DNA from: Bugula neritina
Lineage: Eukaryota; Animalia; Bryozoa
Assembly: GCA_964035545.1 (NCBI GenBank)
Contig: OZ037766.1
Coordinates: forward strand, 24,048,126-24,112,125
Length of the DNA: 64,000 nucleotides
Reading direction: 5' to 3'
Shown here: piece after piece, positions 1-64,000 of the stretch
Layout: each line of letters begins with the position of its first letter
Position numbering within the stretch: position 1 is the first letter of the stretch
Translations under genes and position numbers: made by a program
The notes under the pieces: model-generated
Databases searched by the model: none
What the model saw: the letters and a program-made list of their open reading frames with translations, nothing else
Told to the model about the DNA's origin: nothing

Positions 1-394
1 AGGTTGGTGGGAAAAGCAGGGCCGCAATGAAAAACTGCAGCAGAGATGCAATGACGGTGCAAGAGATTTGGCAGTGCTGAAAGAAGGGCAACCAGTTTTG
101 GTTCGAGACTGGAGTCAGCACCGGAGAAAATGGCAGGAGGCGCAAATTAACAAACAATTGAGTAGCAGAGCCTATGCCATACAACTTAACAACAACCTCT
201 TTCGGAGAAACCGGCGAGACATCAGACCACTCGTCACGGAGCCAGCGAGTCCTGAGACACCAAAGGATCCTAAACAAAACGCTAGTAGTACCCAGGTTGA
301 CACCACCGAGAGCGCCAATCATAGCGACAATCTAAGACGTTCAACCAGAGAACGGAAGCCACCTAGTTGGATGGCAGACTATGTGCCCTCTTAA
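1..394 (+). mobile_element. 3' end of Gypsy/Ty3-like LTR retrotransposon pol (integrase C-terminal region), truncated by window start
   Basis: ORF has LKEGQPVLVRD..W....I....SSRAY.I......RRNRRDIR and ends in RRSTRERKPPSWMADYV, typical of Gypsy pol C-termini. Confidence 0.8.
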
Positions 395-435
395 AACAAT
401 CATATCTAAATAGCTTTTTTCTATTCTGTGGGAGA

Positions 436-660
436 TGTTCGGTGTTCATGTAAACATTTATTTCTAATTTGTTATTTTATTATTTTACTATTTTTTGTCA
501 TAATCTTAATAATTAATTGTATCACTTATTGTAATAGTTTTAGTATTTTCGTGTATATATATTGTGGTAATAAATCACGGCTTCGGCCTCTTACGTTTAT
601 CAACTAACTCGAGCACGTTCTGTCTTTTCACGATAGCTGAAATAATATCACAAATCAACA
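436..660 (+). mobile_element. Probable 3' LTR of the Gypsy element
   Basis: Short purine run GGGAGA directly before TGTT at 436; AATAAA at 569; ends ...AACA at 660 (or 667); right boundary uncertain. Confidence 0.5.
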
Positions 661-1243
661 TAAAACACGGGTACCTATGGTTCCAATCTGAATCACAGTT
701 ACTGAGTGTCCCGTAGCATGGCAGTTCAATTTAATAAAGTTAAAGTGAAAGCGAAAGTCGTAATTATAACACAAGGCCAAATTGTTCTTGAAACTTATGC
801 GCTCATAGAGTTATCTTCTCAGTATTGCAAATAGTGCGGCTGACCCAAACAACTTCCATAATAGTTTTATCGAAGTTTAATGTAAAAATTATTTAAATTA
901 TGATATAATAACAGATTGAACAACTAGAGCAGTATAATAATATAGAGCTCCTCAACTACTTCAAATTGGCATCATGTCATTTAGATGGCTACTAATAACT
1001 GATGGATGAGAGCATGAAGTTGTTTCCCCTAAGAAAATAGATCTATGGCTGAGAGCCTCAGCGTATCCTCGCAATAGCGGTTTCAATTAAAACCCTTTTA
1101 ACATAATTCCTGTTAAATGAAAATGCCTCACTTCAGCTTGTTCAGCCTCTAGTTGAAAAATTTGAATTTGTTCAAGCTATTAAAAGTTATGATCGAGTTG
1201 GAGTTATAGCTAGGCAATTGTTAGCCAGATTGATGAATGTTTC

Positions 1244-1380
1244 AGACGATGGATTTGAATTTTTAAAGGCATTCGATCACACTTTGAAAGACCTAATATT
1301 TATTATTATAAAATATAAGGTCATTCAAATTGTGATACTGATCGAATGCCTTTAAAAATTTAAATTGAAGTCCATCGTCT
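1244..1380. repeat. Imperfect ~140-bp palindrome (MITE-like hairpin)
   Basis: AGACGATGGA..TTTTTAAAGGCATTCGATCA..TTTGAAAGACCT mirrored by AGGTCATTCAAA..TGATCGAATGCCTTTAAAAA..TCCATCGTCT. Confidence 0.7.
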
Positions 1381-2001
1381 ATAAGTATAAGGCTTATAGT
1401 TTCCGTTTGTTTACTTTATTTTTATTTTGATTACCAATTAATTATAATGAATTAATATTATAATTCAAATTATGATTATCAATATCATTTTGATTATGAT
1501 TAAAAGTAAAAGTAATTAAAATGTACATTTCTTGCAAGAAATAATGGCACACTTGACTTTGTCAATCGCATTGACAATCACAATGAGTATGACTACGACA
1601 ATCACAATTACAATGTGAAACTGAATGTCTTGGAAGGTTTATTTCCGATGCCCTTTTAGAAGATGACAACAGGTCTGGATTCATTCAGTCAACTGCAAGT
1701 ACTTCAATTTAAAATTTAACTGGCAATGACAAGAGTCAGTGACAAGAGTTTCTGTAGTCTCAGTTTTATTTATAATGAATAAGCAATTATGATAATGCAT
1801 TTATTTTTACTTTTGATGATTTTATGTTTTGAAAAGTTTAAATTACCAAAATGTTAGTCTTAGAACTAGAAGTAGAACTATTAGTAGCCTAATGCACAAT
1901 TTTTACTTTAGCTTTGGGGCTTGGCAAGATGCATTAAGATGAACTTGTTTAACTTGATGTAAATTACCAGTTAATCTTGCATCGAGTATTTAAAACTGTA
2001 A

Positions 2002-2300
2002 TGTTATACTGGAATAGATTTTTAGGGCCCGAAGTTCCGGGTGCCCAATTCGACCCGAAATCGGATGGAATATTCTAGAAGTTAGAGCGATTTCTAGAGT
2101 ATAAAGGGGCGAGCTCGCCAGTGTAGATTCAGTCAACTACTGGAGTTTGAGGAGGACACATCTTGTACATAGACTACTATACCTTTTTCTAGGAGGATGT
2201 CTCAATAAAGCTTTTCTACACACCTGGAATTGTCTTCTCTTTCTTTTGTAAAGAGTTATGTTCACCAGTTAATATCTTGCCAACCCACAAAATTATCACA
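2002..2300 (+). mobile_element. Possible solo LTR
   Basis: GC-richer ~300-bp island with TG...CA ends, TATAAA at ~2100 and AATAAA at ~2204; no clear target-site duplication. Confidence 0.35.
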
Positions 2301-2657
2301 ATACATATTCTTATTAGCAAATTACGCAACGTTATTTTAACATTCAGGATAAAAATTTCTAAATTTTACTTTAAATGCAATGGAAGGTATTTAAGATTAA
2401 CTTTAATCATTATTCTTTACTGTTTATGGATAGTTCATTTTAATTAACATGATGATTACTAATACAGAAGCAGTTTTTGTAGAATCTTTAATGTTATTAA
2501 AATTATTCATGAACATTTAACAACCATCTGTATTCCACATATCACCAGTATGGAGCAGAAACTATGTACTACCTGCTACACCAACCTAAGAACTGTTAAT
2601 GTATTTTAAAATTTTAGCAAGTCAAGTCTTGTTTCAACTCGATATAGAATCACAGAT

Positions 2658-4061
2658 ATGCCATACATCCTTATTACTTGTGCTATTCGCCTGGTAAGTC
2701 TCCCTTCCTGTGATTCTGATTGTTCTTATGTCAAAACTTTGATGTCACACAGTATTTTCAATTCAGAATTTAATATAATAGCTAAAACTTTTTTTTTTCT
2801 TTTGTATAACTAATTTCGTTCCTCATAAGGCCGAACATCGAATATAGCAAATAAAATTTCAATGCCAGCTTACACTATGGGCAAATTGATAACTTTCAAT
2901 AATCAGTTTATATAAAACTATTGAATTTGATCTTTTATTTAATATTTTTGAAATAATTTGAAAAGAAATATACAGCTGCTCAAACTGCTAGCATGTTTTG
3001 GATTTTATAAATGTCCTGTAAAGTGGATAGTCAGTATAGCTGAGTGGTTAGAATACATGTCTAGTAGACAAAAAGTCATAAGTTCAATCCTCATTGGTGG
3101 TTTGATCATTTGCATTTTACTATTTATTTCTATATTAAATGAAATAATGTTTTGCATCATAGCTCATAAAATGATACTGTGTGTGTTAGATTACCACAAT
3201 GTAATAGTATGTCTTACCAGTGATAAAGCTGTTAGATGAAAAGAGAGCGTTCACTCAATTCGTCTGGGTTTTATCTGTGTTAGCTTGTAGCTATCTTAGC
3301 TATACGGTGGCTGGTAGGGCAACTCCTAGTAACACGATAGCTCACGTATCTGATAAGCTATTGTCATTAGCTAAACTCTCAGCGTGCCACTATAACAGTG
3401 TGTGTATTCTACAGTTTTGTGTGATGTCAAATCCTAGTTAGAAGTCTACACTTAATCTTATTTTGGGATTTTGTTTGTGGGTTCATAGATGACTGGACCT
3501 ACTTATGTAGGAGATGAATACAGTGATCCAGATCTGATGGAGAAACTTGGTGCAAAGCTCATTAAACAGCCAGGCAATAACTAGTACGTAGGCTCCTTGC
3601 TTGGTAATTAGTCTCAAACAAATATTCTTGGCCATTTTGTATCTCATAATAAAAGTATCAGCTTCAGCAAGAAGGTGTGGCCATTTCACTATTTATTATC
3701 TAACTCCACTTTACTCATTATCTTTTCATTGTGGTTTGTGCGTGTAATTATGAAACATGATATTGTCCTTGATAGATATAGAGAGGTAGCTTTGTGGATA
3801 TATTTAATTTATGAATTATACACTTTCTTACAATAATTACATTTATATCGGCAGCTGATGTAATGACATCAAGCTTATATTGGGTGTAAATATTTAGTGT
3901 TGTGTTTATTCAGTGATTCCAATATCATTTTTTTCAGTTCTGAATGGAAGTGTGAAGAGCCACCTCGCGTTATTCTGGACAAACTTGATGTCGAAGGCTT
4001 CACATTGGTCAGCTCTACTGGCATAGGACAGACGTGTATCTGGACCTTGTATAAATCTTAG
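2658..4061 (+). CDS. GCHFR: GTP cyclohydrolase I feedback regulatory protein (GFRP), 84 aa, 3 coding exons
   Basis: Exons 2658-2693, 3489-3583, 3938-4061 with GT-AG introns give MPYILITCAIRLMTGPTYVGDEYSDPDLMEKLGAKLIKQPGNNYSEWKCEEPPRVILDKLDVEGFTLVSSTGIGQTCIWTLYKS; GFRP motifs GPT.VGDE.SDP.LM, PPR.ILDKL, TG.GQT..W.L. Not in the ORF track. Confidence 0.95.
3030..3101 (+). pseudogene. Degenerate tRNA-Thr(AGT)-like sequence or SINE head in GCHFR intron 1
   Basis: A-box-like TAGCTGAGTGG, anticodon arm TGTCT-AGT-AGACA, B-box-like AGTTCAATCC; acceptor and T stems pair poorly. Confidence 0.55.
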
Positions 4062-4666
4062 CCATGACTAATCAAACATCCAATTGTTTTAGTGACAGGT
4101 GCTATGAACCAGAAAATGTTGTTGAATTTGGTACTTTGTATTAGGGTTGGTGTAAGGTTTAGCTAGTGAAATTTTTTAGACTTTGTTCAATGTAAATACG
4201 TATTTTTCGGTCACATTTATTGTTATATGTGTGTTATTTAAAAGTATATAATATGCAGAAGTATTTGCAAGTAATGAATCAACATATTAGAGACACCGTG
4301 TGTGATTCTGGTGCTGATTTGATGTTACGTAACCTATATGCTTTTATGTGTCCTTAGAAGAGAATTTTGGATTTTTGGTCAATTTTATAATCAAGGTTCT
4401 GGGTGCTAATGAAATTATTCTTTTAGTCATCTTTGTTTTCTTTTATTTGTATAATAAAATATATTTATGTAGCTGTTTAGCAAAGCTCAGCAAGCCTAAA
4501 AATTCAATGATCTACATTCATGTACCTACTATTAGCACTTAGCAGTAAAACTTTCACAAACATCAAATTAGGTGACAGTAGCAAAATTAAGACTCTTAAA
4601 TGATCTGCTTATCAATCTTTTCTTTTTACACTTTCATAAGTTGTTTCCATAGCGACCTAGCTACAA

Positions 4667-7600
4667 CTATTTTGATGGGCCATCCATGACTTTCTTTATG
4701 AAATCTAAAAGATATAAATTTTTTATTGGTAATGATCAAGCATTAGCAATAACTGCGCCAAATGAATTCGCCTTAGCTTTGAGTGTAACTCATGCTTTCT
4801 ACAAGTGAAAAAAAATTTTCTTTCCAGCAATAATCTACATATCTAGTAAAAAAAGATCATCACTAAAATGATTGAAGATCATGCTACACAAGAGATTTCC
4901 CACAAACTCCAATTATATTCATAATGAAATTTGCATACATGTTTTAGCATGCTTCGCTGTTGGAGTTCAGTTGAAAAGAAAACGATGTTCATACACTGTA
5001 GCATTTTGCTGCCATTTTAGTAGAATATAAAAGTTTATTGAGAGTTATGCTCACCTTCAAATTTAATATTTCCATCCAAGTCTTCCTGGGTATCGGTTGA
5101 CTTCATGATTTCATCAACTTCTTCATCTGTAAGTCTGTCTCCTATAAAAACGATAACAGAGTTAGTTTTCCCTGTTTCAATATAAAACTTGAACTACATT
5201 TATATCATGCCTACACTAAACGAGAATACATATATATATGGATCGATAATACAAGTATAATAGTAAAGCATACAATATGCACTCGAATACCTACATATAA
5301 GAATTATAACTGTCTATATAAATACATAAAAATTAATCACAATAATATACCACACAAGCCTGCCCACACACCACACCACTGCTCTTTACCACTCCACACT
5401 AAAATATTGAACCAATCAAAGAGTGAGTTAAAAACCAAGACTAAATACATGCGCCTTCTAAGCATGCAACTAGTAATATAATTGCGTACAGTTATATTAT
5501 TGTGTGTCATCACAAAGTAGTCACATAAATAATTATAATATCAAACATTTACCCATGGCAGACAGGAAATGGCGGACTTCTGCGAGAGACACATAACCTT
5601 GACCTTCCCGGTCAAATGTTTTGAAGGCTTCCATAAAATCAGCAAAGGTGCCAGCATCTTTCGCTGCCAGCACGTCCTGGTATATTGGCATCAGCTCATC
5701 CAGCTTATATTGCTTTTCCCCTGATGAAGTGCAGTTCATAAAGCTTATAAGTTAGGGATGCAAAAAGTGAGGTGCATATTTTAGCAGTTATATAGCAGTT
5801 TTTCCATTGTTAGAGGTGATCCAAGATAAAAAAATTTACAGTTTTTTTTATCTATAAATTGCAATAATATTACATATTTGAGCTTAACACAGAGTTGAAG
5901 CCAAAGTGCTCTAAATCTAGTTTTTATGTCACTCTTATTATATTCTGTGAATCATGTAAAAAATGTTCAATAAAACAATCATAATGACAAACATTCTCAC
6001 CCATCTTTTTGCATCCGCCACTTTTTAATATTTGCTCTTCTGTAGGGTTTAGCCCGAGAGATCGGAGAAAATCCCCAACTTTGGCAGCATCCACTAAACC
6101 ATCCCGACCATCCCAGAAGTCGAAAAGATCAAATACTTCTTTGCAATCTATGCAAACAGTGTTATATTATAAAAAAGAAGTATACCTATTAGAAAAAAAG
6201 GAAAAAATTATTTGTGAGAAGACGATCCATAATTTGATGTAAGTAAAACTACAAAAATGCTTATTGGCTATGGCTCTGTTGAAAATACATTAAAGTCTTC
6301 TGAAACATTGGTAAGATTGTGAAATCATGACCATGCATGCACTCATCTTGTATCAAAGCAGTAATTCATCAATCAACTCTCGATTATTTTAATATAATAC
6401 TCTATTGTTTATATGGACTATATAAATAAGTATAAATAATAAGTCATGCATGTCTAGCTTAAATTAAATTAAATTTATGACTCATATAAGTATGTGCTGT
6501 GGCATATAATAATTCTAAGCATTCCAAAAGTCATCAATAAAAGTTAACCATTTACTTTTGCTACAAAATGTTTGGAGAGTTACGATAGTATAAAACACGA
6601 TGTATCATTTGCAGTTTATTATTAGCTAATTATTAATTTCATCAACAGCAAAGCACATGAAATATTACACACTATTCTATAACATATTATAATGGAGCAC
6701 TACATTCTGTAGACTACATACCTTCTACTTCATCTTCAGAAAGCTTTGCCTGAAATATAAATAGACAATTGAATAAATAATTAACCTTACATGGTCCAAA
6801 TATTCACACTGTGCATGTGCACTTGAGAAGTGGACTTAATTACATACCAAAGAGATGATTACATAATTTGGTATATAAAGTGTATCTTATCAAACATGGT
6901 GCTTACATGTGCTTACAGTGTGTTGCATTGTAAATGAGTTGTTACTACAAATAAGTACAAGTAAACTATAATATACACCATGTGATAATGGCACATATTA
7001 ATTATAACAGTGTAAAATTCTGTGTGCAAGCTGTTACAATTTGCATGGAGGCCGTAATTATTTCAAGTGGTACTAACATATTTTAATGAATATCAAAATT
7101 GAAATAATTGTAGTCTGATAACTTTTAGTACAAATTAAAGTCTTTGTTTTATTCACAGCCATCATCATTATTACCAACATATTATTCAATATTTTTTTAA
7201 TTTATGAATGCCACCAACTGCTAAGTTAGTGTCACTGGTGGCCATTATAATGGACAAATAAAATAAATTTGAAAGTGTATAAATTTTGTTCAGAAACATA
7301 AATTTCAAGATAGCGTCTCAGAAAGCTCAAATATTTAGAATATAAAACAAAAAATGTCTTTCTTATTTTTATAAGCCTTGCATGTATAGAAGCATAAAAT
7401 AATTTCATTTGCTTTTTAGCAAAAAGATAGAATAAACTACTGATGAAATTTATAAATTGAATTTGTTTAGAGCTTTACAAAAATATGCAGCAAAAATACT
7501 CTTTTCAAGCATGCCACACTTGTCTTGCAGCTTACGAGTAATGTAACTGCAAATTAAGATGTTTCCAAACATCTATCTGTTGAAGTAAAAATTAGAAATT

Positions 7601-8212
7601 TAAATGGTAGCAGAAAATAATCGGTAAATTTGATGTCAAAATTGCTTAACAGATAGATTGTCATCATTAGTTTACTTATTGTCCAGGGTGGCAAAGTGAA
7701 TATTAAGTTTTATAGGAGTTCAATTCAAAAAGAGAGATGTAAATGTATCTAAGTAAGTCAAGGTCAAGTCAAGGTCAAGAGAAGTCAAAATGAAACAATT
7801 GATAATTCAAAATTTGTAAATATAGTGCATAATTACTGTTTAGTTAATTAGCTATGATTGCCTAATAAATAATAATAATGAGAAATAAGTTAAAACCATG
7901 ATTTCTGTAATTAAGAATATGACTTTCCAAATTAACTCAATTAGACGTATAATATTATACTGGGTAACTAATGCCCAAAGCCTTGAAAACTTTAACTGGT
8001 ATATTTTTCGTGAAGCAAAGACAGCTGTGCTACTAAATATCAACAGCTAATCACTAGCCTTACATGCAGCTCAATATATCAATAAAAAAGATGAAAAATT
8101 AATAATTTAGTTTATTGTTTTTATAATGAAAGTCTGCAGTATCAAATGCAACGTCACATATAAACAATTGCTTTGCATTGATCTAACAATATCCCTACAA
8201 CCAACTTACCAT
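4667..8212 (-). CDS. Myosin essential light chain, molluscan/lophotrochozoan type, 156 aa, 6 coding exons
   Basis: Exons 8212-8210 (ATG only), 6749-6722, 6147-6001, 5720-5553, 5141-5055, 4704-4667; MAKLSEDEVEDCKEVFDLFDFWDGRDGLVDAAKVGD...GTFADFMEAFKTFDREGQG...QEDLDGNIKFEDFIKKVMDGPSK; phases consistent. Confidence 0.95.
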
Positions 8213-11134
8213 TTTGTGCCTTGCAAGCTATGCAGTGATTTGGACACTAATAGCGCTAGTCAGTACCAACACAATCTCTCACCCCAGCAGTAACTGTGTG
8301 AGCAGCACATAAACCAGGCATAAAATGCAGAAGATAAAGTATAAATGTATGTAGATACTCAGTGAACCAAGTTACTAATTAGCTCGTATAGCTAATCAAT
8401 TTCAACAGTCCTAAACGGTGCAGTCTAGGTTCATCAAGTTGGCAAGAAAACTTAAGGGTGGGTGAGTACATACTCAGCAACTACTTGGTAAAGTTAGGTC
8501 TAAGTTTTGCTTCAGAGAATGGCATTTGGGAAACATCATCTAACCTTTCAAGTGCAGATTATTTTAAACATAGTAGAAGGAATAAGTAGCTACATAAAGG
8601 GCACATTTTCTACTGTAACAAATACTACTAGCATGATATATACCTTCATAAACACCAGGTATATAGTAAACATATGGCCTTCTATTTTGTAGTTCACTGC
8701 ATATGCATGCATAATACTATACATAAAACAGTCCACAAGTTTAAAAACTACAAATCTATTAAACATCTTTGAAATTTTAACTTGACATAATGGAATTTAT
8801 CCCAGCTGGTAACATGCTATTATTGAGTTGGTTGAACCCACAATTCTCCCAGCATAACACTATTTAGGCATAGGCCTATAATTAAATAATAATTTATTAT
8901 ATAATGATACTATATCTATACACTATCATCAGGTTTGATTATAATTATATAGATGCTCATCCACCAATATGTCTATTTCTTATTTTTCTCAGCTATAGAC
9001 GACTGCAGTAATCCTGTACAGGTATAGCCATAATGTATAGTGCTTATACTGTTGAATTTTCCTCTAGAGTTTAGATGAATGGGGATATCATGGATTTAAA
9101 GAATTGTGACATAGTATAACCCTATGTAAGAAGCATATCATCATTGTAGAGTCTGTAGACCAAATCATGAATTGTAACGTCAAAACATCTAAAGCATCGC
9201 AACAGTCAAGTAATTACAGCTCAGGACATGAAGCTTGCTACTCAGTATGAAACTACAACTGCTTTATTCTACTACTCACTAACTATTTATACAATTGCAT
9301 GGACACATTATTATCCAATTCAATTTAATATCATTATAATATACTCCTTCTACATTTCAATGTGTGCTTCCACTAATTTTATTTTGTAGCAAAGAACAGA
9401 AAGTGATGGAAAACTTTCCATTATCAAACTGCTGCTGATGCCCCATTTATATAATTCAAATGTTCAGGCTTTTTCTTTGGTTATAAAGTATAATAAACAT
9501 AACATATTAAAGGTGGTATATGTTATTGGAAAATATTAAACAATTTTTGAGTAAATTATTTTTTAATACTTGAAGTTTAATCAAATGATTTCATATATAT
9601 ATAATGCAGCTATTGGTGGTGCATTGATATAACATAAAAGAAAAATGATGAATTGTTCAGCGTTTTAAACATTGAAGAAAAGACAGAGAGAGCGTTTCAG
9701 AAAAATAACAGTCTCATTATATAAATGTTGACCAGTTTTTTACCTTATATTTCATGAATTAGATTATAGGATCTAGCATAGAAAACTATAAAAATACAGA
9801 CAGAATATAATAAACTTGCTACCAACTTTATTATAGCTACTAATTATCAGGTTAGTATGCATTTTTATTACCTAGGAAATGTCAAGCCTGATGTATATTT
9901 TTACAGCAATACTTAGTTAACAGCACAAAAAGATATTTACAGGCCATTTCCTTTTATGTCTACGCCAACAAGGGTAATAATAAATAGAAATTAGCATGCC
10001 TTAAGTTTCTTTGGATGATAGTTTTTGCTACACCTACTGCACCATAGAACTGACTACCAAGTGAAACATATATATAGCCTATACAGGGGTGATTTTGGAT
10101 TCTCTATTTGTAGTTAGTTGTTCCTATGAGAGGCTAATTAGAAAATATTTGGATTCAACTAATTGTAAATATTCTTATACAATGTGGCTAGGTAAAAGCA
10201 GGTAGAAATGCCTGGGACTCCAAAGTTGCATTGCCACACTTTATAGGGTATAGCTATATGTTCATTTTTACAAAAGAATCTATAAACTAAGAGCTGATTA
10301 GTTTATTAGAGGAAAGTTACGAAATTTACTACTTATTCGTTTGGCAGGAAAACAAAATGAAATGATAAGTATGAAAAATAGTTGAAGTTACGCTTTATAA
10401 GTCATTGTTTATTTATCTGCCATTAGTTAGTTGGATAAACAGAATACACTATATTATTTCTACCTTCTAATTATAATGAGTCTGTTGATTATATAAAGGC
10501 TTTGTGATGATGTGAGTTTTTGAAATTCAAAGTACAGCAAGCTGTTGGCCTTTATGCAACAAATATGTGAGACATACATGTAATGGTTGTCTCTTAAAAA
10601 TACGTTATAATAGTACAAGCAAAATTTAAACCAAATTAGGCAATATGACTACGATGCAAAATTGAGTAAAGGTACAACACACAATATTAAAGCTATCTGT
10701 TGAAGACTAAACCAAATTTATTCTCTAAAACCCCAGTAAGGGAACACGGAAGAGCTTCACCTACTTGATGCCTTTTCAATGTAATATAAAATATAGTAAA
10801 TGAGGCCAACGTTGCACTCATATCATTTATTTTTATGACTAGGTATGTGGTATGCTTATAAAGAAATCAAAGTTTTGATAAACCATTTGCTAAGAAATGG
10901 CACATATTTGGTGAGAACATGCTAAATACACCGCACATGATTTCTGATAATGTATATGCAAAATCACATGCCGATTAAATAGCAGGAGTTGCTCTTTCAT
11001 AAAATGCGCAAACATTTCCTGCAGTGTTGATACTGCAATTTAGCCCTCTAGTTCATTATTATTGGTGCTATTTGGGTACACAGTTATTAAAGTTACATAT
11101 AATTATATATAAAATCACGATCTATAGTCTATAC

Positions 11135-11463
11135 CAGTAGTGTCCAAAATTTTCAAAGCAAGGGAATATTCTGGTAATGAGGGCCACATTGTAAACTTTA
11201 GCTTGATCACTGAGGGCCACAGTGTCAGTATTTTTCAAACTACTTTATTCCAAATTCCTATGAATCATTACACAATGAAGTCCCAATAGTTATTGCAGGT
11301 TTTGTAGCACGTATATAAATAGGGCACCTAAAAGGTGATTTTTCACTGTAATTCATATATGAGTGCAAAATAATTTTATTTGTTGTGTCTTTGAGGGCCA
11401 CATACATGTATATGTGGGCTGGGGGCCACATCCAGCCCTGGGGTCGTCTGTTGGACAGCCCTG
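11135..11463. mobile_element. hAT (Charlie-like) MITE, 329 bp
   Basis: TIRs CAGTAGTGTCCAA / TTGGACAGCCCTG; 8-bp target duplication GTCTATAC / GTCTATAT; internal GGGCCAC repeats. Confidence 0.85.
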
Positions 11464-11796
11464 GTCTATATCATTAAATAACAAGATGTTATTACAGAAA
11501 ATGAATTTTCTACTACTAGTACAGGGCTGTCATATGGTTAAATATGCAACTGAAGGCAGGCAAAATAAGACAAAATATAATATTTTATTGAATAAACGGG
11601 ATAGACAAAAACAGAGAAAGAAAGGGTTCAACATTCCGCTCTTACACAAGCTAGATGAAACAAAAACCTTATATATAAATTTTATACACTATTAACAGTA
11701 TGATACAATATCAGGTCAGATGTTGGTGCCCATGAAGAGTCAGCAAATAAGAGCCAGCAGCAGCAGTTGTCATGTCTACATGACTAGACATCAGCA

Positions 11797-12078
11797 TTAG
11801 GCGGTCCACTTCATACACCTAAAGAAATTGAACAAAATATAAATTTACATCACTGGAAGCAAAAGAACAAACACAAAATGTAAAATAAGGCATCTTTCTG
11901 GGTAGTATAACACAATGGTATGGAATACTCTAAGTATGTGCTCAAGCATTGTACAAATCGTAAACAAGAGGACTGTTTAACATTGTTATATTGAATATAA
12001 CAATGTATGTATATATGTATATATGTATATATATATACATATATACATATATATATATATTTATATATAAATATATAA

Positions 12079-12138
<60 letters not shown>

Positions 12139-13626
12139 TATATATATATATATATATATATACTATATATATTATATATAATATTATATATAGATATAAC
12201 ATTATATATTATATAATATTATATATAACTTTAACAACCTGGTGTCCCGGTGAGTCCCCAGACATTTAACTGAACAGTATCGAGCTCCGCAAGTCACGCA
12301 GCAGTAGTTTGAGAAGTATCCACACACTGCACAGAAAAGTCGGGGCGGGTATGTGGGTGAAGGAACTAAGCAAGTTAGAAAACTTGGGCCATCTTTCTTG
12401 AAAAGTTGCTACAATCAATAAACAAATAGACTTGATAAGCTATTGAAAATGAAACATCACAAATGGTGCATATGTAAAAGTAATTGTTCTTAGCAGACAT
12501 ACCTCCTCTTCAACCAGAGCTGCGAAATTCTTTTTGAGTCTGTATCTGAACGTTTCAGACCGGCTTTTTCTTTTCTTCTTTGCTATAAAAATCACACAAA
12601 ATTTTTAAAGCATATTTTATAACCGTATTCAGTAACAAGACATGATCATGCGCATTTACCTAAACAAAAGTTACTCATTAAAATACATACTACCAACTTT
12701 TAGCAAATCTGCTGGTAATAATGATATTTTAGTAATGCGTGAAACATTCAAAGACTGAAACAAGTATTTTTGTAATAGCCTAATAACAACTTGTGAGACC
12801 TTGCCATATTGGTAACCTTGGTTACAGGACAATGTAAACATAGACCTGCACTTACAGAGAGGTTGGTCTATGGACTCATCAAACTTAGGTGCCTTCTTGT
12901 TTATCTTTAGATCCGCATGAGGATCATCCTGATAATTGTCTTGGTCAAGAGCCTCAATGGCTTTCCTGAGACGCCGCTGTCTAGAGGCATAGTCAACTAC
13001 TCTCCGAGATGACAACTCTTTTTGCCTCCCTAAATAAGAGATCAAGTTTAAACAAAAGCTTGTGACCACAAAATTTTTTATTAAAAAGCAAAATTTCGTG
13101 TAACATATTATTATATTTTATTAAATAACTCAGGCCGAGCTATTGATTTTAAGAAGTAACTACCAAAATAACATTGTGTAAGTTCGAAGCAGCTCGGCTT
13201 TCAGTTGGAGCTAAACTTCTACAACTACGAAATTGAGATGAAAGATAAATGTAGAGAGCTTTGGAAAGACAAGACCAGCAATGACAAGCAGTACATCATT
13301 ATTTCAGGAATTGCAGGTATATGATATATCAAGATGACTAATAACTTTATTAGTAGAGATACAATTTGTTTGTTGCTTTGGGAAAAACAACTGGTACATG
13401 CAAGCAATGAAGTCTATTGTTCTGTTATGATGTAACACTTCCAATTTTGAAATACCAAACTCATCACTCAGGGCATTCATTTCTCACTATGCCTACATTT
13501 GCATATGAACAGTAAACGGTCAATAACACATAATCTTTATAAGGTTTTCACAATAACATCCAAGAGACAAATGTATGATTAAAGAATAGAAGCAAATTAC
13601 TTGCCTGATTCTCTTTTATCAGCCAT
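11797..13626 (-). CDS. ZNHIT1: Zinc finger HIT domain protein 1 (Vps71/SWC6, SRCAP/SWR1 subunit), 155 aa, 5 coding exons
   Basis: Exons 13626-13605 (GC donor), 13029-12856, 12582-12503, 12408-12239, 11818-11797; [70 protein letters not shown]. Confidence 0.95.
12005..12225. repeat. (TA)n-rich microsatellite in ZNHIT1 last intron
   Basis: Directly visible. Confidence 0.95.
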
Positions 13627-14099
13627 GACCAACTCCAACAGTAATTAACCTAAAATTAGTTTGATTGAAAAATGTGAATAATAATGGTACAACAAACTGA
13701 ACATTATTCAATACCATTGCTAATAAAAAAATTCAATGTATTGATGCAGTGACATTGACAACCTTAGTCTAGTTAGGTCGACTACATGCTGAAACTTGCA
13801 TACAATACAAAGCAAACATCAGTTGACTTTAATTCAATAAAACTATAAACACTTTCATAAGCATTGGCTTTTATCATAAACCATAAATTGATGTGTTTTT
13901 ACAGATTTCAAGTTAATATAAAGGCGTGATTTTGCAATGAAACATAAAAAGAACATTTCAAAATACAATACCAAACCCTTGAACATGTATACTTGAATGA
14001 AATAGATTAGAAAGTCTAGTGGGAATTTCATAATCAAAATTCGAATTTCTTGCAGCTGCATTGTTGGCTATGTTTAGGTAAGCAATTGAAAGTGTAGTT

Positions 14100-14820
14100 C
14101 AATTATTTTTAGTGTTTACTTTTACTTCTAGTGTTTTAATTTACTGATATTGTTAGGTTTGAGCCTATTGAATTTGCTATTTATAATTGATTATAACTAT
14201 CATTATGATTATGATAATGATGATCATTCATCATTGTGATAATCATAATGATTACAACATAGTCACTTAATGTTACTGATAGTGATATTGATAGTTATAC
14301 TTATACTTAATCATATACTTATGTTATACTATTACTCAGTGGCTGAGTGACTGTGACTATTAGTATTACTATTAGTAGTACCATTAGACTTGGTATAAGT
14401 ATTAGTATACCTATGGCTATAGGCTGTAAGTATAACTCATTAACTGTATCAAGTATAAGTATTACATTTACTTTTAGTTTCACTTTCACTATTAGTATTA
14501 GTATTACAATTTGAACTACTAATAGTAATACTAATAGTAATGCTAATAGTAATACTAATAGTAATACTAATAGTAATAGCATTAGTACTACTAGTACTAC
14601 TACTAGTACTATTAGTATCACACTTACAGTATGAGTATGAGTATCAGTATGAGCATTATTAATCATTATATACTTATAGTTATACTGTTAGTATTAGTAT
14701 TAGTATTACACTATGACTATTACTAATAGTATTAGTAATACTCACTATAAGTATAATACTGTATTATAATTAAAATTAGTATTACTATTAGTATTACCAT
14801 TAGTATTACTATAGTAGTAG
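14100..14820. repeat. Degenerate tri/hexanucleotide tract (AGTATT, AGTAAT, ACTATT, AGTATG)
   Basis: 3-periodic low complexity; source of the spurious 115-aa Leu/Val/Ile ORF. Confidence 0.85.
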
Positions 14821-14829
14821 TTCAAATGG

Positions 14830-15480
14830 TTTAATAAGCAGCTCGAAGTTGGGGGCGCCTGAGTGCAGTAGTTTGCGATTCTCAAGTTTAAAGTTGAGCT
14901 TTTTGAAACCCCTAACTCTACACGTAAGGACTCGAATTACATCACTTATTCACTCCCAACTTGGCACTGCTTATAAAATTGTTCCTTGAATATTATGTTT
15001 ATACCAAGGATGACCTTGACCCGGTGCGAGTTTTCACTGCTATTCTCGAATAAATATCTTGCGTTTGTTTTAAGGGAGTTGCCTGCTTTATTACCATGAC
15101 TCTTTGGTGAGCACAAAAATAACCATGTAGGTAGAAGCTAGTAACTCAGAGCGGATAATTTAAGAGAAGTAAACTCTTAAAACTTATTGACGTCAAATTA
15201 TCTTGAAATAAACAGTCCGAAAATTACCGGGTGATTTTAGTCTGCCGAATAATTTTCATCCAGCAATTTACCTGTTATCTGAATGTGAAGCTTCACACTT
15301 TTGGAAAATCCCACAGCGCAGTTTGCCTTCATCCTTATGTTGATCACTTGATGTAACAGTAAGTGACTAACTTTAAGTTAAACACATAATAACTTAAACT
15401 ACAACAAAACACCTATTGTGTTTAACAAAAGTTCTTCTATAAAACTGGTGAAACTATGTCACCTGGTACTACTAATATTC
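14830..15480. promoter_or_regulatory. Probable divergent promoter between ZNHIT1 and the TPR gene
   Basis: Non-repetitive, CpG-containing segment between head-to-head genes; + strand donor ACA|GTAAGT at 15358/9 fits a 5'UTR exon of the TPR gene; ZNHIT1 has an acceptor just upstream of its ATG. Confidence 0.5.
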
Positions 15481-15499
15481 GCGCAGTAGACAATAGACA

Positions 15500-16600
15500 T
15501 CTTGATGTTGATCAAGTTGATGTTCATGTCGACGTTGATATACTCAATCTCATACACTCAATCTCATACTCATTGGCAGTCATAGTCATACTCATACTTT
15601 AATAGTTTCCTTCCTATGACAATAAGAGACTTTAGAATCTCTGAAGTCACGCCTTCACAACACTCCTCTGTGAAGGTCTCCTTTTCTTTCTCGAGGATCT
15701 AGAGACTCAACACAGATTGAGATACAGATACTCATAGTCATACTATAACACAGTCATACTCTTACGGCTACGCCTACTGACACAGCCATATCCCTACCCA
15801 TACTAATAAAGTCATACTCATAGTATTAGTAATGCCGTAGTAATAGTGATACAGATAGTTATACTTAGTCCCACTTCATACCCATACTCATAGTGATAGT
15901 CATGATGATAATCAATATCATACTGACAATCATAATCACTTTAAGTTTAGGTTTATCATAATCATATTGGTAACACTAACTGTATTCTGCCGATAGGTCT
16001 GATACTCATAGTCACACTGATAGTGATAGTCACACTCACAGTGATACTGAGTAGACATAGCGGTAGTGATTGCGTGTACTTAGAATGATAATCTGATTAT
16101 TATAATAATGATAATCATAATGTTACTCTAAATCGTTATCATAATCACGTTATCATAATGATACTGATATGGATTATCAATTCTAGTATCAGTATGTATG
16201 ATTTGCTCTCATTAGTAAGTTGATAATGAATGAGAATCATGCTGATACTTGTACTGATATATTAGTTGATACTGATATTCCTGCTGATACTATCTCAGTC
16301 ATACACATTATAATACAGTGATACTCACAGCAATAGCCATATTAATACTGAATCTGATACTCAATCTCAGTTCCCATGATAATGATACTCATGCTCTGTC
16401 TCACAGTGATAGTTCTTATGATAGATTATAGAATTACATCTACTCATAATGATATTGTAAGGATAATTCTAAAATTTAAGTCTACAGGAAAATTATGAAG
16501 TTAGTATCAATGTGGCCATGGTGATAATGCCAATTAACTCAATCACCTTTACAATGCCAATGTGTATGACTGACATATATCAGCTCATAAAATGCTAATA
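15500..16600. repeat. Degenerate hexamer tract (AGTCAT, ACTCAT, AGTGAT, ACTGAT, AATCAT)
   Basis: 3/6-periodic low complexity. Confidence 0.8.
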
Positions 16601-17685
16601 GTTTCGATTAAATATTTAGCTTTTAATAGTTACTGCTAAGTTCTAAATTGTTACTGCAAGGTAAAGGTGTTACTCAGTTCAACCATCATGTTGCTGTCTT
16701 GGTTTTTTCTCTGATACAATAGCCCTTGAAATTTATTACATACTCAAAATCAATTAATACCATCAATAAATTGTGTACTATTACTATTTTTGAACCTTCT
16801 ACAATATCAAATATTAAAATTGTATTCATGGAATCAGTACTAGAATAAACAGTTACTACATTGATATCAATTGTTTATCGCAGTAAAAAGTTGAATCTTT
16901 ATGATGGTGATATTTATTAGTTACTAATCACTAAATGCCTGGCTGTTGATTAGATTATAACAAATGTTTGCTGATCTTGTATCGGCCATGCAACTCATGA
17001 CCAAGGGCAAACCATTTTGACTTTCACTTTTATACCAAAATTTTCCATTAAATTTTTGCTTTTGTGGTTATTCATGTTTTTAATGCTTATGTCTAAAAGG
17101 TAGTTCACCTTAATTTTGTACAGTTGTACAGTTCTCGTGCATGTCCTAGCTAGTCATGGTATTACTTACAGATGTATTTCTTTTTACAATATGTTTACAA
17201 TACCAAATCAAGTTCCTTGAGGTAATATATCTTGAAATATTATGCAGTTTAATAATGAGCTGTGAATTTTTCTTGGTATTTTTATGCAGAGTATTGGATG
17301 TTTAAATTTGAATGATAAAGTTATTCTTTTTAACGGTGACAATTTATAAATTGATTTTGAACTAAAAAGCAACCAATTTTTATTATTTTTAGCCGAAAGT
17401 TAAAATGGTCAATATTATATTTGAAAGATTATTTTTTCTTGTTTTCGTTTAAATGCTTGCTAAGCATAAAAGGGTCTTATTGGTATCATTTCTGTAACAT
17501 ACTGTTGAATTCACTACATTTACTAATCTCTTAAAAACATTTTTATTTAGTGGGCTGACTGTTGTTATGTATATGTGTTTTAGTGATGTCACTTACCACT
17601 AACTTTTGGCATTGTAGATTTTCACAGAAAACATCTAGATGAGTTTTGAAGATATGTTTTATGTAAATCTTTAATCTACATCAGA

Positions 17686-20600
17686 ATGGTAAGCAATGTT
17701 AATATTTCTTCAGTATATCAAATTTTAGCAAAATCATCTTTTACAACTTTGGGGATTTGATGTTACATTCAAAGCTTTACAGCTGCTAGTGTGATGGTAA
17801 CGTGATATTGCCTCTTCCACAAAATTCAGTGATGAATATTATATTAATATTTTATGTTTGCCTGAAATAATGAAAAGAATCTTTAAAGTGTATTATCTAG
17901 TTGTGTTAAAATGTTACGAGATGATGTTGTTATGGTTTTGTGAGAATAACCTGAAAGTATAATTATTGGTATATATATTTCTAAAAATTATGAAACTGCA
18001 AAATATAAATTGATATTTTGCTGAACTACATGGCAGCATTGTTGCAAAGTTTAATACTCACAGCTGACACCATGTCTAATGTTGCAATACTTATGTATTG
18101 TAAAGTTCTATAATATGCCTATTGTAACATTATAATATGTGATTAGCAATCAGTCATCCAATTGTTTTGTTAAATTTTATTTGATAGAAAATAGTACATG
18201 TATTATTTTTCATTTTAATGATTGCCAACATACTGTGTTGCTTTGTTCTTTGTCAGCTAATTATTTGGTTTGGAAATTGAGTTTATTAGCTTCAATAACT
18301 GAAAGTTTGTATTTCAACTAATGGTAGCACGATATTTTTGGAGAACTTTGAATCTATTATTATTGCATATTGGTAAATTATGTGTTGTTAAAATAAGAAA
18401 TACTGGAGTAGATCGATTTTGTTTAATAATAATGCTAAATATCTACTCACACATATGTTGTATATGTTTGTTGTAGAGTAGACAACCCTGGAGCACAAGT
18501 AAGTATTTATAAATTACTACCTCATGTTATTGCAAGCAAAACACAGTACAGCAAAACGCTACTATAACTGCCTTAATTAAATGGTCAAAATCCAACTGAT
18601 ATATGTAAAAAAAAATAATTTTTTTTAAATTTTTTTATTTCTTTTTCTAATGTCATCTATTAAATATATTTTTAGATTCTAACTAATGTTTCAACTCATT
18701 CTTTTGTTTATATCACCATAATGTAAAATTTATATAACAAGCACCGGCATGAGACCTGGAAGCTAGCAAAGTGTTTGAAAACTCTAGATGGATGGCCCAT
18801 TGATTTCATTGGATTGAAAACACTTTTCTTTATCAATTTTGTACCTGAAGTTTTAGTCTGAAATAATGTTTTGGGTGTTTTAAATGCTTAATTTAGTTTT
18901 ATTTTGAAGTAAATTTGTTTCTTCAATTTTTTTTATCAAATGAATTTTCCAATAAAAATATTTGGGTATACTCGTGTTTTAAATACTTTAAGTTTTGTGC
19001 TATTTATTGCTATATATAATGTTATGATTGCAATATGCATTGTCTAATAATTGGCATAATGTGATAAATTATAGTAGGTATACTATCTAAAACAGTCAAA
19101 CTGTATTGAAATAATATGAGAGCTAAATATTAGTAATTTTTATGCTAAGCATAGAAAATAGTTTTTGCTGCATAATTTTTACCAGCTTTTAATTTTCTAT
19201 TTTGCACTTAAATTTAGACTGAACTTTATCAGCATCCTCTATCAGTTTTTACTTAAATTTGTTTGAACAAACAAAAATTTTTGTAAATATTTTTTTCTAA
19301 AAGGGTGCTGGATGTCAATACACAGTTGTTATTAAAGACAATATTGGTATTTTTATGAAAGACTTTTAATAGACATTTTAATATGCTGGGTAACTTTTTT
19401 ATAACTAATGTATAGGACATTTCTTTTGCACAAAACATATAAATCAATGTTTCAATAATTCACTCTTTTTATAATTCTACAGGCTGCCACATAAACAATA
19501 CAGCCATTAGTTGTGCACAGAAAATAGTTCCAATGTTGATGATAAAGTGATGTTTGGTCTTTACATGCAAAGTATGCCATTCAAAGCAAACTTTTTGACA
19601 TAAAACTCTTTTGTAATATTTTTTTCCCTGTAAAAATTGAAGCACTCAGGTATGGTTTCTTGGTAAGTGCTGCTTTGGTGAAAGTATGTCCGATTTTCAA
19701 TTTTACACACAAAAAAAACAAAACATTCATATTTGAGGCTTTTTGGCACCATAGTTGAACTTGAAATGTGAGGTAAAGCTTTTTTATACACAAAATACCA
19801 CTAAGTGGCAGATTTGTTTTGACTTACTTTATTTGTTGTAGATAGTGCTAGGACAGTCAGGTAAGTGTATCTTATTGCATCGCGTGTGACTGTAACTATT
19901 GCGGCCAAATTTTACTTTGTTAGTGAATGTTCTCCGCAACTTGTATAGCAATAATTGTGAGTATAATATGTTGGTCATAAGCAATTGGCTCAGTGATGAT
20001 AGCATTCACCTTTCTGATTGTTTTAAGACAACCATTTAGATTTGTAAATGCTTTCAGATTTGAAGCTAAAAAATGTTGTTATCGTGATGTTATATTTTGA
20101 CTATTATGATGTGCTTGCCGGGCAGTTTTGCAAACCTGTAAAAAGCTAACAAATGTTTTTTTCTGATTGAAAGTAAATAATCAAGTATAGTCTCACAAAA
20201 CTTCACCTGCATAAATATAAACTTTGTTATTTATTTTTTGCTTTGCAGTAATAGTGAAATCATTCAAGCAGAAGATGCTCTTACCATCTACCGTCCTGAA
20301 AGTGTTCTTAATTCACGTGAGTTTTCAATGCTTAACAAAAAATATTCGCTGAAACGAAACACAAAGTGTTTTATGCATGTGGCATTTATCATTGGTTATT
20401 AAATTTTCTGTTATGGTGTATAGCATTTCATCAGTTTTAACATAAAATGTTATAGACCACAATCTCATGTTTCTGTTTTACTTATAAATATATTTTACAA
20501 ATCCATGTGCCCAAAATAGATCGTTTTATACTTCACAAGCACAACATGCACTCAGCTGTTATATTGTTTTGCTCACGTTCTCACTTATCTCCTCTCCGTC

Positions 20601-23600
20601 CTGTTTGGGTTCTAGTTAATTACTCAGTTTGTGTTATGTAATAAGCTAAATTTATATACACGATTTGTTTGTTTTTTGTAGGTATTCAAACTCAAATGTA
20701 AGTATTTGCTAGACTTTCCTCAGTATCTACAGTCATGAATCAGTCTAGTCACTCTAGCTCATTACTTGAGTAAGTACAGCAAGATATAGTAGCTGCTTGT
20801 ACTACATTAAAGGAAAGACAACTTTAAATAACATCTTTATAAAAGGAATGTTATGTATAATTTGTTGTTTCATCAAGTTACATATGTGTTGTTTAGAATG
20901 CGTGTGACTCCTGAAGAGGATGGAGAATCAGTCGTACGCCGTTCTTCTGCCGGCCGTTCTTTCAACGGTGTGTGTTCCCTTCATGCAAAATATACTTTTC
21001 AATAACTTATGAAATAATTTTATATCTTCTACCACATGTCGACTTGAGAAAACGGTATTGAAAATTTTTTTGATATGTAATTGTAGTTGTGAATGACATG
21101 TTTTGAGAGTAATTTTGACTTGTGCCTAAAATATCTTGCCAACCAACAACCATTTTCGCTCTCAAATAAGTCTCAACTGCCAGGGTACCAGCACCATGCA
21201 TACTGATATTTAAATTTCTGTTGCCAATGCTTTTTTGTATGGTTTGATGAAAAAGCTATTTATTTATTTCTGTCTGCATGTACATCATAAGTGATGATTG
21301 CATGATGATGATGTAAGCACTAATACTGCTAATACCGCTGTTGGAATGTACTTGGTCTTAGTTTTGCATTTACATATTCCATGTTTTTTTATCTTTTGTT
21401 AGGTAATCGAAGTCACCAACCATCGCTAGAACTTACTGAACTACTGATGGTAAGTCTTATAATGTCTTCACTTCTATATTTTTTTTAATAAATAAATTTA
21501 ATTGCAAATTGGAACGAAACCGAATCAAATGATTTAACAGGCACCATTTGTAAATGACAGTTTCTAAGTTACAAGATAAAAGGTTCAATTAGTTTTTTAA
21601 TAACTACAATGGTTGCTTTGCAGTTGCAAGTTGAAACTGCATTTGTTTATGTTTTAGAGTTTGAAAGATCCAAGCTTGCATGCAGACCCAATCTCCTTTG
21701 CTCCGGTAATGAGTTGTAAGAATTATTTTTGAAGTTGTACCCTCACGTCTTGATCACACACATATGCAGATGTGCAGTATTATGTTCATAACCTTCACGT
21801 CTGCGGATGCATCCTGTTAGTTATCGTGTTGACTTCTCTACACATCTTGTTTTGTAGCAAAATTTATGTTGACATCTCCAAGTCTAAATATTAAAAATAT
21901 TATTTGCTAGCTGTGTGGTCCTAACATACGATACTCTTTTAATAAAAATTTAATTTTTTTCTTTTAAAATATAGGCTAATATTGCCATAGTATTATATAT
22001 TGGATTTTTATGTACTCCTGTAGTTTTGTAATGGTATGGTCATGTTTTAGGATAGTCTAGATGCTCAGATAATAGGCCGGAATGAAGATCAATTGAGTCT
22101 TGGCACAGTCGGTTGTCTTAATGAAAATTTGTCTACAAGCCCATCTAACATGCCAACAATGGTTTGCCGGCCTATTGCCTCCAATATGCCTGCACACCCT
22201 ATCCCTGCACCTCGATGTTTACCATCACGTCAAATGGAATTTGGTCAACGAATGCAAAGCACGCTTCCTGGTATTCCAGAGAATGCATCGCATCGTCTCA
22301 ATCCCATTGCAGTGCAGTCTCAAAGCATATCACCTTCTGCTGGCTCCATCGCACCACAGTTGCCACCTGTGGCACCACGCAGGCTCAGTACCATTTCTCC
22401 TTCTAACCAAGACACTTCATCATCTGATACAGTAACAGGTATCTCCTCGCCATTAGATAGACAATCAGGATCTACTTTAACCAGTCAGACCGTAGGTGCA
22501 CAGAAAAATTTAGTACCACCCACTCCTTTATACAATCCACAACATCTTCCCAATGTCTCGCTGCCACAAAACTCTCCGACAGCATCACAAACTCGAAATA
22601 CCTCGAATAGCGGTGCAGTTGTAACCAACCGGCATCATCAAACCATTGCTGCTAATCCAACAGCACCAAATATGTCAAGGTCAACAAGTGTTCCTGGGGT
22701 ATCAAGGTCAACAAGTGTTCCCGGGGTATCAAGGTCAACAGGTGTTCCCGAGGTGTCAAGGTCGGCACAAACTCTACCGGTGTCAAGATCAACAAGTGCT
22801 CCTAAGGAGGTGAATATTTTATTTTGTGCTAGCAACTGTTGGAAGATAACTTTGATATGCCTAAAGTTCTATTGGTTATTGAGAAGATTTAGGTTTTGTG
22901 GCACTTTTTATATTATTAGGAAGCTATTTTATATTGTGTTAAATAACGTTATAAAATTTCTCAAAATCAATCAAAAGTCCCCCAAAATGTGTCACTTAGC
23001 CTTGCGTAATTGAAAAGACCCTTTCGCCCTCTTGTAACCTGTAGCCTATAAACATCTTTGTGATAGTGAAATTTAAAAGTCTTCAGCTCTCAAATGATAT
23101 AGTAAATGTTAGGTGATAAAAACTATTGAGATAAATTTCCTTCAGAAATAATTTTACCAGGTATGAATATAGAACAAGGGATTAGAACTATTAGAACCCT
23201 GATTACTATAATAAAATGTGGTGTAATGACCTAGTTTTTCTTCAAACACTCAGTTTATAAATCTGTATCCCATTATTTCTAATCTAGGCAGCCAAAGTCT
23301 TGTAAAAGTTTCTGTAACCTAATTTCATATAGCTAAGAAACAGGACAAAATTGTGTAAAATAAATACTTCTATTATTCAAACATAGGAAGGAATCCATAG
23401 GAGTCGGGCCAATTTTTTTGCAGACTTGCCTCCCATAACTTACTGTATGCGATTCAAATACGTCCTTTACTCATGAATAATGGGATCCCAGGTTCAAGTA
23501 TCCATAGCATAAGCTTTTCTCTAAACTAATTGTATGAAGTTCCGAATGTGAACAGTGTACTAGATGAAAATTATATCATTGTCTTGTCCCACTCATTTGT

Positions 23601-25449
23601 TATTCACAGTGTTCTTGGTTTATAAAGTCTTTAAAGTGAAATTAAAAAAAAAATTAAAATTTAGTTACAATTACTGTTGCTTAAATAAATTATTGTGAAT
23701 GATTTTCTTCTACTGCAATTTCAGTTACACGCTTTTACACCACCATGAAATTTACATGTAGCTGGAGTAACAGGGAAGCTTTAGTAGAGCTTCAGTTTAC
23801 CATTTCAAATGTTTGTTTGAGGCACACGTCTAAAATTCCATGATAATATAACTTCTTTTACTGTATATCTCATCAAACAAAAATTCCTCCATTCCTACCT
23901 TGAGATTTAGCGCGTAGCTTTGTAACTTGACTATTCAGACTGATATAACGGCTACTATTCCATAGGTTGGCTCTACTGCTGCAAGGGAAGAACGTCAGCT
24001 TCATGAGTTGATGTCAGCTGCCTCGATGTTTTCTGCTGGCAGCAGTATGGAGGAGGAGGTCTGCTACTTATCTTTTGCATTTAATTTTTATATTGAGTCA
24101 AGTACTTCTCAATTTCTGCGAAAGTTTAATTGTCTGAAATACCACGCAAATCTACACTGTCTATGACTGTTCAAGTTTTATTTCTACAAGGATTAATTCC
24201 TACTTGCTTTCAAAGCAATCTTTTGAGAATTTATAGCATTTTAGCTTATTTAAAGCATACTGCAATATATATGTGTGTGCATGCGTGTGTAAACTGCACT
24301 GATTGCCAGGATCATGATATTGCCAGCCGAAAGGATATTTTTCAAATTGGTTTTCAATTTACCCGATGCCCGATAGACCACACATTTACCAATTCCTAAT
24401 TGCAATTTTATAAATTAGAGGTCGAGATCAGAAAAAATAACTGGTAATCAGTGGAGTTGGCTTGTAGTTTTCTCTGTTGTACCCCCCCCCCCTTCTGTAG
24501 TTAAAAAATTATAATAATTGTTATAAGTATTTATAGTATTAGATTGCACTGGCTTAGCTACAGTATGCTTACACTACAGTATGTTACTGTGCATATTTTA
24601 CCGAATATATCTTTTGTCGTGTTTTCCTAATCAAAGCATTGAACTGGTTTCTCTGTGTATGTGACATTTAATTTTTTAATAATGAAATTTATGTTTAGAA
24701 AGTTTAAAGCTACGTCTAATGTTGCTGAGTTAAATATGTCAGATAAATTCAACTTTAGTGTGAAATTCTAGGCAGCAATGAAGGAGTTCAGGTTAAAGTT
24801 TAGAATGGCTGAATTAAAAGAAAAAAGTGATAAACTAGAAGAAGCGCTGGAAGAATACACATGGGCACTTTACTATGAGTGAGTCTGTTATACAGATAAG
24901 TGAAATATTACAGTTCAACTCTATTATAGTGTCTAACACTGAGCACTAACTTAACAAGCTGTTTTCTAGGATGAGTTGTTTGAAAAGTCAAAGTGAATAT
25001 TAAACTGCTGAAAATAGATAATATTGTGATTTGACTGGTTTGGTGGTAGCACACTTGTTTTACTAGTCTAATTTACTAATTTTAAAACACCTATGGTGCT
25101 GCATCAGACATCTGTTTTATGTACACTATGTTTTACGAGCTTCGTGTAGGCGGAGCAGTTCAGTTTTACTGTAATTGAGTTGGTTTTATATATTAGCTGA
25201 GCACAAATGCTTTATTCATTTTTGTACTAACATATAACCCAAACTTGTGTTTCTCCTGAAGCATGTAGCAAATTATTTATTTTATATTCATAAAATCTAT
25301 ATTGCTTTAAAACATACGAGTGTGTATATGAGTATTATTGCATGTAAATGTATGTATCTTATATTTTTGAAATGTAGTCTTTTGTTGTGAACAGATATCA
25401 TAGTGTGGTGAATAATTATTATGTCATTATTATTAATCATGAAGTGTGA

Positions 25450-25523
<74 letters not shown>

Positions 25524-28500
25524 CATGAGTATATATATGGGTGATCTTATATAATATATATGTCACAGTTTCAACAATTCTGTTGTCGGTATTTAGGGTG
25601 CAGGCTCGTGGTGAACACCATGTGGAGATAGCAAAAACCCATAAGATCATTGCCAGGGTAAGCATTCACTATACTGAGAGTTTTTTTATAAAAAATCGCT
25701 GTGTTAATTTGTTTAATTTGTCAATCATGTAAGTATTTTAAACATTAATTGTCTAGGAAAACCTTTTCTCAAATTGTAATTTCACAAAAACATTAGGAAA
25801 CAGATAAACTGCACAATCGTTATGTTACACATACATGCATACATATATACATACACATATACAAACTCGTATGTATAGTATAGTATAAAAATAATGAATT
25901 ATTATATTATGCTGCTATGGTTTTTAAAACCAAAATAGCAAGCCACATTAGGGTGCATGTAAATAGTATAGTCGTTTAGTTAGGTTTTGTAGAAACAATA
26001 TTTCAACTGATTTTATTAGTGTTTTTTGTAATTATTCACACTATTTAGCTGTAGTTATTTCTAAATTGCAATTGAATAATTTGATTTTAGTTCTTTTGTT
26101 TATTTTGGTTTATTTTCATCAATGGATTTATTAAAAGACTAGGTGACTAGCAGAGCTAATGGAAGCTCAAGCTCAGACTGATCATCAGTTTAGTAGTTTA
26201 TCATCTGCCTGTCTTGAAGACAACACCTTGTATGCTTTCTTTGTGGAATTTCATCGAGCTCAATACATTTTTCCTGCTTCTACTCTAGCATCAATACCCT
26301 TGTAATCATCTAGTTGATCAGTTTTATAACTTTTGTCTGATTGGTTGATTTCAGTTGTGTTTGAAAGCGAATAAATACAAGCAAGCGGAAGAGCATTTAC
26401 TTCAGGCTCTAAAAATCTACAGAACATGTACGACTCAAATGGCAGACAGTGATGCAATGTGGAATACTCATGACTTACTTGCTCAGACGTACATGCATTT
26501 AGGCAAGAAGGATCTGGAGGTGGAACATTACCAGAGAGCTATAGAGATTTTGTCTAACTCTACTGACCTTCCACCAGAGGTGAAATCTTAAAGACTCATT
26601 GATTACAATTTTTTGCGGTTCACATGTTGTTATTAGTTGTCAATACTAGGTGATTTTACACTGATGGTATATGTACAGTGCTGGGCATATTTTAAACTCA
26701 ATTTGATGTTTTAAGTTCTTAAAAGCTAGCTTGGTTTTATCAAGTATTGTTTAATGCTATAGTAGAAACACTATCAAAGTCCCCCCCCCCCCACACATAA
26801 GTTAAACCGAATAATGCAGTTTAGACCAAATCATTTTTTAGTACTTCACTACTTTTGAGTACCGATCATTGATGTACTTGTATTTTTTATGCATGGTTAA
26901 TGTTTGTTGAAACTCACTCATCAAACTTCATCAATTAATTATCTATTATGTGTTTACATGACTTGCTGTGTTAAAACAGTTTCAAGTTTTATTTTAAATA
27001 AGCTTGTTATTGTTTTAACCACACACAATTGTACAAAAAATTAATTTGCTCTGTTTTAGTGGTTTAGCAAAAATGTTAATTTCACTGTAATTAAAAGTTC
27101 AAAGTTTCTGTAGTATATCTCATATTTATGACTAACAACCAGTTAAATATACTAGGGGACTGGTATTTGATCAGGTTTGTTAGTATCTTAGGTATTTCTA
27201 ATACTTACTTCACACTATTCAATTTTTGTCTATATCTGTTTTTTGCTAGAGATTGGCTCACATGCATAACAACATAGGAGTGACGCTGCATAAGCTAAAC
27301 AGGCATGATGAGTCCCAGCTACACTTGGAGAAATCAAAGGAAATGATGACTCTAATACATGGAAACACTGATAACGAGGATATGGCAAAGGTTGGTTCAC
27401 CTCCACATTAGAATTTGATTTAAGTTTCTGCTCTCACACGATAACTTTAAACACTTGTTGGATTGAATATCAGTTGAACAGAGCAAGTAAACATTATTTC
27501 ATGCTTTTCTTTCAATAGTTTTATCAAAATGTTTGTTTGTTGATCGAGTATGATTGAATAATGCTTTAATAGTCCTGATGCAAATCAATTACGTTGTGAT
27601 GAAATACAAATGTTGGAGAAGATGTGGTATATATGGGACATTATTGGCATGTGTAAGGAGATTAAAATTGGATGGTTTTGAATTTACCAGTATCTACCTC
27701 CAAAGTTATATAATTTATGCTTGCTTTATTTTTTACATCTTCCATATTTAAAGTTGCATACATCTTATCTGATTGACTAGTTGATAGAAACTATCAGTTA
27801 GTAAACCAACGGTTTGCATCTCTAGTCTGATTGCATCAGCCTCTCCAATTCACATTCTACTGTAGGTTCACAAGAGTCTGGGTGACCTATATAAAGATTT
27901 AGGTCGCTGGGATAAGGCTGCGTCTGAGTACACGTCCTTTCTGAAAGTGTACAGTAAACCTGCTATGGCTGCAGTTGGTCAAGTCCTCAGTGCACCTGTT
28001 CACAAGGCACTCGCTGAAATTCATGAGATCAAAGGGGTCAGTTAGTTATCATTATTTTTAATGTGACTGCATTTTAATTAAAATTGAAAAACTCATGACC
28101 ATGCCTATTTATTTTGTATGGTGTAACAAATATGATTTTTTTGAGATTCAACTAGTTTAATCGTTCAAGATTAGAAATTTATGTGGTGTGTGCTACTTTT
28201 TTAAAAATATGTTTTTTGCTTGGTTGGCAAAAGTTTTCATGCTCTATGCTATTATGTAATAGTTTCAGGAAGAAAACGATTCCCATTATTCCGAGCTCAT
28301 ATTATTTCATTGTAGGAATTATTTTACTCAGTTTGTGTTGTAGAACTTAAGCAAAGCTCGTGAGCATACCAGGCTAAGCGAACAGGGCCAGGAGCAATTG
28401 AATAAACCGGAAAATACGGAACTATTGAATAGTAGGTTACATCATGTGACTAATAGTAGGTTTTGTCATGTGATTAATAGTAGGTTTTGTCATGTGACTA

Positions 28501-31500
28501 GTAGTAGGTTACATCATGTGACTAATAGGTTTTGTCATGTGACTAGTAGTAGGTTACATCATGTGACAAATAGAAATGCTCTAATATTGATAATATGTTA
28601 TGCAGACTAAATACTTGCCCACTTCATTATTGTTTTCAATTTAATTATTTGTTTGCAAAAGAAACTATAAGCACGTTGCTCTGTGTTCCAGAGTTGGCTG
28701 ATAGAATGGGGTCTGGCAACCTTATGATTGCAGCTAAGGATGCTAATGAGGAAGTAGAAAAAGCTCAAAGATATCAGAGAGAGAATAACCACCAACTAGC
28801 AATTCAACACTATCTCAGGGTGCGCTAGTAGTAACGTTAGACTATAGTGATTATTGTTATCTTAGTTATGTCAACAAAGCAATTAAATAGATAACTTTGA
28901 TATATTCTCTGTAAGACAGGGTATACTCTAAACAAAGTTTTCTCATGTTACTTCAAAAACATTTGATCCTTATAGCATCATTCCAGCCATGGATAAACTA
29001 AACTTTGATGTTTTTGAGTAAGAGTTTATGTTATGCTATTGGTTGAATCCAACATAATTGTTGGGCTGTAATAAAATTATAATTTTCATTTTGTCTTACC
29101 TTTTTATTAACTTGCCAAGCTTGCTGATTGTTCACTTATGAGTTTTTCTAGTTAGATAGTAGACAATTCTCACACTGTCTGCTCATTGTATGCTGATAAG
29201 GTGTTTTATTATTCTCAGGCTATAGACTGTGTTCAAAACATGCCACCGTCGACTAGAGATACCCACGAGGTTACGTCAAAATTAGCCATGATTCACAACA
29301 ACCTGGGCAACGCCTACAGATCAGTCAGTCGGTTTGCTGAAGCTAAGGTAGATAATTCCTTCTCAATAATAATATAAACTAGTTTTATACTCACGTTTGT
29401 TTCAATGATAGTCATTTGTCAGTTCCCTAAGATAATGGTGGTTTCTCTAATAGTATGTTACACAACACTATAAATTTACATAATATTAACAAATTTGTAA
29501 AATATGTCACTGTTATGTGCATAGTCTTCTCAGCTAGTTGGTCTAATGTCTCACTGATGTATGTTTTCACTGTTTTACTAAGCTTTACTGTTTCTACAGT
29601 AGTTCTATACTGGTACTATGCTATTTCTATAGCTTTTCTATAGCACTTCTATAGTAATCCTATGTTGGTTATATATTATTTCTATACTAGTTCTACTGTG
29701 GTTTTTCTAGTTTTATACTCAATTATGCTGATTGTTTATGTGGCCTGCTTATAATTGCAGTTTTTTCTATTTTAAACTAAAACTATGAATGGGTTTCCTT
29801 CTAAACTCTAATCTCTAATGATTCTAAGTGACCTCTATAGTAACCTAAACTTATACTACAGCTTTTTGCTGAGTAAAATATGTAAAATTTATACTGTTTT
29901 AAATTTATTCTTAAAAATTAAGACTCCTAAGCTAGTTTATCTTATTTTAAAACATAGTACCAGCTGCAGATTTTCACTTTACTCTTTTGTAATTCTAGTT
30001 TTATGCTGTGTTTACAGCTCTCAGCCATGTAACCTCTATGATATGTAAGTTGTGAGTTTTACTGCAGACGCACATGCTTAAAGCTTTGGAAATAAGACGC
30101 CAACTATACGGAGATGATGTGTGTGAGGACACTGCAACCTCCCTTTTCAACCTAGGCTATATATACTCTCAGGCTGGGGACGTCCCCAGCTTAGTTGAGT
30201 CGTTCAACTGCCACAAAGAGGCCCTGCGCATGTACCTTCTACTGGGAATTTCCAGTAAGTGCATCGTATTTAAATTTTACAATTTAACACAATAATTTCT
30301 TGTAAAAACTTTTATCAAAGTTTTCTGGCGTATGCTTAAAGTATGTTTAAAAAAACTCGAATTTTGATAAATTTCAGTTTTTGCTTTTGTTTAACTTCAC
30401 CAATATGCCAATGAGCTGACTTAAAGTCAAAGAAAATGAAAGACCTATTCTTTTAAGTTATATCATACGAATGAAGTAAGTAAAAGCCAATCTAATTGGC
30501 CACATTTCAGTTTTCTGGTGATTAACAACAACTATAAAAACTGTTTTATTGCAGCGAGCACTCTGAAGTGGATAGTTGGTCTATATAGATCTCTGGCATC
30601 CACCAGTTACAATCTGGGTGAGGTACAGCAATCAGTTGAATACTATGAGAAAGCCAGAGCCACCATCTCACAACATGCAACGGAAGGGGACGGGGAAATG
30701 GTGAAACAGCTGCAGGCTATTTGCAACAATATTGGCAACTCTTATAAGTCCCTAAAGGTTTGTCTCCTCATGAAACTGTTGAGCATCTAATTAATGTTGC
30801 AAGGGCACAGTTTGAGTAGTATGTAAAGTACTAGAATTTGAATATGAACACTTGTTATTACTTGTGTTTACAGACCTTTACCGTAATATGAGGAGATTCT
30901 TGTTAAAATGCTACCTGTTGGCTAAAGAAATAAACTTGGTTTGGGTTGATGACCATTGAATCTTTTTACATCATCAGTGGGTTTTAATCATCTTTTCTTA
31001 TCGACTTTTAATTTTTTGTGTTTCAGGTGTAAATAAAAACTCATGCAAGTTTGTAGTCGCTATCCCTGTAAGAAACCTCTGATCAGAAGAGTTTTTATTA
31101 AAGCGGGACTTATTTAAATGAGGCACAGGAGCAATTATCACTGAATGCTCTTCCTAGCATCACCAATGGCCTTTCTCCGGGCTCGAACCCATGACCTCGT
31201 GTTTACTAGGCAAATGCTCTAACCCCTAGACCACAGCTGCTCTATTGTGGTTCAGTTGTAAATTGTGTTTCTATATGACATCATACAAATGCGATTCAAT
31301 ATTTCATAAAACTAGTATATTGTTCAAAGTTTGTATCCTTTGTTAGATCCCACATTCATCTCGATGCATTATTGTTATGTTATTTATAATGTTACATATT
31401 AGAAATTGCCCTTTGCTAGATCACTGGGATTCTTACATTGCATTCATGTCTAGCTCATATTATATAATTAAAAACATTATTTGCTACCTTGATTTTTTTT

Positions 31501-32764
31501 CTTGCTAGCATTTCTATTTTTACATATTTTTTATATAACTAGAATTACAAGAAAGCTGAGGAAAACCTAAAGCATGCACTAGACATGGCAACTGCATTGC
31601 ATTTAGGAAATCCGGATGACTTGGAGTACCAGGTTAGTTTATTTTTAGACTAAAAGGTTTATCAAAACAGGCACAATGGTTTATATCAAAGTAATTGGTA
31701 AATTTAGTGTTTACCTACCTTTGTATGTGTATGTGCAATACATAAATCATGTTACAGAATGATCAAGCCGCAGCACATAATAATCTGGGGTGTTTATACC
31801 AAGAAATGAAGCAATATCAAAAGGCTATTGAACACCACACAGAGAGCTTATCCATGCGGAAACGGGTACATATACTTTTATTATCATTTATTGAATTCAT
31901 TTCCTCTGCTAAGTCTATTTTTAGGAACAAACTGTAGTAACTGTATAATATTTGCTTACTGTTTTGTATATTTTCCCCAGTCAAGATATTTTCAACTTGA
32001 GAAGTTTCTTCGGTACACAAAAAACACTTTATTATTTAGCTTTACTATCTTGTAAATTTCGCTACAGTAAGGGCTTCTACAGGTTTTGTTAGGCAATTAA
32101 AGTTTCATACTGGTCTTGTGTAAATATCGTCAAAATCATGTATAAAATTGCATAGCCGCTTTTCATGTTTTATCTATGACCTTGAGAAGTTGTGTAAAAT
32201 TTTTGTAGATTGCACCTTCTTATGCTGATGCTGCTACAGATCTCCCTTCAAGCCTTCATAATATTGGCAATGCATACAATGCTGCTGGCGAACTTAATGA
32301 AGCTTTAAGTATGCAATCTTATATGTTGTGTGTGACTCAAAATTTGAACCTAGAGTATAATTATTTTGTGCTAGTTCAACTTGTAAATATATTGAATTTG
32401 AGTATTTCTGACCATGGTAATAGTTTACTGTTTAATTTAGTAATTGCCTTTTGAGCAGTAAAGTTTTAGTGACTGAAATATTCATATTTGCAAAAAGTAC
32501 AGCACAGTAATAATAATTTGATTGAGTTTTTGAAATTGTTAATGTCTCGTATACACAGGTGTCTTGAAATGTAATTTTGTGAAATCAGCAAATCAAGCTA
32601 AAGAAATACACATCGTTTATATAGAGTATTATGAAGAGGAGTATAAGGCAAGAATGAACTTGGGTGATGAGACTAGCGATGTATTAATATCCATGTCAAA
32701 GGTATATGAGAAGAAGGGTAACCTTAGCAAAGCTGAAGAGTGTCTACGGATGGCTGGCAACTGA
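17686..32764 (+). CDS. Large TPR-repeat protein with disordered Pro/Ser/Thr-rich N-terminal part, ~1007 aa, 24 coding exons
   Basis: Phase-consistent GT-AG chain totalling 3024 nt: 17686-17688, 18477-18498, 19842-19860, 20249-20316, 20682-20697, 20897-20967, 21403-21449, 21658-21705, 22051-22809, 23966-24058, 24772-24878, 25597-25657, 26355-26579, 27250-27390, 27866-28036, 28344-28431, 28692-28819, 29219-29347, 30068-30254, 30555-30757, 31543-31632, 31758-31865, 32209-32308, 32625-32764. TPR motifs include HNNLGNAY, ATSLFNLGYIY, HNNLGCLYQEMKQYQKAIEHH. The N-terminal microexons are less certain than the TPR exons. Confidence 0.85.
22675..22809 (+). repeat. Coding 27-bp tandem repeat x5 (SRSTSVPGV-type)
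   Basis: TCAAGGTCAACAAGTGTTCCYGGGGTA units; the last unit ends exactly at the exon donor. Confidence 0.9.
25453..25516. repeat. (TA)n microsatellite
   Basis: Directly visible. Confidence 0.95.
28428..28573 (+). repeat. 24-bp minisatellite (~6 units) spanning a splice donor
   Basis: Units AATAGTAGGTT(ACA/TTG)TCATGTGACT, one of them 21 bp. Confidence 0.9.
31053..31240 (-). mobile_element. tRNA-Thr(AGT)-derived SINE copy
   Basis: Minus strand reads GCAGCTGTGGTCTAGGGGTTAGAGCATTTGCCTAGTAAACACGAGGTCATGGGTTCGAGCCC (A box, CT-AGT-AA loop, B box), then a body shared with 63675-63817. Confidence 0.8.
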
Positions 32765-33249
32765 TATTAAGACATGCTATCATTTATAATGATATATTGT
32801 ATTATATTTTATGATCATATTCAATATTATATATGGTATCCTATATATAATGAAGTTATTCTTATAGAATGGTAGTCATATAAAAGCCACCCTCTTGTCA
32901 GTTGTTATTCAGTTAGTAGTATGGCATATCACATGTTATAAAATTATTATATCTGTTTTTTATTTCAATCCAAAATTAATGTTCGTTCATCTTTTTGAAC
33001 TATTTTTATAGCTATATATTATATCACCTGTATTTTTTTATCTCCTTAGCTGTTTTAAACCTTTATAAGCCCGAATTATTTTTATTTTATATGACAATTC
33101 ATAGTAGTAATGTCATTCCCGTACCAATCAGTTGTAAATTTCATGTTATATGCTTAGGCTAATCATCACAACATAGCAACTATCAGCAGACACTTTGAGG
33201 GTAGCACCCTGAATATAGAGTTCCTCATTGTTTCAGTAAACTAGGCTCA

Positions 33250-33775
33250 TGATATTGATCCTTCTGCAGGGTACTATGTTATTTAGCTGAAATTTGTTTT
33301 ATTCCATCAAGTGCAAATGCTGCAGACACTTAGTCATGTTCTTCTGTTGTTTATTTCAATTATAACTAAAATTATGCCCTGCTGCATTTACTATAATGAT
33401 TTCGACTGCTAACATCAAATTTCCTGTAATATGCCATAAATTTTAAATTAAATTTTTCTCTATTTTTTCAATAAATTTGTATGCTATACCTATAGTTTTA
33501 ATTTTATCAATATTTATTGAAAATTTGTCTTCAAAACACCAATAATTAAATGATTTATTGTTAGGTAGTAATATATATAGTAATTGACTAACTTATTATG
33601 TTTAACTTAGCCATAATTTGCCAACTAACTTCTCATACCCATTATATAACTTCATTTATAGACCATTTTAGCTTATCTAATTTGTGAAAATTTATTTTAA
33701 ATGTCACAAGCCTGTCTGCTTTGATGCATTTTAACATTTCCATAATATGATTTGAATAAAATACAGGAATTAATA
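33250..33775. repeat. Dispersed AT-rich repeat, diverged second copy at ~53390-53820 (old non-autonomous DNA element?)
   Basis: Collinear shared blocks: CTGCTGCAT, ATAAATTTTAAATTAA, ATTTGTATGCTA, AAAACAC.AATAATT, TTTGAATAAAA. Confidence 0.6.
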
Positions 33776-34035
33776 GAATTTTTACAAACAGACATAAGAT
33801 CTAGTGATTATACAAGTGAGATTTGCGCCTCATAGATTATTTGATATATATTATGATTTCGAATATTGAACTGAAAACGATTCCTTTGCTAATTGAAGAC
33901 ATTTGCTTTATTCTGAAAATAATATTTATAAAGCATTACATAGCATGCAGTCAGCAATTAAAAAAATTATTTTTTGTAACATTTTTTTGCATGTTATAAT
34001 TAGCCACAGGCCAATTGACTTCTGCCACCACATTA

Positions 34036-34388
34036 TTAAGTGTAGCTGCTGGTTGTTCCACGAGATGTTCTACTTCTGCTACCTCTGCCATAAGTCTTGC
34101 GACTCCTGCTACTTCTGCTACCTCTGCTACTTCTACCACCTGATCTACCACCTGATCTACCACCACTACTATGTGCTCTTGCTTCTGCTTCTGCAGCTGT
34201 TACAGAGTTTTAAATTATTTTCAAGCTTCAACATTATTGTATTCATTGAATAGTTTAATGCTGTTATTGAAACCATGGCACTACAATGAATTATGCAACT
34301 ATTCAAATGAATGATTCAGAATAGTTGTTAGCTTACCCAGTGCACTGATGACAATCATCGCAATGATAGCTATAGCAATAATCTTCAT
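34036..34388 (-). CDS. Secreted Arg/Ser/Gly-rich cationic peptide precursor, paralog A, 70 aa
   Basis: Exons 34388-34337 and 34196-34036 (GT-AG, phase 1): MKIIAIAIIAMIVISALAAEAEA-RAHSSGGRSGGRSGGRSSRGSRSSRSRKTYGRGSRSRTSRGTTSSYT*; non-coding exon ends at 35757. Confidence 0.8.
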
Positions 34389-35756
34389 ATTTGAATTTGG
34401 ATTTACTTCTGAAAACAATTAGAAGTATTTTAATGCATTTCATGCAAATAGATCACTGTAATTCGAAATTCGGTAAACTTTAAATGATAATTAAATTTTA
34501 TTTCAAGCGCCAGAAAATGCTCACAGATACATAATACATTATGTATATCAATTACATATAAACATTTGCTTGTCTTTAAGTTGTAGATATTTATTCTTAA
34601 TATACAACAAATTGTAAATTGATATTTTTTGTAGCATTCAATACTTAGCTATCTCAACTAACAACGCTAAAATAACTATAATGTTTATATTATCATTGAT
34701 GTTTATATAAATGATAATTAAAAGTTTAATAATATCATTAAAGGGTTCATCAAGTCAATGAATTATTATATTCTGATTAGTCATTTTGTTAAACATATTC
34801 ACTTACATAATGTAGTCACACAATAGATTTAGCCATCAACTTATAAATTAGCAAGCTGTAAAGTACTGTTAGTTAAAATAGAATAAACCATTATATATAA
34901 TCATCTCCAAAGGCTAATATAAATAAAACTATAGATAAATAATTGACATATAAATTAATTTCTTTGTCATCCAAATTTAAAACAGATACAATTATACTGG
35001 CATTTTTCAAACTTTGCTGTCCAGGTAAACAAATTTTTTATTAGCTTCTTTATACGATTGTTCAAACTATTTTATGTTTATAGCTTAAAGTTTAGTGCTA
35101 TTTACCGTTTATAAAACTTACTATAAATCTTTTGCTTTATAATTAAGTCTAAAAAACTAGCATATTCAAAATATTAAAAGGTGGTTGTATTATAGGTGTG
35201 TAATGGCTAACAGAAATGAGAACCTCTCTGTCCCCTGCTAAACATATAGTTTATAGTTCATTATAGTTTATGGCCAGTCATAGCGTGTCCACCCCAGCCA
35301 TTCCGTTTCAAATGCAACAGGTGCCGTGGGCTGATACAGTCAATGCAGTGTAATAAATTAGCCCAGACAATAACAAGTAGATATTGGTCAGCCAATCAAG
35401 GTTGGTCTCCTATATATAATTTATACAACATCTTCTGGCGCCCACGAGCAGAAGTGGATAGTCTAGTAGCTGACAGGATGCTCCATGTAATCGCTCTGAC
35501 TATTGTTATTTTCTTTTATCAACTGATGTAATCTATTTTGCTTTGTATCTTATTTGACTAATATAATTATATCGCATCTAATCAACACGTTCGGTTCTGC
35601 TATAACTTCACTGACGATACAGTAGTCAATCGCATACAATAAGATCCACAAATATTAGTGTTTCTCAAAACTACAACATGCGAACCATAAGTTGTTCAAA
35701 TATTAACTTTAAATAAAAAGTTTGCTAGCTAAAGTGCTGATAATATTTTTACTTAC

Positions 35757-35880
35757 CTTACAATTGTTAGAATAAAAAAGTTTTTGAAGTGATATTGCAA
35801 CTGTAGGTACTGCCTTTATATACTATTCTCAGTCTATCTTTCAGACTAGACATGTGGTATTCCTTCATGTTGATTGGCTA
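35757..35880 (-). promoter_or_regulatory. CCAAT + TATA promoter and non-coding exon 1 of paralog A
   Basis: TAGCCAATC (35880-35872), TATATAAAG (35822-35814), donor AG|GTAAGT; same layout in paralogs B and C. Confidence 0.75.
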
Positions 35881-38370
35881 ATACACAATAATAACGCGCT
35901 TACAAAATCTACAACAATGACTATGGTGATTTAATAATGTTTATAAAAAAAAATTTTCCAACTAAAATTTTCTATTGGGCTATTTTTCTATTAAAAGTTA
36001 TTTGTTATAATATGATACTTTTACAAAGAAAGGCTTTTGTAATGTTGTGCCAATGTTTTATATTGAAACAAGATTTCTTTTGCCAGCTGCATGTCAATAA
36101 CTTAATCAATAAAATCTGCAATACAACTTCTACATGTGAACAACTTTTAGATGTGAAAAGCTGAAATTTAATGGGCACTTTTGTCACTCACTGTAACTTA
36201 CATTAAACTATACATGTATCTTATACTCCCACAACTTGCCGGCTCTATCACTTCAACATGACAAACAACTGTGAATTTTTGAATTTCTCAAATGATTTTT
36301 TATAAAGTAATGTTGAAAACAAAGAACATCAAGAACTGTATTATTTATAGGTTCACCTTTTTGTTAAAAATCAAGAAAATTAAACTATAATTACATTAAT
36401 ATTTTGTTCCCTTTGGAAAGATTGCTATTGAATACCCTACAAATGCAACATATTCCCTTTCTTCACATTAAAACAGAATCTCATTTTACATACCAAGGTT
36501 CAGTGTAAAAATTCAGAGAGTTATATGAAAATATAATATGTATAAGCTTGATTAAAATAATGTTCTGTTGATAGTGCAAATCTAACATGATCAGAAACGT
36601 GCATCGTTTTGGCACTAATTACAGAACTTGAACAGTAACTTAGATTGTATAAACTTGTTATCTTTAGTTTGACTATAGCTATAATATTCTGCATGTTTCT
36701 GTGAAACATTTTTGAGTGTTCAAGTTGCAAAAATGCTATTTTTTCCTATTCAAAACTGCATCAGTGTTTAGAAGAGTTTCTTTAATTAAATGAGAAAACT
36801 TGACGGATCTTCTAACTTTATATTATATGATAATAAATATCTTCATGCATGCGTAATTAATTAATTTTGTCAATAAAATATGTTTTTAGATAATTATATT
36901 ACATTTCCTGTCAACTATTTATGGCTAATATCTCCACATAAACACATAAAGTAGACATTATCTTCCAAAAAACTTTTGGGCTATGCAGCTGCATGTTTTA
37001 TAGAAACATGCAGATAGTTTCATAGGGTCATAATAGTCGTGTCGTCTAAATTAAGATTGCTATGCTATAACAAATGTTTTAATATACGGTAATGCCATTG
37101 TAAATTGTAGTTTAGATTATAATGCAGCTGTGTTAAAAACCAGCAAGATAACTATGTAATGGTTTGATTTGGGTAATATTGTCAAAAATTTTATAATCGA
37201 CAATTCTGCAGTTATATAGCATATGATGCAGCAGTGTAAGAGAAGGTATTATATAGGTTCAGCAGGATATATACAACTCATTCTATTTGATGTATTTGTA
37301 TTATATATAATAGAGAATATCTAAATATATTGGTAATGTATTGTAAACTATTTAGGACTATAGCCTATATATGGTGTTCATTAGAACAGCTTGCTGTACA
37401 GCAGAACTAAACAAGTTATGATAGTTTGAAGTTTATGCAAAACGCAACTACTTTTATAAAAATAAATAAATACGAAAAATTTTTACATTTTCATGATTAA
37501 TAAATTTACAGACAATTTTTGTTAAAGTCTTTTATTAATCAAGCTGAGCGGAAAGGCAAATACCACATACTGCTCAGCAAAAAAAGTTTTTTGATTGTTC
37601 CACGAAGATTTACTGGTCTTCCAAAATCATATTGTATAATAACGCATATCTGTAGGTATAATGTCAATATGTTGCTAGACAGTTTATGTTGCATGTTTCC
37701 TGCATGTACATTATTGATGGTTAATTCATCTATTTAAATTATCTAGTAGACAATACTATTTTTAGGTGTTTTTAATATTATTGCAATTTGATAGATATCT
37801 CATATCTATATATGATGAATGTCAATATATTAATTTTCCATGATCGAGACTGTCTTCCTTTAAACCAGCTGCATGAAGTCTCAATTATTCTTAATCTTCC
37901 TTTCTTCTCCCACAGCTGCATATATATTCTCCATATAAAACATATTGTTTATCATAAAAAATAGAACATATACGAAAAGATTATTTTTGTTACCATTTCC
38001 TAACTATCTTGCAGTACTTTAACATCATATTATTGAAATTATTTTCAAGAAATTATTATTCATGAAACTTTGAAATGACAGTTGAATATTTACTTCCTCC
38101 CACACAGCTGTATATGCTCCATATTATGACACCATCTTCCAGTGTATAATATTCAACAAAAACCAGCTATAATTGAACTATTTTCTAACAGTCTTGTGCA
38201 TGCATGGTACGTTGACTTTATGAGATATACAATATTTCAATATAAAGTTATAAGAGGACCAGTCAAGTTTTATTGTTTAACAAAAAAAAAGCTCTTCTAT
38301 ATACACTGATGCTATGTTGAAGAGAAAATAAAATTTTATAATTTGAAACATTATAGAAAAACATGTAAAC

Positions 38371-38372
<2 letters not shown>

Positions 38373-38421
<49 letters not shown>
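38373..38421. repeat. (TA)n microsatellite in the spacer of the inverted duplication
   Basis: Directly visible. Confidence 0.95.
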
Positions 38422-38424
<3 letters not shown>

Positions 38425-40343
38425 ATCAAACAAACAATATTAATTGCGAAATTAGTAATCGGGTTTGGCCAGTTTAAAAAGAAAATTTATCTCTTCAACT
38501 TTATTATTAGGTTAAGAATAACAACAAAAGTTTGTTTCATCAATTATCTAATACTTAGTTTCATTGATTTTTAAGTTTGAATATTAGACAATTTTGAGCA
38601 TAAACAGGCTGGCTAAAGTTTACTATTAATTAAAGTAACATGCCTCATTAAAATGCATGCAATAAAAACTTCTCCAAGCAAGTTTAGTTTTGTAGCTTGT
38701 AGTTTATATAAACAATGACTTGAGGTTAAGTGAAGCAGTATCATTTTGAAAAAAACTTAGGCAAAAACAGTTTACCTGTAAATATATTAATAATATCCTA
38801 TGCTCACATCTCACCGTTGATAAGTGTTGTTGTGAATATTGGTCAGATTGCAGTTAACTTAATGAATCAAAAGTGTACCTATTTTTTGTAGATTTTCTTT
38901 TTCTGTTCAGTTTGATTAATAAAAGATTTAATATAACATTAACTGAGATTTGTAAAACGTTTCCGAGTTATTTTCTATATAAAAGGAATTCTGCCTGGCA
39001 TAAATTGTTTAGTTCTGCTGACCATTAGCTGTCCTAATGAACACCATATAAATAGTCTTAGCTAGTTTGCAATACATTACCAATATATTAATCGATACTC
39101 TCTATTATATATAATACAAAGACATCAAATAGAATGAGTTGTATATATCCTGCTGAACCTATAATACCTCCTCTTACACAGCTGTGTCATATGCTATATA
39201 ACAGCATTAATTAGTCTATCGTAATATTTATGACAAGATTACCCAAGTCACCATTTCCTAACTATCTTGCCGGTTTGTAACGCAGCTGCATTATCTAAAT
39301 TGCAGTACATTGGTATCATCAAATCATCACCTCACAAAATTGTCTGCTTCCTAATCTTAAAACAAACAGCTGCCTAGTCCAATAATTTTTCTTATAACAG
39401 TTTTGTCTACCTTTTAACTTACATAGAAATATTAGCAGTATATATTATATGCAGTTTACAGAAAAGGTTTTTTAAAATAGTGGGCAACATTTTGACATTA
39501 CGCTTATCAAGTTTCCTTATTTTACAAAACAAACTTTTCTGTGTTCGTATGCTGCTTCAAATAGGCCAAACATGGCATAATATTTTGTAACTTCAACTTC
39601 AAAAATTTAAAACTATCAAACTATCAATAACATCTGATACTTTAATAAATAAGTTTATGGCTGATTTAAAAGAAATAAATGTTTCAGATCTCCTAAACTC
39701 TAAAGTTGAGTTAAATATTTGCACCATCAAAAAAGTTATCAGGTCTATATAATTCCATAAATCTACAGATTTTTACACTAATTATCGGTATGTGAAATGA
39801 ACCTCTACAGTTTGATATATTATGTCACAGCTATAGGGTATCTAATAATAAACATTCAAAAAAATTATTTGAATGATTATAAATATGCAGCTTAAATTTT
39901 ACGAATGCTACTATTGCAGTGTGAGCTCCCATAATTATAATTTTTTTTGTGCTTTCAAAACACTAACTATCTGATATAAATAAGAATTCATCATGCAAAA
40001 TCTTAAACCGTGAAGTTATAAGAGTAGCTACAGTCTATAGTTTAATGGTATATATTATAATAAGTTGTATTGTGTAATCACAAAGTCAATCATACATCAT
40101 TTGTTCACATATAAAAACTATTCATATGAAAAGCTGTGTTACATATATTTGATTAGCAAAAAAGTCAGTTTAATGACAAACTTTAGCCAAATAAAATAAA
40201 CAATTATTTCTTCATAAAAATAACATGTTTCAACAAGTAAGTTATGAACAGTTCAATAAAGAATTTAGCAAACAAAAAACAGTTTTCTATAAAATTACCA
40301 TGATTCTTGTTGTAGGATTTGTAAGGAAGTTATTAATGTGTAT

Positions 40344-40461
40344 TAGCCAATCAAAATGAAGCAGTACCACATGTCTAGAGTGAATGATCGACTGAGGATG
40401 GTATATAAAGACAGTGGCTGCAATAGCAATTCAAAAACTTTTTTACTTCAACAATCGCAAG
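40344..40461 (+). promoter_or_regulatory. CCAAT + TATA promoter and non-coding exon 1 of paralog B
   Basis: CCAAT 40347, TATATAAA 40402, donor AG|GTAAGT at 40461/2, acceptor TTTTCAG at 40800. Confidence 0.75.
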
Positions 40462-40820
40462 GTAAGTAAGTAAGCATCTTAGCTAATATATTCACTGTAA
40501 TCTGTAAAAGTTCTGTATAATATGTTTCTTTATATTATATAAACCTGGCAAACAGTATAACTTATCATATACTGGCAAACTTTTGAATACATGCATATTA
40601 ATATATTGCTCAAAATTTTTAAACATTTTCATATATACCACAATGTTCAAAAATTTTGTAAGTATTGTATTTATAAGGATATACCTACATTTGTTTTCGT
40701 TTGAAAAACATCTAATTTTTATTCATAATTAATTATTGATTTTTAAGTAACACTGATCTATTCGAATGAAATGTATTAAAATACTACTAATTGTTTTCAG
40801 AAACAAATCCAAATTCAAAT

Positions 40821-41176
40821 ATGAAGATTATTGCTATAGCTATTATTGCGATGATTGTCATCAGTGCATTGGGTAAGCTAACAGCTATTCTGAATCATCT
40901 ATTTAAGTAGTTGCATAATTCATTGTAGTGCCATGGTTTCAATAACAGCATTAAACTATTCAATGAATACAATACTGTTGAAACTTGAAAATAACTTAAG
41001 ATTCTGTAACAGCTGCAGGAGCAGAAGCAAGAGCACATAGCAGTGGTGGTAGATCAGGTGGTAGATCAGGTGGTAGAAGTAGCAGAGGTAGCAGAAGTAG
41101 CAGAAGTAGCTACAGGAGTAGCAGAGGTAGCAGAAGTAGAACATCTCGTGGAACAACCAGCAGCTACGGCCATTAA
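40821..41176 (+). CDS. Secreted Arg/Ser/Gly-rich cationic peptide precursor, paralog B, 71 aa
   Basis: Exons 40821-40872 and 41013-41176: MKIIAIAIIAMIVISALAAGAEA-RAHSSGGRSGGRSGGRSSRGSRSSRSSYRSSRGSRSRTSRGTTSSYGH*; several differences from A are synonymous in this frame (ATC/ATT, CTG/TTG, AGT/AGC, AGG/AGA). Confidence 0.8.
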
Positions 41177-41684
41177 TGATGTGGTGGCAGAAGTCAATTG
41201 GCCTGTGGCTAACTATAACATGACCTTTACATGTTGATTTAAAAAATTGATAAAAAATTATTTTTTCAAAAACAAACTGTTCCAGTTGCTGACTAAACAT
41301 TGTATATTGCTTAAGTATAGTTTTCAAAATAAAGCAAATGTCTTTAATTGGCAAAAGAATCTTTTTCATTTAAATATTTGAGTTTTTGTTATATATATAT
41401 CAAAAATAGCTGATATGAGACACAAAACTGTATGTCAACTTTTTGAAATTCGAACCCATTGTGGTTCAATTAAAAGTAACAATCCTATAATACAGTATTT
41501 TTACTAATAATTCAATCAACAGTTTTTTAGTACTGAAAGCAGTACAATGAAAATGACTAAAGAAACAAACAATATATTTTAGACCGCACTAATTACCAAC
41601 AAGTTATATACGCCAATTTTTTATTGAATGCGCTATAGGAAGCTAAGTTCTTAATTTAATAAAATAGAAGCGGGTAGAATTAGG

Positions 41685-43177
41685 CTATTCGAGCATATCG
41701 TATCACATAATATCAACTGTTTCCTCGAATCAAATGACCTGTTTTACCCACACCAACATGGTTTCAGGACAAATCATGGCTGCGATACTCAGTTGTTGAA
41801 TACCGTGAGTGAATTTATAGATTTTTTCGACGAAATGATACCGGTTGACCTCGCTGTCTTGGATTTTTCAAAGGCCTTTGACGTTGTGTCGCACCATAAA
41901 CTACAGGTTAAACTGCTAAATATCGGAATAGCTGATAAAACTGTCAAATGGATTTTTTCATGGCTTCAGAACCGTCTTCTTTCAGTCTGTGTCAACAACG
42001 TCAAATCGGCCACTAGACATGTGACCTCAGGAGTGCCCCAAGGCAGTGTATTAGGACCATTGTTATTTAATGTGTACATAAATGACATGCACTCTGCGGT
42101 AGCCAACAGCAAGCTTAAGCTATATGCAGATGATTCCTTGTTGTACAAACCAATCACAACACCTGCTGATTCTAGTTTATTTCAGAATGACTTAGACCAT
42201 CTTATAACTTGGGCAGACAGTTCTCAGATGAAGTTCAATATAAATAAATGTGAGCATATGACAATTCAACGCTCCACTGTAAATCCTCTAGTGTCTCAAT
42301 ACAGCATGAATAATGACCCCTTACAATGTGTTGACAAAGTATTATACCTTGGTGTCACGATTGATAATAAACTGTCATTCGATCAACATATAATAAACAT
42401 TTGCTCAAAAGCTAATAAATTATTACACATGCTGATGCGCTGTCTAAAAAAGGCTAAAAGTAAAACCAGAGCCATAGCTTATAAAACAGTCTGTCGCCCT
42501 ATACTAGGATTTGCGCCCCACACCTGGTCTCCATTTAAATTGAAAAACATCAACATCATAGAAGGTATAAATAGAAAAGCCTTCAGGTGGACATTCTGTA
42601 AGAGAAAACGAGATCATATAACTGAGCTCATGACAAATTCTAATTGGGATAGCCTTGCACAAAGATGTGACAATGCAGACCAAAAAATGTACTTTCGTAT
42701 GCTTTCTGGTAGTGCCGCTATAGACCAAGACCGGTTCTCCCTTCATTTTGCAGAGTCTCACAATACCAGACATGGTGCTATTAAGGGCAATATCAATACC
42801 AAAACTGCCAAACATTCATATAAACATCGCATCCATAAACTTTTCTAATGATTTTAGCTGCTTTGCCTAACTGATTATAAGCACTTAACACCGACTCTGC
42901 TTTATATCATCTGAAGCTGTGCGGTGTATATTTATTTATTTATTTACTTTTTTTTGTTTTTTTTTGTTTTTTTTTTTCTTTCCTTCTCTTCTGGCAGTAG
43001 CTAGCTATTGAGCTTTAAATCAAGGCATAATTAACTATATTCTTATCTCGTAGACAAAATAGTTTTCTTCCTAATACTGATAAACTAAACAATTGTTCAT
43101 ACACCACTGCATCTCGATAAAGAAGCCAAAGCGCTCCGAGTGAGATTAATTAGATGAGATGAGATGAGATGAGATGA
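41685..43177 (+). mobile_element. 5'-truncated non-LTR retrotransposon (CR1/L2-like clade); RT ORF to 42848, 3'UTR and (AGATG)5 tail
   Basis: FEHIV..QHGFR..CDTQL, LDFSKAFD, SGVPQGSVLGPLLF, LYADD, YLGVTID motifs; microsatellite tail at 43152-43176. Confidence 0.9.
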
Positions 43178-43339
43178 ACCAAAAGTTGCGTTTTTTGAGG
43201 ATAAATTTTAAAAAACTTTTTTGCGAATCCAAAGACCAGCACCATAAAAACCAGTCATATGTTGCTGTCTTTGTCAAATAAAATTAAATACAAACCATTT
43301 TACAAAGATAGAGCCACTTTTTTACTGTGTGTTTTTGGC

Positions 43340-44551
43340 ACAGTGTGCTCACCAGGGCAAGTTGAGCTACCCTGTGTGAAAGTTGAACCAGTACCATTTG
43401 TCCTACAATATAAATTGTTTTACCTTCTTTAATTGCAAGTTGAAAAACAATTTATTAAAGGTCAACCATAAATATCATTTTAAAATTAGAAGAAATTGGC
43501 ATTAAAAAATAGCAGAAACTCTGGATGTGATCGGTCATTGAACCATTCAACATCTCAAAGATAGGCAATGCAAAACCCAAGCAGCAGCAGCAGCAGCAAA
43601 CTGGTAGAAAAACTTTCAAAATGTGCTTTACAGATATGAAATGGGGTTTTCCGTATGTCATCAAAAAATATTCTGTATTTTTGAGTATAACCAACTTTTC
43701 TTGAGAGCTGCTTGAAAGCTCTCAACAATGGCAAATGATTTACACGACTGCTTTGCTTTGCTATAGTCATATTGCAGTAATTTAACTTTCTTAATCTGTT
43801 TTTTTTTGTTTATGTAATTTTGCACCATTCTGAAAACATTTGCAGAATAGCTTAATTACACTGTTGACGAATATTTCCATTTGTTCTAGGACTTAATGTA
43901 TGTTTTGATTTATCCATTGATGCATCTAGTTATTTCTACTAAGTTCCTCGCAATTATAGACACACTAATTTTTACATTTAAGTCTATATCTTTCTTATTT
44001 AAAATCTTTCTGCTATGGCAGAAAGATTTTAAATAAGAAAGATATAGACTTAAATGTAAAAATTAGTGTGTCTATAATTGCAAAGAACCTAGTAGAAATA
44101 ACTAGTGGAGCAAGTTGTACCTGGTTCAACTTACTCCACTTTCTATGTAGTTCAACTAGCTCCACACCCTCATGCTCCAATTTATTGTCAATATCTGCTG
44201 TGAGTGAGATATCTGTGTGACTTCAAGTTATTGCTCAGCTTTAAGATCATTTTGAAGACACATGCCTGAATTTATTTGACCGGCCTGTTAAAACCCTAGA
44301 AGCTATATTCATTTTTTTTATGAAAAAAGGAGTTTTTTGTTAGCTCCTTTTTTATGCAAAAACTCTGAGAAATACTCACTCACCTAAAAACTGTTGCTTT
44401 GATTTTATGCATTTTCATATGTCTATTGGTAGTTCATCTAAAACACTTTTAAGTAAAAGAGATAAAATAGTGCAATGATGTAAAAAAGAAAACTTAGAGT
44501 AATTTGTGATTCAACTAGCCTCGTGGTTCAACTAGCCTCACTATGCTGTAA
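43340..44551. mobile_element. Possible old non-autonomous DNA transposon with GTTGAACC/GGTTCAAC subterminal repeats
   Basis: GGGCAAGTTGAGC and AAGTTGAACC at the left end; TTCAACTAGCCTC twice at the right end; related motifs at 44107-44165. Confidence 0.4.
43926..44105. repeat. Near-perfect 180-bp palindrome
   Basis: Perfect 64-bp arms 43950-44013 / 44018-44081 around a TATG loop, plus 24 bp more with 3 mismatches. Confidence 0.95.
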
Positions 44552-46213
44552 TCATGCAGTTTTTAATTTTATTGCTGTTTATTATAATGGTTATCTTTAC
44601 ATAATTTAAAATATTAACAAAATGTTATAGCCTACTATATATTCCAGTCATCTAACTTGAAGGTGTAAAACTACATATCTTTGAGTATAGTTTTAATGTG
44701 TTTCTAGAGAGTTTGTGAGAAATTTCCTGTAAACTATATATAAACTGTTCATCTTTTATGTCAGTTATATGGTAGACAATACCCATACGAAGCCTCATTA
44801 AAACAATGCAGCTGTACTATAAAAAGTAAGTAAATTCCATGGGGATAATTTACTATATTATGCTACAACAAAAACACCAACTTGAAAATTTCAAATTTAT
44901 ATTTAGCTGCTGTCCAACTAAACAATTGATGCATATATTAAGTATTCAAAGATGACTATTGTAACAGTAGCTAGCAGCATTTTTACATGCACAGTGTGTG
45001 CATGTGTGTTTCATATAGTCCATCATCATAGTGTATTAATAGCTTCTAAACAAGACAATAAATTCTTACAACTGCGCAGCAAAGATCACAATTAGTGAAT
45101 CAAGTGTGTTGCAAAAGTCTAAGACAACAAGTCTGCCGGAACATTTATGTTCCCTTATTTGGAATTACTTGGGGCTGGTGGTGCAATTTGGGTGACCAAT
45201 GAGATCTGGAACACATCATTTTTGTTTATTTGTTTTTGTGTATTATTCTGCTGCTGTTGGAAAGTATTGGTTATCCTGATCAGTTTCAATTAGTAGAGCT
45301 AAAAAGCAAGTTATACTACTTATAATTTTACATTAAACAAGATACATATTACTAACTATTGAAATCTAAGAGCAGAAGCCATATTATCAAGTTATCAGAG
45401 AAGAGCTAAAGATTTGTCTGCTATATTAATTGTTCTATCATTTATTGTCTTAATGCTGTAATATCGATTCATTTAGTTTATATTATATAAAATGGTTTAT
45501 AGCTGACATTATTTTTAGTGAACTATTATGCAGTAATATTTTTGCTCACTTTAATAATTTTTTTGTGTCATTTTCTTACAGTTCTTACTTTCTTGTACTT
45601 TATTTAGCCTTATATTGTGTATTTTATTTAGATTTAATGGTGTAGCTTTGTGAGCAAAGTGTTATAAGTTGGAATAAAATACTATTAACTACACTCAAAA
45701 GACATCAGTTGAATTCCGAAACCTATAACTCTGATAAGCTTGCGGTTGCGAGCAGACTAAACAAAACTGCTACAACTATATATAGCAGCTAAGCAAGTTA
45801 TACATTAGTCATTAAAAAGAAATTATTGCAAACGTGTAATTGTTGATAATTATGAATATAATAAATATGGTGCCTTCCTGTCAATTGTTACATTTCGATT
45901 TTATACTTTTAGTACTAAAAACTGTTGAATTTATTTGGTGCTTTCAATTGAATTGAAATGCTGCAATGGAATGTCTACCTTTGTTTATTCCTGTGAAGTT
46001 TGAATTTTGCATTTAATTTTGTGTCTTTTGGTTATCCATTGTACTAGAAACTGTAATAAAACAAGAAGTTTTTTGCTAATTCAATTGCTCTACTTTATTG
46101 TGAAAAACTTTTAGGAATTACACAAAGTAAAGACAGCAACTAGAAAAATTAGCCTTTGAAAATATAACTTTGTTTAAGAAAATTTCAGAGTACCATTGAA
46201 AGACATGTCCAGG

Positions 46214-46579
46214 TTAGTGATAATGAGGTGGACAACGTGGTTGACCTCTGCCACCACACCTTCTCCCATGGCCGTTGCGTCCGTGCGATTGATACGGTTT
46301 TCTACCTCTGTCACTTCTTCTACCACCGTGTCTATAAGCCTCAGCTACTAAAACTGGTGAATATTCTTAAATTAGTTGGATGTTTTAATAGCAAACAATA
46401 GTGTATTTGTTTAATGATGCTGTTATTGAAACCATGGCACTGTGCAATAAATTATGCAATCACTTTTAGTATTTCAATCAGGTTTCACAGTTTTTCATTT
46501 AAAATTTACAATATAGTTCAAGCTTACCCAACGCACTGATGACAATCATGACAATTACAGCTACAGCAAGAACCTTCAT
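46214..46579 (-). CDS. Secreted Arg/Gly/His-rich peptide precursor with a Cys pair, paralog C, 61 aa
   Basis: Exons 46579-46528 and 46347-46214: MKVLAVAVIVMIVISALVAEA-YRHGGRRSDRGRKPYQSHGRNGHGRRCGGRGQPRCPPHYH*; same 52-nt phase-1 signal exon as A and B; not in the ORF track. Confidence 0.8.
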
Positions 46580-47535
46580 ATTGAATTTGTGTCTGCAAAA
46601 ATAATTGATAGCATTTGAGGCCTTTATACATGCAATAAGACCAGTGTGAATTATAAATCATTATAATAGGAATAGTAAATAAATATTTTCATACTCAAAG
46701 AAATAAACACAGTATCATAAAACACTATATCAATATAACCATTTGCCAAAATAGTATTAACTCAGACATTGATTTTTATCATGAAGCAAAATTTTTATAA
46801 ATTGATATAGTTGAGCCGTGAATTACAATACTTATAGCTATCTGAACTAGCAATACTAATTTTAACATAAAGTGCATATTACTGTTAATTTTTAATTTTT
46901 TACTGTTTGAAAGTTTAGCAATGTTATTATTAGCTTCACTAGGTTTACAAATAAAAACAAAATCATCCTTAACTATCATAGGTTGTAGTGGTTTGAAGAG
47001 CCACTTTATACAATGTAGTCACATATTATATAATGCAGCATAAAATTTTATTAACCGAGCACTGTTAGCTAAAATAAATTGAAACTTTATGATCAATGTT
47101 TAAATCTAACCTAAAGGAAACTGTAATATATAAAAACTTTTTTCTAAAATTTTGGGTTACATATTTTTGAACATATTTGTTCATATTTTTATAATTTTCC
47201 GTCTAGTTAACCAGAGTTTTAATTACTTTTGCGTTTGCATAATAAAACAAGTTGTATTTGTACAGTTTAATGTACTTTCAAATTTAAAAGCTAAAATTGA
47301 ATGTATATATAGCATATAGGCAAATTTAATGCTGAATTAGTATGATTTTTTATTGTATACATGTTATAATATTTTTTATTCATTAGCAAAGAATTAGTAC
47401 ACTAAAGAAAACAATAAATTCAGCATTATTCAACAAACTATTATATAACAAAATATTCAGCTGTTCAAATAGTACAATAGTACGAAACATAAAATTAATC
47501 TGTTTGTAAAAAAAACTCCAAATTCCTTCACTTAC

Positions 47536-47656
47536 CTCAAAATTGCTAGAGTTTGAATGCTGTTGAAATTATACTGCAGCTACAGCCTTTATATAGCACT
47601 CTGAGACAATTTTGCAGATTAGAAGTATCGCATTGCTATTCAAGTTGATTGGCTAA
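47536..47656 (-). promoter_or_regulatory. CCAAT + TATA promoter and non-coding exon 1 of paralog C
   Basis: TAGCCAATCAA (~47655-47645), TATATAAA (47595-47588), donor AG|GTAAGT at 47536/5. Confidence 0.7.
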
Positions 47657-48346
47657 TATACATCAATAATCTTCTAACGATTTTAGCAATGATAATTTTT
47701 GCATGCTTGTAAAAAAGAGTTTTCGGATTTGGCTATAGTTTTCGATTCACTGATATGCCTGTCGACAGATAAATTTTAATAATAATCCATAAACTATGTA
47801 ATACAACTTTTTATATGAATAGCTTTTACATATAAAAAATTGAGGTATATACTATATAAACAACATTACTATAACTCAACCTAAATACCATTGGACAAAC
47901 ACTCACATATCCTAATTTTTAAGATGTTATATAGATAAATAATTAATCATTTTTAAAAATTTAATATAGTTTTGTATAAATTAAACCTTGCAGAAAGAAC
48001 GATAAATTCACTAAATATTATGTAATTCCACTTTAATTGTATATCATTCAACGAGATTAACCTACAGTATTAGGTTAAACTGTTTATTCTGTCTTTTTGA
48101 AATTTTACCACAGGATACCCTACATATTTTATTCCATTAGACATCATGCAATGTCTAGGCTTCTTATCCTACTTAGCAATGTCTAGCACACAGGATGGCA
48201 ATAGTAATTAGACTCTAAACAAGTAATATTTTGCGATGGTCTAAATACAAATAAGAACTTAAATAACTATGAATAATTTGTTTGTTTTTCAAACCAGAGA
48301 AAGTTAAGCACAAAATAATGGAATGTTATTGCACGTCTGATCCTAG

Positions 48347-48347
<1 letters not shown>

Positions 48348-48428
<81 letters not shown>
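48348..48428. repeat. (TA)n microsatellite
   Basis: Directly visible. Confidence 0.95.
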
Positions 48429-48430
<2 letters not shown>

Positions 48431-50750
48431 TCAAAATTAAATCACAAGTTTTTAGAAAATTAAGTTGTAGCCTGACAGTAAAAATAAACTGATAATAAGC
48501 TGCTGAAGCACTAATGACTATTCAGCAAAACCTGGTAAACATAGTTTTGACAAAACCATATTACATGAACATCATTGAACCAAACAAAACTGTAAATAAT
48601 ATTTGCAAATTTATATCCTTATAGCTGAAAGAAGTGAAAAATCATTTTAGTATTTCAATACTTTTCATTTAATTTTATTAGGCCCATGTATATGTAGCAT
48701 GAATAGGAATTCATAAAAATTTCTAGCACTGTAAAAATAAATTGCTTTTGACATAGTTTTGAAATGGAACTATTTAAAAGTCATAGAATATTATTAGAAT
48801 AATAATACTTATACATTTTACACACAAAAAACAGTTATCAATAAATATGAAAAGTAAACCTGATTGATAGTCACAGATCAAAAAAATTGCCAGCAAAAAA
48901 ACATTTTATACTAAACTGGAAAGATAACATGATATGTGATATCGGTGTTCATTGCTTAGTAACAATTGATTTCTTAACAACAATTGGCCCCCAGTTGTTG
49001 AAAAGACGCTTACGACCTAAAGACATGCACTATTTTTTATACTGAAGTCATTGCAACTCATGAAATTGCAAAAATAAATTGTGTTATATACTGATAATAA
49101 TATGCTATGAAATATCCAAGAGATCATATGCATGTAGCCTATAATAGCCATGTTTGGTTACTAAACCAACTCCCATTATTTGAATAATATATCAAAGTTT
49201 TCTCTCTGCTCCTATTTTGCTGAATAAAGTTTATGGGGAAACAACTCATTTCCAACAACTAAGTTGTATGATGCTTAAATAAAAATCATCTAAACTATTT
49301 GAATGACTCGTAAGCATTACATCATATACTGTTTAAGTATGGAGTGTCAAATGGTCAAAAATTCACTTATTATCTAATATTAAAATGCCATCTATATTGA
49401 TAAGAATTTTTCATAAACTAGTGAATGGGAATTGACAAACAGAATTTCAAGAAACAAGCAACATATAAAATTTAAGTGTGCACATGGATTTTGCAAAATG
49501 TTACATAACTGAAGGGCAGTAAACTTTAAATCCATCAGCTTTAAATATATATTATTAAATGTTATTGGTTAAACCATATATACTATAACCATTGGTTGTG
49601 CAGTGTTTCTAAAAGTAGGACACAAAAAAGGTGCAGCTGCCACTAACCTCAATATAACTGCAATAGAATGGACTTTATCCGTTAGTAATCTGACGTTCAG
49701 GACGAACAGAGTTATAAAAAGTGCATTATATTATAATATATTTTGGGCACCAAACTTCTTATTGTAATGATCAGATATGGTTGCTCTATAAATAATCTAA
49801 AAAATTACTGAAAGATTATATTATTTCAGTCATCTAACACACCAGTGCATGCAGTACTGTAATAATACATGTCTATAGGTATAATGTCAATGTGTTGCTA
49901 AATAGTTTATAATATATTTCCTGTAAACTATTTATTGCTAATCTTTCTAGGTTTATCACCGTGGTAGACAATACTTTTTATGAAGCATTATTGAGACAAT
50001 GCAGCTGTGTTAAAAGGCATGTTTCATGGGAATAAATTTATAAAGACTTTTAAAGCAATCATCTTTACAATATAGTGTCAGTGTACTACACTGTTTCTGT
50101 TAGGAAATGGTAATGGAAGCAATTTTAGTATGTGTGTTAAAAGTAGAGCATTATTAAGCCAATGCTGCTGTATAAGAAGGTGGCAAGCTTCATGGGAGTA
50201 TGTACTTGAACAATACTTCCATGCGGCAAAAACAACAACTTGATAATTTTACTATTTTGTTTAGCTGCAGTCAATCCATGCACTTGATATACATTTATTC
50301 AGTATCCTGCTATTACTATAGCAGCTATAGACTAGTTGTCAACTATATAGCCATCAACGAGTTTATTTGGTTTTGAGTTATTTTTAAACACAAAAAAAAT
50401 ATTAAAAACAAATAAATAAGCAGAAAATAATGCCCAAACATTTATTTTGAACAGAATCGTCTATCTTAAGCTATAAGGGAAACTCTACATCTCACATGAG
50501 AACAGTTTCTAATGCCCTTCATTAATAAAAGCCCACATCTTACTATATAACACTATAATACAAATCAATTATTTAGGTATATATCCCAAGAATCTAAAAA
50601 GATGGTTTAAGAGTTTAAGAGTCACAGTAAAATATGGTACATATATACAAACTAAATTATTATCTTTTAACCCAACATTAGGAAATTTTATTGTTACTAA
50701 AAAATAGCAGCATAAAGAAAAAATACATTGCAAAAAAATTTATGTGGATT

Positions 50751-52142
50751 TTAGCGAGGAGGATCTTTTGCTGTACTAAACTTAACATTTAAGGAATATA
50801 TCATCTTTGATATTTTTGATGAAGCAGAAAAATCCGCTAGCAATTTGTTTATAAGTTTTGATGCAGAGCCTACACGGGTTAATCCATGGAAGTGATTATC
50901 ATATTTACTTGGTGCTTCGCAACACTTGAGCTCAATTAAACAAACGCTAGTAGTAATCCGGTTTGAATCATTTAGAACTGAATAACACAGAGCACATGCA
51001 TCAGCACCATCTGTCAGTTGGGATTTTTTAACTGTTATTTTTGAGATTCCATATTCTAGTAATCTGATTAAAGAATTCGAATAATATGGTAAATGATCCA
51101 AAGTGTTTTGTTCAAATGTATGTGCAGCTGAAGGGAAATTTTTAAAACTCATATGTTGGCTAGGGACGTTTAAATAGGCAGCATTAAGTAATGGCTTTGT
51201 AGTTGAAAAGGAAAAGTTTTTAAGCAAATTCAACCATACCATGCAAGAACTAATTGGGTAATGTAAAGCAGAATCCAGCTCTTCAAAGCATGTTTTCACA
51301 TACTCTTTTCTATAAATAGCTGCATAAAGTGTCAGATTTTGAGCTTCAACGCTCAACTGTGACTCTTGACAAGTCAGTTTACGGATATGTATGGTTCTGT
51401 TCCCACCATGAAGGTTGTCTACCATTTCAGCAGTTAAGCTATATAATGGCTCTTGTGATTGAATGCTTGATTTACTCCTATCTAGTAGTACTTTGGTTAT
51501 GCTCGGAAAAGATATTTCTTTCAATCTAGTTTTCCATAAATCAGTGTATATTTTTAGTTCACGCTCTACATAACGCGGCAGTTGCATAAACAAGACATCT
51601 CTCGATGTTGCTGCTGCTAGATGTTTACTGACCAAAACAGATTCTTGCCAAGCTAAAATGTCAATTTGAAAATAAAAAGTGATTAAAACCGAACAAATGT
51701 TTGGGATACGTTCACTTTTTACCAATTTCTGCAATTTTTGATTATTCAAAGCTAATTCTTTACTTATCATATCAGCTAACTTCGTATCATGAAGCTTAGT
51801 CTTAAGGGGTAAATACATTTCAATCAGATATTTTACATAGCTGTTAAGATAAGAGCAAAAGTCAAGAATCTCAGGAACTGGCTTTAGTGGATGATAGGTT
51901 AGAAAAATGACATCTCTAAGTTCCTTCATATAGTCACCATCCTTTCTTTGCCCAAAAACAAATGGAAGTGCACTCAGACCTAAACTTGGCTTTGTCAGTA
52001 TCACAGCAAAAAGCTGAACTATGATCTTATGAGATGTGGTACTAGGAACTGTAGGAAAGTAAGCACTAGGTTCAATTGTTGTCTCTTTTGGTACAGGGTT
52101 CTTAGTCTTAGAGACATCAGCTGACTTCCTTTTAGTAGCCAT
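50751..52142 (-). CDS. Uncharacterised 463-aa protein, coding region in one exon
   Basis: 1392-nt open frame in very AT-rich DNA with an ACCATGG start context; acceptor at ~52213 and donor AG|GTGAGT at ~53089 suggest a non-coding first exon; no family recognised. Confidence 0.75.
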   Translation of the reverse strand: MATKRKSADVSKTKNPVPKETTIEPSAYFPTVPSTTSHKIIVQLFAVILTKPSLGLSALPFVFGQRKDGDYMKELRDVIFLTYHPLKPVPEILDFCSYLNSYVKYLIEMYLPLKTKLHDTKLADMISKELALNNQKLQKLVKSERIPNICSVLITFYFQIDILAWQESVLVSKHLAAATSRDVLFMQLPRYVERELKIYTDLWKTRLKEISFPSITKVLLDRSKSSIQSQEPLYSLTAEMVDNLHGGNRTIHIRKLTCQESQLSVEAQNLTLYAAIYRKEYVKTCFEELDSALHYPISSCMVWLNLLKNFSFSTTKPLLNAAYLNVPSQHMSFKNFPSAAHTFEQNTLDHLPYYSNSLIRLLEYGISKITVKKSQLTDGADACALCYSVLNDSNRITTSVCLIELKCCEAPSKYDNHFHGLTRVGSASKLINKLLADFSASSKISKMIYSLNVKFSTAKDPPR

Positions 52143-54072
52143 GGTAACGACACAACCTGTTTAGAACTAAATGCTTCTTTTACAACTGGGATATGGTCTT
52201 CTATGTATCCCACCTGAATAGTGAAAAATAGAACTGCACTTAAGAAACTTTCCTTCCTATAAACAACTGACAATTTTGTGTGTTGAATACTCAATAAAAT
52301 TTGCACACATCAGTGACTTTAATGGCAAGTTTTTGATTTATTTAAATAATTGTAAGAAAAGATTATATTGAAGACTGCAGCAGAAGTACATCTCAGATTA
52401 AAAGTTAGTTTTTTGTTGTATAATAGAAGTTACTGATTGTTTATATGTAAGGGATACTGATAACTAAAAATCGATCAATTGCCAATCATCCAATATCTAT
52501 AATCTTTAAATTACTAAACAATTAACATTTGTGCATCTAACTTTGTGACAGTGTAAAATTAAATTAAATACAAGAAAGATTTTAGTGATTATATATACAT
52601 TCAGATATAATACTCATTACAATACTATAGTTAGTAGTATTCTATAGTATAATAGCAAAGTATTCTAGTTTTTGACAAGGCGGTGAAAATGGCATAGATA
52701 AAATGGCGCAGGTTATAATGAAACACATGAAAAATTAGGTAACATATGGAATTATTTGACTAGATGGGAATTTTAATGATGGTTACTCTCTTTTTTGTGC
52801 AAAATCTTAGCCAGTGTTTAGTTAAACTTTATTGATTTGCAGCAAATGGTAATTGATCAGCACATGTATTCTTACAATAACACAGACAATACCTAACTAC
52901 ATACTGCTCAATGGCACATGCAATGGCAAGCTGCATCTCCACTATTCGTAGAATGAACTTTTTATTCAATGTTTGGAAACAGTTGCATCTAATGAAATCA
53001 CAACCTTAAGGTCACGAAAGACCAAAATTTTATCCATTCCCATAATGCAAGCTAATGGGAACGCAGTGAAAAAGCAGCTTTGACTCACCTTGCAGAATGT
53101 AAATACTTTTTTACAATGTTTGTTTGTAATTTCCTCAGTATTGTGAGTCGATCAAGTCTTTCAATCTTCAACTACCAAATGTCTACAGAAATTTCTTTTA
53201 AAAGCCTCTATAACAGCAGCTTTCGACTTTCTTTAGTTTATCAAGAAATATAGCCAGAATTTAATTAGCTTGCTACAAAAGAGTGAAAACCCTTTATAAT
53301 ACATATTTTTAACTTCTTGTACAATTACCTCCCTCCCCCTCCAGTGAATAATGCCATTGTTCTAGTAAACTAGGCTCGTCATGCTGGAGTGTACCATAGG
53401 TTATTCAGCATAGGTGAAATTACACTCTGCTGCATAAATAATATTGATTTTGACAGCCAAAATCTAAAACTCATTGCATTTTGATATAAATTTTAAATTA
53501 ATTTTTTTTATACTTGTCAATGGATTTGTATGCTACAATTTTTATTTTCAATATATAAAAAGATTAGCATTAAAACACAAATAATTTAATAATCTATGCT
53601 TTGATATACATAAATTGAAATAACAGACAAGTTACGTATAACAATGATTGTACCTATTATGTTAAGGTTACGACATTTAGTAATTAACTTCACATATATT
53701 ATATTACTCTATTATATACCATTTTCAAATATCCAATCTATGTGAATATAAAATTGTATAAAAGATGTGTTTTTTATTGTGCTTGAACAGTTATATAATT
53801 TGAATAAAAAACGGAATTCAACATCTACACAAGCATAGCATCTATTTAGCATAGTTATATATTACGTAATACAACTTATGTCAAATATATAAAAAAATAT
53901 TTCATAAATGTAAGAGAAGTCCACTTGATTTGCTAGAAATTGCACAGAATAACAGTGCAAGCATTAAGTCACTTGCATATAATATCTGCAACACAAATGA
54001 AGAGATACAGGTCCCTGTAGTAGCCACTCCGGTTCATCTTATCTCTGCGTTATCTTGTTTATAAACATGGGA

Positions 54073-57000
54073 CTATACATCCATGTCTTCAGTGTCTACA
54101 TGTGACACAGATTCCTTTAGTTTCTGCACAATTCTAATGTAAGCCTTAGTAACCAGACTGTCAGGATATTCGGTGTACAGAGATATGCCCTGATCACAGC
54201 ATTGAGCTAGTTTAGGATCCAAGGGTATAGAGCCTAGGTAGGGCACATCTAAAACATACGGAGCAAACAATACTTTGTTGAAGAGTGTGACTAAAATGGG
54301 TAGCCACTCGGTGTCGCGGTCCGTGACACCCAATTTAGTCATTAGGGGGGTTGACTAAAATGGGTGTCGCGAAAAAGTTTCGTTTTATTTTCAAATTCTT
54401 ACAGTTGTGACTGTTGATTTACTGTTAAATAAATTTTCAGTGAATAATGAATATATAAACCAAAATACATCAATAAATAATGCTAAAATTGAAATAATTG
54501 CAACAAAAACAAACTTGTTAAGAGTTATCTTTCCTTGTCAAAATATCAATTTTCAACTTAATTTTATTGTTATTTAAGAGATCATAGACATGCTGACTTA
54601 TAAAACATATACTGTCAGCTAGTAAAAATGCTGAGAGCAATATTAACAACAAGCAAAAATGTTTACGAAGTGTGAAAATAAAACTAAAAATCTTCGTGAC
54701 GCCCATTTTATGTAGTTAAAACACCCACGAATGACTAAAATGGGTGTCACAGTGATTTTTGCTTTATTTTTAGCTTTCTGGGCGGCTTTGGATTAAATAA
54801 ATTATGTCATATTAAAACTTCTATTTGCTTTTACTAATTTAGATTATCAAAACTTGTAATACTCATAAATATTGAGAAAAAAATGGTAAGAAAGAAACAA
54901 AGAGCAAAGGAAAGATAACTCTAGGGAGTGTCACTGCTCGTTTTGGTTTTTATTATAATATTTTATCTTTATTGTAAATTGTTATGTCATTTGAGATAAA
55001 ACAATTATTATATATTAAGGTTTTCCCAGAGTTTTGATCAACAATCAATTTAACAAGAATTGCCAAAAAGCTGAAAAATAAAACAAAAGTCACCGTGACA
55101 CCCATTTTAGTCATTCTGGGGGGTTTCAACTAAAATGGGTGTCGCGAAAATGTTTAATCTTTTCTAAACCTTGAGAAAATTTTTGTTTTTTCAATATCGC
55201 TTTCAGCGTTTTTACTAGTTTAAAGTATATGTTTTATAAGTCAGCATGTCTATAATCACAACGATAACAGTAAAATTATGTGAAAATTGAATTTTTGATA
55301 AGGAAAGACAACTCTTGACGAGTTCGGTTTTTGTTATAATTACTTCAATTTTATCATTATCTATTTATGCTTATTGGTTCGATTGTGACATGTTCATTAT
55401 TCACTGGAGATTTATTTAACAATACTTTTAGCAGTCACAACAGTAAAAATAAAACGAAATTTTTCGTGACACCCATTTTAGTCAAAGCCCCTTTGTGACA
55501 CTGGGTGGCCAACCATTTTAGTCACACCTTCTGTTGAGCTATAGTAACACTATGTCAAATGCATCGTACAAAGATAAATCGTACTGTATCTAAAAGATTA
55601 TTGTAGAGTGTATTTAGCTATCTACTGCAGATTGCATTTAGCAATCTACGGCCATATATAATTATAATACTAATCTAATATGGCCTAGAAAAACAATAAC
55701 ACATTGCATTCAGAATTTATTCCAAAATGAAAATTATATTAAAATGCTTAAACCCCTCTTCCAATTGCTTGCCATAATATTTCTCAACAACTAGTAGGTT
55801 GATCTATAATATAACTCACAAATGCTCTCCAAGACAAATAATTAATGATTATCTCAGGAAGCGGTTCATTTTATTATATAACATATACGGAAGGTTAGAA
55901 AATCTAATAAGGGCCATTTTACTTAATTTAGTACACACTATATATCTCTAGATTTTAGCTATTTCTCACAGTTGGGCAGTTAATGTAGGCTACATATATA
56001 GTACATAGTTTCTTGCATTTGCCTGATAAAATATTAACAAATACTGCTGAATAATCAAGGATTTTTCTAATTTTGCTTGCTTTTCTGTTTTTCATAAATT
56101 AGGTGGTGATTTTTTCATCACGGCCTGCACACTAGATATTTAGTTCGTTCTCAATTGAGTAAAACGACCCATACAGCTTTAGGAGTTGGCTACCCTTAGA
56201 TAAACTAATGACTTAATGTAAGCAAGTTGAAAAAGAAGTTCTCAATTTACATTTTGAAGATATTCATTGCCAAGAGGAAAATAAAAACATCAACTACTAA
56301 CCCATGTCGGTGGCCATTTTTCTTACTCCATCAACTTCGGAGACAGGAAATATCTCGGAATGATACGAACATGTCGGGCAAATAAATGTTGACATGTTTT
56401 CAATTACTCCAATAACTTTGAGCCCTACTTTCTTACAAAAACTGATTTCTTTTCTGACATCACTAAGTGACACTTCTGCTGGGGTGGTTACAATGACTGC
56501 TCCGTCTATATGAGACCTGAAGTATATAGGATCACAGACTAGGCTACCAAGTCTCAATGGATAAAGTAATGTGACGCAATAGAAAAAGCAGAAAATAAAA
56601 ACTATCCAGCAGCACACTGAGCTACTATATAGCTTTTTATTTGTATATATTGCAGTGCCAAAGTTCTTTAATCAAGCTCTAGAATGACTCTAGACATAAA
56701 CCTCAAATACATGGTCCCAAGGCTTACCTAAATCCAATGATTCCCACTTATATCAACTCAAACAAGTGCACACTAATCTACCATGAAATAGTTGGCTCAC
56801 AAACTGACCCTTTCAAATACTGTACGATGGACAGATGCTCGTCTGAAGTGCCTGGAGGCGTGTCCACCACTAAGTAGTCCTGATATCCCCAGTCAACATC
56901 TCTTAGGAACTGCTTGATCAGTCCATTCTTCTTTGGCCCTCGCCAGATCACAGCTTCATCAGCACTACACAGGGAATATGTTGAATATGAAATCAATTGG

Positions 57001-58279
57001 GCAATTCCAACTTGTAAAAGTTGTATTACAAAGTTATTTTTATCAAGGTTTTGAGTTGGCCATAAAAAACCTAACATATATATATGCGTGATTCAACTGG
57101 CACTCCTAAACAAATGCTCAACATTAAATTGGATTGACCATTTCTTTACAATAATCATTCAGCAATGTTAGGGGAATACAAAAAGAATACCAAGATAATT
57201 TTAACTTTGGATTAAAATAAAATAAATTTAATAATGATCTAACAATTTCCATGACCACCACAATAAGTTAGTTCTTCAAATAGAACACTCAAAATTGTTA
57301 TCAGAAATATTGGTTTTTGATACGCATTCAATATGCAAACATATATCAGAAGACTAACACATTGATGAGCAGTCATGAAGTGATAGTGCTAAAATACCTG
57401 GGCAGCAGAAAGCCAACTGACATGAGAGCTAAGTTATCTTCTATATAGATAGGGGACCATCCGCTTCCACTCTGGTGCACCTAGCAGAATTCACAATGTA
57501 CCATGATTCAGTACTTAGTACAGCGTGCAATGTAAACAGTGTAATATATGAGGATAGTTTAGACTGTGGTCCAAGAACCTGTAGCCTGAGGGAGTACACT
57601 GTAGTCTGAGAGAGTATACTATAGTCTATTTGGGTAGATTACAGTAGGAAAGTAAAGAGATAAAGTATAAAGGAAACCAGTCTAGAAACCCACCTGCTCT
57701 CCCTCTACACCCATTATAGTGGGTAATGATGGGCCGCATATATCGATGTCCAAAAGAGCTACAGAAACATTTTCATCAGTGGCTAGACCTCGAGCTATTT
57801 GTGAGCTCACCGTGCTTTTACCCACACCTCCTTTACCCGAGAGCACCTGCCAGAAGGTGTAATAACTTATTAAGAGCAAGTTTGTGTTACAGTGAAACAA
57901 AGCGCACGTGTGTGATGGTGAAAAACACCAAGTGAACCAACAACAATTTGCTGACAAAAATAGGCGCATGAAGAATAGCTACTGGAGGATAACTCACAAA
58001 TGACTGATAATTTTGACAAAATAAAGCAATAGCAATTTAGGACTGATAAAAAAGTATCAACAGTTGATTATATAAAAATTAGGAGCATGTGTTTTCTATA
58101 CATGCCAGAATTTTATGTTTAACTTCACTGAATCTTTCATTGATTATGGGTATAGCAGGGTCTGGCGGTGCTGGGGTAGAACTTGCACAAATCTTTTGAT
58201 TTGGACAACCTTCACAAGCTGATGCTTTGCCAGCCTGTTCACTCTCTGTCCCGGGACAGTGCTCTGGGACTGACTCCAT
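54073..58279 (-). CDS. NUBP1: Cytosolic Fe-S cluster assembly factor NUBP1/Nbp35, 318 aa, 6 coding exons
   Basis: Exons 58279-58106 (GC donor), 57846-57694, 57480-57398, 56964-56809, 56516-56302, 54248-54073; N-terminal [67 protein letters not shown]. Confidence 0.96.
54280..55531. mobile_element. 1.25-kb foldback-type non-autonomous DNA transposon in NUBP1 last intron
   Basis: Termini GAAGAGTGTGACTAAAATGG / CCATTTTAGTCACACCTTC, flanked by a TGTT direct repeat; ~600-bp imperfect inverted arms; repeated GACTAAAATGGGTGTC motif. Confidence 0.85.
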
Positions 58280-58919
58280 CAGCCTATAATCAATGAAAAG
58301 AGCATCTATAAATAACTCATTTTAGCTTTGGAGTTGCTCTCTTTCCAAAAAGGAGATTTTCAAATATCAACAAGCAGTAGCAATATTTAGCAATGGGGCA
58401 ATACATTTTTTGCTTCAGAGAGGAATATTTGAATAACAAAACATAGTTTAGTACTTAAATAAAGTTAGCAACACACTTTATATACAATATTTCAAAATAA
58501 AAACCTAGAGTCAATATATATTTTTACCCTCTAAATATTTAGAGAGAAAATCTGTAAAAATCTGCTACCCATCAAAGTTTCCTTGAAAATATTTATCATC
58601 TCTTATTGTAAAATTTTACTTGTAATTTTTTACACATTTGTAACATTAAATATCTTACAAGGCATCTGAACAACTAAAATCTAACACAACAATGGGATAT
58701 TCAGAAATACAATATTTAACAGTGTTTTCAAGTTTAGTGTCCTGTTCATTATATAAGATCATGTCAAAAATTATTTTGATTAGAAGGGCATAGTTGTGGC
58801 CCTTTTTTCTATGCTGTAGCTGGGTCTTAACTACTGACATTAAAAAGTCATTGTTAGGAGTATTTCTAGTTTAGTGATTAGACTATGACACAGCCATATG
58901 TGCTTTTGACATGAATCAA

Positions 58920-60240
58920 CGCATGATGATTCTGATTAATGGTAACCATATTAAAATTATTTTAATAATAATGAATATCATAATCATAATGAAAATTATT
59001 ATTATTTTATTTTAACATTCTTAAAGTTGAGATTGAAAGCTTAAAGGTAAAGCCTCTGTAATGAATTGCTAAACCTATAAGTTGTTTTACGACTACTGCC
59101 AGTCATAGCGCAATCGGTATCACTATGATTATGTTAATCATGATAATCATAATGATAACAATTTAATCATTGAGGACCATTGTGATGTTATTGTTTGTGT
59201 TGATGTTTGGTGCGGTCATTTGTAATAATCATAATGATATTGTCATTGTGAATGGGGGCAGGTCATTACATACACAAGTTGTTTTTTCGTATTCACTTTG
59301 TTCAGATTGTTTTTTGTTCACATCAATATAAACTGACTAAAACACATATTTTTGATCTTTATTTATTATTTGATGTATGAGTCATGCAGTACTGCTTACA
59401 AGGAACTTGCACATTTTATTTCATCGCATGCTTATTCATTATTGTGACGTGTAGATCTTGAGGGGGAAGGGTTGTTCTTTTGGTTTAGATATTGTTATCA
59501 GTAGATAGTTAATAAATATAATTGTTGCTCTAAAAACACGCTGGGAGAGAGAGAGCTAAGATACAATGACTAAGTAAACTAGTATCATTCAAGTAGTTAT
59601 CCAGTGGATTAATTTATTATTTATTTTGCATACGAAATGACCATTTTGCAAACAAAACGACCAGTGTACGAAACGATTTGCCTACGAAACGACAGTAGCT
59701 GTTGAGTGTTGTAAATATATTGATATTCATATTTATATTGTGACTTATAAGTCATATATCATATATGTCCGTATTGATATTGATGTTCACTTTGAAGTTG
59801 AATGACTTTGACCCATAGTTAAACTTAATGTTATACTTATACTTATAGTATTAGTTGAGTTATGCTAAAGGTAATACTTATTATTATAGTTATCGTAAAA
59901 CTAAACGGTGACCCATACTGTAGTCATAATATTAATCACAATGAATAAACTTATTTAGATAAATTGAAATTTATATTGATTATGCATTTATTGATATTCA
60001 TTACCATTATCACTTAATCATTATGATTAATATTATTATCACTATGACTATGACTATGGTTCTCAAAGTCAATATGAACATGAATATTTAATATCATTAT
60101 AATTATTAATTATTCATTATTAATGTATAGGATTATACTAATACAATATATGAGTATCAGTATCATTATCAGAGTATGACTATGAGTATGAGTATCAGTA
60201 TCATCATGAGTATGACTATGACTATGAGTATGAGCAATGA
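58920..60240. repeat. Degenerate hexamer tracts (AATCAT, ACTATG, AGTATG) at ~58920-59250 and ~59720-60240
   Basis: 3/6-periodic low complexity like 14100-14820 and 15500-16600. Confidence 0.75.
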
Positions 60241-61000
60241 GACACCACTGCCACGCAGAAATCAAAAATTATTAGCTCTCCCAAATTGAAATTTCATTCG
60301 TTCATGATGCAAGCACTTGGGCGTTTTACCTAGTCACAGTTGTTACTAAAAACAACTGCAAGCCAGCAAGGTTTGTTGCTGGACCTATGGAGCCTAGTTT
60401 ATACTCGCACTGAACACAACAGAACAGAACAGAACAGAACAGAGGCGTGCGAAATTATGTATTGTCATATTATTTGAAACTGATAAAATGTTGATTGATG
60501 TAGCACAGTGTGTAGGACTACTGAGTGCATTAGCACATTAGTTGAGTTCGAGGTTCAGCGTTTTTGAACTCAAGTACTTTCAGCTTAGTGCTGCATCTAC
60601 TAATTTTAAAATAGCAAGTTTCTAACAAACACAGTGTTGAGGGGAAGGATAACCGTCTCTACTTTAACAAACTTTGATGGCAATAAAATTTCACTATTGG
60701 TGTGTAGCCAATAAAATGGCATTATTGACAAAAACCATTTAGTGATTTGGCAGTAGATATCAACCTTGACATTATTGAAAGGTATCCGGTCAAAAAATGC
60801 TAAAATATATTACGCCTTGAAACTCATGCTTTGATGTTATAATTTTACGATGACAGTTGTTATTATTTAAATAAATTTGTGTGAAAGTTGGATTTGCTTT
60901 TGCAGAATTTATTTGTTTTTTTCCAGATTTTCTTTTACATATAAACATTAGCTTTGTGAATGATTATTCGATTAATGAAATTAGATGGAGTTTGCATTTA
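60240..61000. promoter_or_regulatory. Probable divergent promoter between NUBP1 and MRPL30
   Basis: Mostly unique segment between head-to-head genes, bracketed by hexamer tracts; contains a short (AGAAC)n run. Confidence 0.45.
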
Positions 61001-61019
61001 GGAATATCTCAATTTTGGT

Positions 61020-61500
61020 GAGCTTTTACTTTTACTTTCACTTTCAGTTTTGATTTAAGTTTTAGTTTCAGTTTCACTCTTAGTCTTAGTTTTCAACTTG
61101 AACTTGAAGTTATTGATAGTAAATATCATTATCATCATCATATACTTGCTGTTATGCTTGTGCTCTATTTTATGTTTACACCTATAATAATAGTTATAGA
61201 GTTAGACTATCGCTATTGACTTCATATAGTTATAACCATACTGATACTTGATATTCATATTGATATTCATATTGATATTAATATTTATATCAAGTTTAGT
61301 TCTGAATTAAAGTATAATATTTATTAGTGATTTTATTAAATCAAAATGTATCTATACTTTAACTTTCGCTTAGAGTTAGTATCAATATGGCAGTATTACG
61401 GAGTAATTTTTGTATAAGTATTACTTTTAGCGTTACTTTGTCTATTAGTATTACATTTAATGTATTAGCAATAGCCAATAAGTATAGCTCATTAGTCATT
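61020..61500. repeat. Degenerate hexamer tract (ACTTTT, AGTTTT, GATATT, CATATT, AGTATT)
   Basis: 3/6-periodic low complexity just upstream of the first recognisable MRPL30 exon. Confidence 0.7.
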
Positions 61501-61551
61501 GCACTTTTTAGCATTCAAATACATGCAGGTTACTTTTTCTATTTAATTCAG

Positions 61552-64000
61552 GCACATCTGAAGCCAGTTGCTTTCCAAGCAGTAAGACACAAAGGTGTTA
61601 AAAAGTATAACCGCATCAACTGGAAGCCAATTCCTCCTAAAACAAGGCGCGACTCATTCTATAAGCAACATGAGCCTCTGGATTGGAAAACCACAATTCT
61701 CAACTACAAGGTGACACCAAATACTTGTAAACTAACTCGGGAATAATCTGACTGGAATGTTTTTATAAATAGCAGGTGTTGCTGGTTAGCAAATCTTTTA
61801 AACACGGTATGCTAATATAACCATGATAAAAGTAACATAGAGTACCATGAGTTTTTAAATAAACAGTTATTGCTGATTTATTTTACTGCTTTTTCTCGAA
61901 GCTTGTCTGTACCTTTTTATTCCTCAGATTTTTTAGTCTACAAAACTATTATAGTTTCTTCTTCTAATCTATGTTTTCAGATTATTTTCTTTAGCAACTA
62001 TACGGCCCATATTCTGAGCATATTTATGCTTGGGTGAATATTCAGTTATTGCATGCTGTCTATATAACTTGGTGTCACTGTATATTTACGCAGAAGAAAC
62101 TGGCTGATCAAGCATCTGACCCGCTGCCGCCTCCATCCCCCATGCACGTTGTCAGCAGGTGCAAGTCTCTCAAAGGTCAAACCAAAGAGTGTAAAGCTCT
62201 GTGTTCCCATTTTGGTATTGGAGGAAGGGTAATATTCTAGTTATCTTTTATTAGATTATACATACCTTTATTAGTTCCACACATTGACACACCCTTGCTA
62301 TATATGATATTTTTTCTCAAGACCACACCTAAAAGCTACAGCTTCAATTTTTCTTTCAATCTGTACTTTTAGTTTATAAGCTAATATATTTTACAAATTC
62401 AACTTGTGCAAAGCTAAACTTTTTTGCTTCATAATTTATATTTAGAACATAATATGTTTTTAGTAAAATTGCTTGTTTTTAAGAGTTGTGTTCCTTATAT
62501 GTTTGTCTTTCAGATAGAAAAAGCAACTCCTAATTACTGTCCTCTGTTCTTCTTTTGTGCATTCTGGAATAAAAAAAACATCTAAATAATAAGAAAACAT
62601 TTTTTATACAATTTAATTTCATTCATTTTTTACGGATTACAAAGTTACCAACATGTTCTATGTACAATTATCTGCATTAAAATAAGTTGTATAAGGTTAA
62701 ATTATTATTTTTATGTCATTCATTCATTTTGAAATCATTTTTTATAATAATTATATGCATACAAACAGCAATACGTGTTATGTATTTATTGAGATTTATA
62801 TATTTATTTTTGTATCCAAGTCATAATTTAAATGTTTTCATCCGTTTTTTTCATATTAATTTCTAAAGTGTATATATCTGTACATTTTCAGTGCCAGTTT
62901 AAGAGAATTACAAATGAAACATTTGTGTGTCAATTGCTGATAGTTTGTATCACATAGGAAGACCGAGAGATGTCCATGTTGACCTAGATACTACAATGTA
63001 TGCTGCAAATATTAGAATATTAATTCACCATGTTTCTTTCTAATATGGCTTCATTTCTCATTGTAGTTACACAAGCAGGTTGTAATTCCTAACAGCGCTT
63101 CTAACAATGAACTACTGATGCAGATTAAACACCTTATAAGGATAAAACCTCTTTCTATGCCTCAAGGTCTTCCAGAAACCAGTTCTGAAACGTGGAATAG
63201 TCAGCTCAAAACTGACGGCTCTCTTCATATTATCAAAGTGAGTATCACAAGATGTACTTCAGTGTTTACCTACTTGCACTAGAAAAGCTTGTAAATTACA
63301 GAACACCAAGAGTTGATACACTCTTGTGAACGTACAACAAAACTAAATTATTACTGTAGTTTCCAAATTGTAAGATTAGCTCCCTTTTTTTTATGTTACA
63401 ATTTTATTCTTGGTTGGTAGAAGCTGGTCAGAACTAATACAGCTTTTACTCCTTTTACTGTTTTTTTTTCTTGTATTTATTCCCAATTTGTTTGTTTGAA
63501 CATGCTATTGTACAACATGAGAATAGCTTTCTCCGAGATGTGTGTTTAATTTTTTTTAATACAGTTTTAAATTTGTTGTTGAGTTGGTCCATTTGGTGCT
63601 GCTAGGGAATTGTGGGAACAGTTACAAAATCATTTTCATGTCAACTTGATGAAACTTTTTTTGGTTTTGAACTACTAGTCACTACTCCTGTGAGAAACTC
63701 CTGATTGAAATGTTTTAAGCTGGCTAAGGCCTTATTCATATGTAGCACAGGAGCAATTATGACTGGATGCTCTTCCTAATATCACCAATGGCCTTTACTG
63801 AGGATCGAACTCATGACTATGGATGTCAACTATTGTGGGCTTGTTTTAATTTTGGTGTGTATATTGTTGGTTTGATAGAGTTTACAACCTATTGAGGACG
63901 TTTCTAAACCAACTCGACTCATGTGTAACCAGACGTTGCTCGACTCAAACAGGAGACAGATGGAAAATTATGGTCTTCTAAGGGAATATGTAAAGACTAA
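61552..64000 (+). CDS. MRPL30: Mitochondrial ribosomal protein L30 (uL30m), partial; start exon unresolved and gene runs off the window
   Basis: Phase-0 exons 61552-61710, 62094-62228, 63067-63237, 63879-64000; PSPMHVVSRCKSLKG..FGI..N..L..IKHLIRIKPLSMPQGLP...LKTDG.L matches the uL30m pattern KHLIRIKPL..PQGLP. Confidence 0.85.
63675..63817 (-). mobile_element. Second, head-truncated copy of the tRNA-derived SINE
   Basis: GCACAGGAGCAATTAT.ACTG.ATGCTCTTCCTA..ATCACCAATGGCCTTT shared with 31123-31174. Confidence 0.8.

Follow-up and report, generated by a model that had tools for sequence, protein, structure and literature searches.

Three paralogous genes share one architecture

Three paralogous genes for predicted secreted, highly cationic peptides lie in a 64,000-nt stretch of the Bugula neritina genome (tzBugNeri2.1; contig OZ037766.1, positions 24,048,126 to 24,112,125), hereafter called the window. 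A profile search recovers exactly three copies in the window, genes A, B, and C, and splice models predicted from the sequence bear out the initial annotation, which had described three paralogs (Table 1). All three frames are open, with a GT..AG intron after a 52-nt exon, and the common layout that had been proposed also holds: a CCAAT/TATA promoter, a non-coding exon 1, a 52-nt signal exon, and a phase-1 intron. The TATA box lies 57 to 59 nt downstream of the CCAAT box in each gene, and each also has a first exon without any ATG, splice donors and acceptors, and an AATAAA signal.

One junction requires revision. The second intron of gene C had been drawn as 46528^46347, but homology favors the CAG before 46353, which is probably the true acceptor, with 46347 as an in-frame alternative; the mature peptide is unaffected. 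An acceptor at 46353 gives an intron of 174 nt and a precursor of 63 aa, whose 23-aa leader is like that of other members. A block within intron 2 of gene B matches positions 46459-46394 of gene C at about 79% and is found nowhere else in the genome beyond the three genes; neither this block nor any other part of positions 33000-48500 has an Rfam match.

Table 1. Features of genes A, B, and C, in window coordinates
Feature	Position	Strand	Remark
Gene A coding	34388-34337 + 34196-34036	-	open frame, predicted splice
Gene A promoter	35815..35879	-	CCAAT box 35879-35871, TATA box 35822-35815
Gene A non-coding exon 1	35757..35797	-	predicted, start approximate
Gene A intron 1	35756-34409	-	predicted
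Gene A exon 2	34337..34408	-	20-nt 5'UTR + 52-nt signal-peptide part, ATG 34388, phase-1 donor
Gene A exon 3 coding	34036..34196	-	leader end AAEAEA + 47-aa Arg/Ser/Gly mature peptide
Gene A 3'UTR stretch	34000..34032	-	in-frame homology to gene C two-Cys tail
Gene A AATAAA	33907..33912	-	
Gene B coding	40821-40872 + 41013-41176	+	open frame, predicted splice
Gene B promoter	40345..40409	+	CCAAT box 40345-40353, TATA box 40402-40409
Gene B non-coding exon 1	40428..40461	+	predicted, start approximate
Gene B intron 1	40462-40800	+	predicted
Gene B exon 2	40801..40872	+	5'UTR + 52-nt signal-peptide part, ATG 40821
Gene B intron 2 block	40911..40979	+	kept in A, B, C
Gene B exon 3 coding	41013..41176	+	leader end AAGAEA + 48-aa Arg/Ser/Gly mature peptide
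Gene B 3'UTR stretch	41180..41212	+	in-frame homology to gene C two-Cys tail
Gene B AATAAA	41328..41333	+	
Gene C promoter	47588..47654	-	CCAAT box 47654-47646, TATA box 47595-47588
Gene C non-coding exon 1	47536..47570	-	predicted, start approximate
Gene C intron 1	47535-46593	-	predicted
Gene C exon 2	46528..46592	-	5'UTR + 52-nt signal-peptide part, ATG 46579
Gene C exon 3 coding	46214..46353	-	40-aa Arg/Gly/His peptide, two Cys; acceptor by homology
Gene C AATAAA	46094..46099	-	

The predicted peptides are cationic, hydrophilic, and without detected homologs

As annotated, mature A (12 Arg, 1 Lys) and mature B (12 Arg) lack acidic residues, and mature C is Arg/Gly/His-rich (10 Arg, 9 Gly, 5 His, 2 Cys, 1 Asp). 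Net charges are +13, +12, and +10 for A, B, and C, respectively. A and B carry GGRS and SRxSR repeats and contain 21% Gly, 32 to 38% Ser, and no Phe, and the exon 3 coding part of gene A includes 12-nt and 9-nt tandem repeats. Hydrophobic residues make up 2 to 5% of the three peptides (2% in A and B; GRAVY -1.7 to -2.2), and none has an amphipathic hydrophobic face. The precursors begin with MK and have a predicted signal with a hydrophobic core of mean hydropathy 3.25 to 3.3 and an A-x-A site. By these predicted features, A, B, and C are secreted, short, and cationic, as antimicrobial peptides are.

Database searches, which were run exon by exon, yielded 192 candidates but none at E 0.01 for gene A exon 3 among 5.8 billion proteins, nothing for the A, B, and C exons in Pfam or for gene B in Atlas, only spurious ankyrin matches for gene C in the PDB, and eight chance matches for the signal exon in metagenomes. 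Our literature search found no gene-encoded bryozoan antimicrobial peptide. The failure to detect homologs in protein databases, Pfam, the PDB, and the literature covered supports the earlier description of an uncharacterized secreted cationic family.

A and B are paralogs. We rejected the possibility that they are haplotypes of one gene, because each reaches a coverage of about 130x in a DNA run whose heterozygous sites have about 65x; the read joints seen come from this DNA run and from paralogous contigs, not from splicing. The fast-changing mature region that had been proposed does not apply to this pair, in which the amino acid differs in 6 of 69 codons, five of them in one block, and we saw no sign of diversifying selection between the near-identical genes. 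Every difference between their signal exons is synonymous, neither frame is broken, and one synonymous change is the sole difference across 42 mature codons. Exon 3 as a whole has diverged as much as the intron (13/158 versus 10/140; P = 0.83), whereas the mature coding sequence outside one block, a post hoc choice, has diverged less (1/126 versus 10/140 nt; P = 0.011). Among signal exons, pS is 0.34 and pN is 0.14.

The three genes are outliers of a larger family

The family is not confined to three genes, as had been thought: it comprises at least 37 on chromosomes 1, 2, and 9, and A, B, and C are its outliers. The pattern of the signal-exon end plus donor has 37 genome matches versus one for the control, and the promoter pattern has 32 versus one, so the shared features are not due to chance. 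A, B, and C share homology with a six-Cys array on chromosome 9 in the promoter, signal exon, and last-exon start. Of the 31 copies on chromosome 9, 21 have a six-Cys exon 186 to 391 nt after the signal exon, a classification that for part of the copies, including ten or so unread ones, uses coordinates alone. Other members encode Tyr/Lys/His/Gly-rich or Pro/Arg-rich linear peptides, and the linear members on chromosome 9 have seven or eight Tyr plus Lys and His. Members have in common the promoter, signal exon, last-exon start, and a 3'UTR motif, and the mature-peptide stretch alone differs. This 16-nt motif has 15 exact matches in the genome, all inside family genes and spanning three peptide types. 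Chromosome 1 holds a broken family copy. A tree built from 92 columns of the shared parts lacks resolution and does not place the events in order.

The chromosome 9 six-Cys paralogs have the spacing C-x6-C-x3-C-x9-C-x4-C-x-C, which is that of CSαβ peptides, and an AlphaFold model of one (pLDDT 83) predicts the corresponding helix (13-22) on a two-stranded sheet (27-31 and 34-40). The top VIA fold match of the model is a plant defensin (Z 5.5; root mean square deviation of 1.8 over 41 residues), and defensins are also its top natural fold matches, with Foldseek E values above 0.2. Pfam PF14866 scores 14 to 19 bits (E 0.0014 to 0.085), below its cut-off of 27, and Atlas scores of 0.75 to 0.82 fall to look-alikes of the CSαβ clan. 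A six-Cys profile finds its best PDB sequence matches in short scorpion K+-channel blockers (E 0.017 to 4), interspersed with nasonin and an arthropod defensin; a homolog search with the profile returned nothing beyond one spurious 450-aa repeat protein. All three copies that were read have Lys ahead of the fourth Cys. These weak matches do not distinguish antibacterial defensins from K+-channel-toxin-like peptides. None of A, B, and C shows the six-Cys pattern, as Cys is absent from A and B and occurs twice in C.

The mature peptide was probably replaced within an exon with shared ends

The stop codon of gene C falls within the family 3'UTR motif, and its two-Cys tail occupies the 3'UTR position of its relatives. 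The corresponding 3'UTR stretches of A (z 9.6) and B (z 11.5) match this tail, a level reached in 0 of 2,000 shuffles in either case, and both genes have a double stop before the region that is translated in C. The C tail also aligns without gaps to the stop and 3'UTR of a His/Gly-rich member (29 of 48 nt versus 12 expected), with whose intron the gene C intron is alignable. The chromosome 2 genes probably derive from a His/Gly/Tyr/Lys-rich linear member of the chromosome 9 type. Compared directly, the 3'UTRs of A and B and those of the defensins show no significant similarity (z 0.4 to 1.9); judged by sequence, they are connected through C and through the linear members on chromosome 9.

A classical exon swap is disfavored, because the last-exon start and the 3'UTR motif are both common to the members. 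Direct erosion of a defensin into linear peptides is unsupported as well: the mature regions of the two show no convincing similarity.

A role in host defense is the most probable explanation

The initial annotation had offered defense, adhesion, or signaling as functions. Defense gains support because the same chassis carries 21 genes for CSαβ defensin-fold peptides, and we consider it reasonably probable, on balance, that A, B, and C are secreted host-defense polycations of a Bugula multigene family. One chassis (the CCAAT/TATA promoter, non-coding exon, 52-nt signal exon, and last exon with fixed ends) would have been duplicated at least 37 times; the majority of copies would encode CSαβ defensin-fold peptides, and others would have exchanged the mature stretch for linear cationic peptides. 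The sequence itself shows the common chassis, growth of the A/B peptide by tandem repeats, and shifted stop codons. The 23-aa leader would be cut after AEA and the peptide secreted alongside the defensins. A and B may then be unstructured polycations, not amphipathic pore formers, that bind to anionic surfaces of microbes and neutralize or cross them, and a small disulfide loop could be the contribution of C. At the salt content of seawater, a polycation that is not amphipathic may have little effect. Every linear member matches a composition class of tested antimicrobial peptides, which include the armadillidins among Gly/Arg-rich peptides (PMC7017220) and the myticalins among Pro/Arg-rich ones (PMC5577615), and families of defense peptides and toxins typically combine a conserved signal and a hypervariable mature peptide (PMC6245896). 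As a counterpoint, a common chassis means common ancestry, not common function.

An unlikely alternative is that the linear members were co-opted from a defense family for cuticle, mucus, or larval cement, where the Arg-rich A and B would form complexes with acidic proteins or anionic polysaccharides, and DOPA cross-links could form in the Tyr/Lys/His-rich members. A and B are indeed repetitive, disordered, and nearly without hydrophobic residues, their mature coding sequence outside one block is more conserved than the intron, and the Tyr, Lys, and His composition of the chromosome 9 linear members resembles that of mussel foot proteins. Set against this, most of the family consists of compact defensin-fold peptides, and our literature search found no Bugula cement protein of this kind. 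A phosphoserine cement has lost ground in particular, as A, B, and C contain no S-x-E/D kinase site, A and B no acidic residue, and A and B only two Tyr each.

It is improbable that the family serves non-microbial chemical defense against grazers or settling competitors, with six-Cys peptides acting on invertebrate ion channels and linear polycations as membrane-active or cell-penetrating helpers. Scorpion K+-channel blockers do lead the PDB matches of the six-Cys profile, the three copies read agree in the Lys that precedes the fourth Cys, and in scorpion venom the genes for CSαβ peptides and those for linear ones have this same phase-1 layout (PMC5308243). The scorpion matches are not significant, and the top fold matches are plant defensins. 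Bryozoans are not known to have a venom apparatus, and nothing bears directly on A, B, and C. Equally little weight falls on the idea that A and B are silent or in decay, having lost their function through premature stops and repeat slippage. Their double stop ahead of the region translated in C, the intron-level divergence of the whole exon 3, and the existence of a broken copy would fit, but the promoter, splice sites, signal exon, and poly(A) signal of both genes are intact, as are the frames, and changes in the signal exons and across the 42 mature codons are synonymous. Least probable is a signaling precursor, cut into short amidated peptides at dibasic sites in C and cut at R-x-x-R in A and B: C has three dibasic sites, all preceded by Gly, and A and B have five or six R-x-x-R sites, but such motifs easily arise from a Gly/Arg-rich composition, one site precedes Pro, acidic spacers and a conserved repeated C-terminal motif are absent, and the family context is defensin-like.

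Returning to host defense, we advance a broader proposal only tentatively, as possible rather than probable: one chassis may have given rise to four unrelated defense classes (CSαβ, His/Gly/Tyr/Lys, Pro/Arg, and Arg/Ser/Gly) by mid-exon rewriting and by stop shifts into and out of the 3'UTR, with A and B as new non-amphipathic, protamine-like secreted antimicrobials that work in seawater. If true, the family would allow the common ancestry of linear antimicrobial peptides and defensin genes to be studied in a tractable system. It provides defined, predicted antimicrobial candidates in a bryozoan that also manages a bryostatin-producing bacterial symbiont. The conserved promoter, signal exon, and 3'UTR around a replaced peptide illustrate how a gene already in place gives rise to new secreted peptides, and 3'UTR sequence can be seen both recruited to coding and lost from it.

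Comparison with known systems

Invertebrate genomes commonly encode short cationic peptides that are specific to one lineage. Mussel foot protein 3 is small, secreted, Arg/Gly-rich, and rich in Tyr (DOPA), and sabellariid Pc3 is small, secreted, Ser-rich, and acidic through phosphoserine. A and B are likewise small and predicted to be secreted but differ from both in their two Tyr and the lack of an acidic kinase site, and we found no homology; at the sequence level, Ser in the Pc3-type context is absent from C as well. Armadillidins resemble A and B in being secreted, linear, Gly/Arg-rich, built of short repeats, lineage restricted, of high pI, and 47 to 57 aa long; they differ in their GGGX repeats with aromatics and about 50% Gly or more, and share no homology with A and B (PMC7017220). 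No GGG run occurs in mature A, B, or C.

Frogs, mussels, and scorpions all provide well-known examples of the design that pairs a conserved signal and a hypervariable mature peptide. Myticalins, a multigene family also from a marine filter feeder, combine a conserved signal and a non-coding first exon with linear mature peptides that are Arg-rich, hypervariable, and divided by composition into several subfamilies (PMC5577615). Unlike the Bugula genes, they have an anionic C-terminal propeptide after a dibasic site and encode signal and mature peptide in one exon (PMC5577615); A, B, and C end with the cationic peptide, a phase-1 intron splits their leader, and the Bugula family has six-Cys members too. 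The chromosome 9 paralogs resemble cis-defensins and short scorpion toxins in CSαβ spacing, predicted fold, and the phase-1 intron at the signal end (PMC5308243); A, B, and C share this layout but not the Cys. The published CSαβ model given there, citing Froy and Gurevitz 2003, is exon shuffling of unrelated leaders and mature exons, whereas the homologous Bugula leaders and the two common ends of the last exon point to replacement inside an exon. Frog skin defense-peptide precursors, whose mature domain is hypermutable, likewise join one conserved preproregion to structurally unrelated mature peptides (PMC6245896, citing Vanhoye et al. 2003). The Bugula family shares no homology, acidic spacer, or KR cleavage site with them, and its range extends from a predicted three-disulfide fold to fully linear peptides.

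A, B, and C belong to an undescribed gene family

The A, B, and C genes are real, and the family to which they belong is undescribed and lineage restricted, with a putative function. We searched their spliced models exon by exon and found no homolog in database searches that were length limited, weak for low-complexity peptides, and may exclude Bugula's own genome; likewise, no description of bryozoan peptides of this kind was found in literature lacking most subscription journals. The translations proposed in the initial annotation are correct, and the promoter and noncoding exon that it described are present in all three genes: a CCAAT box has a TATA box 57 to 59 nt downstream, and a short ATG-free exon and first intron are predicted upstream of the coding sequence. 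In the predicted models, a 52-nt coding exon specifies a hydrophobic leader and is followed by a phase-1 GT..AG second intron (140 nt in A and B, 174 to 180 nt in C). The last exon encodes the short leader end and the cationic peptide (net charge, +13 in A, +12 in B, and +10 in C), with AATAAA downstream. Gene C stands as annotated except for its acceptor at 46347: the homologous acceptor is the CAG before 46353, with predicted splicing giving the same 23-aa leader as in all other members, and 46347 is an in-frame alternative.

A nucleotide profile search of the whole window recovered exactly three signal-exon copies, those of A, B, and C. A and B lie head to head as an inverted duplication, and they are separate loci because both are at full depth in one DNA run. 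A block in intron 2, found only in A, B, and C, is better conserved than their coding exons and has no match in Rfam.

The family extends across the Bugula neritina genome

The assembly tzBugNeri2.1 comprises 216.00 Mb in 320 scaffolds plus the mitochondrion, with 33.58 Mb in chromosome 2 and 10.88 Mb in chromosome 9 (PMC11480708). One neighboring gene matches, in its introns too, a contig of a JGI set that bears the B. neritina mitogenome accession. The signal-exon end with its donor occurs 37 times genome-wide versus once for a control. Three matches are on chromosome 1, 3 are at the A/B/C locus on chromosome 2, and 31 are on chromosome 9, where 28 fall within 4.42 to 4.67 Mb. The CCAAT..TATA pattern occurs 32 times versus 1 for its control, with 17 of the 32 at family loci. 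Beyond A, B, and C, the loci read carry three further peptide types (see the table).

A six-Cys profile has 23 strong copies on chromosome 9, and 21 signal exons have a six-Cys exon 186 to 391 nt downstream. The AlphaFold model of the six-Cys peptides has a helix and two strands (pLDDT 83), with fold matches to plant defensins and short scorpion toxins. Cysteine spacing, this model, the fold matches, and weak sequence matches place these paralogs in the CSαβ superfamily, evidence that does not separate antimicrobial from channel-active peptides.

Features of the window and of family loci elsewhere (G000, Bugula neritina genome; C, chromosome)
Feature	Location	Strand	Remark
Intron 2 block, ~25 nt	window 34218-34308, 40911-40979, 46394-46459		Near identity across all three genes (A, B, C)
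Inverted-repeat pair	window 37119-37420 / 38999-39294		84%; between A and B; may be part of their inverted duplication
351-aa ORF	window 41793-42848	+	Between B and C; reads like LINE reverse-transcriptase fragment
Inverted repeat, 180 nt	window 43926-44105		Near perfect; between B and C
463-aa ORF	window 50751-52142	-	Intronless; no Pfam match or exact database entry
Inverted-repeat pair	window 54344-54781 / 55063-55492		79%
NUBP/Mrp-type Fe-S assembly ATPase gene exon	window 56297-56617	-	Pfam ParA
Type 1, six-Cys, 38 aa	L005, L038
Type 2, linear Tyr/Lys-rich 24-mers	L004, L009
Type 2, linear His/Gly/Tyr/Lys-rich 38-mer	L011
Type 3, Pro/Arg-rich 24-mers	L012, L013, L017 (chromosome 1)
Six-Cys array	G000:C9 4.42-4.58 Mb		At least 23 CSαβ exons; 14 share one profile score, suggesting identical peptides and recent amplification or gene conversion
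Duplicated terminal exon	L005:293-421 and 984-1112 (G000:C9 4421231-4422050)	-	Single signal exon, then two tandem last exons with different six-Cys peptides and similar intron ends; possibly used alternatively
Broken copy	L018:1501-1560 (G000:C1 19761262)	+	Beside Pro/Arg genes; deletion truncates signal exon; near match to 3'UTR motif kept
Signal-exon or weak six-Cys matches	G000:C9 3.15-3.26, 4.33-4.35, 4.56-4.61, 7.48, 10.07 Mb; C4 17.41-17.42 Mb		Probably more members; stop inside four weak matches

Mature peptides diverge between homologous exon ends

Eleven intact signal exons were read, each together with its last exon. Across peptide types, the signal exons have pS of 0.34 and pN of 0.14. 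The first ~20 nt of the last exon are common to all members, and a 16-nt motif 27 to 34 nt past the stop is common to the six-Cys, Tyr/Lys, and Pro/Arg members, with all 15 exact genome matches in family genes. The last exon is therefore homologous at either end and divergent only in between, a pattern that speaks against whole-exon swapping. The mature regions of different types have no convincing similarity and so give no direction to a change between defensins and linear peptides, by erosion or the opposite way; the family tree lacks resolution.

Two local mechanisms, tandem slippage and stop-codon shifts, are visible in the sequences. A and B carry tandem units of 12 nt (2.8 copies) and 9 nt (6.9 copies). 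The last nine codons of C align ungapped with the stop and 3'UTR of the His/Gly/Tyr/Lys-rich gene L011 (29 of 48 nt; 0 of 20,000 shuffles), the stop codon of C sits within the 3'UTR motif, and the second introns of these two genes align. Behind a double stop, A and B each have a 3'UTR that matches the two-Cys tail of C in frame (z = 9.6 and 11.5, respectively). In the simplest reading, a linear chromosome 9-type gene would have moved to chromosome 2 and extended into its own 3'UTR, giving C; a duplicate would later have been shortened and enlarged by repeats, giving A and B. The 3'UTRs of A and B have no direct match to those of the defensins; A and B are linked to the defensins by a common promoter, signal exon, and start of the last exon, together with a chain through C.

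Putative function and comparison with known systems

Secreted host defense is the probable role of the A/B/C family, since the defensin fold prevails among its members and every linear type has a composition like that of a tested antimicrobial class. With hydrophobic residues at 2%, A and B are unlikely to form pores through an amphipathic helix; it is more plausible that they would bind anionic cell-surface polymers, be taken up, or act in synergy with defensins. Co-option of linear members into matrix or adhesive is a lesser prospect that the Tyr/Lys/His members would suit, but A and B have only 2 Tyr each and lack S-x-E sites. That A and B are decaying copies is improbable: their overall exon divergence equals their intron divergence, yet outside one block 42 codons differ by a single synonymous change. 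Anti-predator defense appears similarly improbable, and signaling very much so.

The His/Gly/Tyr members resemble histatin- and shepherin-like His/Gly/Tyr peptides in composition. The composition of the linear Gly/Arg-rich members resembles that of armadillidins, which are tested antimicrobials (PMC7017220), and the Pro/Arg-rich linear members are similar in composition to myticalins (PMC5577615). A, B, and C lack the defining features of defensins, armadillidins, and myticalins. They would fit a defense family type in which a conserved signal precedes a hypervariable peptide, a design also found in mussels, in frogs (PMC6245896), and in scorpion venom genes (PMC5308243).
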